64,000 bases of DNA. Source: Octopus bimaculoides. Lineage: Eukaryota. The stretch's first letter is position 1, and each line of letters begins with the position of its first letter. Location: the NCBI RefSeq assembly GCF_001194135.2, contig NC_068983.1, positions 103,356,836 through 103,420,835 on the forward strand, in the 5' to 3' direction. The notes below the pieces were generated by a model, which was given only the letters and a program-made list of their open reading frames with translations, was not told where the DNA came from and did no database searches. Shown here one piece after another: positions 1 to 64,000 of this stretch. The translations under genes were made by a program, and so were the position numbers.

Positions 1-71
1 TTGAATATTTTTTTAGCAGTGCAGCCCTCCTCGTATGCAAACCGCTTCTCGAAAACGGTCGCCCATGCCTG
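1..71. mobile_element. Probable terminus of a hAT-type MITE running off the window edge
   Basis: Minus strand reads CAGGCATGGGCGACC...GAGGGCTGCAC, resembling hAT TIRs. The other end is outside the window. Confidence 0.4.
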
Positions 72-482
72 TTCTATCTGATCGACAAACCAAGTGGAGA
101 TAACATCGATGGCTCGAGATAGGAAGAAGTAAAAATAACAGTCGTTCAACCTAGATAACAGAAATCCTCATTAAGATACTGACAAAACATTTCCACGATA
201 CTCATATGATATATAAATAAATACTTTTATATTTAACAGAATTTTAAGACATTCCTGAACAACGACAACAAAAAGAAACAAAAGCACGAACTGCTTTTTT
301 CCGTTATTATGTAAGGAGATTGGATTAGATACGGTTTGATCCAATATTTCACACAGAATTTCAGCAGGTTGTAACAAGCTATTATGCTATTAGAAAAGCA
401 CTAAAACCAGTCACTCAGCCTCTTTTGACCTTCAGTAATGATATTAAGAGAGAGAAAAAATCATTACTGACTAGATAGATAG

Positions 483-537
<55 letters not shown>

Positions 538-1338
538 TAGATAGATAGATAGATAGAAGGAGGGAAGGAAAAGAGAGAAGGCGAGGGAGAAAAAAGGTTC
601 AGCAAAGCTAATTTGAGCAGTAGCTTTGTTATCTAATATAACGTATGCTCACTAAAACACACTTGAAATACAATAATAGATATGGTTTTAAACCAATAAT
701 ATGGACTTCATCATGACATACTTTTTTCTCGTTTGGTGTGTTGCGTAAAGGATGTGCCTGTGTGTGTGAGTGTGTACTTGCATTATGGGTCACATGTATT
801 TACGCAAGTGCTCGTGGATTCAGAGTGTGCATGAAGTATGCTCGTATATTCATCTATGTCAGATTTTCCGGTTTAGCTAAACAAGCACTGTATAGTTACT
901 TGATTTATCATATTCAGCTATGTGTGTTGTGTTGTATTCAATGTGCATTACATATGCATGAGAGTTGTCTGCGTTACAAGTATGCTTTCAACTGTGTTAA
1001 ATATGCATCTTCATGTAATATACGTTGTGTAGTTAGGTAAGTGTGCCACGTATGTCGTATGCACTTGATAATCACATTACAAAAAAAAAATACTAAACGT
1101 ATACATACGTATATCAACGTTTTCACGCTAATTATATTTAATTAAAGAAATTAATTACATCTTGGATCGAGATACATAATAACAGGTATTGAATTACAAA
1201 ACTAAGCCAACCCTTTCTTACAGAGCTGAAAATGACACAAACTTACAGAAGATGAAGATGGAGAGAAAACAATAACAGTCATGATAATTATGAAATTATT
1301 CAGTGGAAGTTTTTAAAGCAAGACAATATATACTTAGG

Positions 1339-1680
1339 GGTAGGCGTGGCTGTGTAGTAAGAAACTTGCTTCCTAACCATATGGTTCTGGGTTTAGTCCC
1401 ACTGCGTGGCACCTTCGGCAAATTAACTTCTACTATAGCCTTGAGCCGACCAAAGCCTTGTGAGTGGATTTGGCAGACGGAAACTGAAAAAAGCCCGTCG
1501 TATATATATGTGTGTGTGTGTTTACATCCCCGTAACTTACCGGTTCGGTATAAAAAGACCGATAGAATAAGTACTTGGCTTACAGAGAATAAGTCTTGGA
1601 GGCGATTTCTTCCACTAAAACCTTTTAAAGTGGTGCCCCAGCATGGCAGCAGTCAAATAACTGAAACAAGTAAAAGAATA
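1339..1680 (+). mobile_element. tRNA-derived SINE family A
   Basis: TGGCTGTGTAGTAAG...GGTTTAGTCCC head, central (TA/TG)n, tail ...GGTGCCCCAGCATGGCAGCAGTC...GAAACAAGTAAAAG. Confidence 0.85.
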
Positions 1681-1701
1681 AAATATATACAGGTATATAT
1701 A

Positions 1702-2689
1702 CAGGGTGCATAAAGTATTTGAGGACATACCCTTTTTGGGTCATTGCTGCATTTTTTGCTAACTCTGTATAATCTTTGTTTCAGAAAATAATAATGGCAC
1801 ACCCTCAGCTTACTCAAGAAATGAAGAAGCATGCTATTATTGTGGTTATAAAAGCTGAGCATAGCGATTTAGAAATATTTTGATTTTTAAAAGTTACCAG
1901 ATCTTTCGTCTACAAAGTTTGTAAGAAACTATAGACTGAAGATGGAAACGTGTCACCAGTATCAAAGCATAAAAAGCATTCTAAACGCTCTGAAATCATC
2001 AGAACACCTGGATTTATCCAGCAAGTTCAACCGACCATTGATTACAGTCCCAGAAAGTCCATGAGGTAAATTGCAGAAGATCTCCATGTATCAGAAGGAA
2101 CAATCAGAAATGTTGTCCACAAAGACATCAGATAGAAGTCTTATTTGATGAGGAAAAGTCAATTTGTGAGAAAAAGTAAAAAAAAAAATCACTACATCAG
2201 ATCTAAAAGCCTCTTAAACAAACTGAAGACAGTGTTTACAATGGAAGGCCATATGAGTTTCAATAATAAGACTCTGCACTATCACATAGAGCTCTATGGC
2301 TGAAAATGTTCATGATCAGATAACCCCTAACGTTTGGCCTCCTAATTCCCCAGATCTCAATCCACTGGACTATTACATGTGGAGCGTTGTTGAGAGAGAG
2401 AGAGAGGTCAATGAACACGCCCATAACATCAAATATTCATTGAAAGCCACCATCGTCAGAGTAATGTCCAAAATGAACCAGGACCACTTGATTCAAGCAT
2501 GTAGATGAATTAGGTCTCATATAGAAGCAGTTGTTGAGCTGAAGGTGGCTTTATTGAATAATATTACAGAAAAGAAGGGTTATTTTTTATCCTCATATAG
2601 CATTTTTTGATAAATAAAGTTATTATCCGTTATTATATATGTTTTTTTTTATAAACATAAATCTGTCCTCAAATATCTTACGCACCCTA
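1702..2689 (+). mobile_element. Tc1/mariner element (maT/DD37D-like), internally deleted, transposase pseudogenised
   Basis: TIRs CAGGGTGCATAAAGTATTTGAGGA / TCCTCAAATATCTTACGCACCCT after TA. HTH-region remnants with stops, and WPPNSPDLNPLDYYMW in ORF 2296-2508. Confidence 0.85.
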
Positions 2690-2699
2690 GCGTTCGAGA

Positions 2700-3420
2700 C
2701 ATACACACTTCACGTCTGGCTGTACAGCCTTTTTGTTTGTTTATTTCACCGTTTCGTTTTCCTGTCTTGTTTTCCGTCCGCCACTACCCTCCACGAAAAT
2801 AATTTAATTTGTGTTCGTGGGAAGAACCATTTTAACGATGCGTACTGCCTTAATTCTTCGAAACGCCGGAGTTTTAATGGTGGCAGCTGATGGAGGGGAT
2901 GTTTCTATGTGGCCTGCTTGTTTGTTGCACCTTGTTTACCATTTTTGTCCTTGTTCTTTTGCCACGTCATGTACCCAGTTATGTATCTATATGTACATGT
3001 GGNNNNNNNNNNNNNNNNNNNNNNNNNNNNNNNNNNNNNNNNNNNNNNNNNNNNNNNNNNNNNNNNNNNNNNNNNNNNNNNNNNNNNNNNNNNNNNNNNN
3101 NNNNNNNNNNNNNNNNNNNNNNNNNNNNNNNNNNNNNNNNNNNNNNNNNNNNNNNNNNNNNNNNNNNNNNNNNNNNNNNNNNNNNNNNNNNNNNNNNNNN
3201 NNNNNNNNNNNNNNNNNNNNNNNNNNNNNNNNNNNNACAGGTATGTGCATACCGACATCCACCTGTATGTATAGGTGCATATCTGGGTACAGGACATTGC
3301 ACACAAACGTAGACGAGAACACACGAGCCACATAGAGAACATTCTACTTCTTCAGCTACCCACGTTTTAACACCGGCGTTTCGACACACACACAACATTT
3401 CACCACGACAAACAAAACGA
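2700..3420. repeat. Two diverged, oppositely oriented copies of an interspersed repeat (family P2, possibly Penelope-like ends) flanking a gap
   Basis: 2850-3002 (+) and 3237-3390 (-) share GAAACGCCGG..CAGCTGAnG..ATGTT.CTATGTGGC..GTACCCAG.TATG. Further copies at ~6440-6580 (-) and ~34005-34200 (+). Confidence 0.65.
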
Positions 3421-4655
3421 AAGTAAAGTATCAGGGATGAGAAATATATCAAGCGTATTGCGTTATCGGGGAGTCGTGTCATGACAAAGCATGCCAGCAG
3501 TCAAACGCGTCTGTTTGCAGTTAGAGAGAAACCAAACTGATAACTGAAAATTCATTTGGACAATCCACTACAAATCCGGTCTGTCATCTGCTACCAGCAA
3601 ACGAAGTAGAACGAACAGATAAATGAAAAGATAAATATCGGCGCCTTTTACGGGTTTGAGTCATAACACCAAACATAAGAAGGCTCAATTCAAATGATCT
3701 AAAATCAGAATATCGAAAAGCCGAAATTCCGAATACTCATGATACCAAGAAGAAAATATGAAAAAAACCCCCAGAAATTTGAAACAATGATTACGATTAT
3801 TATTTGTGAGTAAATATGCACGTTACATTTCGCTTGTCTTTGTTAAGCACCATAACATAATAAAATGTTATAATAGAATCTCTTTCGAAACCATAAATAA
3901 ATATAATTTGAGAGCGTTTTCCGTGTTCCTTCACCCTAAAATATTTCAAAATTCGATGTTCTGAGCATTCGATCTTTCAAGCGTTCGGTCTTCAGATTAC
4001 CACACACATGTATTTGTTTGGCTTAGGTCAGACCGAATTGAGTAAACTTAAAATCTAAGAAAGACAATCTAATCGTAGTTATCCCCATCTTATTTTTAGA
4101 TTTGGTATATCTCAGACTGTATTATCTAATGCCTTCTTTCTAAAACGATAGAATCTGATCTGAAGGATTTTGGTTGGCTATTTCGGTGTTCGTAGTTTTG
4201 GGTGATCGCATGGGTGCTAGTGGCAATAGTTTTAATGATAATGATGGTTGTAGTGTTTTTAACCATCCTAGAACCGTTACCAAAGTAGACGCAGACACAA
4301 CTTAGAAGCAATCCACCTATAGACAAGAAATACAAACAAGAAATAACTCAATTCCCTTGTGACTGATGTAAAAAGAACAAAAATACAACTGGATTCTGTG
4401 TTAGCTGTTTTCCCTTTAAAATGTATACACACCCTATTTCAAGTTACACCAGATATAGTCAGTCTCTCACTGCTATTCTCACTCTGACATTCCTCAAAGC
4501 TGCCAATGTTGCTTTCTCTTTCCTAAGCCTATTATATTAAGACACACATCACACACAAACATATACATATTTATACAAACATTTATATACATACACACAC
4601 ACACACACACACACAGACATATAGATATATAAATACACACACACACACACACACG

Positions 4656-4696
<41 letters not shown>

Positions 4697-5635
4697 ATTC
4701 ATATAAACACATACATATTATATACACATATATACATATCTACACACACACGTATGTGTTTCTGGGGGTCTGTGTGTGTACGGATATCACCGCCATCGTT
4801 TTGACATCCTTCCTCTCACTCCACCATACCTTATCCCTCAGACTTGTATGGGTTGGATTATGGATGTAGCAATGCTAGTATGTACACCATCACAACCACC
4901 ACACTCATCACCATTTTTACGTCTCTCTTTCAGTGTTGGCAGAGATTTAACTTCATATATACGAATTCCAGTGCTGTTGTGAGTTGGGCAGAAAGAAAAT
5001 ATTCTGTTTGTGTGTGTACACACACACACACACACTGCAAGGTCTCATATAATATAAAGAGTTGAATAACTTTGATAATCTGTGCTAGTACCATTCCAGG
5101 GTGTGCTATAAGCAGGGGAGATAACTTAAATACACTCGATCAAAATTTTAGAGAAATAAAAAGAAGTTCGACTGTCTTTTCTATGTACCATTTGAAGATT
5201 GTTGATTTGATCAACTTTACTTGTCCCTAAAAATGTATGGCACTGTTACCGTAACAAGCTATTCATTTCTTAATCACGGCGATCCGTGGTGCTGGTGTTT
5301 ATCACTTTTTTAAAAATCTTATATTTTCCCTTCAATTTTAAGCAAACGAGGGACAGATTTTCCTGAAGAAACAATTAATTTTTATAGCACTGCAAGATAA
5401 TGAACTCGTTAACTCTACAGAGCAACCGCTACATTGGACGCTGAGGTATACAGCGTGTGGTCCCTAGATACATATAAGTGAACTCTACCGCTAAAAGTTA
5501 TAGTGGGCTCAGAGTACACACAATATGGCAAAATTTCCATTTATTTATCTGGCACCCTATGGAAGATAGTCAATACTGATAAGTATTATATCCTTGCGCA
5601 TTAACAGAAAGATGTGTGTGCGTGTTTTTATGTAT

Positions 5636-5915
5636 CTTTTACATGTTTCTGTCATTGGATAGCAGCCATGCAGTGACTCCACACTGAAGGGTTTAGCTGA
5701 ACAAATCGACCTTCGTACTTCCGTACTTATTTCTTTTAGTCTGGTACATATGGTCTTAATCTCTTTTGCTAACCCGTTGGGTTACACGGACATAAACAAA
5801 GCAAAAGCAGCTTTCAGTACACAGGCACACACACATATATAGGCTTCTTTCAGTTTCCGTCGACCAAATCTATCCACGAGGCATCGGTCGCTCTGAGGCT
5901 ACAATAGAAGACACA
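5636..5915 (-). mobile_element. SINE family A (5'-truncated, diverged)
   Basis: Reverse-complement match to the family A body and tail. Confidence 0.7.
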
Positions 5916-6960
5916 TAACTGAGGAGTTCATTTTCATTGCACATCTTATGTGGTGTTCTCACTACATAAATAAATTAAGTTTGTACGAAACGTACGTATT
6001 GCTATAACCTAATGAATTTTTGTTGCTTTTCTTCAATATATATANNNNNNNNNNNNNNNNNNNNNNNNNNNNNNNNNNNNNNNNNNNNNNNNNNNNNNNN
6101 NNNNNNNNNNNNNNNNNNNNNNNNNNNNNNNNNNNNNNNNNNNNNNNNNNNNNNNNNNNNNNNNNNNNNNNNNNNNNNNNNNNNNNNNNNNNNNNNNNNN
6201 NNNNNNNNNNNNNNNNNNNNNNNNNNNNNNNNNNNNNNNNNNNNNNNNNNNNNNNNNNNNNNNNNNNNNNNNNNNNNNNNNNNNNNNNNNNNNNNNNNNN
6301 NNNNNNNNNNNNNNNNNNNNNNNNNNNNNNNNNNNNNNNNNTATATACTAATGTGTCCATCTATTTTAATTAAATTAAATTCTATATATATATATATATG
6401 CATATATACATACGTATATGTACATACTTACATCTATATGTATATACATATGCATATATGGGCACAGGACGTCAAGAAACACGTAAAACAAAAAATACGA
6501 AGCACGAGTACATGGAATATGAAGTATTTTTTCGAACAACAAAAGACACAAATGGAAAACAAGACAAACAACAGCCCACTTCCTAACAGGCATTGCTCCT
6601 TGCTCTTTTGGCCTTAGATATACATAGATTTGATAAACTAGTCTATAAATTAATGCTGACCCCATAAAACAGTGACAAGCAAAATCTGTAACAAGTCTTT
6701 CTTCCTGATACCTTAGTAACTTCTAAGCTGAAGTGAAGACAGAATATTCTCTGTCTATCTCCTTACCTTCTTAGAGATTTTAGGTAAAATTATACTAATG
6801 TGTCCATCTATTTCAATTTAATTAAATTTTATGTCTTTATGCAGCTGAGGATTGCTCTGCATTTAAATTGATGTAATGATTGCATTGTTCAATTAAATGG
6901 AGTTGCTTGAAACGACCGTACTGCATTACCTCTGGATATCCTTGTTGCTTATTTTGATTT

Positions 6961-6991
<31 letters not shown>

Positions 6992-7005
6992 GAGGATATG
7001 ATACA

Positions 7006-7071
<66 letters not shown>

Positions 7072-7426
7072 GACAGACAGGCAGGCAAGCAGGCAGACAG
7101 ACAGATAGATAGATATGATACATGCATATATATAAATATATATATAAAATGTGTGAGAGAGAGTTGAAATGGTTAACCTAACCCTCCACTGATGCAGTAT
7201 TGTTGAATGCGGGGGACAGATCTATATATATTTTACTATTCAAAGCGTATTTCTCTGGAGAAAAGGGAATATTTGCTGCATTTTATCTCTAGCCATCTCC
7301 AATATAACTTAACCAATCTTCTTTTCTGCATTGTGTTAACATGTTGCTATATCAACATACTACTACTTAGGGTGCATAAATTTATATCTGCTACAGATAC
7401 TACAACCTTTTATTGATGCATATATA

Positions 7427-7457
<31 letters not shown>

Positions 7458-10400
7458 ATATATAGATATAGATGCACACACTAACACATCATGTACTCAT
7501 GTAGTTATGTACTTCACAAAAATCTTAGACCTAAATAAATGTGTATCATATCCTTGAGAAATATTACTACAAATAGACGAATAACCTTTTATTTACTTAC
7601 TATTACTGCGAATAAAAACTGGTTTTATGAATTCCCATGGCTTGTGGATCATCAGTTTATCATGTGTAAGTCTGCGTATACATATTCCTTTTCTTTATTT
7701 CCCCTTATGCTTAGCTTTGTTTGTCAGATGTGAAGCGGGGGGGGGGAGCATTGCCATTGATTTTTACAAGTTCTCCCACATGATAATAGATTGTTGTGGT
7801 TACTGTTTACTCTGTACCTATTGCAGGTTGATGTCTGAAGAAAAACTTGATTTCAGAGGATTACGATTCTGTGTAGAAATTATTGCACAATAACTGAGAC
7901 AATTTCCAATCTTTCAAGTTAACACTGCACAGTCACGGGCCCCACTTAGCTCATTCCTCTCCAATTGCTCTCAATTATCTGTATTTACTGAACATTTTCA
8001 CTTACATGCAGCATTACAGTTTTGGCACAACTCTCATAGATTCTAGCTTTTGTATCGCAAGAGAAATGATTTGCTGCCAACAGAAGTAGTTGTTCTCTCA
8101 ACATTCCCAACCCTTCTCACACCCTACTTCAGTTACAACTGTCTTCATCACTAACATCTCTTAAAGTAACAGAACTTTACTACTGCTGCTACAAACAAGC
8201 TACTTAAGCAGTCTATGGTCTTCAATGCATGGCCACTTGTGCCCCAAGCTAGTCCAGAGCATTTGGTGCTCTTAGAGCTGGTTTTTTTGTTTGTTTGTTT
8301 TTTTTTTGTCAGTCAACTGTAGATCTACTTACACACTTTTACATCCATTGTTCATACTATTATGTGGTAGTGTTGAGTCTTTGAGTCTTGCTAGTGTTCT
8401 GTGGTAATTAACTTGATGTCCCACTTTTCTCGGCTCATATCTTAAAGCTAACTTTCCAATTCACCTCTCAAGAGTGGATGAGATAAAACTGTCAAGTTCA
8501 ATTCTATTTGTGATCAATTGAAATTTTGAAAGTTTTTTTCTCTTTTATGTGGGACTAACTTTCATTAACATTAATGTTTGCTTGTTTTTATTTATTTATT
8601 TTTTTTGCATTATAGTTATAATTTCAATTGATTAAAAATCATTTTCAACTTGCCACATCAAATATAGTAGCCTGCACTTAACTATAAGTTCAAGGTTTGA
8701 CTCAATCAATTGCAACTCTTCTTTAAGGGTAACTTTCGGCCCATGATCATCATCTCTAACACTGTTTTAGTACCCATTTTCTCACCATTTTCATGGGTTT
8801 AAGAGAAGCCTACAGTATAACATGTTTGCATTTCTTTCAATCCTGAATCGTTCTTCCAAGAAACCCAGCATTCCAAGATCAAACCATCACTCCAGAAATT
8901 TATACCTGAGCCATGTTCATTTTTTCACTGCCAGTTTATGGCATTTGCCACTCATCAGTTTATACAGTATCAGAATAGGCATCTTATGCTCCTCTATATG
9001 CCAGTTGATGTTTTTAGTACCTGCTAAAAGACAATTTTACGGAAACTTAAAAGAAAAACATCATAGAAGAAGTTAAGATAACAGAAATGAGTTATAAAAT
9101 AAACTTCCTGTCTACCTTCTCAATACCCCAAATACACATTCCCACAAAGTGAAATGAGATGGAGGATATTATAGTGTAATGTAAGTCCAAAGACACTTTC
9201 AAAGTCTGATACTTAGCTTCATTTTTATGTTAAGTGAATGGAGGATGGGAGAGGTAGTACAATACAGTGTTCTACCAATAAAATAGTGTATTTGAGCTCA
9301 AGATCTATGAGCTGAGCAAATGGTCTAATAGCTTATGCACTCAGCCATCTTTCTTTTGTTATAATATTGAAGAACATCAATATTTATTTATTTAAGACGT
9401 CATTAAAAAGGTGCAACAGCAAAGTTCCTTGTTGCCAACACCAGAAGAAAATCTTAAGTACATCAGACTTCATCAGTCTTTCAGCCAGTTAAGTATTGTA
9501 CTTTTCCATCTGACTGGCAAGTACTGCATTTAGATGCTCTACTCACTACCTCTTAAGGTGTTGTTTTACTCCTCCACAATATCCAACATGAGCCAAACTC
9601 TGTCACCTAACAAACCTGCCTAACCACTCTCAAAACTACAATCTATCTCTCAATAGCAAGCCCAGCAAAGCTTGAGCACTCATCCTTCTTCACGTATACA
9701 GTCCTGTCAGCCCTCCATTTCTCTTACATTTTTTTATTATTACTGTATATTTTCCTATCTTCCTCTCACTTTCTCCATCCTTGTCTCCCATGGCACAGTC
9801 AACTCCATGATAACCACAAATCATCCTTCAGAAAAAAAATCACATCAGATCTCAAGGTTATGTTCACGATCTCTCAGTCATCTGCTATGAAGCATATTGT
9901 ACTTTTTTTAATCATTTAATTAAAAACATTTCAGTCGTGTCCACTCCATTCATCTTTCATTGCATATCTACATTTACATTATCTTTTACTTTTATCTTGT
10001 ATTTGTTTCAGTCATTGGACTGCACTCATTGCTAACATCAACAATTACAAACTCTTTACACTTATTTTCTATTGTTTCTCTTGATTCATGTACTTTATTA
10101 AGACCATCGACGGTGCTCAGCTACATGATCATTTAATAACACCCTCCATGAACCAAGAGGTAGATTGACCCACAAGAAATAGCAATCAAATCTCCCTTAA
10201 ATCTTAACAAGTATAAGGGCACATTGAACAATGTAGTCTTCGATGATAAGGTCTGCTCAGTAAGATCTAATTGGAGCTAAACAACAGTACAACCTCTTAA
10301 GCCACAACAGTTGCTCCATTGCAGTGCTGCACAAAACTGTTTGACATCAATAAGAATTACAGCACAAACACAACAGCAGCAACAACAATGATGATGGTTT

Positions 10401-10842
10401 CAATGCCCCCATCACCACTAGGTCATATGCAAGTCACCGATTAATTCTCAACAACTTTATTACTATATTTAGAGGGAAANNNNNNNNNNCCACTAGGTCA
10501 TATGCAAGTCACCGATTAATTCTCAACAACTTTATTACTACATTTAGAGGGAAAAAAAAATTTTTTCTAAAAAATTTGTGTCATGTAAACTTTGGAAATA
10601 AAGGAAGTGAACACAAAAGGAGAAAATTAATTTATAAAAAGACAAAAAACAAAAGGATCTTTACAAGTCGCTTTGTTAACATCTTTTTGTTAAAAACATA
10701 CAAAATGTAAGTCTTTATGTGTATATCTCTGTGTAACATAACTCTAGTAATTTTTCCCTTCTTCATAACAAAAGAATAGATTCAAAGTATAATTACAGAA
10801 ATAAATGATTAAAGTAATCCCTCTGGCTAAGAAAATTTCACT

Positions 10843-10881
<39 letters not shown>

Positions 10882-10893
10882 CTGCATGCACAT

Positions 10894-10924
<31 letters not shown>

Positions 10925-11563
10925 CAAGGAACCGCCTTTAGCTAAGAACACTGAATAGTCAGGTATTTTTCTGGGTTTAAGTTTTGTACAGAGCTATGTA
11001 AGAATTGCACTAACATAACTGCAAGCTATCTGGATAGAAGCGTGAGAAGCTGGTATCAGGCAGAGGAGAAGGGGAGGTCTTTAACTCTGACATTAATGGC
11101 ATGAGTACAGGAAACCAATTCTCTTTCAGTATGGAGTTTCCGGTGTTATTTCAGTTGACAACCAAGCTACATGCAATTAATGTAAATTGTGCTTGGAAAC
11201 CCTTAAAAAAGAACAAATAAGATCATGATGTAAGCTCACTAAATATAACAATGTAAAAACTGTCTGGAAACAGTAGGAATAGAACTCAGAAACAAAACTG
11301 AACTAAACTAAACCAAAAATAAAATCAAGATATAAAACAAAAAAGGGGGACTAGATTGCTTTAGGAATCTAGATATTTTGCATTTGAAGACCAAGAGAGA
11401 TGGCTCTGGCAGTACAAATTGAAACTAGATGATATATTGCATATTGATTTATTAATTCATTATTCTGAGTCCAAATCCAGCCAGATCTAACATTAGTTTT
11501 TTTGTTTTTTTTTCATTTCTGCAACAATTAATAAAATAGTAACTGTTACACACACTCAACATT

Positions 11564-11627
<64 letters not shown>

Positions 11628-11659
11628 AGATAGATAGATATACATACACATACACACAG

Positions 11660-11850
11660 AGCACCTGTGTAGTGCCATGTAAAAGCATGCAGCACACTCT
11701 CTAAGTGACTGGCATTAGGAAGGGCATCCAGCCATAGAAATCATGTCAAATCAGATTGGAGTCTGATGCACCCCACTTCACCCACCCACTTGCTAGTTCC
11801 GGTCAAACTGTTCAACCAATGCCAGTATGACCAATGGACTTTAAATGATG
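11660..11850 (+). mobile_element. RTE-type 3' tail repeat (family B)
   Basis: TGGCATTAGGAAGGGCATCCAGC...TTAAA(TGA)n. Confidence 0.7.
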
Positions 11851-11869
11851 ATGATTATGATATATTATC

Positions 11870-12220
11870 ATCATCATCCTCATTGTTTTAACATCCACTT
11901 TCTCATGTTTGCATGGGTCCAAAACAATTTGTTGAGACAGAACTTCTACTACAGTATGCCTTTCTGTTGCCAATTCTCAACTGTTTCTAAGCAAAGTAAT
12001 ATTTCCCTATAACCACATATTTTCATGCAAACTTGGAAACTAATGACATTAGTGGTATGTCAGTGACGTTCATTTATGACTATGACACAATGTCAAGACA
12101 ATGAGGCACATCTACAAACACACACACACTTGATAGGCTTATTTCAGTTTCAATCAATTAAATCTACTCATATAAGACCATGCAGTGGGACAGAAGCTGA
12201 AATCATGTGTGGGAGGCAAA
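11870..12220 (-). mobile_element. SINE with a family A head and RTE-type 3' tail (family A')
   Basis: Family A head in reverse, a different body, and ...GGATGTTAAA(ACA)ATGAGGATGATG tail. The same architecture occurs at 45075-46905 and 51895-52260. Confidence 0.65.
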
Positions 12221-12596
12221 CAAATATACCACACATTTAATATTTCATGAAACCTAATGAAGTTAAAATTGAAATCCTCTTGGTTTCAAATGTGCTGTCT
12301 CTCAAAGGTATAAGCTTAAATTTATGGTAAGAATCATTCAGTGAGTTCTTAGAAAAGGTTATGCACAGGACACCTGAGAGCAATTAGTAAGAAAAGTGTT
12401 GATCAATTAAGTATCACAAAGTTAATTCAATCAATTATATCTCTGCTCAATATAAGTGCACATTGTATCTAGTCAAAAAATCAATATTTGTTATTCAAAT
12501 CTTGCTTGCATTGGTTATCATACAATTTCTTGGCTGTATCCATATCATTAATATATCAAAGATAAATAAAGAAAATAATGAAGATGATGTAATCAA

Positions 12597-12945
12597 GGTA
12601 CAGGTGTGCATGTGTGGTAAGAAGTTTGCTTACAGTCACCATGGTTCTGGGTTCAATCTCATTGCATGGCACTTTGGGCTAATGTCTTCTACTATAGCCT
12701 CAAGCCAACCAATACCTTGTGGTAGACTGAAACTGAAAGAAGCTTGTCATGTATATACACATACACACACACACACATCTGTGTTTTTCTGTTTATGTTT
12801 GTCTCCTGCCACTGCTTGACAGCCAGTGTTGTTTTGTTTATGCCCCTATAACTTAGTCTGGCAAAAAAGGAATAAGTACCAGACATCTTAAAAAAAAGGT
12901 ACTTGCATTGACTTTGTAACTAAAACCTTCAAGACATTGCTCTAG
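12597..12945 (+). mobile_element. SINE family A (diverged)
   Basis: Head GTGTGGTAAGAAGTTTGC...GGTTCAATCTC and family A body. Confidence 0.75.
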
Positions 12946-13219
12946 ATAAACTCTTATATCATGCAGAAAATGGTATCAACAGGTGTGTACTTTTCCAGTT
13001 GAATATAACCATTTGTTTTTGTCAGTTACTCGATACTCTGAAACTTGGGTACAAATAAGCAGGTAGTTAAACATTTAAATACATGAATGAGCACCACGAA
13101 CTAGAAAACAAGCTTCCAGTGAACCAATTTTGTAAGCTGATTTTGATATGCAGTTGCAATTATAACACTAATACCCTTGAAAACCATGAATTTGATACCT
13201 GCTCAAATTCCTTTCCTGC

Positions 13220-13317
13220 TAAAAAGCTTTAGCTTCATGCTTACCTGGAGAAAACAATTTTACACCTGTGTTCTCATGTTAAAAAGCTTTAGCTTCATGC
13301 CTACCTGGAGAAAGCAA
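13220..13317. repeat. Tandem duplication, period 60 bp
   Basis: TAAAAAGCTTTAGCTTCATGCYTACCTGGAGAAARCAAT at 13220 and 13280. Confidence 0.85.
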
Positions 13318-14274
13318 TGTGGCATTTGCATTAGTTATACTAAAACATTATTAATAAAGTCATAGCAACTTACATCAAGAACTAGAAAATGCTTTCTATA
13401 TTCAAACAGTGAAATAGCCGATCAATTGGTACCAAGCAGAGTAAAGAAATTCAGGCAATTGGATATTAGATATGAAAGCTGGTTACAAGACAGATAGATG
13501 TAAATTTTCCTACCAAAGATAACAGCAAACAAGATAACAATGATAACACCGAGAAAATGGTAGCATGGAACTGATATCTTAATCTTCATGTGTACATTTT
13601 TATATATACTTCCACCACAGAAGAAAATTCAGTTGCTTTTGTATAAAATTACAATAAATTCATTTCAACATGTGTGTGTATATAGACATATGTACACCTT
13701 TCTCTCTCCAATGAAACACCATAGCTGTAAGGTTAATGTGTTGGACTACTAATCACTTCATTGTCATGACACTTACTCGCAACAATTATACTGAGTTTCT
13801 GAGCAAGGGATATGACTTTGTCTCAGTCTTCAAGGTTGACAACAGGTCCCACTTCAACTTCACAGTTGAGTAAATTACCAGCAGAAGCGTGTACAGCTGT
13901 TAAAACAACTGTTTAAACAATATGCAAATGAGCAAATTTATAAAATCTTTCTGCCCCCCCAAGACTGGAAAATGGATGTAAAACAGAATGAAAAAATATA
14001 TTTCTAACTTCCTTTCAGCAACAAGATTTAAAAAAGCATACGATTAAATTTCTTGATAAAGTCAATATTTACAAAACCTACACTAGCAAACACTTGCAAA
14101 CTAGTTTTTATGAGGTTGGCTGTCAGCCTGTACTCACTATTTATATTTTTAAGACATAGAAGATCTATTTATACATGAGTATATCAGTACTCTGGGCACA
14201 TCAAATAAAAATACCTTGCAGTAGTTATTCTTTTTGAATTATGTTTCTTTATATTAAGTGGGACATAAGGGCTA

Positions 14275-14550
14275 AAAGGTACTTAGAAAGTTACCCTCTG
14301 AGGCACAAGTCCGGGCAAGGTTGTTTGTGGAGGACCAGTAGTCACCCATGCAGTCCAACCTCCCCTCCACGCCACCAATGTTATCCAAGGGAAAGGCAAA
14401 GGTCGATATACGCTTAGCACTAGTGAACTGGAGCAACATGAAATAAAGTGTCTTGCTTAAGAGCACAACACACAGCCCAGTCTGGGAATTGAAATCACTA
14501 TCTCATGATTGTGAGCCTGATGCTCTTACCACTGAGCCATACGCCTTCTC
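14275..14550 (-). mobile_element. tRNA-derived SINE with a D-like head and a different tail
   Basis: TGGCTCAGTGGTAAGAGC...TTCAATTCCCAGACTGGG head followed by CTTAAGCAAGACACTTT core. Confidence 0.65.
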
Positions 14551-15819
14551 CTAGTTGGATTCAGCCATTCAATAAAGAGAGATCTATAAGTACAGGAATT
14601 AATACAATTGACTAAATATCTTTGAAGGCAGTGCCCCAGCAAGGCTACAGTCTAAAAACTGGAGCAATAGAAGTGTAAGAAAGTAATAAATATCTTTGTG
14701 TGATTAATTTACTGTAAAATTTGAACATATTGGTACATCATTTTAGTAAAGAAGTTTGTAACAAGATCATAGAATTTGATGACATTTTTCTAACAGCTAA
14801 AGTATTAGAAATCGTAAAACATCTTTGATCGTAGATCTAACCAGGATTACTTGATTAAAGATGACCTGGTGTTAAGTAATACCAAAGTATAATATTAAAA
14901 AAAAAATTTAAAAAAAAACAAAAAAACAAAACAGATTCAGCTCTTCTACACTTCACAGTCCTGTGTTGCTATCACTAAGTATATCTCCTGAAGTCTTTGT
15001 CAAACAAGCTGAAAATAAGTACCATGAGGAGGTACACATAAACACCATAATATGAGGGTTCACAATATATTTAAGGAATGTTCCATAAGCTTGCTGTACT
15101 AATTTCAAATCCTACCTGGTGCAATAGAAAACTCATTAAACTCAGCTAGCAGGCACAGAAAGAATGTTGGAGCCTATGATTGCTAGCATCACATACCCAT
15201 ATCCATACCCACTTCCAGTATGTTTTCATGATGAATCACACGATGATGTAATTCCATCTAGGGTGCCGCAGCCAATCAACTATGATCTTTCTGGTTAAAG
15301 ATGAAGAACGTCTACAGTTGACATTCAGCAATCATATAAGAGATATTCTCTTATCAGTTTGGTTTGTCACCATGTCATTCACACTGAAGCAAGAGAAAGA
15401 GAGGGAAAGAGAGAGAGACATGTGTGTGTGTGTGGGGGGAGAGACAAGAAGAGAAAGAGAAATACAGAAAAAGAGCGAGTAAAGGACTGAGATATATATA
15501 TATATATATATATATCTATATATACAGAGAGAGAGAGAGAGAGGAATGGGATACATGATGAGTGTGCAGATGTTTGTGTGTTTACATTTTTGTATCATTG
15601 CTACACTGCATTTGATGCTGAAAAGGCTATCTAGATGTAAAATATCACTGTAATTAGAGGTATAATGTTAAGCATATCCAAGAGAACTGTTAGGACAACA
15701 GTTGGGGCCAGGCAGAAAAAAATATTTATCTCTTTTAAAGGAACATGCAAAAATTGCCATTGAATCATGTATGTGTGTGCGGTTGTGTACATGTATATGC
15801 ACATACATATATGCATACA

Positions 15820-15853
<34 letters not shown>

Positions 15854-15952
15854 CCAAAGTAAGTACATAAATGCAAAACAAGGTGGAAAAAATAGTACTC
15901 AAATACCAGAGGAAGAGTAATATGCTTTATTAAAAAGCAGCAAAAATATCAC

Positions 15953-15996
15953 AAAAACTGTTACTCAGAGTTTCAGGTTTCCGTTCGGACAGTTTT
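15953..15996 (-). ncRNA. Degenerate minimal type I hammerhead ribozyme (second, inverted copy)
   Basis: Minus strand reads AAAACTGT-C[3-nt deletion]CGA-ACG-GAAA-CCT-GAA-ACTC-T-GAGT-A-ACAGTTTT. Confidence 0.6.
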
Positions 15997-16205
15997 GTTT
16001 AGAATGGAACAAAAATAAGGTTATAAGCAAACATATATAATTAGTTTAATGGATACACACTTGAAAACAGTTTTGTTTCATTGGTCCTTTCATTGTAAAG
16101 ACCATTGGTTGAAAGGACCAATGAAACAAAACCATTTTCAAATGTGTATCCATTAAACTAATTGTATATGTTTGCCTATAACCTTATTTTTGTTCCATTC
16201 TAAAC

Positions 16206-16251
16206 AAAACTGTCTGACAAACAGGAACGTGAAACTCTGAGTAACAGTTTT
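16206..16251 (+). ncRNA. Degenerate minimal type I hammerhead ribozyme
   Basis: Stem I AAAACTGT/ACAGTTTT, core CTGACAA (consensus CUGANGA), stem II ACA-GGAA-CGT, GAA, stem III ACTC-T-GAGT, GUA cleavage triplet. Confidence 0.7.
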
Positions 16252-16773
16252 TGTGATATTTTCGCTGCTTTTTAATAAAGTATATGTATATATATATATA
16301 TATATATATANNNNNNNNNNNNNNNNNNNNNNNNNNNNNNNNNNNNNNNNNNNNNNNNNNNNNNNNNNNNNNNNNNNNNNNNNNNNNNNNNNNNNNNNNN
16401 NNNNNNNNNNNNNNNNNNNNNNNNNNNNNNNNNNNNNNNNNNNNNNNNNNNNNNNNNNNNNNNNNNNNNNNNNNNNNNNNNNNNNNNNNNNNNNNNNNNN
16501 NNNNNNNNNNNNNNNNNNNNNNNNNNNNNNNNNNNNNNNNNNNNNNNNNNNNNNNNNNNNNNNNNNNNNNNNNNNNNNNNNNNNNNNNNNNNNNNNNNNN
16601 NNNNNNNNNNNNNNNNNNNNNNNNNNNNNNNNNNNNNNNNNNNNNNNNNNNNNNNNNNNNNNNNNNNNNNNNNNNNNNNNNNNNNNNNNNNNNNNNNNNN
16701 NNNNNNNNNNNNNNNNNNNNNNNNNNNNNNNNNNNNNNNNNNNNNNNNNNNNNNNNNNNNNNNNNNNNNNNNN

Positions 16774-17012
16774 CCATCCAAATGTGGCTGATGCCAGCAC
16801 TGTCTTGACTGGTTCCCGTGCCGGTGACACATAAAACGCACCATCCAATCATGGTCGATGACAGGCCCCCTCTGCCCCCTGTGCCGGTGGCATGTAAAAA
16901 GCAACTACTACACTCTCGGAGTCTGGTGCAGCTTTCCAGACCCCAGTCGAACCATCCATTCCATGCCAGCATGGAAAACAGACGTTAAATGATGATGATG
17001 ATGATGATGATG
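16774..17012 (+). mobile_element. RTE-type 3' tail repeat (family B)
   Basis: GCCGGTGGCATGTAAAAAGCA...CCATGCCAGCATGGAAAACAGACGTTAAA(TGA)n. Confidence 0.8.
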
Positions 17013-17311
17013 AATTCATTTCTTTTTTTTAGCCACAAGGGCTCAGGATGAAATTTATAAACATTTAACACATAGCCATGCACGTTTTCACGTATGCCTT
17101 TTAATCACATGACTATTAATATCACAGTCATGTGATTTGAGGAAATGTGCATAGCGATGCAGTAAATGTTTATGAATTTCATCCTAGGAATATCGTTATA
17201 AACCTACACTATAACTTGATGCAATCCCGAAAAACTGGCTCCCTAGTCAGCATAATTGAACAGGAGCTTTATTTACATATCCAAAACATTTCCCATAAAC
17301 AAATCTAAAAG

Positions 17312-17394
<83 letters not shown>

Positions 17395-17514
17395 TGTGTG
17401 TGTGTATGTATACACACACATATATACACCTATGCTTACATATGAATATGTGTGTGTATATATGGATATACATATGTATATATGCAATTATGTGTGTATC
17501 TATATATGTGTGTG

Positions 17515-17770
17515 AAGGTGTGTGGACAAGTGGTTAGGTTGCTGCACTCCTGATCACTAGATCATGTGTTCAATTCCCAGATAGGCTAGCACCTTGTGTT
17601 CTTGAGCTAAACACTTCATTTCATGTTGCCTCATGTCCCCCTATCTACCAGGGGGGAAGTGTTGACCTGCTCGCCTAGCCACAAGGGTGGTATCATTCAA
17701 AGGCTAAAACAATGCAAAGTGCATTGTGACTAGTGAGATGTAAAAACATCTGATAGTCTGGTCTGTCATG
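17515..17770 (+). mobile_element. Diverged tRNA-derived SINE
   Basis: AGTGGTTAGG...GTTCAATTCCCAG head and GTGTTCTTGAGCTAAACACTT core. Confidence 0.55.
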
Positions 17771-17778
17771 TGCTGTGC

Positions 17779-17835
<57 letters not shown>

Positions 17836-17984
17836 TACATATATACATACATACATGACTGCATGTGTATTCATTTATATATGTGTGTGGATATGTATGT
17901 ACAAACTCTTTTCCTCCTTCAGCCATAGAATTGTGGTGATATATTTAAATACAGGAAATTATTCCACAATATGTGAACAATGAT

Positions 17985-18140
17985 GACGGGGTGCAGAAAA
18001 GTTCCTGGCTTTAAGAGTATCGTGAAAGGCCTGATTGGGGGCCCACCTACTGAGTTCTTTTATAGGGCTTAGAAAAACTGAAAGACCATTGCAATAAGTG
18101 TGTGAATCTAAGATGGGAATATGTTCAATAAAATCATGTA
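17985..18140 (+). mobile_element. Short mariner-derived MITE fragment
   Basis: TIR-like ACGGGGTGCAGAAAAGTTCCTGG joined to sequence resembling a mariner transposase C-terminus (...CNKCVNL..EYV). Confidence 0.5.
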
Positions 18141-18144
18141 AAGA

Positions 18145-18445
18145 CATTCGAGCGAGATCGTTGCCAGTGCCGCCGAACTGGCTCCTGTGCAGGTGGCACG
18201 TAAAATACACCATTTTGAGTGTGGCCGTTGCCAGTACCGCTTGACTAGCCTTCGTGCCAGTGGCACATAAAAGCACCAACTACACTCTCGGACTGGTTGG
18301 CATTAGGAAGGGCATCCAGCTGTCGAAACTGCCAAATCAGATTGGAGCCTGGTGTAGCCATCTGGTTTCACCAGTCCTCAGTCAAATTGTCCAACCCATG
18401 CTAGCATGGAAAGCGGATGTTAAACGATGATGACGATAATGATGA
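18145..18445 (+). mobile_element. RTE-type 3' tail repeat (family B)
   Basis: GGTTGGCATTAGGAAGGGCATCCAGC...CATGCTAGCATGGAAAGCGGATGTTAAACGATGATG. Confidence 0.85.
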
Positions 18446-19324
18446 TAACTGATCCTCCTGAATTTTCTTTTACCTCAAGCCAGCAACTTTTCAGCACCCT
18501 TTCGTATAATATATATATATATATATACATACAACTAACAGGTTGCTGCATTGTTTCCTACAAAATATCACTCGTGAAGCTTTGGTTCAAGTGTTACATA
18601 GTGAAACTAAAGCCAGACCATACAGAGTTGTGAAGCAAAAATCTTTACTAAACAATCTTACCACTAAGCCATATCCACTTCACAATATTCTAAGGTAAGT
18701 TCATATATTCAAGGCACCCTAAAATATGAGAGAAGCTTATGTGATCCAAGAAAGAGAGAGAGATGACAGAGGCCCAGGGTGCATGGAAAAAAAAGGAGTA
18801 AGAGTATGCTGTCAGAAAGTGACATGAGTGATGACAAAGAGTACAGGAGGGACAGCGATGGCAGAGTGAAATGGGCACAAGTGGTCCAATTAACCACCTA
18901 CATATACATAGGTTGTGGAGACAAGCCAGAGGGATTGTAAGAGGGAGAACTGAAAGTAAGTGGATCCTATGCGTGTATGCAGTACAAAAGAGTGATCGGG
19001 AGAGGATCAAAATACATCCAATGGCATCCTTAGTTGCAATGAGTGAAAGCAAAGTACAGCAAGTATGTATGTATGTGTGCTTTTGTGGGAGAGAGAGAGA
19101 GAGAGAGAGATAGAGAGAGAGAGTGAGAGAGATAGAGAGTGAGAGTGTGTCTGTGTGTATGTGTGTAAATGATATATGAATGTATGAGTAAAAAAACCAT
19201 GTGTAAGTAAATGTGTGTGTGAGCATATATATATATATATATAAATGTATGTGTGTGCATATACATAAATAAACAGTTGTATGTTTATATATAAATGAGT
19301 ATATATTAATAAACAAATATATGA

Positions 19325-19366
<42 letters not shown>

Positions 19367-19391
19367 TATATATATATATATCTATATATAT

Positions 19392-19596
19392 GGCCCAGCC
19401 AGTCCACTTATGCGTACCTTCCTTCCTTCATTGGACACTAAACTCCACTTGCAAAGACCTGTTGAGGCAAGTGAAATCGAAATCGAGTTAAATTGGACAC
19501 TAAACTTCCACTTGCGAAGACCTGTTGAAGCAAGTGAAATTGAAATCGAGTTAAATTTGACGACTGGCACCCATGCCAACGTTGTCTCCCTCATTG
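19392..19596. repeat. Repeat with a tandem 62-bp unit, running into a gap
   Basis: ATTGGACACTAAACT(T)CCACTTGCRAAGACCTGTTGARGCAAGTGAAATYGAAATCGAGTTAA at 19430 and 19492. Confidence 0.75.
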
Positions 19597-20142
19597 NNNN
19601 NNNNNNNNNNNNNNNNNNNNNNNNNNNNNNNNNNNNNNNNNNNNNNNNNNNNNNNNNNNNNNNNNNNNNNNNNNNNNNNNNNNNNNNNNNNNNNNNNNNN
19701 NNNNNNNNNNNNNNNNNNNNNNNNNNNNNNNNNNNNNNNNNNNNNNNNNNNNNNNNNNNNNNNNNNNNNNNNNNNNNNNNNNNNNNNNNNNNNNNNNNNN
19801 NNNNNNNNNNNNNNNNNNNNNNNNNNNNNNNNNNNNNNNNNNNNNNNNNNNNNNNNNNNNNNNNNNNNNNNNNNNNNNNNNNNNNNNNNNNNNNNNNNNN
19901 NNNNNNNNNNNNNNNNNNNNNNNNNNNNNNNNNNNNNNNNNNNNNNNNNNNNNNNNNNNNNNNNNNNNNNNNNNNNNNNNNNNNNNNNNNNNNNNNNNNN
20001 NNNNNNNNNNNNNNNNNNNNNNNNNNNNNNNNNNNNNNNNNNNNNNNNNNNNNNNNNNNNNNNNNNNNNNNNNNNNNNNNNNNNNNNNNNNNNNNNNNNN
20101 NNNNNNNNNNNNNNNNNNNNNNNNNNNNNNNNNNNNNNNNNN

Positions 20143-20173
<31 letters not shown>

Positions 20174-20635
20174 CTATATATAAATACACACACATACATA
20201 ATTATCATGTTAGAAAGTAAAATGTCAAAACCATTGTAAGAGTTAAAGAAACACCAACGACAGACTTTCTGCACATCTGACCTAGAAGATAGGTCATTGG
20301 CCTAGTTATTTAACATCTTTGTTTGTGGCTTTCTGTTTTGCTTCTGTTCATTCAGAGAGAAGAACATATATGTGGTATGTTAAGCAGCATGGGACTTAGT
20401 ACTAGTTAAACATTTGGTTAGTAAACAACCAGCTTTACCTGCAACAATTCATCTGTTTTAACTTATCATTGGGTTGCAGTGACATTAGGCAAAGAGGAAA
20501 ATATCTCAATCAATAGTAAAATCATTTAGGATTAATTTACAAATTAGCTAAACTGCACATATGCATGCACACACACATACACGTATGCATACATACACGT
20601 GTGTGTATATATGTGTGTGTGTGTGTGTGTGTGTA

Positions 20636-20695
<60 letters not shown>

Positions 20696-21354
20696 TACAC
20701 TTATATACACACATGTACACTGTATATGCACATGTGCACACACTCAAGCACACGTGCATGTATTGCACAAAAGCTGACAGTATAAGAAAAATATGGAGGT
20801 TAAAAACAGAAAAACAATAACTGAAAGTAATCAATAAGTCAGGATTTTATATTATAGCAAAACAGAAGAAAATAACAACATTAGTTTGTGAAATTAATTA
20901 AGAAAATTGTTTAGATAATGTATTTATTTTCTCATTGCTTAAAAAGCTCTGAGTAGTCTAATTATAAAACATACATTGCCATGATGGTAGCTTTTGGAAT
21001 TGGTAATGGTAAATCCCTTCTCTTCGGCAACAACAAAGCAAAAGCAACCTTGGAAAATATGATGATATTTGAGATATAGAATTAAATACTGTTTGTTTTG
21101 TATTCTTTTCTTTAATATATATTTCTCTTTGTTTTCAGTTTATCATGTTTTGGATTTAGTACCCACTTATAATTTTGTTGGTATAGTTGATACTGTTTAA
21201 TCATAAAAACTGTTGCATCCTATTCTAGAATATATTTTGTTTACCCAAAGCCTTAAGTCTTTAAAGGAAGATCTAAAGAAAATAAACTACATTTATTACC
21301 ACCAATGTAACACAAGTGAATCTGAAGGACCAGTCTTTCGTGACACAACAGTAC

Positions 21355-21560
21355 TAATAATTTTTTCTATTATAAGCACAAGGCCTGAAATTTTAGTCAG
21401 TCACATCAACCCCCAGTAATCAACTGGTACTTATTTTATCGACCTTAAAAGGATGAAAGGCAGAGATGACCTTGGTGGGATTTGAACTCAGGAACATAAA
21501 AAAAGGACAAATTGCTGGAAAGTATTTTTGTCTGGCATACTAACAAGGTTCTGCAGCTCT
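21355..21560 (-). mobile_element. SINE family C
   Basis: Same core as the 28.8-kb array. Confidence 0.75.
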
Positions 21561-21748
21561 ATTAATAAATAACCAATCTAAGAGAGATAACTGACTACAA
21601 CCACCCTGTTAACCCTTTTGATAACATCTTGCCTAAAACTGCCCTTGGTCCTTTGATGCAAACTTCCTGCTTCAAAGTCATCTAAATTAAAACTTACCAT
21701 TAAAATTTCATGTTAATTTATATTTCAAATAACAGCTTGATAATTACG

Positions 21749-21844
21749 ATTTTTTCACAAAATTCCTGTTTTCAAAATTTATTGAAACATAAGCACAATT
21801 TTTTCACAAAATTCCTGTTTTCAAAATTTATTGAAACATAAGCA
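21749..21844. repeat. Tandem duplication, period 49 bp
   Basis: 47 identical bases ATTTTTTCACAAAATTCC...GAAACATAAGCA occur twice. Confidence 0.85.
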
Positions 21845-21969
21845 GTCTATTTCAACACAAATATGTTAACAAATGACATTGCTTCTAAATAGATAATGAT
21901 TAACAACAGGTAAGAAAGCAATATTTCTTTTGGTTGGTTAGTTAAAGATGCTAAGGTCAGTAGGCAATA

Positions 21970-22190
21970 TCATCATTATCATCGTTTAATGTCCACTTTC
22001 CATGCTAGCATGGGTTGGACGATTTGACCGAGGACTGGTGAACCAGATGGCTACACCAGGCTCCAATCTGATTTGGCAGAGCTTCTACAGCTGGATGCCC
22101 TTCCTAACGCCAACCACTCAGAGAGTATAGTGGGTGCTTTTACGTGTCACCCACACGAAGGCCAGTCAGGCGGTACTTGCAACGGTCAGT
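21970..22190 (-). mobile_element. RTE-type 3' tail repeat (family B)
   Basis: Near-identical to the 3' end of the RTE LINE at 25338. Confidence 0.85.
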
Positions 22191-22374
22191 AGGCAATATA
22201 AAGCAAGAATATATTTATACATCAATACACGTACAAATATGACTGGTGTGTTCTTATGTCCACTGAAGACTGCCAGTGGTTCATCTTGGACAAGATTTGC
22301 TTATGGGGGTAGCTGGAGTTCTTTGTCCTTATATGCTACCAAGTTTAACACCAATACTTGGCCTTCGGATGCTT

Positions 22375-22552
22375 TTAACAGAATTCAAGCTGTTGCAAGT
22401 ATTTAAACCAGATTCCCACCATAGTTTCTTCCTGGTTCACATTTTCCTTGAAGACAATGGTCCGTATGTATTCAAGCAGAACATCAGATATATTCATCTC
22501 CTTAATCTGGGGAAACCAACAGTAGTTATGTGTACTGTCTCTTCTCCCTGGA
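22375..22552 (-). CDS. Candidate coding exon ending in a stop
   Basis: Acceptor gctttctcatttataaattag|, then 58 open codons (PGRRDSTHNYCWFPQIKEMNISDVLLEYIRTIVFKENVNQEETMVGIWFKYLQQLEFC*). Could equally be decayed TE sequence. Confidence 0.2.
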
Positions 22553-23147
22553 CTAATTTATAAATGAGAAAGCAAACAAACAAACTTGTCACTATATCCC
22601 AGCAACAAACTTGGCAAAGATGACCAGAGGTGATTTGGATGCAAAAATACATTGTATTTATCCTCAAGATACGAAAAATAAAGCAAAGCAAAAGTGACTG
22701 ACTAACATCAAAAACAACTCTTTTTAGTCATTGATGTATGTATGCTTGGCAGATTTCAGAGTTCCTGGAGTTTCAAGAAATGGTAACATGAATAATCAAC
22801 CTAAATTTACTGAACGGAATAAAGTAAATATCAACTACACTTTCAATTTGTCAGAAACNNNNNNNNNNGAAACAATTCTCTTTTTTTTTTGTGTGTGTGT
22901 GTGTGTGTGTGTGTGGTTTTTTTTTTTGTTCACTCTTTTCCATCAAGCTTCCCATGCTTGAAAAGGAAACTAGATGCTTTATTTATTAGAGTGATTGTCG
23001 TTGTTAAACCGGAGGACATCCCTTCTTACATACAATGTGAAACCCAGTGGTTACATATGACATTGTACATGAGAAATATTCAGGGGAAATAAAACCTATT
23101 ATGTTAATATGTATTTTATTCATGTCATAAGACTTTTATAAACTACA

Positions 23148-23303
23148 AGCACAGACGTGACTGTGTGGTAAGAGACTTGCTTCCCAGCCACATGGTTCCA
23201 AGTTCAGTCCCATTGTGTAGCACTTTAGGCAAGCTACTATATACTTAAGCTGACCAAAGCCTTGTGAGTGAATTCAGTAGACAGAAACTGAAAGAAGCCC
23301 ACC

Positions 23304-23395
<92 letters not shown>

Positions 23396-23625
23396 AAGTG
23401 TGCATGTCATTGTGCCTGTGTTGGTCTCCCTGCCACTGCTTGATAACCGGTGTTGGTGTGTTTGCGTTCCTGTAACTTAGTGGTACGGCAAAGAGACTAC
23501 TTATTCTAATAAGTACCAGGTCTTAAAAAAATAATTACTGGTGTCAATTCAATCTACTAAAAAAATTCAAGGCAGTGCTCCAGCATGGTTGCAGTCTAAT
23601 GACTGAAATAAATAAAAGATAAAAG
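23148..23625 (+). mobile_element. SINE family A with expanded internal (TA)n
   Basis: Full head, body and tail match to the other copies. Confidence 0.85.
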
Positions 23626-24087
23626 ATATCAAGAGAACATAAAATAATCCCTATTTAGAATAGTATATAATGCACATCTAAAACTGCAAACAATAGCATG
23701 CCTACAGGAGATATAGGTCCCATGTGTCGCCTTCAACTTTTTCTAATCAAAGGGATTTTCAACCCAGTATTTACATGCTATTGTTTAAAGTTTTATATGT
23801 GTACTTTGAGATAAACTATTCCAAAAAAAGTTGATTTCATATATTTCATATTGCAATTGGTGAACATCAGTTTCATTAGTTACATATTCGTGACAGTGCA
23901 ATCACTAGTTCACATCATTTTTAATGGCAACAGCGACAAGGGATTATCTGTGCAGTTCAGACAGAACAGAGTGCACTTTAGTTTAAAAGCTCTAATTTTC
24001 TTAATAATTTACATCTTTCTCTAATATATACTGACAAAAGATTTGCATACACACACACACGTAAAATACAGATACATACACATATAT

Positions 24088-24284
24088 CTTTTATCTTTTA
24101 CTTGTTTCATGTACTGAACTGTGGCCACACTGGAGCTATAGTCAGACACTTGCCCAAGGTGCCACACAGTGAGACTGAACCAGAAACCACATGGTAACAA
24201 AATGATCTTCTTAATCATACAGCAATGCCTCCCCCACCACACACAAATGCATCTATTTATCTGTCTGTCTGTCTGTCTTTCTCT

Positions 24285-24338
<54 letters not shown>

Positions 24339-24650
24339 GGCTGTATAACTAAGATTACTTTGTTGCCATGTGGCTTCTGGTTCAGTCTCACTGCATGGCA
24401 CCTTGGGCAAATGTCTTTGACTATAGCTCCAGCATGGCCAGTTCAATAACTGAAACAAGTAAAAGATAAAAAAATATATGTGTATGTATGTATATAATGT
24501 CAGGATACTGCGCAGTTTCTGCCAAGCAAATTCCATTCACAGAGCATAGGTGAACCCGAGGTTATGGTAGCAGACATTTGCCCAAAGTACCAAGCAGTAA
24601 GATGAACATGGTTATGAAGTGAACTACTTAACTGCCCAGTCACACCTGCA
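24088..24650. mobile_element. Cluster of rearranged SINE family A fragments in both orientations
   Basis: Minus-strand head at ~24088-24225, plus-strand head/tail fusion at ~24335-24465, minus-strand head at ~24520-24650. Confidence 0.65.
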
Positions 24651-25306
24651 TTCAAACTGAAATTGCAGTATTGAAAGAAGTTTCAAATACTTTAGAACAT
24701 ACTAAAAATTTAAAATATGAAATCCCCCAAAAGTTCTCTCAAAAATGAAAGTCAAAATATATATTAAGCTCCTCTTCTTATAAGAAAATTTTAAGTTTTA
24801 ACCCTACTTAAGTAACATAAACCTTTTCTATTTTCTTAAATAATTTGCCTTGATAATGTGATCGGAAGAATACAAGTCAGTCTTTTGTCCAATATGAAAG
24901 GACAATAATTATAATTCGGTAATAAAATGTTATGTAAAAGAAATTTTCAAAATAAGTCCTTAACTGAAGCCAAGGTGGTAAAGGAAAGCAAATTTAATGC
25001 ACGGTTAGCAAATTTGATTAACTAAACATTTTTTCTATTTAATTATAGGTTTCTACAGGAAGATAAGAAAAAGGAAAATGTTTTAAACCAAGTCTACGAT
25101 TAGCTAAAAATAAATCACTTGCTCTACACTTGAAATACTGACTAACAAAATAAACATATAAATTAAAAAGTGAAAAAAGAAAGAAAAAGAAAAAATTTTT
25201 GTATAAAATTGAATACGATAACTCATTTTGAATATAAACATATTTATAACTTGAGATTCAGTATCAAAAATAAACTATTAAGTGCATGTGTATATGTGTA
25301 TAATTC

Positions 25307-25337
<31 letters not shown>

Positions 25338-25340
<3 letters not shown>

Positions 25341-26482
25341 CATCATCATCATCATCATCGTTTAACGTCCGCTTTCCATGCTAGCATGGGTTGGACGACT
25401 TGACTGAGGACTGGTGAAACCGGATGGCAACACCAGGCTCCAATCTAAATTTGGCAGAGTTTCTACAGCTGGATGCCCTTCCTAACGCCAACCACTCAGA
25501 GAGTGTAGTAGGTGCTTTTACGTGTCACCTGCACGAAGGCCAGTCAGGCGATACTGGCAACAGCCACGCTCGAAATGGTGTCTTTTATGTGCCANNNNNN
25601 NNNNNNNNNNNNNNNNNNNNNNNNNNNNNNNNNNNNNNNNNNNNNNNNNNNNNNNNNNNNNNNNNNNNNNNNNNNNNNNNNNNNNNNNNNNNNNNNNNNN
25701 NNNNNNNNNNNNNNNNNNNNNNNNNNNNNNNNNNNNNNNNNNNNNNNNNNNNNNNNNNNNNNNNNNNNNNNNNNNNNNNNNNNNNNNNNNNNNNNNNNNN
25801 NNNNNNNNNNNNNNNNNNNNNNNNNNNNNNNNNNNNNNNNNNNNNNNNNNNNNNNNNNNNNNNNNNNNNNNNNNNNNNNNNNNNNNNNNNNNNNNNNNNN
25901 NNNNNNNNNNNNNNNNNNNNNNNNNNNNNNNNNNNNNNNNNNNNNNNNNNNNNNNNNNNNNNNNNNNNNNNNNNNNNNNNNNNNNNNNNNNNNNNNNNNN
26001 NNNNNNNNNNNNNNNNNNNNNNNNNNNNNNNNNNNNNNNNNNNNNNNNNNNNNNNNNNNNNNNNNNNNNNNNNNNNNNNNNNNNNNNNNNNNNNNNNNNN
26101 NNNNNNNNNNNNNNNNNNNNNNNNNNNNNNNNNNNNNNNNNNNNNNNNNNNNNNNNNNNNNNNNNNNNNNNNNNNNNNNNNNNNNNNNNNNNNNNNNNNN
26201 NNNNNNNNNNNNNNNNNGGCTGTTCGTACACATGCGTCATACAGTCTGCCTTTTACTCTGAGTGAGAGTCCCTTTGTCGCCAGCAGGGGTAAGAGCTCTC
26301 TAAACTTTGCCCAGGCTATTCTTATTCTAGCAGCTACACTTTCAGCGCAGAATAAGAATAGCCTGGGCAAAGTTTAGAGAGCTCTTACCCCTGCTGGCGA
26401 CAAAGGGACTCTCACTCAGAGTAAAAGGCAGACTGTATGACGCATGTGTACGAACAGCCATGCTACATGGCAGTGAAACATG
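25338..26482 (-). mobile_element. 5'-truncated RTE-clade LINE spanning a gap, with an inverted duplication at its 5' end
   Basis: RT C-terminal block AARIRIAWAKFRELLPLLATKGLSLRVKGRLYDACVRTA(MLHGSET), plus the RTE-type 3' tail ending in (GAT)n at 25338-25594. Confidence 0.9.
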
Positions 26483-26594
26483 AGACTATGTTACAATGAA
26501 ATAGACATTTACAAATTGATTTTAATGACCTTTACTCACATACAAATGTGTGTGTATTCCTATATTAATATAATCTGGGTAATAACCTTATAGT

Positions 26595-26795
26595 TTGTTT
26601 TCCACAAGGTCAGAATTTGGGGGGGAAGGGGTAGTTGATTACATTGAGCCCAGTGCATGACTGGAACTTATTTTATCAACCCAGAAGGACAAAAGGTAAA
26701 GTCGACCTCAGCAGAATTTGAACTCAGAACATAGTGACAGATGAAATGCAGCTTAGCCTGGTATGTTAACGATCCTGCCAGCTCACCACCTCCAA
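26595..26795 (-). mobile_element. SINE family C
   Basis: Same core as the 28.8-kb array. Confidence 0.75.
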
Positions 26796-26914
26796 CTATT
26801 ATACATAGCTATATAGTCTACGTTACAAATTGAGTTCTTTTCTCCTATTCATAACAACCAAGGTAATATATGTATTATAAACACACACACACACACACAC
26901 AAATATATATAAAC

Positions 26915-27240
26915 TAGCACTCCGCTGGTTACAGCAACAAGGGTTCTAGTTGATGTGGAACAACCTGTTAGTGAAATTAACTTGCAAGTGACTGAGCACT
27001 CCACAAACATGCATACTCTTAATGTATAGTCTTCAGGGATTTTTAGCATAACACAGAATGTGACAAGGCTATCCCTTTGAAATACAGGTACTACTTATTT
27101 TTGGCAGTTGAGTGAACTGGAGCAGCATGAAATAAAATGTTAAAATGTCTTGCTCAAGGACACAAGACACCACGGGGAATCGAACTCGCGAGCTTAAGAT
27201 CATAAGCTGAATACCCTAACCACTAAGCCAAGTGCCTTCA
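26915..27240 (-). mobile_element. tRNA-derived SINE related to family D
   Basis: A/B-box head, GTGTCCTTGAGCAAGAC core, and a 3' half matching the 39040 copy (GCCTTGTCACA...GTGGAGTGCTCAG). Confidence 0.75.
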
Positions 27241-27306
<66 letters not shown>

Positions 27307-27360
27307 CCACTATCATTTAGCATTCAGGCTGGCATAGGTTGGATGATTTGACAAGCATAC

Positions 27361-27421
27361 ATATACATAAAGTCTTTATTAGGTTTGTTTTTGGTGTGAT
27401 ATGTTTGTGATGTGATGTTGA
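27361..27421 (-). CDS. Candidate internal exon
   Basis: Acceptor gatactttattttcag|, donors GTATAT or GTATGC. Open in two frames (VNITSQTYHTKNKPNKDFMY or STSHHKHITPKTNLIKTLCI), so the frame is unresolved. Confidence 0.25.
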
Positions 27422-27824
27422 CTGAAAATAAAGTATCTGACAGCTGAAATTTGTTGCATTGTCCGAATGTCCTTTTTGGAATAAGTTCTTTTGTTATAAG
27501 TACAATTTAGTAGCTATAACTTATCACTATGTGTNNNNNNNNNNNNNNNNNNNNNNNNNNNNNNNNNNNNNNNNNNNNNNNNNNNNNNNNNNNNNNNNNN
27601 NNNNNNNNNNNNNNNNNNNNNNNNNNNNNNNNNNNNNNNNNNNNNNNNNNNNNNNNNNNNNNNNNNNNNNNNNNNNNNNNNNNNNNNNNNNNNNNNNNNN
27701 NNNNNNNNNNNNNNNNNNNNNNNNNNNNNNNNNNNNNNNNNNNNNNNNNNNNNNNNNNNNNNNNNNNNNNNNNNNNNNNNNNNNNNNNNNNNNNNNNNNN
27801 NNTATATATATATATATAATCGTC

Positions 27825-28010
27825 ATCATCATCATTTAACATCCATTTTTCATGCTGGTATGGGTTAGACGATTTGACAGGAGCTGACCAAATGAAGGGC
27901 TGTTCAGGCTTCATATCTGTTTTGGCATGGTTATTATGGCTGGATGCCCTTCCTAATGCCAAGCACTTTACAGACTGTACTGGGTGCTTTTTACACACCA
28001 CCTGGCCATA
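27825..28010 (-). mobile_element. RTE-type 3' tail repeat (diverged family B)
   Basis: (CAT)n-TTAACATCC...GGATGCCCTTCCTAATGCCAA. Confidence 0.7.
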
Positions 28011-28501
28011 GGGAATTATTACCCGGGCAACAGAAAGGGTTTCTAGCCACTGAAAAACTGGATGCTAAAATGATGATATATATATATATATATATATATC
28101 AATTAAGGCTACCATTGGTTTCATGATAAGGGAGAAATCCCTCAACAACTAACAAGCATGTCACAGATTTGATAATTGTCAGCGGATTTTTTGATATTAA
28201 GATGTGTGTGTGTGTGTGTACATGTGCATGCACATGCACATGTACACACACACATATTTATACATTTGTACCAACACTTACATACAGTTACATTCTTGTC
28301 CTTGAATTATTGTTTACAAATGTATTCCATTTAATAACAAAAATTGAAATTAAATATACTAAACTTTCTTACTAATTGTTTTTATTGTTATATTTGTTAA
28401 GAAAAAAATATTCACTTTTAAATTAAATCTGTCAAAATAAAAGAACTATACATGTACTGACAACAAGAACAAAAATATGCAGTTTTTATTGTCTCACTAA
28501 C

Positions 28502-28568
28502 TTGGTAATAACTATTATTAACATTTTGTTGATAAAAATAACCACCCCGCCGAGTGTTCGAGGACGAA
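28502..28568 (-). CDS. Alternative candidate internal exon (67 nt)
   Basis: Acceptor attgtctccatttaaatttag|, donor CAA|GTTAGT. Phase-2 compatible and open (SSNTRRGGYFYQQNVNNSYYQ). It is a local CpG-containing patch in AT-rich DNA. Confidence 0.3.
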
Positions 28569-28840
28569 CTAAATTTAAATGGAGACAATGTGTCGAAGTA
28601 AATCTAAGCTTAATTTCACACACAAGTAAAATGTGGAACAGAGTATAATAAATAAATAAATAAATAAACAAATAAATAAAAGGAAGAAGAAAAGAAGAAA
28701 AGAAAGTAGTAAGGAAAGAACGAAAGCAGTAAGAAAAGAAAAGTCTGAATAAGGGTCAATGTTTTGCTACTACCCATTTTGAAAACTAATAATTTCTTTC
28801 ACTAGTCACATTATCAAAGCTTACAACAACAATAATAACA

Positions 28841-29305
28841 ATTCTTTCTATTATAAGCACAAGGCCTGGAATTTGGAGGAGGGGGGATTGTCAATTACAT
28901 TGAGCCCAGTACTCAACTTGTACCTATTTTATCAACTCAGAAATGATGAAAAACAAAGTCAGCCTTAGCAGAATTTGAACTCAGAATGTGAAGGCAGATG
29001 AAATACTGCTAAGCATTTTACGATTCTGCCAGCTTGCTGCCATAATAATAATGCCTTAATAATAATAATAATAATGATGATGATGATAATCCTTTCTGCT
29101 ATAGGTACAAGGCCTGAAATTTTTCAGGGATAGTTGATTACAACAACCCCAGTAGTAAACTGGTACTTATTTCATCAACCCTGAAAGAATTAAAGGCAAA
29201 GTTGACTTCAGAACATAAAAACTAATGAAATGTCACAAGCATTTTATCTGGTATACTAATGATTCTGCCAGCTTAAAAATAATAATTATTATAACTAATA
29301 ATTAA

Positions 29306-29339
<34 letters not shown>

Positions 29340-29925
29340 CCTTTCTACTATAGGCACAAGGCCTGAAATTTGTGGGATGCAGATAGTTGATTATATCAAC
29401 CCCAATACTCAATTGGTACTTATTTTATTGACCCCAAAAGGATGAAAGGCAAAATCAACCTCAGCAGAATTTGAACTCAGAACATAAAGACAGATGAAAT
29501 ACACTAAGCATTTCGTCCGGCATGCTAACAATTCTGCCAGCTTGCCACTTTAATTATGATGATGGTGATGATAATCCTGTCTGCTATAGGCACAAGGCCT
29601 GAATTTTGGGGGAGGGGGTAAGTCAATTATATTGACTCCAGTACACAGCTAGTACTTATTTTATTGACCCTGAGAGGATGAAAGGCAAAGTCGACCACAG
29701 TGAAATCTGAACTCAGAACATAAGGTCAGATGAAATATCACTTAGCATTTTGCCCAGCATGCTAACAATTCTTCCAGCTCAATCCTTTCTACTATAGGAA
29801 CAAGGCCTGAAATTTGTAGGGAGGAGCTAGTTGATTACAACAACTGGAAATTATTTCATTGGCCTTAAAAGAATGAAAGGTAAAGTCAACAGAATTGGCT
29901 GATTAATTCAACTCCAGTACTTCAT
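28841..29925 (-). mobile_element. Head-to-tail array of five tRNA-derived SINEs (family C, Deu/Nin-type core)
   Basis: Units start at ~28841, 29089, 29338, 29575 and 29781. The minus strand has a tRNA-like head, a GTCGACTTTGCCTTTCATCCT..GGGTCAATAAAATAAGTACCA core resembling the DeuSINE/Nin domain, and an (ATT)n tail. Confidence 0.85.
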
Positions 29926-30215
29926 CATCATCATCATCATCGTTTAATGTCTGCTTTCCATGCTAGCATGGGTTGGACGATTTGACTGAGGACTGGTGAA
30001 ACCAGATGCCTACACCAGGCTCCAATCTGATTTGGCAGAGTTTCTACAGCTGGATGCCCTTCCTAACGCCAACCGCTCAGAGAGTGTAGTGGGTGCTTTT
30101 ACGTGTCACCCACACGAAGGCCAGTCAGGCGGTACTGGCAACGGCCATGCTCAAAATGGTGTATTTTATGTGCCACCCGCACAAGAGCAAGTCCAGGGGC
30201 ACTGGCAACGATCTC
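29925..30215 (-). mobile_element. RTE-type 3' tail repeat (family B)
   Basis: Near-identical to the 25338 and 21970 copies. Confidence 0.85.
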
Positions 30216-30639
30216 GCTTGACTGGAAACTTATTAATATCTCGACCCTGAAGGAGGAAAGGAAAGTAGTCTCTAGTTGCAATTGAACTCAGAATATAAGG
30301 GAAGAGAAGGGGGTTATAGCAGAAAATGAAGTCAGAGATGCAAGGATTCGTGGATAGAGTTTTCTTGTTTTACATAGAAAATGTGAAATAACAAGTGTTT
30401 TCTCCCATTCCTTTCTAGCCTAAGTCTGCTCTATTTAGAAAACATTAGACCAAAGAACATGCATTGTATAGCCAGCTTTTGTAAATCATTATTAAATTAA
30501 GGAGACAACAGTGAAAATATGGTTTCAAATATTTTTTACAGTTTTGTATTATTTGAAGGCTTCAAAATCCGAAGTAGCAACAGTAGAAGAGCTAGTAATA
30601 TTTGTAGTGTTATTGGTGGTGGGAGAGATAGTAGTTGCC

Positions 30640-30671
<32 letters not shown>

Positions 30672-31329
30672 AGAGAGAGAGAGAGAGAGAGAGTGTGTGA
30701 GAGAGAAAGTAAGTTACAGAGAGAGAGAGAGAGAGAGAGTGTGTGAGAGAGAGAGAAAGTGTGTGTGTGTGTGTGTGCATGTGTGTGTGTGTGTGTGTGT
30801 GTGAGTATGTGTGTTGTAAGGATGAAAGAATGTTGTATGAAGAGTTTTATGGTGTGAGAGTGTATCAAGTGTAAGCCATANNNNNNNNNNNNNNNNNNNN
30901 NNNNNNNNNNNNNNNNNNNNNNNNNNNNNNNNNNNNNNNNNNNNNNNNNNNNNNNNNNNNNNNNNNNNNNNNNNNNNNNNNNNNNNNNNNNNNNNNNNNN
31001 NNNNNNNNNNNNNNNNNNNNNNNNNNNNNNNNNNNNNNNNNNNNNNNNNNNNNNNNNNNNNNNNNNNNNNNNNNNNNNNNNNNNNNNNNNNNNNNNNNNN
31101 NNNNNNNNNNNNNNNNNNNNNNNNNNNNNNNNNNNNNNNNNNNNNNNNNNNNNNNNNNNNNNNNNNNNNNACCAACATCGCTATATAATATGGCCAGCTG
31201 AAAGAATTTAAAAATAAAAACAACAACAACAACAATAATAATAATAATAATAAAGAAAAACTAAATAATAAATTTTAAGAAAGAAAGAATGGGATTTATT
31301 GTATGCATAATTCCAGTATTTGCAATATA

Positions 31330-32208
31330 TTGGGTCATCCCATAAATAATGCAGTTTTTTCAATTACATGAACTTGGAGGGGGACAGGATAAACTACCTG
31401 CATCAACTTGCTATAAAAGCAGGCAATAATTTTACCTTGTTCTTATTTTTAGTGCAAGTTTTGAAGAGTGCAGTTTGATTTTAACAATTTTTTTCAAAGC
31501 TATAATGGAAGTGACAAGGGAGAATATTCGGCATATTTTGCTTGATGTGTTCAATAAAGGCAACAACAGAATGGAAAGTGCGAGGAATGTTAATGCAGCA
31601 TATGGAGATCGGACAATAAGCGTAAGCCAGTGTCAACGGCGGTTTCAGAAATTCCGAGCCAGAAAACGAGCCTTGTCCTGGAAGATCTGTAGAGCTTGAT
31701 GAGGATGTCCTGCAAACCTTAGTGGAACAAAATCCCATCGTAATTGTTGAGGAACTAGCAGAGAAGCTTGGATTTGGTCATTCAACCATTCATTGACACC
31801 TATGTGCAATCAGAAAAATGGTTTCAAAATAAAAGGTGTTCTTCCCTCAGGATAATGCTCGGTCACATACAGCGAAGATGACATTCCAACCACCATATTC
31901 ACCCTGCCCACCATATTTGCCAGGCATTGCCCCATCTGATTAGCATTAATTCTGCAGTCTTCAAAATCATTTGGACGGAAAACATATGAACTATAGAGAC
32001 GAGATCAGAACAGTATTGGAGGAGTATTTTTCATCATGGACAAGTGAATTTTGGAAGAGGGGACTTGCATGTCTACCAGATAGATGGAAGAGCATTGTAG
32101 AAAATGAAGGAGAGTATACTTTAGATTAAAAAAGAACTTTGTTTATTTCAATTTTGAAAAAATAAAAGAAGTATATAAAAAAACAGCATTATTTATGGGA
32201 TGACCCTA
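31330..32208 (+). mobile_element. Mariner (DD34D-type) element, internally deleted
   Basis: TIRs T(T/A)GGGTCATCCCATAAATAATGC with TA flanks. Decayed transposase: ENIRHILL..FNKG..AYGDRTIS..CQRRFQKFR, QDNARSH, LPDRWKSIVENEGEY. Confidence 0.9.
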
Positions 32209-33007
32209 TAAAATAAATACCTTTTCTATGTTGTGATGTTATTTCAACATACAGAAACTAAGAATATGCCAACTAGCAAAAAAAAAAGAAAAAAGTATTA
32301 TAGATAACAGGATGTGTTGAGCAAACTTTTTTGCTATACTTTAAATATTGTAAACGTATGTTTGAGGTGGGGTGGAGATTGGGAGAGGGGGTAACATACC
32401 ACACAGATAAGTATTTACACGAAATACTAAAATTAAATTTACTAGGCTCACGTTAGCTGTAAATAAATATTTACAGAAATCACTCTATAATGCTATGTTT
32501 ACAAATGGTCCTGTAGATTTAAGCCATGGTTATAATAAAAACAGTCACAGAAAAAAAATCCTACTCTATGTGAAATACGTTTTCATTGTTTTCATTTTAT
32601 TTTTGCTTTCAAAAATCCACTTTTAGCATAAACATGTTGTATTACTTAATCACAAATTATAGTTATAATGTAAATTCCAAGACGTAACGAATTCTGTTCC
32701 ATAGGTAATAATATTTGATTAACAACTTAATACTAATGTAAGGAAATAGCTCACTGCTTCAAAAAGATGACAGCCTTATCATGTTTATGTGAATGGAAGG
32801 ACATTCCATGTCAAAATGTTGGCATAATACACATAGATACAAGCACTAAAATGCTTTCCAAGACATCTTTGTTTGTTATGTATAATCTTACATATGCATG
32901 ATTGAGTGAACAGATCTTATACTCATCAAGAAGTCATTGATAGTACTGTAGAGAGCAATATTCCTGGCTTGAATTTGATTCAAATAATGTGATTTGATCT
33001 CTCTTAC

Positions 33008-33060
33008 CAGTATTAACAGTCTGGTTACTACCACAAGAATGAGAACGTAAAGTAAGTATG
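33008..33060 (-). CDS. Candidate internal exon (53 nt) of the minus-strand gene
   Basis: Acceptor cttgtttcatgttccag|, donor CTG|GTAAGA. Phase-2 compatible with the 342-aa exon and open (ILTLRSHSCGSNQTVNT). No homology support. Confidence 0.3.
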
Positions 33061-34004
33061 CTGGAACATGAAACAAGCTTGCAAGTAAGGAGCTTGTTAT
33101 GAAATACTAAATCCTTGACTGATAAACAAGTTGGATGAGATTACTCTACAGAAATAACTTCAGTTTGCGTTTACTTATTATAATAGGAAACTAAATTTAT
33201 TTGGATCGAAAATTTTAAAAAGTATGGAAATAGGATTTGTGGAAATATTCAAGCAACAAGTTGTTAAAATGAAAAATGTTTTTATAATCAATCATACAGA
33301 AAGAAGCATTTTCCATAAAAAAATTAAAAAAAGACTTCAGTGTGTCTGTTTATCTGTATCAGAAAAGTTGGTAATTGCAATAACTGATATCAACCATCAA
33401 AATCCAAATAAATAAAGTTAAATTGAAAGTCTCTCATAATTTCTCTTTAACTTGATCATAAGATGGAATGTTAAGACTCAGACAGCTGCTTTCAACCCAA
33501 ATCATTCTCAAAACAATTACATATTGTCACATTTTAAATATATTAAATCTACTACATTAACCATTAACATTAAAGGATTGATCTACATTAACCTTTTAAA
33601 GATAAGCAATTTTAAAATAAGGCATCCATATGTAACTGGTTTAAGAGCCAAGTATTGCATATAAATGTGCCTTTAATGCTGATAATGTTCAGTCCAAGTT
33701 TTATAATAACTTGGGTTACTGAGATTTCTCTCAGCTTTGTTTGTCAAAGGTTTTGTTAAATAACAAGATATATGTGTGCAATTATGTTCAAAGACATCAC
33801 TTAAAATATATGCTATTTGTTTCTTGGAGAAAAAAGAAAAACAACAAAACCCTGTAAACTGATGTACAGATGTTCTTTGACAACAACAATGCAATAAAAA
33901 AAAAATCCTTCATTTAGGTAAAGTTATGAAATATATTTTTATTTCTGCTAAATAAAAGGACTGTACTTAATTATTTGTACCCTTGTAAATAAAGGTGCCC
34001 TAAC

Positions 34005-34200
34005 TCTTTGAAACGTCAGTGTTTTAATGGTGGCAGCTGATGAAGGATATGTTCTCTATGTGGCCTGCTTGTTTTTTGTACCTTGTTTATCATTTTGTTC
34101 ATGTTTTTTTGCAACGTCATGTACCCAGATATGTATCTATATGTACATGTAGATGAAGGTATGTACATACATGTACATATATATGCATATACTCATATAT
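34005..34200 (+). repeat. Family P2 copy
   Basis: About 80% similar by eye to 2860-3002. Confidence 0.75.
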
Positions 34201-34611
34201 TGTTTGTATCACACAAAAAAGTGAGCTCCTTTTATCTGTCTTTTCTGTTTATGATATGGCATAACTAAGCTCACATTCAATATTTCTGTCTATAAATAGG
34301 TATCACTAAAGAGCTCCATAAAAGGGAGACAAGCCTAATTTGATCAAGCAAAAAGCCCACTTTTTGCTTCCACAGACAATTATATATCACTTGAAAGATA
34401 TAGATGTGAACTTTCTTCTCTTATACTTTTGATTAAAATCCAACACTTATTTATCATGTCAGGTTCCCTCAATCACACTCATATTTCCACCCATTCACAG
34501 TCTGTCCCATTTTTGTTTTCGACTGCTGAATGTTAGCTCTCATTCTAGTTCAATACACTAGAGCACTATAACTTGATTTGTGTTGAGAATGATAGTCATC
34601 AAGAGGACTCT

Positions 34612-34838
34612 CTCTTTTACTCTTTTACTTGTTTCAGTCATTTGACTGTGGCCATGCTGGAGCACCACCTTTAGTCGAGCAAATCGACCCCAGGACTTAT
34701 TCTTTGTAAGCCTTAGTACTTATTCTATCGGTCTCTTTTTGCCGAACTGCTAAGTTACGGGGACGTAAACACACGAGCATCTGTTGTCAAGCGATGATGG
34801 GGGGACAAACACAGACACACAAACATATACACACACAC

Positions 34839-34899
<61 letters not shown>

Positions 34900-35061
34900 C
34901 AAATATACGACGGGCTTCTTTCAGTTTCCGTCTACCAAATCCACTCACAAGGCTTTGGTCGGCCCGAGGCTATAGTAGAAGACACTTGCCCAAGGTGCCA
35001 CGCAGTGGGACTGAACCCGGAACCATGTGGTTGGTAAGCAAGCTACTTACCACACAGCCAC
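34612..35061 (-). mobile_element. SINE family A, full-length young copy
   Basis: CpG-rich intact head and tail (GTCGAGCAAATCGACCCCAGG...GGACTGAACCCGGAACCATGTGG). Confidence 0.9.
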
Positions 35062-36867
35062 TGGATATAAAAGTCAATGGGGATAAGTCAAATAATCATT
35101 ATGAAATATAAAAGTGAAAACTTTATTGTAAACTTTTACTTAGAAAAGAACAAACTTTCTGCAAGATTTTTTATGCCATAAGAAAAATTTATCATGAATT
35201 TAATACAGCCATTGCTGAATCTGACAAGATGATGCAAAAGTGCAAAGTCAATAAAAAGGGGACTACCACAGCTGCTCATATAGGATTAACAATACTGATA
35301 CTATTTGTCAAACTGATGTATTCCCACATAGCAAGTACTAAAACAGAACACAAACCCAATGCTCCAAATATCGAATTTGAGCCAGAATTTCAAGAAATGG
35401 ATGAATTAATTGCTATAAAAAAAATACACTAAATTGAGTTACATAAGTCTTATAAAGCTCAAAATTAGCATGGAATCAGCATATTTGGAATTTTGTTTAT
35501 TCCCTCCCTCTGTTTTAATGTATAGAGAGTGAGGTCCAATTTTTACCTAGCCGATATTCTTGTACATGTAAATTTCATTTTTCTTTGAAGAATATTGGCC
35601 AAATGTCATCAATAAAAATCATATTATGCAATGAGTATTACTTTGTAGACTATCAAAGTCCGATGTGATGTTTTTTTTTTCTCCCCCCAATTTTAAATAT
35701 AGTCAGATAAACTGTAGTAGTGTTTACATTTTCACAAGTAGTGCTGATTTGTTTTGGGGTCTTTTCTATCTCTCACTCCCACTAACGAGTTTGCTGCAAG
35801 TTACAGATGTTTTTAATGATAAAAACAAGAAATTAATTTTCACATTTTGTTTTTTTTGAGAAAGGTAGCAGGTGGTTGTGAGATGTGCAAGAAATGACAG
35901 CTAAATCTCCCCTAAATCACACATCTTTTCATTTGAAAATATTTTTTTTAATCCCCCACAAGTCTTCCATTGTTTTTAAAGGCTTAGTTAAAAAAAAAAG
36001 GCTAAAATCGGTCCAGAGGAGGGTGAAGGGGAAGGGGGGAATCATAAATTTTCAAAAGTTTTTTTTCATAAAAAGCTTCCCACCATCATTTTCAAAGTTG
36101 TGATGTAAAAAACAATTNNNNNNNNNNNNNNNNNNNNNNNNNNNNNNNNNNNNNNNNNNNNNNNNNNNNNNNNNNNNNNNNNNNNNNNNNNNNNNNNNNN
36201 NNNNATTAGAAAAATCCTCATCAAAATGGAGAAAATCCAACTTATGTGAGCATCCTGATCCAAAACTCTACCATTAATAGCCACTTTTAAAAGTCCATTA
36301 AAATTTTATTGAAATGGTGTCTTGTTCCAAAATCTCGTGATTTATTTAGTTCTGTACCTACTACAAATGTGCCCCTTCTGGCTTGAACTTTGAGATTTAA
36401 TAAGGTCTGAAAACCCTGTGAAATCAGCTGGTTGTTACATGCAAAAAAAATAGGTTTCACGTAAATATTTTTTAAAATTGCTGAAACAAAAATTTCGTTT
36501 TCAAGAACCAGCAACACAAAAAAAACAAACAAAAAAAACACAGGCAACTGCTATGGACACTATTAATTTGTGTATGATTATCACCTCAGTTTCAAAGATA
36601 TGACATCACAAATATGGTTAATTATTCACTTAGACTTAATTGGGCAAGATTTCAACCAATTTGCTGACCATTCCAATTGTCATATTTCCTAAAATATTCA
36701 TCCAAGTTTCACAAATGTTTCTTTGGATGCTCTCCAAGGAAAGGTAGAGTGGAAGTTAGATTTACATATTTTCAAAAATTCATAGTGATGCCTACTATAA
36801 AAGTTAGGAAACAATTTTGTTAAAGCAAGTCAAAGCACAATAATAAAAATATAAAAGCAGGACTCAC

Positions 36868-37892
36868 ATTTTTATAGCAGTATCCATTCTACCTAAATTT
36901 TCATCTGGATAAACTGTCAATTTACTTCCATCTGCATCTCCAATTCCAACATTATGTCCCTGTCTCGCCATCATGGAAGGTGATGACACCAACATTTTAT
37001 TTGATAACGCCACCTCTTCTGGTGACATACGCGAGTCTTTTGGATAGGAGAACAATTCATTGGAGATAGAATCCACTATGCCATTTTGATTCAGTACCTG
37101 ACTTTCTAAAGAGCGTGACAACATCTTATCATAGGCTCCAACAAAGGCATCTTTATATATTAAATTGTCATTCTGGTTTGACCCCTTTCCTGACAAATCT
37201 TGATATTCATATTTAATCATCTGAGGATCAATAAGGCTAGATGTGAGTGAATATTGCTTAGCATTCAGTAAAAGAGCTTTATTTGATTCTTCATCAAGGT
37301 CCATCATTTTCTGATTATGGTTATCTGATGGCAGAGAGTGTCTTCTGTCTACAAGCGTTTCATAATTAGGCCGGCTAGTCAATACTTGATGGCTGTCACT
37401 GTTAACTGAATGCACCTGATCGGAACCTGATTCATATGTAGCACGAACAGGACCTAGGTACTGGTGGTGTTGAGCATTATCAGTAAGAGAGTGGTGGCTA
37501 CGGTCCTGCACCCCATCATTGTAAGTAGAATGGTTATCTAACAACTGATGTCCAGAGGGTTGGTGATGAGTATCTGGTGTCATTGATCGATGATTCCGAT
37601 CTTGAAGGTTTCCATTAAAAGTGGGACGACTTTCCATAATGTGATGACCAATTAATGAAAGATGATTATCATGCACCCTCACAGTTCGACTACATTCTTG
37701 CAGCTCATAAGCAGGCCGGTTCATTGTGTAGATGTCATCTGTCATTGGGGGTATGGTGTTAGTATAAGCTAGATTCCCTTCACTAGTCACTACTTCACCA
37801 TTCTCTTCAAGAGCTTCATTTTTACTAGTGTTTGTCTTTGTTAAAGGCCCATCTAAGGCTAAAGTATGCCCTTTGCTGGAAGGCCTTTCCAT
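36868..37892 (-). CDS. First coding exon (342 codons) of an unidentified multi-exon gene; His/Ser/Asp/Asn-rich, probably disordered N-terminal region
   Basis: The longest gap-free ORF in the window, with no TE-like motifs. The ATG is in GGA-ATG-G context with in-frame stops upstream. A strong acceptor (tttctttttctcttttcag|) gives an exon start at 38024, so 132 nt is 5'UTR. A canonical donor AAAAT|GTGAGT follows 36868, so the ORF's TGA lies inside the donor and the protein continues (phase 2). It contains a psi-K-x-E SUMO-type motif (IKYE). No domain recognised. Confidence 0.8.
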
Positions 37893-38146
37893 TCCAGCAG
37901 TAGGCGGCTTCAGTCTCTGGCCTTAAATTTTTTTTATCTCCTTTGGAAGACAGAAGTTATCAGGTCACCAGTTAAATGTCCTGTCTATAGCGGTTGTCGG
38001 CAACAATCAAAAATATCCAGTAATCTGAAAAGAGAAAAAGAAATAGCAAAACTGAGAGAAACAGACAATAAATGTGCTTCAAAAAAGTAGTAGTAGTAAT
38101 TTTTAACATCATCATAATGATGATAATAATAATAATAATAATAATA

Positions 38147-38531
38147 ATTTCCAGGTCTTTGTATTTTGAAAGTGTTTCCCTAAAAGAAATGGAAAAACTT
38201 TCAAAATACAAAGACCTGGAAATAGAGGTAACTCGAATGTGGAATCTAAAAACAGAAACAATTCCTATCATAGTAGGTGCCTTAGGTATAATAAAAAAAA
38301 TATTCAGACAAATACATAACAAAAACACCAGGACTTACAAATATAGATAACATACAGAAAATTTCACTACTGGGTACTGCACACATCCTATGCAAAACAC
38401 TTTCAATACAGTAACCATAAGAGCATCACAGCAAACCACAGCACATACCCAAGGCACACAGAGCTGCGCTCGGTAGTGAAGTGAAAGCACATTATAAAAA
38501 TAAAACTACTGAGTAATAATAATAATAATAA
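38147..38531 (+). mobile_element. 3' fragment of an RLE-endonuclease non-LTR retrotransposon (R4/Dong-like), copy 1
   Basis: KEMEKLSKYKDLEIEVTRMWNLKTETIPIIVGALG...LLGTAHIL, then a 3'UTR ending in (TAA)n. Preceded by a (TAA)n tract. Confidence 0.85.
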
Positions 38532-38555
38532 TTATTATTATTATTATTATTATAA

Positions 38556-39473
38556 TAGAGGATGCAGTAAGTAGCGAGAGCGTCACCATCCTATGGAACT
38601 TCCCAATACAAATAGACAGAAAAATCCACTCCAATCAATCAGACATTGTAATCAAAGACTACAACAGAGGAACTTGTCTGTTAATAGATATGTCTGTCCC
38701 ACAAGATCAAAATGTCTCAAGAAAGGAGTATGAAAAGCTTTCTCATTATGAAGATCTGCAAATTGAAATCACAAAAATGTTGAAACTTAGTACTTCGATA
38801 ATACTAGTAGTAATTGGTGCATTAGGAATGATAAAGAAGGAAGCTGAGAAGTATATTAAGCATCTCCCTGGTAACTCCAATCTCCGTAAACTACAAAAGA
38901 TAACCTTGATGTGTACAGCCCATATGCTACAGAAAGCACTCTCCATCTAAAATGGAATAAATGTGGTGATAATTTTAGCATGCATAGCAAAACAAAAGTG
39001 CTCTTGCTACCCCTGCTACTCCAGAGGATGCCCAGTACTTGTCGTTGGCACTCCGTCGCTTACGACATCGAGGGTTCTAGTTGATCCGATCAACGGAACA
39101 GCCTGCTTGTGAAATTAGCATGCAAGTGGCTGAGCACTCCACAGACATGTGTACCCTTAACGCAGTTCTCGGGGATATTCAGCGTGACACAGTGTGACAA
39201 GGCTGACCCTTTGGATTACAGGCACAACAGAAACAGGAAGTAAGAGTGAGAGAAAGTTGTGGTGGAAGAGTACAGCAGGGTTCGTCACCATCCCCTGCCG
39301 GGGCCTTGTGGAGCTTTAGGTGTTTTTGCTCAATAAACACTCACAACGCCCAGTCTGGGAATCGAAACCGCGATCCTATGACCGAGAGTCCGCTGCTCTA
39401 ACCACTGGGCCAATGCGCCTCCACGCCCAGTACTAAGTCAGCGGAAATAAAGTCATAATGAAAGGAAACCATA

Positions 39474-39522
<49 letters not shown>

Positions 39523-39530
39523 GTAATAAT
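38556..39530 (+). mobile_element. 3' fragment of an RLE-endonuclease non-LTR retrotransposon (R4/Dong-like), copy 2, interrupted by a SINE
   Basis: VTILWNFPIQIDRKIHSNQSDIVI...LIDMSVPQDQNVSRKEYEKLSHYEDLQIE..VIGALG (PD-(D/E)xK-like RLE). The 3'UTR resumes after the SINE and ends in (TAA)n. Confidence 0.85.
39040..39424 (-). mobile_element. tRNA-derived SINE (family D), young copy
   Basis: Head TGGCCCAGTGGTTAGAGC...GGTTTCGATTCCC (A and B boxes). 10-bp TSD GCCCAGTACT at 39030-39039 and 39425-39434. CpGs retained. Confidence 0.9.
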
Positions 39531-39534
39531 GATG

Positions 39535-39752
39535 ATGATGATTTCAAATTTTGGCACAGGGCCAGCAATTTTGGAGGAGGGGATAAGTCAATTACATCAA
39601 CCCCAGTGCTCGACTGGTGCTTATTTTGTCAACCCTAAAAGGATGATGGGCAAAGTTGACCTTGGCGGAATTTGAAATAAGAATGTAAAGACAGACAAAA
39701 TGCCACTAAGCATTTTGTCCTGCATGCTAATGATTCTGCTAGCTCGCCACCA
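39535..39752 (-). mobile_element. SINE family C inserted in the (TAA)n tail of the R4-like copy
   Basis: Same core as the 28.8-kb array. Confidence 0.8.
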
Positions 39753-39796
39753 TAATAATGATAGTAATTTTTAGCAGAGACTTAATTTTCGATTTG

Positions 39797-39852
<56 letters not shown>

Positions 39853-40065
39853 CAAATCGAAAATTAAAAATAACAAAACAACAATAGTCAGAAAGATGTA
39901 TACATGGAATGTATTAGCTTGATGCTCAGTATAAGATGGAAAAAAAGAGAGGGTGTATAATGCTTTGAGCATCAGAAAGAGAAGAGAGGAAAGGTCCAGA
40001 GAAAGAAGAAAGTCTAAGAAAAGCACGTGCGTGGTTACATGGTTGAAGTGACCACACACACACAC

Positions 40066-40266
40066 CTTTTACTTGTCTCAGTCATTAGACTATGGCCATG
40101 CTGGGGCACCACATTGAAGAAATTTTAGTTGAACGAATTGACCTCAGAACTTTTGTCTTTAAGCTAGGTACTTATTCTATTGGTCTCTTTTGCCAAACTG
40201 CTGAGTTACAGGGGTGTAAACACACCAACACCAGTTGTCCAGCGGTGGTTGGGGACAAACAAACAA

Positions 40267-40332
<66 letters not shown>

Positions 40333-40425
40333 CAAGCTTCTTTCAGTTTCTGTCAACCAAATCCACTCACGAAGCTTTGGTTGATCTGAGGCTATAGTAG
40401 AAGATACTTGCCCAAGGTGCCAACT
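40066..40425 (-). mobile_element. SINE family A
   Basis: Reverse-complement match, head truncated. Confidence 0.8.
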
Positions 40426-40794
40426 CTGCTTGCATAGTTTACCTGGCAGGTAAAAGCAGGTTCATATCTTATTTGATAATGAGCGTTTTGTAGTAGGATG
40501 AGACTCCAGTTGTAAAACTTTGTTTTGCAACAAAAAACAAAAATAATCATCCAATTCTGCTATCATAAGATTCATGGATATGAAAGAAACACATGTGTGC
40601 ACTACCATAGAAATAGGGGCATGTACGTGCTCACATTTACATGAGGCTGTCTTATTTTGATGTGTATGTGTGTGTGTGTGTGTGAACACACTATCCATCA
40701 ACTTCCTCAAATAGTATTTAAAACAAATTAGGAAAGGTTTATGGAAATACTGTTTTGAGTCTATTAAACTCTTTCTGTGCAACAAATAACAAAT

Positions 40795-40970
40795 GGTTTT
40801 GATAATGACGACAATGACGATAATAATGATAATGATTATGGAGGTAATGATACTACATGCAGAAGTGATGATGGTGGTGGTGGTGGTGATGATGATGATG
40901 GTGGTGGTAGTGGTGGTAATGATGATGATGATAGTGGTGGTGGTGATAAGATGGACAAGGTGGTGATGAC
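40795..40970. repeat. Compound (GAT/GGT/AAT)n microsatellite
   Basis: Seen directly. Confidence 0.9.
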
Positions 40971-41275
40971 GATGGGCTTACAAAGCCACATTAAAATATA
41001 TGCCTTAACCTTTTACTTATATCCCAAGCACAATTCAGAAAACGTGTACAAACATCAACTTACACACACACACACTTATTCATTCATACATACACACAAT
41101 GAAAGATAAAAGGAAAATATTAATAGAAAAAAAAATTTTTTAATGTAAAACAAAACAAAAAAAAATAAATAAAAGAACTGGTATTTTGCAGTTGCTTTTA
41201 AGAAATAAACTTTCAAAAGGTTATCAGCAACATTATCTGAACATCATCAGAATGCTTGACATCCAAGCAAAACAC

Positions 41276-41314
<39 letters not shown>

Positions 41315-41483
41315 TACCATCACAACAACAACTGACGGAAATCAGTTATCAATGAAATAAATCAATATCACATCACAAAACTTGACCCTTCTTCATATGG
41401 TAGTTTTTTGTTGTTCTTTTTTCCATTTTATCAAATCTGTTTATGTCTGTTTATTTTTTATATTGATTTATTATTTTTACATT

Positions 41484-41523
<40 letters not shown>

Positions 41524-42253
41524 GTTGCTTGATATTGCCAACCCCCACCTGCCCTGCTCTTCTCCAGTAAACAATATAAACAGCACTTCTGATTAAGGAG
41601 GTCTGTACTGCTGCACTTTGTATAATAAACTAACTAGATTTGCAATACAAAGAAACAAATACAGAACATGGGAGGAAAATAAGGAAGCAAAACAAGCAAC
41701 AACAACAACAACAAAAGAAAACACAAAATAAGTAAATAAATTGTAATCCATCATACTAGTTGAAAGAAAGATAGTAATCTTCAATGATATAAGAGTATCA
41801 TGATGAAGATGATGTATGCCTGAGACTCAAGAGAGATGTATTTTGAGCCCATCTAACCTAATGCTTGTATGGCAGGAATGGAAAGCTACTGCTGGTGATG
41901 ATGATCTAGTGCCTTCATCAGTCAAAACTGACTATTCCTCTGCACATGTATGTACAAGCCTGGGCAAGATTTTTCAAGGAAGACTAGCAGCTGCCTATGT
42001 ATATATGCAAGCCTCCCCACTCTCTCTCTCCATACCACTGATGATTGACCGTGAGAAAAGCTGCCAATTTAGGCCAATGCAGTCTCGCACAAATGTTGTC
42101 ACAGCCATTACTGTCAGCATCCGAAACATCTCAAACAGATACCACAAAGCAGTTCTCCCCAACACTCAAACAGTTCCACCAGTCTATGACCCTAGATGAT
42201 TGTCTCTAAGACAATGCAAACATACCCCCAGTGACACCAATGATGTTTTAAAA

Positions 42254-42594
42254 CAGTAGTTCTCAACCATTTTTTTATCTAATGACCCCTTTGATTCCCA
42301 TTTTACTCTAGTGAACCCCTATAACCATTTGATGTTTAAAACTAGTTTTATTAAATACTTCTTTCAAAATTACTTTTTTTTGCTTTTCACACATTCACTT
42401 GTGTAAACTGACCCATGGAAAATGTTAGAGAAACAAACTAAGTTGTTTCTTGTAATAAACACATCTACAGCAAAATTTACTAACAGACCCTTAAAATACT
42501 ACCATAGATCCCCAATTTATTATTTTGTTTGTATGGACCCCCAAAAATTATATATGGACCCTTAGGGGTCATATGGACTCAGGTTGAGAACCAG
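42254..42594. mobile_element. hAT (Charlie-type) MITE
   Basis: CAGTAGTTCTCAACC ... GGTTGAGAACCAG termini, 8-bp TSD TTTTAAAA on both sides. Confidence 0.8.
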
Positions 42595-43082
42595 TTTTAA
42601 AAGAACTGGCACTCAATGATTGGAATATAATAATTTTTCTTGGATAACACAATTGATCAGGGGTTACATTTCTAAGAGGTTTTGAACTTGAAATTTTTGA
42701 GGTGCTGCAGTAAATCCAACCTCCAAGTCTAATTGGTATTTTTTTTATTTTTTTTCACTATAAGGTGCTGATGATCTGGGCTAATTGATCTCTGATCAAG
42801 GAAGCATTCTGTTCAACCACACTTGACCAGCTTGGACAGATAGGCCTGCAATCAGTAAAAGTAAGTAGGGGCAATGGTATGCTGAGCCTTCATCTAGTAA
42901 TAGACTAACAATGGTTGGATGGAATGGACAAGAAAAATACTCAGGTCAAGCAATATATTGTGAATGGAATTTGGTAGACAGAAATGTGTGTGTGTGTGCT
43001 CATGTTTATGAGTTTGACACAACAAACTTAATAGTAAGATACCTGTGTTGTAATGGTAACATAGACAAATGGTGATAGATAA

Positions 43083-43123
<41 letters not shown>

Positions 43124-44684
43124 AAGAAAGATATAATAACCCTTTAACATTTAAACTGGCCATATTTGACCTGAATATTCTACCTGGTTTATGTTCAAAC
43201 TCTCACACCTATCCTACAATGTCATTCTAAAAATAAACAACCACATTATTGAAATCTCAAAGCTATGAGATAATGCAACTGAAATAAGTATGGGAGCTGC
43301 TAATGATCTACTAAAAAAGCCTTGAAGGATTGTCCCAGCAAGTTCACAGTCCAATGTCAGAAAGCAGTTAAAGGAATAAACCACCAAACGTTTGGTTTTA
43401 TAACCAAAAAGGAAAATATTGACAATTTGATGAAAGTAAACAGAGCAACATAAATTCATTTGCTGTTGTTTAATCTTAGATCAGCCTTGAATAAGCAGAG
43501 CTGTGACTATCCCTTTTCTTTCTGTCTTCCCAACCCCCTAAAATAATATATTTCATCTACAGATGCTTTTCCATTTTTTAAAACAGTAGACTGCAATTTG
43601 AGCAAGATTTAGCTATTTCTACAGGTCAAGTAACCATATAGAAATTGTCTTATTGCAGTATGAGATGTAAGATTCTGTTATTGTAGAAACTTAAAAGTAT
43701 ATTAAAAGAAGGAAAATGAAATAAGTAAAATTTATTTTGACAAGATATGATGCATTTGTAGTTTTAATTAGGCTGTCAACTTATCCAATTTCTGAAACTT
43801 ATCCCAAACTTCACTACCAACTGTAAATTCCACATGAAGCTAAGCTGGTTTATTGTGTTTCTATGCATAACACATACATACATATTTATCAGCAATAAAG
43901 TGTGGTAGTAAAGCAATAAATCTGCCTGAGCTTCCTGCCAATTCTTTCCACCCCACTGCCAAGTTATAATCTGGCAACATACCGATGACAAAGAAACAGT
44001 ACAGCTTTTTCTTTTTTCAATAGTATGAGTAACCTTTTAGTGTAGGATAATGCAGAGAATGTGCAAACAAATGGTTGGAAATAATAAGGGAATAAGTTCT
44101 TAAAACAGCAACTTTAACAGATCAAGAGAAACAGGAGTTACTAAAGCAATCTAGAATGTACCTAGTTACACATTTCTCAAATAAGAAGTCCTCCTAACAT
44201 TAAGCTTAAGTTTTTTTTCAGTTCTTCAGTTCTAATTTATTTTAATGGTGTTGATATTTCTCAGAAATTTTTCTAGATAATTCTTAGCATTTTTTTAATG
44301 TTTATTAACAAACAAATCTGGAGCAAAATTTTTATGACTTTATATGAAAAAAAAAGAAAGAAAAAAGAAAGATCATAATCTTCATATTTAAAGTAAATTA
44401 AACTTAATTGCAATTTTATTGATGTTTCTGAATATAACTGGTCAAATTTGAGAGAATTTTGAAACAAATTAATGTGGAGATAGTCACTATAGTTCAAGCC
44501 ATGCATCATAATTCACATTTTTCACATTTTTATACATATTATCTTCACAGAAAATATCTACAAAATGTTTTCTCCAACTATTCCTCTCTTTTTTTTTTTT
44601 TTTACCCAACTTCCTTTTCTGAGCCTTAACTATTACATTTGCTTTTTTTTTTGCTTTTTTTTCCAAAGAAATAATAAGCATAGG

Positions 44685-44997
44685 CATGGTTGTCTGCTAA
44701 GAAGTTTGCTTCTCACCTGTATAACCTCCAATTCAATCCTACTGAGTGGTACCTTGGGCAAGTGTCTTCTATTATACTTTCAGGATGACCAAAACAAGCC
44801 TTGGGAGTGGATTTGAAATCTAACAGAAGCCTATTGTATGTGTGTGTATTACAGTGTACTTGACTGCATGTGATAGATCTAATGTCTCTTCACAAGGTAC
44901 ATTACCTTGCTAGGTGACAGGAAGCGCATCCAACCATTGAAAATCCACCTCAACAATTTCTGACCAGTCCAAGCAAGCATGGAAAAGTGGATATTAA

Positions 44998-45030
<33 letters not shown>
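44685..45030 (+). mobile_element. SINE with a family A head and RTE-type tail
   Basis: Head at 44685-44850, then AGGAAGCGCATCC...GCATGGAAAAGTGGATATTAAA(TGA)n. Confidence 0.65.
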
Positions 45031-45032
<2 letters not shown>

Positions 45033-45074
45033 ACTGCCATCATAAATCCTCCTTAATTTCAGTGCTCCCAATCT

Positions 45075-46905
45075 TCATCATCATCATCGTTGTTTAACAT
45101 CTAGATTTCCATGCTTAAATGGGCCAGATGGAATATGTTGAGGCAGAGTCTCTCCAGCTGGATGTCCTCTCTGTCACCAGCCCTCATTGGTTTCTAAGCA
45201 CAATAATATCTCTCATGACCAGACATGGTCTCACAGAATATTGGAAACATTGGGTTGGCAAGAAAGTAATTTCAGTTTTTTAGTGTGAAATAAAAGTCAT
45301 TTTTTCACACAAAGAATGGACTTTAATCAATTATATATTTTCCATTTTGTTTGATGACCTTTTGCCATCTTTCTGGCAACTTCATGATTCCGCACTCATA
45401 GAACTTCTGATCCTTATCATAAAAAAACTGAAGCAAGTGCGACTGCAGGTCATCATCATTATTGAAAGTTTTACCATTCAAAGAATTTTGCAAACTTCAA
45501 AATAAATGGTAACCTGATGGTGCAAGGTCAGGGCTATATGGTGGATGTGACATCACTTTCCAAACATGCTCCAATAATTTTTCACGAGTTAGCAAAGACG
45601 TGTGTGGTCTAGTGTTGTCATGGTGGAACACCATTCCTTTACGATTTTTCAATTCTGGCTGTTTTTCGCTGATTGCTTCCTCCAGTTTCATTGGTTGTTT
45701 GTTCAGTGTCGATTTTAACATGGAGTGTAAAAACAAACATTTTCACTATATATTGCTTTTTTTATTTCCATAAAGGCAAGAAAGCTGCTGAGGCTCACAA
45801 AGAGATATGTGAAGTTTATGGTTCTGGAGATTTTTCATGCAATGATGACCAATGTTCTGGTCAACCTACTGAAGTTGATGATGACCAAATCAAAGCAATC
45901 CAAAATACACAACACCTTTATAATCCCATCAAATTGACAGCATGACCTTTTTTGGATGCAATTCAGCTTTCGATGTGGTTTGTGCTCGTTCATTACGCTT
46001 GGACTAAGATCGTTTTCAACTGATGCTTTTGTAGACAATCCACTTTCCATTACCAGTGATGATTCATTTTTAAAAAAAGGTAAATTTTATTGCGTTTGAG
46101 ATGTATATCGCAAATATTGATTCGTTGTGTTAAGTGAATCTCTTTCAATTTATGTGGAACCCAAATATCGAGCTTCTTAACAAGTACAAGACATTTTAAG
46201 CGATTTTCAATTGTTGTTTGTGACACATATAACCTATCTGTAATTTCACGCACAGTTATATGACTATCAGATTCAATCATGGCTTTGATTTGGTCATCAT
46301 CAACTTCAGTAAGTTGACCAGAACGTTGGTCATCATTGAGTGAAAAATTTCCAGAATGGAATTTCTTAAACCATTTCTGACATGTATGTTCTGTTAAGCA
46401 ATTAACACCATAAACTTCACATATCTCTTCCTGAGTCTCAGCAGCTTTCTTGCCTTTATGGAAATGAAACAGCAAATTATGGCGAAAATGTTTTGTTTTT
46501 ACACTCCATGTTAAAATTGACATTGAACTAACAACTGTAAACAAAATTATGCACAATTTGCTTCTAAAGTAAGCTAAAAGTAATGGCTATCAAATGTCAA
46601 AAGGAAAAAATCATAACATTGACAAAAGTCACTCAAAAAAATTATAATTTACGACAAACGAAATGAATTTCTTGCCAACCCAATATGACACTGCTTGTAT
46701 GACAGTGAAAAACTCATCAGCAACTACCACATGTTGTCAAAACATGTAGACACAAACACACACACACACACACAAACCAAATCCACTCACAAGGCTTTGG
46801 TTGGCCTGAGGCAATAGTAGAAGACACTTGCTCAATGTTTCATGCGGTGGGGCTGAACCTGAAATTATGTGGTTGGGAAGCAAACTATTAAACTATACAG
46901 CCATG
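45075..46905 (-). mobile_element. SINE family A' split by the mariner insertion (45075-45249 and 46686-46905)
   Basis: The two flanks join into a sequence collinear with the 51895 copy (AATATTGGAAA|TGAC..TGCTTGTATGACAGTGA). Confidence 0.75.
45250..46683 (-). mobile_element. Near full-length mariner element with pseudogenised transposase and an internal inverted duplication
   Basis: TIRs TTGGGTTGGCAAGAAA. ORF fragments 46556-46050 (HTH, WVPHKL) and 45736-45497 (HHDNTRPH, HPPYSPDLAPS, matching mariner motifs WVPHEL and YSPDLAP). Confidence 0.95.
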
Positions 46906-47279
46906 CCATATATTAAATAAACTACACAAACAAATGTTCCTACAAACCACATAAAATGCCAAATGGTTGACAAGTGTTCTTCAAAAATATATCTATCATT
47001 GCAAAGACAGTAAAATAGTGAAACAAGTGAGAATCAATAGCCTAGAAGCAACATGTTGCAGCAGTTCAATAATTATGTTGGAACCCTTGGCATTGTGATT
47101 TAAAAGGTCTCTCAAATCAACACAGAATTTTAAAGGTCTCTTTTGTCAACAGATTGTAAACTCAGATGGCTGGTGTAATCTAGAAATCAAAAACATGTAG
47201 GTACATAAACTATCAAAGAAAGATTTGAGAAACAAATAAATAAAAGAATGTAGCCATGTGAGGGAAACAAATGGGGAAA

Positions 47280-47638
47280 ATGTGGCTGTGTGGTAAGAAG
47301 TTTGCTTCCCAACCACATGGTTCCAGGTTCAGTTCCACTGTACGGCACCATGTGTCTTCTACTGTAGCCTTGGGCCAACCAAAACCTTGTTAGTGGATTT
47401 GGGAGATGGAAACTGAAAGAAGCCTATTGTATGTGTGTATTTGTCCCCCCACCATCATGCTTGACAACAGATGCTGGTGTGTTTATGTCCACATAACTTA
47501 GCAGTTTGGCAAGAGAGACTGACAGAATAACTACCAGGCTTTAAAAAAAAAAACAAGTACTTGGGTTGATTCATTCGACTAAAATTCCTCAAGGCGGTGC
47601 CCCAGTATGGCCGCAGTCTCATGACTGAAACAAGTAAA
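47280..47638 (+). mobile_element. SINE family A
   Basis: Full head and tail match. Confidence 0.85.
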
Positions 47639-47752
47639 ACATTCTTATGAACAGAATGTTTTGAAGAAGTTCAGAAGATTAACACTTTGTTCAAATTTCC
47701 ATAAGGTTAAGCAAGAGACAAAAGTTCAATTGTACGGGAAGGTAGTCTATGT

Positions 47753-48024
47753 CAGGGGTTTTCAAACTTATTGATTTGCGGACACCTTTATATTTCAGGC
47801 TTTACCTTATAACCCTTATAAACGCTTATGAAATTTATATATAAATATTTGCTTAAAATAATTCATATTTTTACATTTATTTATTTAACAGTATTTAACA
47901 AATAGGTTTATTGCCAATTAAAAGATTTCAATTAAAAACCATATATAAAATCAAATTGCCCATAAAAAGTATTTGCTGTCCACGGACCCCCTGTGGTCCG
48001 CGGACCACAGTTTGAGAACCCCTG
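47753..48024. mobile_element. hAT (Charlie-type) MITE, 272 bp
   Basis: CAGGGGTTTTCAAAC ... GTTTGAGAACCCCTG termini, perfect 8-bp TSD GTCTATGT (47745-47752, 48025-48032). Confidence 0.9.
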
Positions 48025-48061
48025 GTCTATGTCATAAATCACTCTACCCAGAAAGGATATA

Positions 48062-48541
48062 CAATAGTCACTTGCCACATCACGGTTCGCCTATTATGCC
48101 CTTGGTAAAGCGTGGATTTTTCTGCCTAATATATGTAAATTTATACTGCAGAATCCTCGGCATATCGCGGGTTTCTATGGCTGATAGATATTTATATTTT
48201 TTTAGATTTTAATTATTTCTGTGGTAAAATAAGCATTTTTATGCCTATAAATTAATAAATAGAAATACAGTACATACTGCACTGTATAACATTAATTAAA
48301 ATATATTAAAAGAAAATATATAGTGTACTGCAGATGAGCAAACAGAGAATTGCACATACTGTATGGAAAATGAAACTCGGGAGGTGAGTGTGTGGTGTTG
48401 TTTTGCATTTATAATAAAATATATACAAATTATAAAAATAATAAAAAAAATATATAGTACAATACTGTTTCTACTTCACGGATTTTCACCTACTGTGGGG
48501 AGTTTTGGAACATAACGCCTGCAATAGTCAAGGGATTACCG
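48062..48541. mobile_element. pogo/Tigger-type MITE
   Basis: Diverged TIRs CAATAGTCACTTG... / ...CAAGGGATTACCG with TA flanks and an AT-rich interior. Confidence 0.65.
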
Positions 48542-49563
48542 TATTCTTTCATTTGTTGAGCTAAATAAGCAAAAATGAAGTGCTTGTGATAGTATATGAA
48601 CTCAGGTTATTGTGGTTCATGATCACAAGCATTCTAGTCATGACCACCACCAGACATAATGTATTTAGGACTATAACAATCAATGTGTCCTTTAATTTTT
48701 GAGACAGTGGGGAGCAATTTGAAGGTGATTTAGCTGCTGTTTCTGGCAGGTAGAGCGACCATGTGTAGAGGCTCCCTCAGCTCAATGTTTCAATAGCTGA
48801 TAGTTTTATGCCTATACCCACAAAGCCTCAAAGATTTAAAATAGATTTCTAAGGACAATGAAAATCCCAGCAGAAATCTATCTTCAGTTCAATCTGACCA
48901 TTAAAAAAAAAAAAAAAATTATTATTTATTTATTTATTTGTTAAGCTACAGAGAATGTTACAAGTGAGGAAAACCAATACTAATGCTAATGACCAGCTGA
49001 TGTCAGTATGTAGTATGCATTGTACACTAACCAGTAAGTTACAGAGAAATCATCAAACTACCCAGAATCATTATGTGAGTGGTTACATAGTAACATATCT
49101 AGAGAGATGAATATGGGATAGAGTCTACAGGATATCGACCTGTTACTGTTCAGGGGTCATAGGTTCTTATTTCATTACCAGCATTGCACGTATCCTTGAG
49201 CAAGGAACTGAACTATTCTTGCTGCAGTTTATATAGCTGCATAACACCAGATACTGGGTGAGGAGATAGGTGAGTTGGCAGCAAAGCACTGAAGTGACTG
49301 AAAAATCGATGAATAGTGAGTAGAGGAAGGCAAAGATGGAAAGAGGAAAAGAGATGTGAACCAAATACTAACACAGCTGATCAATTGATTCAATAATGGA
49401 TTCTAAATTCTGAAAGATAACAGAAAAACTTTTCTATATTTTACACCGACTACTTGGGACAATTGTTTTATTGTGCTGATTGGCCATTATTAGTGAGAAT
49501 TTGGCATTGTAGCTAATAAACAAAAACATAAATGAAATTTAAATTGTTTAACTATCAAATGAA

Positions 49564-49593
<30 letters not shown>

Positions 49594-49594
<1 letters not shown>

Positions 49595-50275
49595 CTCTTT
49601 TACTTGTTTCAGTCATTTGACTGTGGCCATGCTGGAGCACCGCCTTTAGTCGAGCAAATCGACCCCTGGACTTATTCTTTGTAAGCCTAGTACTTATTCT
49701 ATCGGTCTTTTTTTGCCNNNNNNNNNNNNNNNNNNNNNNNNNNNNNNNNNNNNNNNNNNNNNNNNNNNNNNNNNNNNNNNNNNNNNNNNNNNNNNNNNNN
49801 NNNNNNNNNNNNNNNNNNNNNNNNNNNNNNNNNNNNNNNNNNNNNNNNNNNATATATATATATATATACAATGCAACAACAAAAAATTCTACCATGATGC
49901 AGGTGTAGTTGTGTGGTAAAGATGCTTGATTTGCAACCATTTGGTTGCAGGCTCAGACCTACTGTGTGGCACCTTGGGCTAGTGTCTTCTACTATAGTCC
50001 CAGGCCTACCAATGCCTTGTGTGTGGATTTGGTAGACAGAAACTGGAAGAAGCCCATCATGTGTGTGTGTGTGAAGCTCTACTTGAGAACTGGTGTCGGT
50101 TTGTTTATGTCTGTGTAACTTAAGAGTTCAGCAAAAGAGATGAGAGAATAAGTACTAGTCTTAAAAAGGAAAAAAAAAAGAACATAGGTTCTGAGGTCAA
50201 TTTGTTCAAGTATATACTTGAAGTGTGGTGCCCCAGTATGGCCTCTGTATACTGAATGAGACAAGTAAAAGATAA
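49594..50275. mobile_element. Two SINE family A copies: minus-strand tail running into a gap (49594-49717) and a plus-strand copy (49900-50275)
   Basis: Matches to the family A tail and head respectively. Confidence 0.8.
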
Positions 50276-51894
50276 GAGATGACATAGAAAAAAATGTGGG
50301 AGAAAAACAAATTTGCTAAATCATTTTTAAATATCCAAAAACTGTTTTTAAATATCTAAATGTTTAAAAAGGGTTGTTATAAACTCGGATTTCATTATCC
50401 TGTAACCATTAATTTCCTCCTTAAAGTGTATATTTACAATATTTATTATTATTATATTTCTACATCATATTGCAATTTTTTATCATCATTTGTGACTCAT
50501 TCCTGGATAAACATCCTCCTAGACCGAATTCAAATTAGCAACATTTATTTCTAGACTAACTGAAGTAAATTTAAATTCCCTTGTGCACTAAGCCACAGGC
50601 TTAAAAATAAAATTTAAAAATAAAGGTTTCTTCTCAGGATCCAGTCTGGAATTGTGTACATTTTTGACACTTGATGACATTCTGACACTGAAGGAATCAA
50701 ACAAACTAAAATCGATAATATAGATATAAATATTGTAAATATACACTGAATGGATAAAATTAATAGAGTAGAAAATTATAATCATTAATGATTTTCAAAT
50801 ATAAATTTACATCTATCAAAGCTTTGAGTTGTTGAAGTAGATCACCAGTTATTAAAAGAAGAAGGAAAATTATGCTTATCTCTTAAATATACCATTCATT
50901 AAAGAGTTATGATGAAAGCTGTCCATGCTGTCTCTCTATCTATCTACATATATTTATCTCTCTCTCTGAAGAGAGAGACAGAGAGAGTGTGTGTGTTGAC
51001 TGCATTCCTTAATACAAAACTGAATATAACTTAAATATCCCAAGAACAATTTTTTCGCCATGAAACACATCCATAATCTGTTCTACAACAGCAGCAAAAC
51101 ACAGACACACACACACACACTAATAATTTCACATATCTAAGTGGTTCAGTCAGCACCTGGAGGGAAAAGGAGGGTAAGGGGCATTGCATATGGTGGTGCA
51201 GGGACAGCTTAGTGGCAGACAACAACATCTAAGAATCAATAGCAACATATTGCAGAAATCCAATCTGTACATCAGCCGGTATCTCTGGTATTCTGAATCA
51301 GAGAATCAAAACAAGAATGTTTCTGTCAGCAGAAAAATACAAATGCAGAGGAAAGATGGATTTCAAAAATAGGAATAAAGGAAAATAAACAAATAAGGAA
51401 ATATATGATAATAATAAAAAAACAAAAAGGGGGAAAATGAGAAAGAAAAACTATTCACCACTGCCACTACCATCTTCCTCTTGCCCCATTCAACTAGCCT
51501 TAAAAACACTGCAGCTTCACAATAACTTTTAAAACAATAGTATATTGCTGACGTGTGAGAGAAGCAAGGAAACAGAGATGGAACAGATAATAACACAAAA
51601 GCTAAAGTGAGACAAACATAAAAAGACACTCATACACACAGTAAAATAAAAACTATCCTTTTTTTTTTGGTTGAACATTTAAGACAAATTATTGAAGTAT
51701 TTACAAAATATTTCAATACTTTTTTTCTTTTAAGCTATCAGGATATTGATATTGAATATTAGGGATAACAATATTGAAATGAAATAAGCAAAATTCTCTG
51801 GTGACTTCATTCAAATTTATTCAATATTTATAATGGATATTTTTACTCAACTATGTTAAAATATCTAAATAAAACAAAGCATAACTAAGCTATC

Positions 51895-52260
51895 ATCTTC
51901 CACTTTTCTATGTTTGCAGGGGTTGGATGAAATTTCATTGAAGCAGATTTTCTACACATAGATACCCTTCTTGTCACCAGTCCTCACCTGTTTCTAAGTA
52001 AAGAAATATTTCCCTATGACCTGATGTGTTTTCTCAGAATATTGGAAATGAAAAACATCATTTGCATGACAGTGATACTCGTTTACAACTATCATATGAA
52101 GTCAAGACGAGGAGACAGTAATACACACACACATACACATACGATGGGCTTCTTTCAGTTTCCACCTACAAAATCTACTCACAAGACTTTGGTTAGCCCA
52201 GAGCTAGAGTAGAAGACACTTGACCAACCATGCAGTGAGACAGAACCTGAGATCATGTAG
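51895..52260 (-). mobile_element. SINE family A'
   Basis: Collinear with the copies at 11870 and 45075/46686. Confidence 0.7.
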
Positions 52261-53732
52261 GTGTCTTTTTACAAGATACCTACATTGTGCCTAAGAACAG
52301 AGTAATTTCTTATTTGAAGCTCAACTTTAAAATGGTGAGGATAAAGGCCTTTTTGTTTTTCACCCCACCCAACACCCCAAGTCTGATATTTTATATAACA
52401 AAAAACAACTTTAATGTTTTCCAGTTGGTTGGCTAGAGAGAAAGGTATTTCCTTTCTCTCAAATAAGAAAGTAATCAAGACGAGCTTTGCTTTCATTAAA
52501 TGAAACATGGTTTTATAATCTTCAATTTCTTTAATCTTGTTTAGATCCAAGAACAGGTTAGAGATATTAGTTTCTCTGACAAAAACGTAACAAGTTGCCA
52601 GCTAGACTAGATTTATGTTTAAAATTATGTTAGCAACTATTAACTAAGTAAAATACCTTTCCAACATGATTGTGCTGAAGACAGTTAATACAAAGAATAT
52701 GACTCATGTTTATAACAATGTAACAGTTTATCAACCAGCAAAGCTTTGCTGATATCTAAAATAATAAAGATAAAAAAGACCCATTGCTATACTAAGTTCT
52801 CTCCCTACCTCTGTTACAACTATAATGAACTCTTACAACTTGCTATAACATCAACCACAGTGTTTCTCATCTTAACACTAAGCAATCAAGTATATAGCAC
52901 GTTATTATTTTTTTTTCAAAGAATTGCTGCCCTGAAACACCTCTTCCCTGCTGTGTATTTCCTTCCCAAAAAAGCAACCGGCAAAGCTTCTAAGCTTCAA
53001 GCTCCATATATCAATTCCCACAATGTAATGCTTGATTTCAACTTACTGATCACAGAATATTGTCTGCTGTCTGCAATCCCACAAAGAGCAGTACTATTTA
53101 TCTCTGAACACATACATACACAAACAAGCCTATATATATATATATNNNNNNNNNNNNNNNNNNNNNNNNNNNNNNNNNNNNNNNNNNNNNNNNNNNNNNN
53201 NNNNNNNNNNNNNNNNNNNNNNNNNNNNNNNNNNNNNNNNNNNNNNNNNNNNNNNNNNNNNNNNNNNNNNNNNNNNNNNNNNNNNNNNNNNNNNNNNNNN
53301 NNNNNNNNNNNNNNNNNNNNNNNNNNNNNNNNNNNNNNNNNNNNNNNNNNNNNNNNNNNNNNNNNNNNNNNNNNNNNNNNNNNNNNNNNNNNNNNNNNNN
53401 NNNNNNNNNNNNNNNNNNNNNNNNNNNNNNNNNNNNNNNNNNNNNNNNNNNNNNNNNNNNNNNNNNNNNNNNNNNNNNNNNNNNNNNNNNNNNNNNNNNN
53501 NNNNNNNNNNNNNNNNNNNNNNNNNNNNNNNNNNNNNNNNNNNNNNNNNNNNNNNNNNNNNNNNNNNNNNNNNNNNNNNNNNNNNNNNNNNNNNNNNNNN
53601 NNNNNNNNNNNNNNNNNNNNNNNNNNNNNNNNNNNNNNNNNNNNNNNNNNNNNNNNNNNNNNNNNNNNNNNNNNNNNNNNNNNNNNNNNNNNNNNNNNNN
53701 NNNNNNNNNNNNNNNNNNNNNNNNNNNNNNNN

Positions 53733-53777
<45 letters not shown>

Positions 53778-54760
53778 GCATGCAACTAATAATTCAATAA
53801 TATAATGTGCTTCTAAGCCTTGTTTAAAATCAAGGTTAACTAAGTTCTTTGGATGCTGATCTCCCAGTCAAAAAGTTGTTGATTCATATCACATCTTCTG
53901 CAGAAATGTTGTCATTAACAAACATACGAAATGTTAATGGCTCAATTCAATAAAAGCTGTATCTGTTAAAAGGAAGTGTGGAGAACCATGATTGTATATA
54001 ACAGACAAATGTTTCATTAGTTTGCACTGCTCAGCCCCCACCAAAATGGTGCTTCCAATCCTATACTGTCTCTTATCATTAACCATTCACTTTACAATAT
54101 ATAAAACAATGGCATGTAATTCTGATATCAACTAGATTGTGTAAAAATATCAATGCAACATTCTGCTGTGCAATGCTGATATCCTATACAACAAATACAG
54201 CTAATATCTAATACACCAATTACTAGTATCCAATACAATAAGTACGCATCTACTATGCTGCTGATAAAAAAGAAAGCCTTTATCACCTATGTTATGTAAA
54301 ATTAGAAGCTAAGCAAAATAAATGTTTATACTGTAGTGATATTGTATACAACTAACTCAACAATATATTGACTTGAATGTGCAGAAACATGGATTAACTA
54401 CCTAAAAATACTGATGTAACTGTTTTAAAACAGTGCTCTTGTAGTGCATCTGAGCACTGTATACAATAAGTTCATTATTTTATTTTTAAACCTTTAGTCA
54501 AATCCTGCTATTCCTTTATTCTTGCTATTCCTTTATTCCTTCAATTGGTCTTAGTAAAAATATATTAAAAACAAATCATCATCATAACTTACTGATCACA
54601 GTACTCCCCTATGAAAAAACTGGCCTTGTAAAGGAAGGCATCACTATCACAACTCCTTAACTCTTCATGCTGTTGAATGGGTGCTGGTGTGCCCTAAAGT
54701 TTGTCTTTGACATTTTAAACTTAAAAGAGCTCATCCTACTCAAGGCCTAACAGCAGCTAA

Positions 54761-54842
<82 letters not shown>

Positions 54843-54855
54843 GAAGAAAGAAACA

Positions 54856-54899
<44 letters not shown>

Positions 54900-56429
54900 A
54901 AAAGAGTCAGCTCCAAAATCCAAGTGGACATCAGTGAGATATGAACTCAGAGAGCTGGAATGAATACTTTCAAAGTATTTTATCCAATGTTCTGATTCAA
55001 CCAATTCACTGCCTTACAATCTATACAATAAGAAAGCAATAAGTCAGTTTAGAAATCTAACAACTGATTCTAAGATATGTTGTAGATATCTAATACAATG
55101 TACACAAGTAGTAACTCAGTTAATACAACAGCAACTGACTTAGAAGCTATGCAGAGATTTCTAGAACAAAGTTTCCAACTGTTTAACTCAAGGACTTTGC
55201 CAACAATACAACAATTTGCCAAGTAAGATTCATATTTAAAACAATGCAGACAACAACTGTTAACTTCAAGGTAGCCAATTATTTAACAAAACAAAACAAA
55301 GAAAAGAAATGAAAAAAAAGAATAGTTCAATTGTGGTACACATACTTAGTCAAAAGAAAACTAAATAAACAAACAAATAAATATATAGAGAAAGAAAGAA
55401 AGAAAGAAAGGAAAAACCTTCTACTTCCCTAGCTATATACTACACTACGAAAAAGAAAAGTACTACTTCATTCCCCAGCCTCACTAATTATAGAGATTGC
55501 AAGAAGAGGAGGGGAAAAAACTAGCATCTTTTGTTACAGAAAGATAAAATAGTCACAGTCAGACTCTTTTCTCTATCGGGTTTGCTTGTTATCTTCAAAC
55601 CCCACACTAAGATGGCTATCAGATTTTAAAGCTTGAAATTCCAAAGAGATTACATGAAGCTATGTTGGGCAATCTTTATCTCTTTATGCACAATATTATC
55701 TAGAAGTGATTTTTCCACAAAACAAAAAAATTAAAAAAAATTTTTTAAACAATAAAAACTGTCTTTATTAGCAAAGATATACTCTATTTTTGTACAGGGT
55801 TTATTTTACCCTTCCGGTTCGATTTGGTTGGGTTTAATTTAGATTTTGATATTTTTTATTTATTTATTTATTTATTTGCTCCTGTATGAGCAGTTTAATA
55901 AAATGCATAATATCAGTTTGTCTGTGAGTATGAGAGGATGATGATTTGAGAAGGTTGGGGGGGGGGGGGAAGCAAAATAGATGAAAAGGAGATGAGAAAG
56001 AAAAATAAGCAAACAAATATGAAAAAAGCAAGGAGGGAGAAAATGAGAAATAAGAAGAGAAAGTGTGGGAGAGAAAGGATAAAAAAGAAGAGAAAGAAAC
56101 AAGGAAAGATGGTTTAAAAGAAAAAGGGAAGAGAGTGATAAGAAAGAAAACATTAAAATACAAGACAAATTTATTTTAGAGAGTGTGTTTCTATAAAATA
56201 ATACTCTCCAAGAGAGTGGAGGTGGATAAGAATTTAAAAAAAAAAACCTATGATGATGATGATGATGATGATGATAATAATAATACAGTATAATGAGTTG
56301 AGGCCATTTCATTATACATGGCTGAATAATCAAAAGATAGCACAGCAATAATCTGGAGCACAAAGCAAAGAGCAGGAAACCATTTGTCAGACATTAAAGA
56401 AAAACGATGTGATGTAGAAGGTTAGATTT

Positions 56430-56565
<136 letters not shown>

Positions 56566-57182
56566 TACTAAGCAGAAGATGAACCTGTTTTCATGATATA
56601 ATTTATTTGGTTATTAATAATTCATATTCACTTCTACAGCAAAAAAACATACACACATATACACAAAAAATGCTAATGATTAAAAAAAAAAATAAAGAGA
56701 TTTTCAAACGGATGAGTGTCGTTAAATTGATGAAGTTTGCTTTTAAAAGTTATAAAAATCTAGAAAAGAAAAAAAAAATGGAATGTTTATATTTTACAAT
56801 CAATGAAAAGTAAAGTTTATTTACATTATTTAAATATGAAAAGTTTAAAGTGGGCCAGTCTTTTTAGATAAACCTCCAAGATAAAAGAAAACAACACATG
56901 TACAATAACACAGGAAAGGTCATTGAACTATTTGGTAAAGAATGAATACCAAATATTCTCTTCTTTCTCTTCTTTAGCTTCTGCTCATTTAAGGTTATCC
57001 ACGCAAAACAAATGGCTCATGAGACTGAGAATGAAGAAATATAATCCATTTGAATCATTATATTTTAAACTGAATTAAACTAGTAAATGTCGAGTGTCCA
57101 GCATATATAAATGTATGCATTATATTACATATATACAATATTATATGTTAAATTATCTCTCTCTCTCATACACATACATACT

Positions 57183-57213
<31 letters not shown>

Positions 57214-57426
57214 TTGTAGTGCATAAATACATGTAGGAATTGCATATATATACATATATATATATATGCACACACACCACACTACATACACACATATTTT
57301 AGTGGATATTGCAAAATTTCAATAGCTCACAGTAATTTGTAATTTCATCCTGTGCAGCAGCACATGCTTGAATCGAAACTATTAGTCACTGAAAGTATTG
57401 AGCTCTTACTACCCACAAATAACTAT

Positions 57427-57499
<73 letters not shown>

Positions 57500-57793
57500 T
57501 GTATGTATGTATCCATTCACACAAACAGACAAACACAAACGTCTGTGCCTTTTATCAGACATATATTTATATTGGAGCAGACTCTTAATGCTTTAGACAG
57601 AGCTTGGAATTTTAAATATCAAAGCCATATAATTGATGCTGTATACATAGAGTATTTATGTGCTCTCTCTCCAGCTACCTCTCATAAAAATGAAAGACAT
57701 ATGTTAAAATAGGATTTATTATTTACAATCATTTATATACCTTAGGCATGCACAGCATGCCTTACATTCATGCAGGATATGCCATTGATTTTA

Positions 57794-57828
<35 letters not shown>

Positions 57829-57829
57829 A

Positions 57830-58310
57830 CAGGGCATGGTTGTGTGGTTAAGAAGTTTGCTTCCCAAATACATGGTTTTGGATTCAGTCCCACTACATTG
57901 CACATTAGGCAAGTGTCTTCTATAAAAGCCCTGAACGACCAAAGCCTTGCAAGTGGATATCATAGACAGGTGACAGAAAATGTGCCTTGTTAAATTCTGT
58001 CTAACCCATGTATATGTATATGGAAAAGTCTATGATAAAATACTGAGGCTTTATACAAATACATGTATAAAATTTGCTTCCCAACAGCATGGTTTTGAGT
58101 TCAGCCCTACTAAATGACTTTTTAAGCAAATATCTTCTACTGGGAGGATTTGGTAGATAGAAACTGAAAGAAGCCTGTCATGTGTGTGTGTGTTTGTGTA
58201 TGCTTGTATGTATGCATGTATATATGTTTGTGTGTGTGTGTGTGTATTTCTTTTATTTGTTACAGTCATTAGGCTGCAGCTATGCTGGAGCACTGCCTTC
58301 AAGAATTTGA
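57830..58310. mobile_element. SINE family A fragments
   Basis: Two plus-strand heads (57830, ~58068) and a minus-strand tail fragment (~58250-58310). Confidence 0.7.
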
Positions 58311-60391
58311 CAATGTCTCTTCTAATCAAAACTATAGGAGCAAAATCGAGATGAACTGAGTCCATGATTCAGCAACTGAAGTCTCAATGTTCAAGAGCAG
58401 GCCACTTAATAGTGAAACTAATAAAAAGAAGAAAAAAATCTCAAGTTTCATGCCTGATCCAACGATAACAGAATGGCAAATCCCTAATAGTGAAATGTTT
58501 TGTCTATTGTTGACTTCTAAAGTGAGTATAATCGCTATCTTCCTTTAATATCAGCTCCAGTCATTTCAAAGAACACCATTGTTTACAAATGTCTTGGAAA
58601 AGGCATGAATATCATTACATTTCTCATTCCCAAAAAATCTGAGCCTGAATCTTGTGCAAAAAAAAAAAAAATTACACATGCCATTTATACTCTCGAAAAC
58701 CATGAGACGGATGAGATCCCACTAGATTTTCCCTTTTTTTTTTTTTTTTTTNNNNNNNNNNNNNNNNNNNNNNNNNNNNNNNNNNNNNNNNNNNNNNNNN
58801 NNNNNNNNNNNNNNNNNNNNNNNNNNNNNNNNNNNNNNNNNNNNNNNNNNNNNNNNNNNNNNNNNNNNNNNNNNNNNNNNNNNNNNNNNNNNNNNNNNNN
58901 NNNNNNNNNNNNNNNNNNNNNNNNNNNNNNNNNNNNNNNNNNNNNNNNNNNNNNNNNNNNNNNNNNNNNNNNNNNNNNNNNNNNNNNNNNNNNNNNNNNN
59001 NNNNNNNNNNNNNNNNNNNNNNNNNNNNNNNNNNNNNNNNNNNNNNNNNNNNNNNNNNNNNNNNNNNNNNNNNNNNNNNNNNNNNNNNNNNNNNNNNNNN
59101 NNNNNNNNNNNNNNNNNNNNNNNNNNNNNNNNNNNNNNNNNNNNNNNNNNNNNNNNNNNNNNNNNNNNNNNNNNNNNNNNNNNNNNNNGGATCTGAAGTC
59201 ATCATCCCCTCCTCCTTTTACTTAAAAGGATTTCCTTTGCCAGTTGTTTTGTCTGAGATTTTTTTTATTGCAAAATCAATTCTAATGAACGGAGTGCACT
59301 GGCTCCAGATGAAAAAAAAAAAATAAATGTCTCAGTGACCTTGCTGGCTGCTGACAGTGTTGAACGGAACGAGGAGTAGAGAATCCCAGCTTAAAACATA
59401 GAGTTACCTCCCTTACTTCTCCGGTTCCAGACATTTGTTGTTTTGAAAATTATAGATTCAATAAACAATTTTTTTTATTAAAAGTAAGTTTGCTTTTACG
59501 CACGAGAGAAAAAAAGAAAATATTCTCAGAAAGCTAGAGCTTTATTTTTTAACATATCGTTAAACTTAATATATTACTATTTCAATACATGAGCAGTAAG
59601 AGTAGGAAGTATGATATTACAGTTTAAAACTGGCTGAAACGAATGTTCAGAGAGATTATTCACATTTATACTACTTTCTAATCGACATCTAGTAACTTAA
59701 TAGTTAAATTAATGGTCGTGAGTCAAAGAGGAAGCTTCTACGCTTGACCTGCTAAAAACAGTAACTGAATATTCCATTAGCTCTCATATTACTTACAATC
59801 TTTAAAAACAAAACCAAAAAAAAAACACCTTAAATAATGTAGACCTAGATATATTGTCTAACAAAAACTAGAATAAGTGAGGGTGGTCAATATTCGAAAC
59901 AATCTCGATCATATATCAGCCTTATCTGAGATCACCTGGGACTATGGATTAAACAATTACCATTTAGTCGATTGACGTATTTCGTATCACAGTGCTTTAC
60001 AGGAAGTTTAATTCTAGGATGCAAATCTACAACTTAGAAAATCCTCTGTGTGTGCGTGCGCGCGCTGAAATGCGTGTGTCACATCCTATAGTGCACTCAC
60101 AGTAAATGGGACAANNNNNNNNNNNNNNNNNNGGGGGGGGGTGTAAGAGACGAATTCCTAGTTGTGACGTGGCATTAAAATTTATTAACTGGTAATTTAC
60201 TATTTTAAGTAAGTTCAAGTGACAGAAAGGATATACCATATGACATATATAAATAGCGGATATTTCGTTTCCATCTCGTTCTATTCCGTTTTCCAATCGT
60301 TTTGGAACTCAATTGTAATCACCACTCCTCGCTGTAATGTCATTATTTACTCTTTTTTTCCCCCCTGGTGCATCTAAACCTTTAGTTTTTA

Positions 60392-60628
60392 GGTACTACT
60401 AAAGCAGCGCGGACCCGAACGCGCAGTCGCGCGTCCACGCTAGCTAGTCGTGAGTGGTCGATCCTAACCCTAACCCTAACCCTAAACACGTATTCATTTG
60501 CACACGCGGGTTAGGGATAGGGTTAGGGTTAGGGTTAGGGACAGGGTTAGGGTTAAGATCGACCACTCAAGACTAGCTAGCGCGGACGCGCGACTGCGCG
60601 TTCGGGTCCGCGCTGCTTTAGTAGTACC
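60392..60628. mobile_element. Non-autonomous foldback DNA transposon (Mutator/MULE-like by 9-bp TSD) with internal telomeric-repeat arrays
   Basis: TIRs of ~82 bp starting GGTACTACTAAAGCAGCGCGG, 3 mismatches. Perfect 9-bp direct repeat TAGTTTTTA at 60383-60391 and 60629-60637. (CCCTAA)n in the left arm, (TTAGGG)n-like array in the right arm. Confidence 0.85.
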
Positions 60629-61083
60629 TAGTTTTTATTTTGCTTCTTTATTGTTTATTTAATTATTCTCTACCTTCGTTTAAAGCAAAAATTTTCGGAA
60701 TCTAATAGTTATGTCCCTTTGCAATCTGAGCTTAAATCCCACGGGAGTCGAGTTTTGCCTTTCCCTCTTTCTGGTGAGGAGAAAACAAGTACTGACCACA
60801 AGTAGCAGATTAAATAGGCGACTGAGATTCCTTTTGGAAAATTACTGGACTTGTATGTTTGAAACGATTAATTTTAATGTTAGTTATACACACACACATA
60901 ACTGAGCTTTATTTATAAACATGGGATCTTTATGATTTGACGGGCAACATTTTTTTATGTAGTGTTTTTGGTACCGAAACACTTTCAAACTTCGAATACT
61001 TGTATATTAAATTTAAACACAACCTACAAACACTCCACAACTGCTGCCACAATAACTAATGCAGCTTCAATTGAATCCCAAGA

Positions 61084-61153
61084 CTACTTGGCCAAATATG
61101 TGAATAGAAAGCGCGCGCGCATTAGCTCTGTGTTCACATATTTGGCCAAGTAG
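61084..61153. repeat. 70-bp hairpin with a perfect 21-bp inverted repeat
   Basis: CTACTTGGCCAAATATGTGAA (61084-61104) and its exact reverse complement (61133-61153), with (GC)5 in the loop. Confidence 0.85.
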
Positions 61154-62871
61154 CCGGTGTCAGTTGCTTTACTGATGTAAGTAACACTTCGTAAATCAAA
61201 GAGAACGAGGATAACTACAGACAACTTTCGAAACTTCCAGCTACTATACCCAAATGATTATATATTCATATATATATACTAGTAATAATTTATGCAGTTT
61301 GTTTTATAAATGCTAAAGTCAATCTGGGAAAGCTAAGGTTTTCAGAAAAACATATCAACCAATGAACACGAACATTGCAAATATAATCTATCAGTGGAAC
61401 AGTAAAAATATTCAATAATTTCCTCAAGTTGAAAATGTGATACTGCTTTGGTTATTTCTACAATCCAATGATGAGGCTTTGTATCTTCCTTAGAAACATG
61501 TCCCTTCCTTACAAAGAGATTTCAAACAATCAGAACAGAAGAATACACACACATATATACGTATATACATACAAAGCAAGCAAGCAAACAAAATCTGTTT
61601 CAGCAATTGGACTGTGGCTCTATACTTGATCACTGTGTTTTGGTTATAAATGATTATATCAAATCAAACCTAAAACTTGTAGACTGGTATATTATGCTAT
61701 TTTACTGATATATTATACTATTTTACTGGATTTAGGCCAGGTTAACCTTAAATACACACACACTCACACAGATACATACATACACACATGTATACACACA
61801 CACACACATATATATATTTGACCTTGCCTAATGGATTCATATGAACTCGTGTTACTACATACACATAAGACATTAGGTTTTGTTATGTAATGAACGTGGT
61901 TGCAGTATTAGCGATGGTTCACTCAAAACAGCTGTCAAGAGACTATTACATAACTTTTTTTCATTTAATCTGTAATTATTTTTTACTCTGTATTTTGAAT
62001 TCCGTGTAAATATACTCATTCAGCTCACTTGTGTTTATCTGTCTTTCTACATATACACACACACAGTGGGGTGTCATATTAGCTACTGTTTTATTTAAAT
62101 TATGCTACTTACATTATTTTACCTTCCATGTCTGGTATATGATACACAATTAAAAAACATAAATTAAGAAACATCAAGACAGGAAATTTTCCAAACATTA
62201 AGAAATTTTCAATTTTTTTTTCCTCCTACATTCATTCATTCTCACAGTATATTACATGCATTCTCTCTATCTCCCACACACACACACATAATCATGGCAC
62301 ATACATACATACATACACATACACATACATACATCATGTACACACAAACACATTATCATGTACATACAGAAAAAAAAAATACCACCATTATGTTTTGTCT
62401 TTTTGTACCATGCCTGGCTACAGTTGGCACCACCCAAAAGTATAGGGTAGTTCTGTTCTGAATATATAAAGTGTATAAGATTCTCTTTGTTACAACATGT
62501 ATAATTGGAGCAGAAGCGTTTTCTTTTTTGCATTTTTTAATTCGTATTTTACGTATCATTTTTGTTTTCTTCAATGATTTTATTTACTTTTTTTATTTTG
62601 GTTGGTTGGTTGGTTGGTACATTTATTTTATTTAAGCATTTTTTTTTCATTTGCAAATCTATGTTTCATTCTATTCAATACCAACATTTTGTGTGCGTGT
62701 GTGTATGTGGGGTGGTGGTGAGCACACATAATTTTGTTGAAATGGTATTTGATACAGAATAGATTTTTTTGTATAAAATATGATACAAAAAACCTGAACA
62801 CATATTTGAAGAAAATACGTGTGTGTGTAATATGTGTTAATGTGTATATTCATATATGCTTATATATTATA

Positions 62872-62911
<40 letters not shown>

Positions 62912-63349
62912 CATCATATGCGATAGGTGAAAATAGCTGGAAAGAAGACAAAGATGTTGGTAATGATGTGTTGGAGTATAGAGTCAAAGTACAAGAAGGT
63001 GAATATGAGAAAGAATATAGACTGAAGATGGGGAGGTGTGGGTGGATAAGTTCATATATGTGTGAGAGGAGAGTGACAGGTGGCTATGGATGGGGTAAAA
63101 GATGTGGTGAATGATGTATAACAGTGAAGTGTGAAGGAGAAGGTGAAAGAAACAGCTCATGAAAAAGGTGATAACTGGCAATACAGGAAGGATTGAAGAG
63201 CAACAGTATAAGCCTATAAGTAAATCAGAAAATAGGCAACGCTGGTAAACAGACTAGAATATATATATATATATATATATAACCCATGCTAGCATGGAAA
63301 GCGGACGTTAAACGATGATGATGATGATGATGATATATATACACACACA

Positions 63350-63503
63350 CACGCCGGAAGCTCAAATACGAATATTTCAGTGTTTGGGTGTCAATCTGAG
63401 GACAGTGCATCTAACAAGAATGATAAAAATCAAACATCCAGTCAAAATCATGGTGTTTGCAGTTATCACTAGTGATAGTGACATTATGCCTCCTTTCATT
63501 TTC

Positions 63504-63505
<2 letters not shown>
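63350..63505 (+). mobile_element. Tc1/maT-like transposase fragment
   Basis: Translates as ...KHPVKIMVFAVITSDSDIMPPFIF, resembling the KHP.SVMVW......G....PP.F block of Tc1/maT transposases. Confidence 0.6.
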
Positions 63506-63506
<1 letters not shown>

Positions 63507-63543
<37 letters not shown>

Positions 63544-63553
63544 NNNNNNNNNN

Positions 63554-63595
<42 letters not shown>

Positions 63596-63864
63596 CTCAT
63601 CATCATTTAAATATACACATATAAATATACATACATATACATGTATATATATACATTCATATATATACATATATGTATACATATATATATACATATATAT
63701 ATACACATATATATACATATATATACATATATCTATACATATATATATACATATATGTATACATATATGTATACATATATATATATATATATGTATACAT
63801 ATATATATATGTATACATATATATATGTATACATATATATATGTATATATATATATATGTGTAT
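63507..63864. repeat. Compound (TA)n/(TACA)n microsatellite
   Basis: Seen directly. It accounts for the overlapping Y/I/M-rich ORFs. Confidence 0.95.
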
Positions 63865-64000
63865 ATCATCATCATCATCATCATCATCATCGTTTAACGT
63901 CCGCCTTCCATGCTAGCATGGGTTGGACGATTTGACTGAGGACTGGTGCAACCGGATGGCTACACCAGGCTCCAATCTAATTTGGCAGAGTTTCTACAGC
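63865..64000 (-). mobile_element. RTE-type 3' tail repeat (family B), continues beyond the window
   Basis: (CAT)n CGTTTAACGTCCGCCTTCCATGCTAGCATGGG... A short plus-strand tail of the same family lies at ~63280-63332. Confidence 0.85.

What the first reader, a model, noticed from the sequence alone, without database searches (positions are those of the whole stretch)
60383..60637. Young Mutator-like foldback element with inward-facing telomeric arrays in a CpG-rich promoter-like region
Seen: a 237-bp element with ~82-bp TIRs (3 mismatches, CpGs intact) and a perfect 9-bp TSD TAGTTTTTA. The left arm ends in CCTAA(CCCTAA)3. The right arm starts with eight GGG tracts (GGG TTAGGG ATAGGG TTAGGG TTAGGG TTAGGG ACAGGG TTAGGG). 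A ~23-bp spacer contains ATTTGCAC, one base from the octamer ATTTGCAT. Established: a 9-bp TSD with long TIRs starting in G fits the Mutator superfamily, which favours promoter/open chromatin. TTAGGG is the common metazoan telomere repeat and four or more tracts can form G-quadruplexes. Inference: a mobile cassette that delivers a cruciform, G4/i-motif and telomere-protein binding sites to promoters, or seeds telomere healing at its own excision breaks. The head-to-head CCCTAA/TTAGGG order is the reverse of a telomere-fusion scar.
Basis: partly seen in the sequence, partly recalled or inferred. Interest (0 to 1): 0.8.

Follow-up and report, generated by a model that had tools for sequence, protein, structure and literature searches.

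The report
Small foldback transposon with telomere repeats
A 237-bp non-coding cut-and-paste transposon copy, probably in an octopus genome, has long inverted ends whose inner parts are telomere-type repeats; the structure is real and unusual, but its superfamily, copy number and any function are untested.

Summary
A 237-bp element (60392-60628) is flanked by a perfect 9-bp direct repeat, TAGTTTTTA. Its 94-nt inverted arms have 5 mismatches. Each arm is 72 nt of unique CpG-rich sequence followed by telomere-type hexamers: 4 C-strand units on the left and 8 G-tracts on the right, around a 22-nt centre.

It is best read as a non-autonomous foldback-type DNA transposon (MITE) inserted with a 9-bp target duplication. 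The hexamers occupy the place where animal Mutator-like elements carry subterminal tandem repeats.

"Mutator" is not established. Merlin elements (5'-GG termini, 8-9 bp duplications) fit equally, and no transposase partner or second copy could be found with the collections available.

The flanks are not CpG-depleted, unlike most of the window. They are only 33-37% G+C and nothing shows a promoter. Telomere healing at excision breaks is illogical, because the arrays leave with the element. G4, cruciform and protein-binding roles remain inference.

New here: the same architecture, with long inverted arms around a CCCTAA-centre-TTAGGG core, recurs in unrelated low-GC eukaryotic metagenome contigs. 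One of these has an 11-bp duplication and a second copy at another locus. Verdict: new variant of a known kind, moderate interest.

The parts
60383..60391 (.). Left copy of the 9-bp target-site duplication TAGTTTTTA
   Evidence: family D8, 100% identical. The base before it differs from the base before the right copy (T vs C), so the repeat is exactly 9 bp.
60392..60628 (.). The whole 237-bp foldback element. It is non-coding; the longest internal ORFs are 40 aa and are translations of the telomere repeats.
60392..60463 (+). Left terminal inverted repeat, unique part (72 nt, starts 5'-GGTACTAC, 11 CpG)
   Evidence: It is 97.2% identical to the reverse complement of 60557-60628.
60406..60441 (.). 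Nested imperfect palindrome inside the left arm: AGCGCGGACCCG, then 12 nt, then CGCGTCCACGCT. A candidate protein-binding site (inference).
   Evidence: D3 and I15 show the mirror copy at 60579-60614; read.
60463..60485 (+). C-strand telomere-type array CCTAA(CCCTAA)3, forming the inner part of the left arm
   Evidence: (D4, I3-I7).
60486..60507 (.). Asymmetric 22-nt centre ACACGTATTCATTTGCACACGC. It contains ATTTGCAC at 60496-60503.
   Evidence: There is no other copy in the window. It shares the 8-mer ACACGTAT with the centre of the metagenome family L028/L029/L082/L118.
60508..60555 (+). G-strand telomere-type array with eight G3 tracts and the variants ATAGGG and ACAGGG. It holds two non-overlapping canonical G4 motifs.
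   Evidence: (D1).
60557..60628 (-). Right terminal inverted repeat, unique part (72 nt, 11 CpG)
60629..60637 (.). Right copy of the 9-bp target-site duplication TAGTTTTTA
   Evidence: D8.
59300..61300 (.). CpG-non-depleted, AT-rich patch in which the element sits. This is context, not part of the element.
   Evidence: CpG observed/expected 0.82-0.96 with the element removed, against a window median of 0.28..

Best explanation
The feature is one inserted copy of a short, non-autonomous, foldback-type cut-and-paste DNA transposon (a MITE).

Shown: a transposase that makes 9-bp staggered cuts integrated it at TAGTTTTTA, which was duplicated.

Inferred: the transposase was supplied in trans by an autonomous relative that has not been seen. 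The superfamily is Mutator-like (my estimate about 0.55) or Merlin (about 0.3).

Each end is a long terminal inverted repeat with two parts. The outer part is 72 nt of unique CpG-rich sequence containing its own 12+12-nt palindrome. The inner part is an array of telomere-type hexamers. That inner position is where animal Mutator-like foldback elements carry subterminal tandem repeats whose copy number varies between copies. The two arms nearly meet, so the whole element is a hairpin-former.

Inferred: the near-palindromic form arose either by internal deletion of a longer element with such ends, or by fold-back copying of one end.

The TTAGGG arrays match the presumed host telomere repeat. Their role, if any, is in the element's own biology, for example as repeated binding sites for the transposase or for a host telomere-repeat-binding protein, rather than a demonstrated host function. 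G4 potential, cruciform potential and the location in an unmethylated-looking patch are properties of the sequence, not shown activities.
For: Integration by transposition. There is a perfect 9-bp direct repeat directly abutting 94-nt inverted arms. The probability of a chance 9/9 match is about 1e-5. The termini are unique in the window.

Foreign origin. The element has 57% G+C and CpG observed/expected 1.31, inside flanks of 33% G+C.

Non-autonomous. It is 237 bp with no ORF beyond 40 aa of repeat translation.

Fit to the known kind. MULEs have 8-11 bp duplications and long inverted repeats (PMC6446971). All 14 Aedes MULE families have 8-9 bp duplications. Twelve of them have inverted repeats over 100 bp, and ten of those contain subterminal tandem repeats. 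Muta1 is called a type-2 Foldback element, and its non-autonomous derivatives vary in repeat number (PMC5225508). Merlin has 5'-GG termini and 8-9 bp duplications (PMC8101967). Mutator, Merlin and MITE families are annotated in Octopus vulgaris (PMC13282606).

Array length is asymmetric, 4 units against 8 with variant units. This is what slippage-prone subterminal repeats would give.

Recurrence of the architecture in mobile DNA elsewhere. L095 has about 130-nt arms around CCCTAA/TTAGGG arrays, starts GGCAGGGG, and is flanked by an 11-bp direct repeat GCTTCCTTATG. L065 is a second copy, about 93% identical, at a different locus of the same metagenome. L079 has arms over 500 nt with 17-nt subrepeats and the same core. 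L048 has arms of at least 100 nt. L028/L029/L082/L118 have the same kind of core in the subterminal-repeat region of a contig that encodes a 1420-aa ORF with Transposase_21 and DUF4218 matches.

Host telomere. TTAGGG is the only experimentally determined cephalopod telomere motif (PMC13218726). The window's abundant SINE matches, from my memory, the common octopod SINE.

Not an artefact. The arms are imperfect and the arrays unequal, unlike the perfect palindrome that abuts an N gap at 26218-26459.
Against: Only one copy is available. No second copy, no autonomous partner and no empty site were found. None of the searchable collections holds the host genome, so this absence says little either way.

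The superfamily is undetermined.

Known subterminal repeats in MULEs are 9-15 bp family-specific motifs, not the host telomere hexamer. Why telomere repeats are used is unexplained.

The metagenome analogues were selected by a pattern that fixed the orientation and a short centre. Most of the 120 or more hits are a different phenomenon. Only one analogue has a clear target duplication.

Host identity rests on my memory of a SINE. The mariner protein search did not settle it.
Confidence: 0.72

Rival explanations
1. The element is a Merlin-superfamily MITE, mobilised by an IS1595-like DDE transposase, rather than a Mutator-like element.
For: Merlin elements have inverted repeats of 24-462 bp with a conserved terminal 5'-GG and 8- or 9-bp duplications (PMC8101967). 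This element starts 5'-GGTACT, has 72-94-nt inverted repeats and a 9-bp duplication. Merlin families are annotated in Octopus vulgaris.
Against: Merlin is rarer than Mutator in the octopus annotation: 2 recently active families against 21. Foldback organisation with subterminal tandem repeats is documented for animal MULEs, and I have no source showing it for Merlin. The one analogue with a clear duplication, L095, has 11 bp, which is outside the Merlin range, but it is an unrelated family.
Confidence: 0.3
2. The palindrome was made by fold-back copying of a single transposon end that lay next to a one-directional telomere-like array. A 3' end folded back, or a template switch occurred at a structure-prone array. 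This created two perfect ends that a transposase could then move. On this view the arrays sit at the centre because that is where the turn-around happened, not because they are needed.
For: The inverted symmetry covers everything except a 22-nt centre. The same 'arrays at the centre of a palindrome' arrangement is seen with unrelated arm sequences and in at least two transposon contexts: an 11-bp duplication in L095, and a Transposase_21/DUF4218 ORF next to L082. This suggests a DNA-level process rather than one transposase's binding preference. The G-rich array is the only G4-forming sequence in the window.
Against: There is no direct evidence. The right array's variant units (ATAGGG, ACAGGG) are not mirrored on the left, so later slippage must be added. 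The metagenome pattern required arrays close to a centre, so the recurrence is partly a selection effect. This reading is compatible with the best explanation rather than exclusive of it.
Confidence: 0.3
3. One reading: a mobile cassette selected, or exapted, because it delivers G-quadruplex/i-motif DNA, a cruciform and telomere-protein binding sites to promoters, or because it seeds new telomeres at its excision breaks.
For: Eight G3 tracts with 3-nt loops give two canonical G4 motifs. There are perfect TTAGGG repeats. The hairpin is very stable. The insertion lies in one of only two CpG-non-depleted patches of the window. MULEs tend to insert near genes (PMC6446971).
Against: No promoter, exon or transcript evidence was found. 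There is a single copy and no conservation data. Only one strand of one arm has four or more G tracts. A centre of 22-49 nt disfavours cruciform extrusion (established DNA biophysics, from my knowledge). The telomere-seeding idea fails on geometry, because the arrays are excised with the element and the donor ends keep only TAGTTTTTA. The CCCTAA-to-TTAGGG order is also the reverse of what telomerase would add to the two ends of an in-situ break.
Confidence: 0.08
4. It is a Tc1/mariner-type (Stowaway-like) MITE with a TA duplication, and the 9-bp repeat is a coincidence of the target.
For: The inverted repeat can be extended by TA on each side (I1 spans 60390-60630). Tc1/mariner is the commonest DNA-transposon group in the octopus annotation, and mariner remnants lie in the window.
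Against: This reading requires the target to have been a pre-existing tandem TAGTTTT-TAGTTTT-TA. The chance of such a 7-bp match is about 1e-4 with local composition (per-base match 0.277).
Confidence: 0.03
5. It is an assembly artefact (a chimeric fold-back read), or a relic of telomere fusion or telomerase healing, and not a transposon.
For: The window is a gapped draft with 15 N runs, one of them 260 bp upstream. A perfect palindrome abuts another gap at 26218-26459.
Against: The arms are imperfect and the arrays unequal. A precise 9-bp duplication flanks the structure. Fusion or healing would give the order TTAGGG then CCCTAA and no unique inverted arms.
Confidence: 0.03

Closest known systems
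Animal Mutator-like foldback elements, e.g. Aedes aegypti Muta1 and its non-autonomous derivatives (PMC5225508)
   Same: 8-9 bp target duplications. Long terminal inverted repeats built from a terminal motif plus tandem subterminal repeats. Short non-coding derivatives that keep little more than the ends, with variable repeat number. Foldback character.
   Different: Muta1-type subterminal repeats are 9-15 bp family-specific units, not the host telomere hexamer. The octopus-like element has no known transposase partner. Its terminal sequences are unrelated.
Merlin superfamily (IS1595-related) elements and their MITEs (PMC8101967)
   Same: Terminal 5'-GG, inverted repeats within the 24-462 bp range, 8-9 bp duplication.
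   Different: I could not find any report of telomere-type or other hexamer arrays forming the inner inverted repeat. The transposase was not found here.
Drosophila Foldback (FB) elements (from my knowledge: 9-bp duplications, long inverted ends made of tandem subrepeats, Mutator-related transposase)
   Same: Long inverted ends that consist largely of short tandem repeats and nearly meet; 9-bp duplication.
   Different: FB subrepeats are 10-31 bp and unrelated to telomere repeats. FB arms are hundreds to thousands of bp. This comparison is not tested here.
Telomere-bearing elements of ciliates (Oxytricha TBE1-3; PMC3731211), and Tetrahymena Tel-1 (from my knowledge)
   Same: DNA transposons whose inverted ends include the host's telomere repeat, with the C-rich strand 5' on the left and the G-rich strand 3' on the right.
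   Different: In TBEs the telomere repeats are the outermost 17 bp of the element. The elements are Tc1/mariner-type with a 3-bp ANT duplication and encode their own transposase. Here the arrays are the innermost part of the arms, behind 72 nt of unique terminus, with a 9-bp duplication.
Interstitial telomeric sequences: fusion-type (head-to-head) and short arrays inserted at double-strand-break repair (PMC6410037, PMC7215372, PMC8537989)
   Same: Short TTAGGG arrays far from a chromosome end. [quoted passage not shown]
   Different: Fusion scars read TTAGGG then CCCTAA, the opposite order. Repair-inserted arrays are one-directional and lack inverted arms and a target duplication.

Membership tests
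Mutator superfamily (MULE), non-autonomous member | Target-site duplication of 8-11 bp, typically 9 | tested here: met
   Perfect 9-bp TAGTTTTTA on both sides. Criterion from PMC6446971.
Mutator superfamily (MULE), non-autonomous member | Long terminal inverted repeats (tens to hundreds of bp), often with subterminal tandem repeats | tested here: met
   94-nt arms, made of 72 nt unique sequence plus hexamer arrays. This feature is shared with other superfamilies, so it does not discriminate.
Mutator superfamily (MULE), non-autonomous member | An autonomous relative with the same termini encoding a MURA-type DDE transposase | not testable with these tools
   No transposase of this kind among the window ORFs scanned. 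The host genome is not searchable. Peptide and DNA searches with the terminus found nothing.
Merlin superfamily, non-autonomous member | 8- or 9-bp duplication and inverted repeats of 24-462 bp that begin 5'-GG | tested here: met
   9-bp duplication; the terminus is GGTACTAC.... Criterion from PMC8101967.
Merlin superfamily, non-autonomous member | An autonomous relative encoding a DDE_Tnp_IS1595 transposase | not testable with these tools
   Same limits as for Mutator.
MITE / foldback element (structural class) | Short, non-coding, with terminal inverted repeats and a target duplication | tested here: met
   237 bp. The longest ORFs are 40 aa of repeat translation. Inverted repeats and duplication as above.
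MITE / foldback element (structural class) | Multiple dispersed copies, each with its own duplication | not testable with these tools
   One copy in 64 kb. None in the metagenome, viral or prokaryotic collections, which do not contain the host.
Tc1/mariner-type MITE | TA target duplication | tested here: inconclusive
   TA flanks both ends, but only as part of the 9-bp repeat. This reading needs a pre-existing 7-bp tandem in the target, with probability about 1e-4.
Ciliate-type telomere-bearing element | Telomere repeats form the extreme termini; 3-bp ANT duplication | tested here: not met
   The arrays begin 72 nt inside each end, and the duplication is 9 bp. Criterion from PMC3731211.
Fusion-type interstitial telomeric sequence | Head-to-head order (TTAGGG)n then (CCCTAA)n | tested here: not met
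   The order here is (CCCTAA)n then (TTAGGG)n.
Break-repair (telomerase-inserted) short interstitial telomeric sequence | A single one-directional array with no inverted arms | tested here: not met
   There are two oppositely oriented arrays inside 72-nt unique inverted arms. No Rfam telomerase-RNA match in or next to the element.

The most novel reading that the evidence does not exclude
Foldback DNA transposons whose inverted arms end, at the palindrome centre, in host telomere repeats in the order CCCTAA-centre-TTAGGG may form a recurrent, cross-phylum class. The candidates seen here are the cephalopod-like window, two families in coral metagenomes, a soil contig, and a protist-like element with a CACTA-type ORF. 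Such a class could arise because telomere-repeat arrays provoke fold-back copying of transposon ends. Alternatively, these elements may use telomere-repeat-binding proteins to pair or protect their ends. Either way they would be a sequence-level source of dispersed interstitial telomeric repeats.
Probability: 0.2. Interest if true: 0.7.

Novelty: new variant of a known kind. Interest (0 to 1): 0.4.

Why it matters
Interstitial telomeric repeats are usually explained by chromosome fusion or by telomerase acting at breaks. Transposition by mobile elements is listed in reviews only as a possibility (PMC6410037). This locus is a clean, base-resolved case in which a transposon with a target-site duplication has carried about 70 bp of telomere repeat, including the only G4-forming sequence in 64 kb, into an unmethylated-looking patch.

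If the family has many copies, it would scatter G4-prone sites that telomere proteins could bind through the genome. It would also confound telomere-motif-based scaffolding and fusion inference in cephalopod assemblies.

The unrelated metagenomic elements with the same core suggest a general route by which telomere repeats and transposon ends become associated. That route can be tested directly once a host genome is searched.

Tried and rejected
1. Searches for other copies all found nothing. None of these collections can be expected to hold the host genome, so the absence is uninformative.

2. Host identification did not succeed. The 342-aa ORF at 36864-37892 has no homologue. The mariner HTH ORF hits many insects at 60-75% identity and Octopus sinensis at 59%, which is not decisive. 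SINE fragments were not found in the paper library. The octopod assignment therefore rests on my memory of the SINE.

3. Literature searches for transposons with internal inverted telomere arrays (and the sequence search) found no description. The supplement of the Octopus vulgaris repeat paper held no sequences.

4. I considered that the centre motif ACACGTAT, shared with L028/L029/L082/L118, marks a conserved module. I rejected it as unproven. A chance 8-mer match between a 22-nt and a 10-nt spacer is about 1e-3 per comparison. L065 and L095, two copies of one family, differ at their centres.

5. I considered that telomerase built the arrays at an in-situ break or at a palindrome-centre break. 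I rejected this because both give the opposite order, TTAGGG then CCCTAA.

6. I thought the GC-rich marine hits might be the known Pelagomonas introners. The Pelagomonas genome paper confirms TTAGGG telomeres and about 210-bp introner elements, but it says nothing about telomere-repeat introns. That identification is unverified.

7. Rfam at a permissive threshold gives only generic hairpin and miRNA-like matches far below the gathering scores, and no telomerase RNA.

8. The single hit in a 'Gammaproteobacteria MAG' (L121) is a degenerate telomere-like satellite and is irrelevant.
Full report
**What is there**

A 9-bp direct repeat, TAGTTTTTA, lies at 60383-60391 and 60629-60637. Between the two copies is a 237-bp element (60392-60628).

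The element's two arms are inverted repeats of 94 nt with 5 mismatches. Each arm has an outer, unique, CpG-rich part of 72 nt: 60392-60463 on the left and 60557-60628 on the right. These parts have 2 mismatches between them and 11 CpG each.

Each arm also has an inner part made of telomere-type hexamers. On the left this is CCTAA(CCCTAA)3 at 60463-60485. On the right it is eight G3 tracts at 60508-60555, including the variants ATAGGG and ACAGGG.

The asymmetric centre is 22 nt (60486-60507) and contains ATTTGCAC. Inside each unique arm there is a further 12+12-nt imperfect palindrome, AGCGCGGAC(C/G)CG...CGCGTCC(A/G)CGCT (D3 and I15).

**Is it more than chance?**

Yes. With local base composition, a 9/9 match of the flanks has a probability of about 1e-5. 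The terminal 30-mer occurs only at the two ends, with none expected by chance. The single strand folds as DNA at -122.5 kcal/mol, against -38.7 +/- 3.3 for shuffles, z = -25.

The TTAGGG arrays are the only ones in the window. They hold the only two canonical G4 motifs in 64 kb, both on the top strand of the right arm.

The element is compositionally foreign. It has 57% G+C and CpG observed/expected 1.31, inside flanks of 33% G+C.

**Context**

The window is a gapped draft of an AT-rich animal genome. It has 34% G+C, 15 N runs, overall CpG observed/expected 0.36, and hundreds of microsatellites. Rfam and tRNA scans find nothing.

A SINE-like repeat gives about 18 further partial matches in the window. 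From memory, it matches the common octopod SINE. I could not verify this with the tools. TTAGGG is the only experimentally determined cephalopod telomere motif (PMC13218726). If the host is an octopod, the arrays therefore match the host telomere repeat.

With the element removed, 1-kb windows across about 59.3-61.3 kb have CpG observed/expected 0.82-0.96, against a window median of 0.28. The only similar patch is at 2.5-4 kb. The insertion therefore lies in a patch that has escaped CpG depletion. That patch is only 33-37% G+C, and I found no exon, domain or RNA nearby. 'Promoter-like' remains a guess.

The flanks are unique within the window, so the element is not visibly nested in another repeat.

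**What it is**

A precise target duplication flanking long inverted ends on a short non-coding sequence is the signature of a non-autonomous cut-and-paste transposon. The longest ORFs are 40-aa translations of the repeats.

The only other way to place the boundaries is a TA duplication with the arms extended by TA. That needs the target to have been a pre-existing TAGTTTT-TAGTTTT-TA tandem, with a probability of about 1e-4. I set it aside.

A 9-bp duplication narrows the superfamily to Mutator or Merlin. Mutator has 8-11 bp duplications and long inverted repeats (PMC6446971). Merlin has 8-9 bp duplications and inverted repeats of 24-462 bp with a conserved terminal 5'-GG (PMC8101967).

The closest documented anatomy is that of mosquito MULEs. 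All 14 Aedes families have 8-9 bp duplications, and 12 have inverted repeats over 100 bp. Ten of those 12 contain short subterminal tandem repeats. Muta1 is classed as a type-2 Foldback element, and its several hundred non-autonomous derivatives keep mainly the ends, with variable numbers of the subterminal repeat (PMC5225508).

The present element has the same plan, with the host telomere hexamer in the place of the subterminal repeat. Mutator, Merlin and MITE families are all annotated in Octopus vulgaris (PMC13282606). Without the transposase I put Mutator-like at about 0.55 and Merlin at about 0.3.

**Age**

The duplication is perfect and the unique arms are 97% identical. Both differences fall on CpG sites, one lost in each arm. 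That fits a fairly recent insertion, or an unmethylated location, or both. The two arms of a palindrome can also homogenise each other, so I would not convert this into a date.

**Relatives elsewhere**

The family itself could not be found anywhere I could search. None of those collections contains the host genome.

I also searched for the bare architecture, (CCCTAA)3-N10-40-(TTAGGG)3.

Most of these are a different thing. They are GC-rich marine contigs in which the 'centre' is a 30-40-nt coding-like piece lying between palindromic (TTAGGG)n(CCCTAA)n blocks that begin GT and end AG.

A minority of low-GC contigs have the same plan as the window element:
- L095 has arms of about 130 nt starting GGCAGGGG, a central CCCTAA/TTAGGG core, and an 11-bp direct repeat GCTTCCTTATG directly outside the arms.
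- L065 is a second copy, about 93% identical, with a different right flank and different array lengths, from the same coral-associated metagenome.
- L079 has arms over 500 nt that carry 17-nt subrepeats around the same core.
- L048 has arms of at least 100 nt.
- L028, L029, L082 and L118, from four assemblies, have a 19-nt arm plus arrays. This sits among palindromic subterminal repeats of a contig that encodes a 1420-aa ORF with Transposase_21 and DUF4218 matches, both below Pfam's cut-offs.

Inverted arms around a CCCTAA-centre-TTAGGG core therefore recur in unrelated mobile-looking DNA. There are caveats. The pattern fixed the orientation and the short centre. Only L095 shows a clear duplication. 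The source organisms are unknown.

**How it most likely works**

- **Shown:** integration with a 9-bp staggered cut; long inverted ends; hexamer arrays forming the inner ends; strong hairpin and G4 potential.
- **Inferred:** mobilisation in trans by a Mutator-like or Merlin transposase that recognises the 72-nt terminus, in which the nested CpG-rich palindrome is a candidate binding site. The hexamer arrays would behave as subterminal repeats, with slippage explaining 4 units against 8.
- **Open:** why the telomere repeat is used. The arrays could be repeated binding sites for the transposase. They could recruit a host telomere-repeat-binding protein to pair or protect the ends. Or they could simply be where a fold-back copying event turned round when a one-ended fragment next to a telomere-like array was palindromised.

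The recurrence of the core in contexts with different duplication lengths and a different transposase type leans slightly towards a DNA-level process. The selection effect of my search prevents a firm conclusion.

**What does not hold**

Telomerase cannot have built the arrays at a break in place, whether in the chromosome or at the palindrome centre. Both cases give TTAGGG then CCCTAA, the opposite of what is seen.

The order observed is what a free linear fragment capped at both ends would show. It is also the order at the ends of ciliate telomere-bearing elements (PMC3731211). There, however, the repeats are the outermost 17 bp, the duplication is 3 bp and the elements are Tc1/mariner-type, so this element is not a member of that group.

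'Seeding telomere healing at its own excision breaks' fails on geometry, because the arrays leave with the element.

The octamer-like motif is expected by chance at about 0.03 per spacer and was chosen after the fact.

An assembly artefact is unlikely, because the arms are imperfect, the arrays are unequal and the duplication is precise. This contrasts with the perfect palindrome that abuts a gap at 26218-26459.

**Novelty and verdict**

A foldback MITE with subterminal repeats is a known kind. I did not find described, in five literature searches and several papers, the use of the host telomere hexamer as that repeat, lying inward behind a unique terminus. Curated repeat libraries could not be consulted.

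Reviews mention transposon-borne telomere repeats only as a possible origin of interstitial telomeric sequences.

I rate this a new variant of a known kind with interest 0.4. The structure is real and unusual. It rests on one copy, with an undetermined superfamily, an unverified host and no functional evidence.

The most novel reading still open is a cross-phylum class of telomere-cored foldback transposons. I give it a probability of about 0.2. It can be tested directly by searching the host and other eukaryotic genomes.

Noticed in passing
window 61084-61153: A 70-nt hairpin about 450 bp downstream of the element, with 29-nt arms (90% complementary) and a CpG-rich 12-nt loop. The RNA fold is -41 to -43 kcal/mol, z -7 to -8, on either strand. 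Only weak miRNA-precursor-like Rfam matches were found, far below gathering scores. No flanking duplication is visible. It could be a small palindromic repeat or a hairpin RNA gene.
   Followed up: partly
window 15920-16285: Another foldback, MITE-like palindrome of about 366 bp with arms of about 173 nt and a 17-nt centre. The ends are ATATGCTTTATTAAAAAGC.../...GCTTTTTAATAAAGTATAT. It has no telomere repeats and no clear target duplication. Foldback elements seem common in this genome.
   Followed up: partly
window 26218-26459: A perfect 111-nt inverted repeat with a 20-nt centre that starts exactly at the end of a 623-N gap. It lies inside an ORF resembling the C-terminal part of a LINE reverse transcriptase. 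It looks like an assembly artefact or a very recent inverted duplication.
   Followed up: no
window 1340-1700 and about 18 further partial matches (e.g. 34615-35061, 47282-47639, 49571-50073): An abundant tRNA-like SINE with an internal (TG/TA)n stretch. From memory it matches the common octopod SINE. This is my only basis for calling the host an octopus.
   Followed up: partly
window 45673-45945 (+) and 46050-46556 (-): Two mariner remnants with the Mos1 HTH_48 domain. The closest database proteins are insect SETMAR-like/mariner sequences at up to 75% identity, and Octopus sinensis at 59%.
   Followed up: partly
window 36864-37892 (-): A 342-aa open reading frame, the longest clean one in the window. 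It has no Pfam domain and no homologue among 5.8 billion proteins. It is either a lineage-specific exon or a chance ORF.
   Followed up: partly
window 2500-4000: The only other CpG-non-depleted patch in the window (observed/expected up to 1.27). It is interrupted by an N gap.
   Followed up: no
Metagenome loci such as L007 1-283, L109 257-634, L018 745-1201 and L039 17-421 (marine, 59-70% G+C): Coding-like GC-rich sequence is repeatedly interrupted by palindromic (TTAGGG)n(CCCTAA)n blocks that begin GT and end AG, leaving 30-40-nt pieces between them. They look like telomere-repeat introner-type insertions in an abundant marine protist. The Pelagomonas genome paper does not mention them.
   Followed up: partly
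L082 8381-8476 (also L028 202-297, L029, L118): A telomere-cored hairpin with centre CCCATACGTG, sharing ACACGTAT with the window element's centre. It sits among 19-nt palindromic subterminal repeats (ATGTTACATGATGTAACAT) of an AT-rich contig. That contig encodes a 1420-aa ORF with weak Transposase_21 and DUF4218 matches and Dictyostelium-like low-complexity runs.
   Followed up: partly
L121 1000-2700 (contig of a 'Gammaproteobacteria MAG'): Kilobases of degenerate CCCTAA-like satellite with internal inversions. This is almost certainly eukaryotic contamination of the bin.
   Followed up: no
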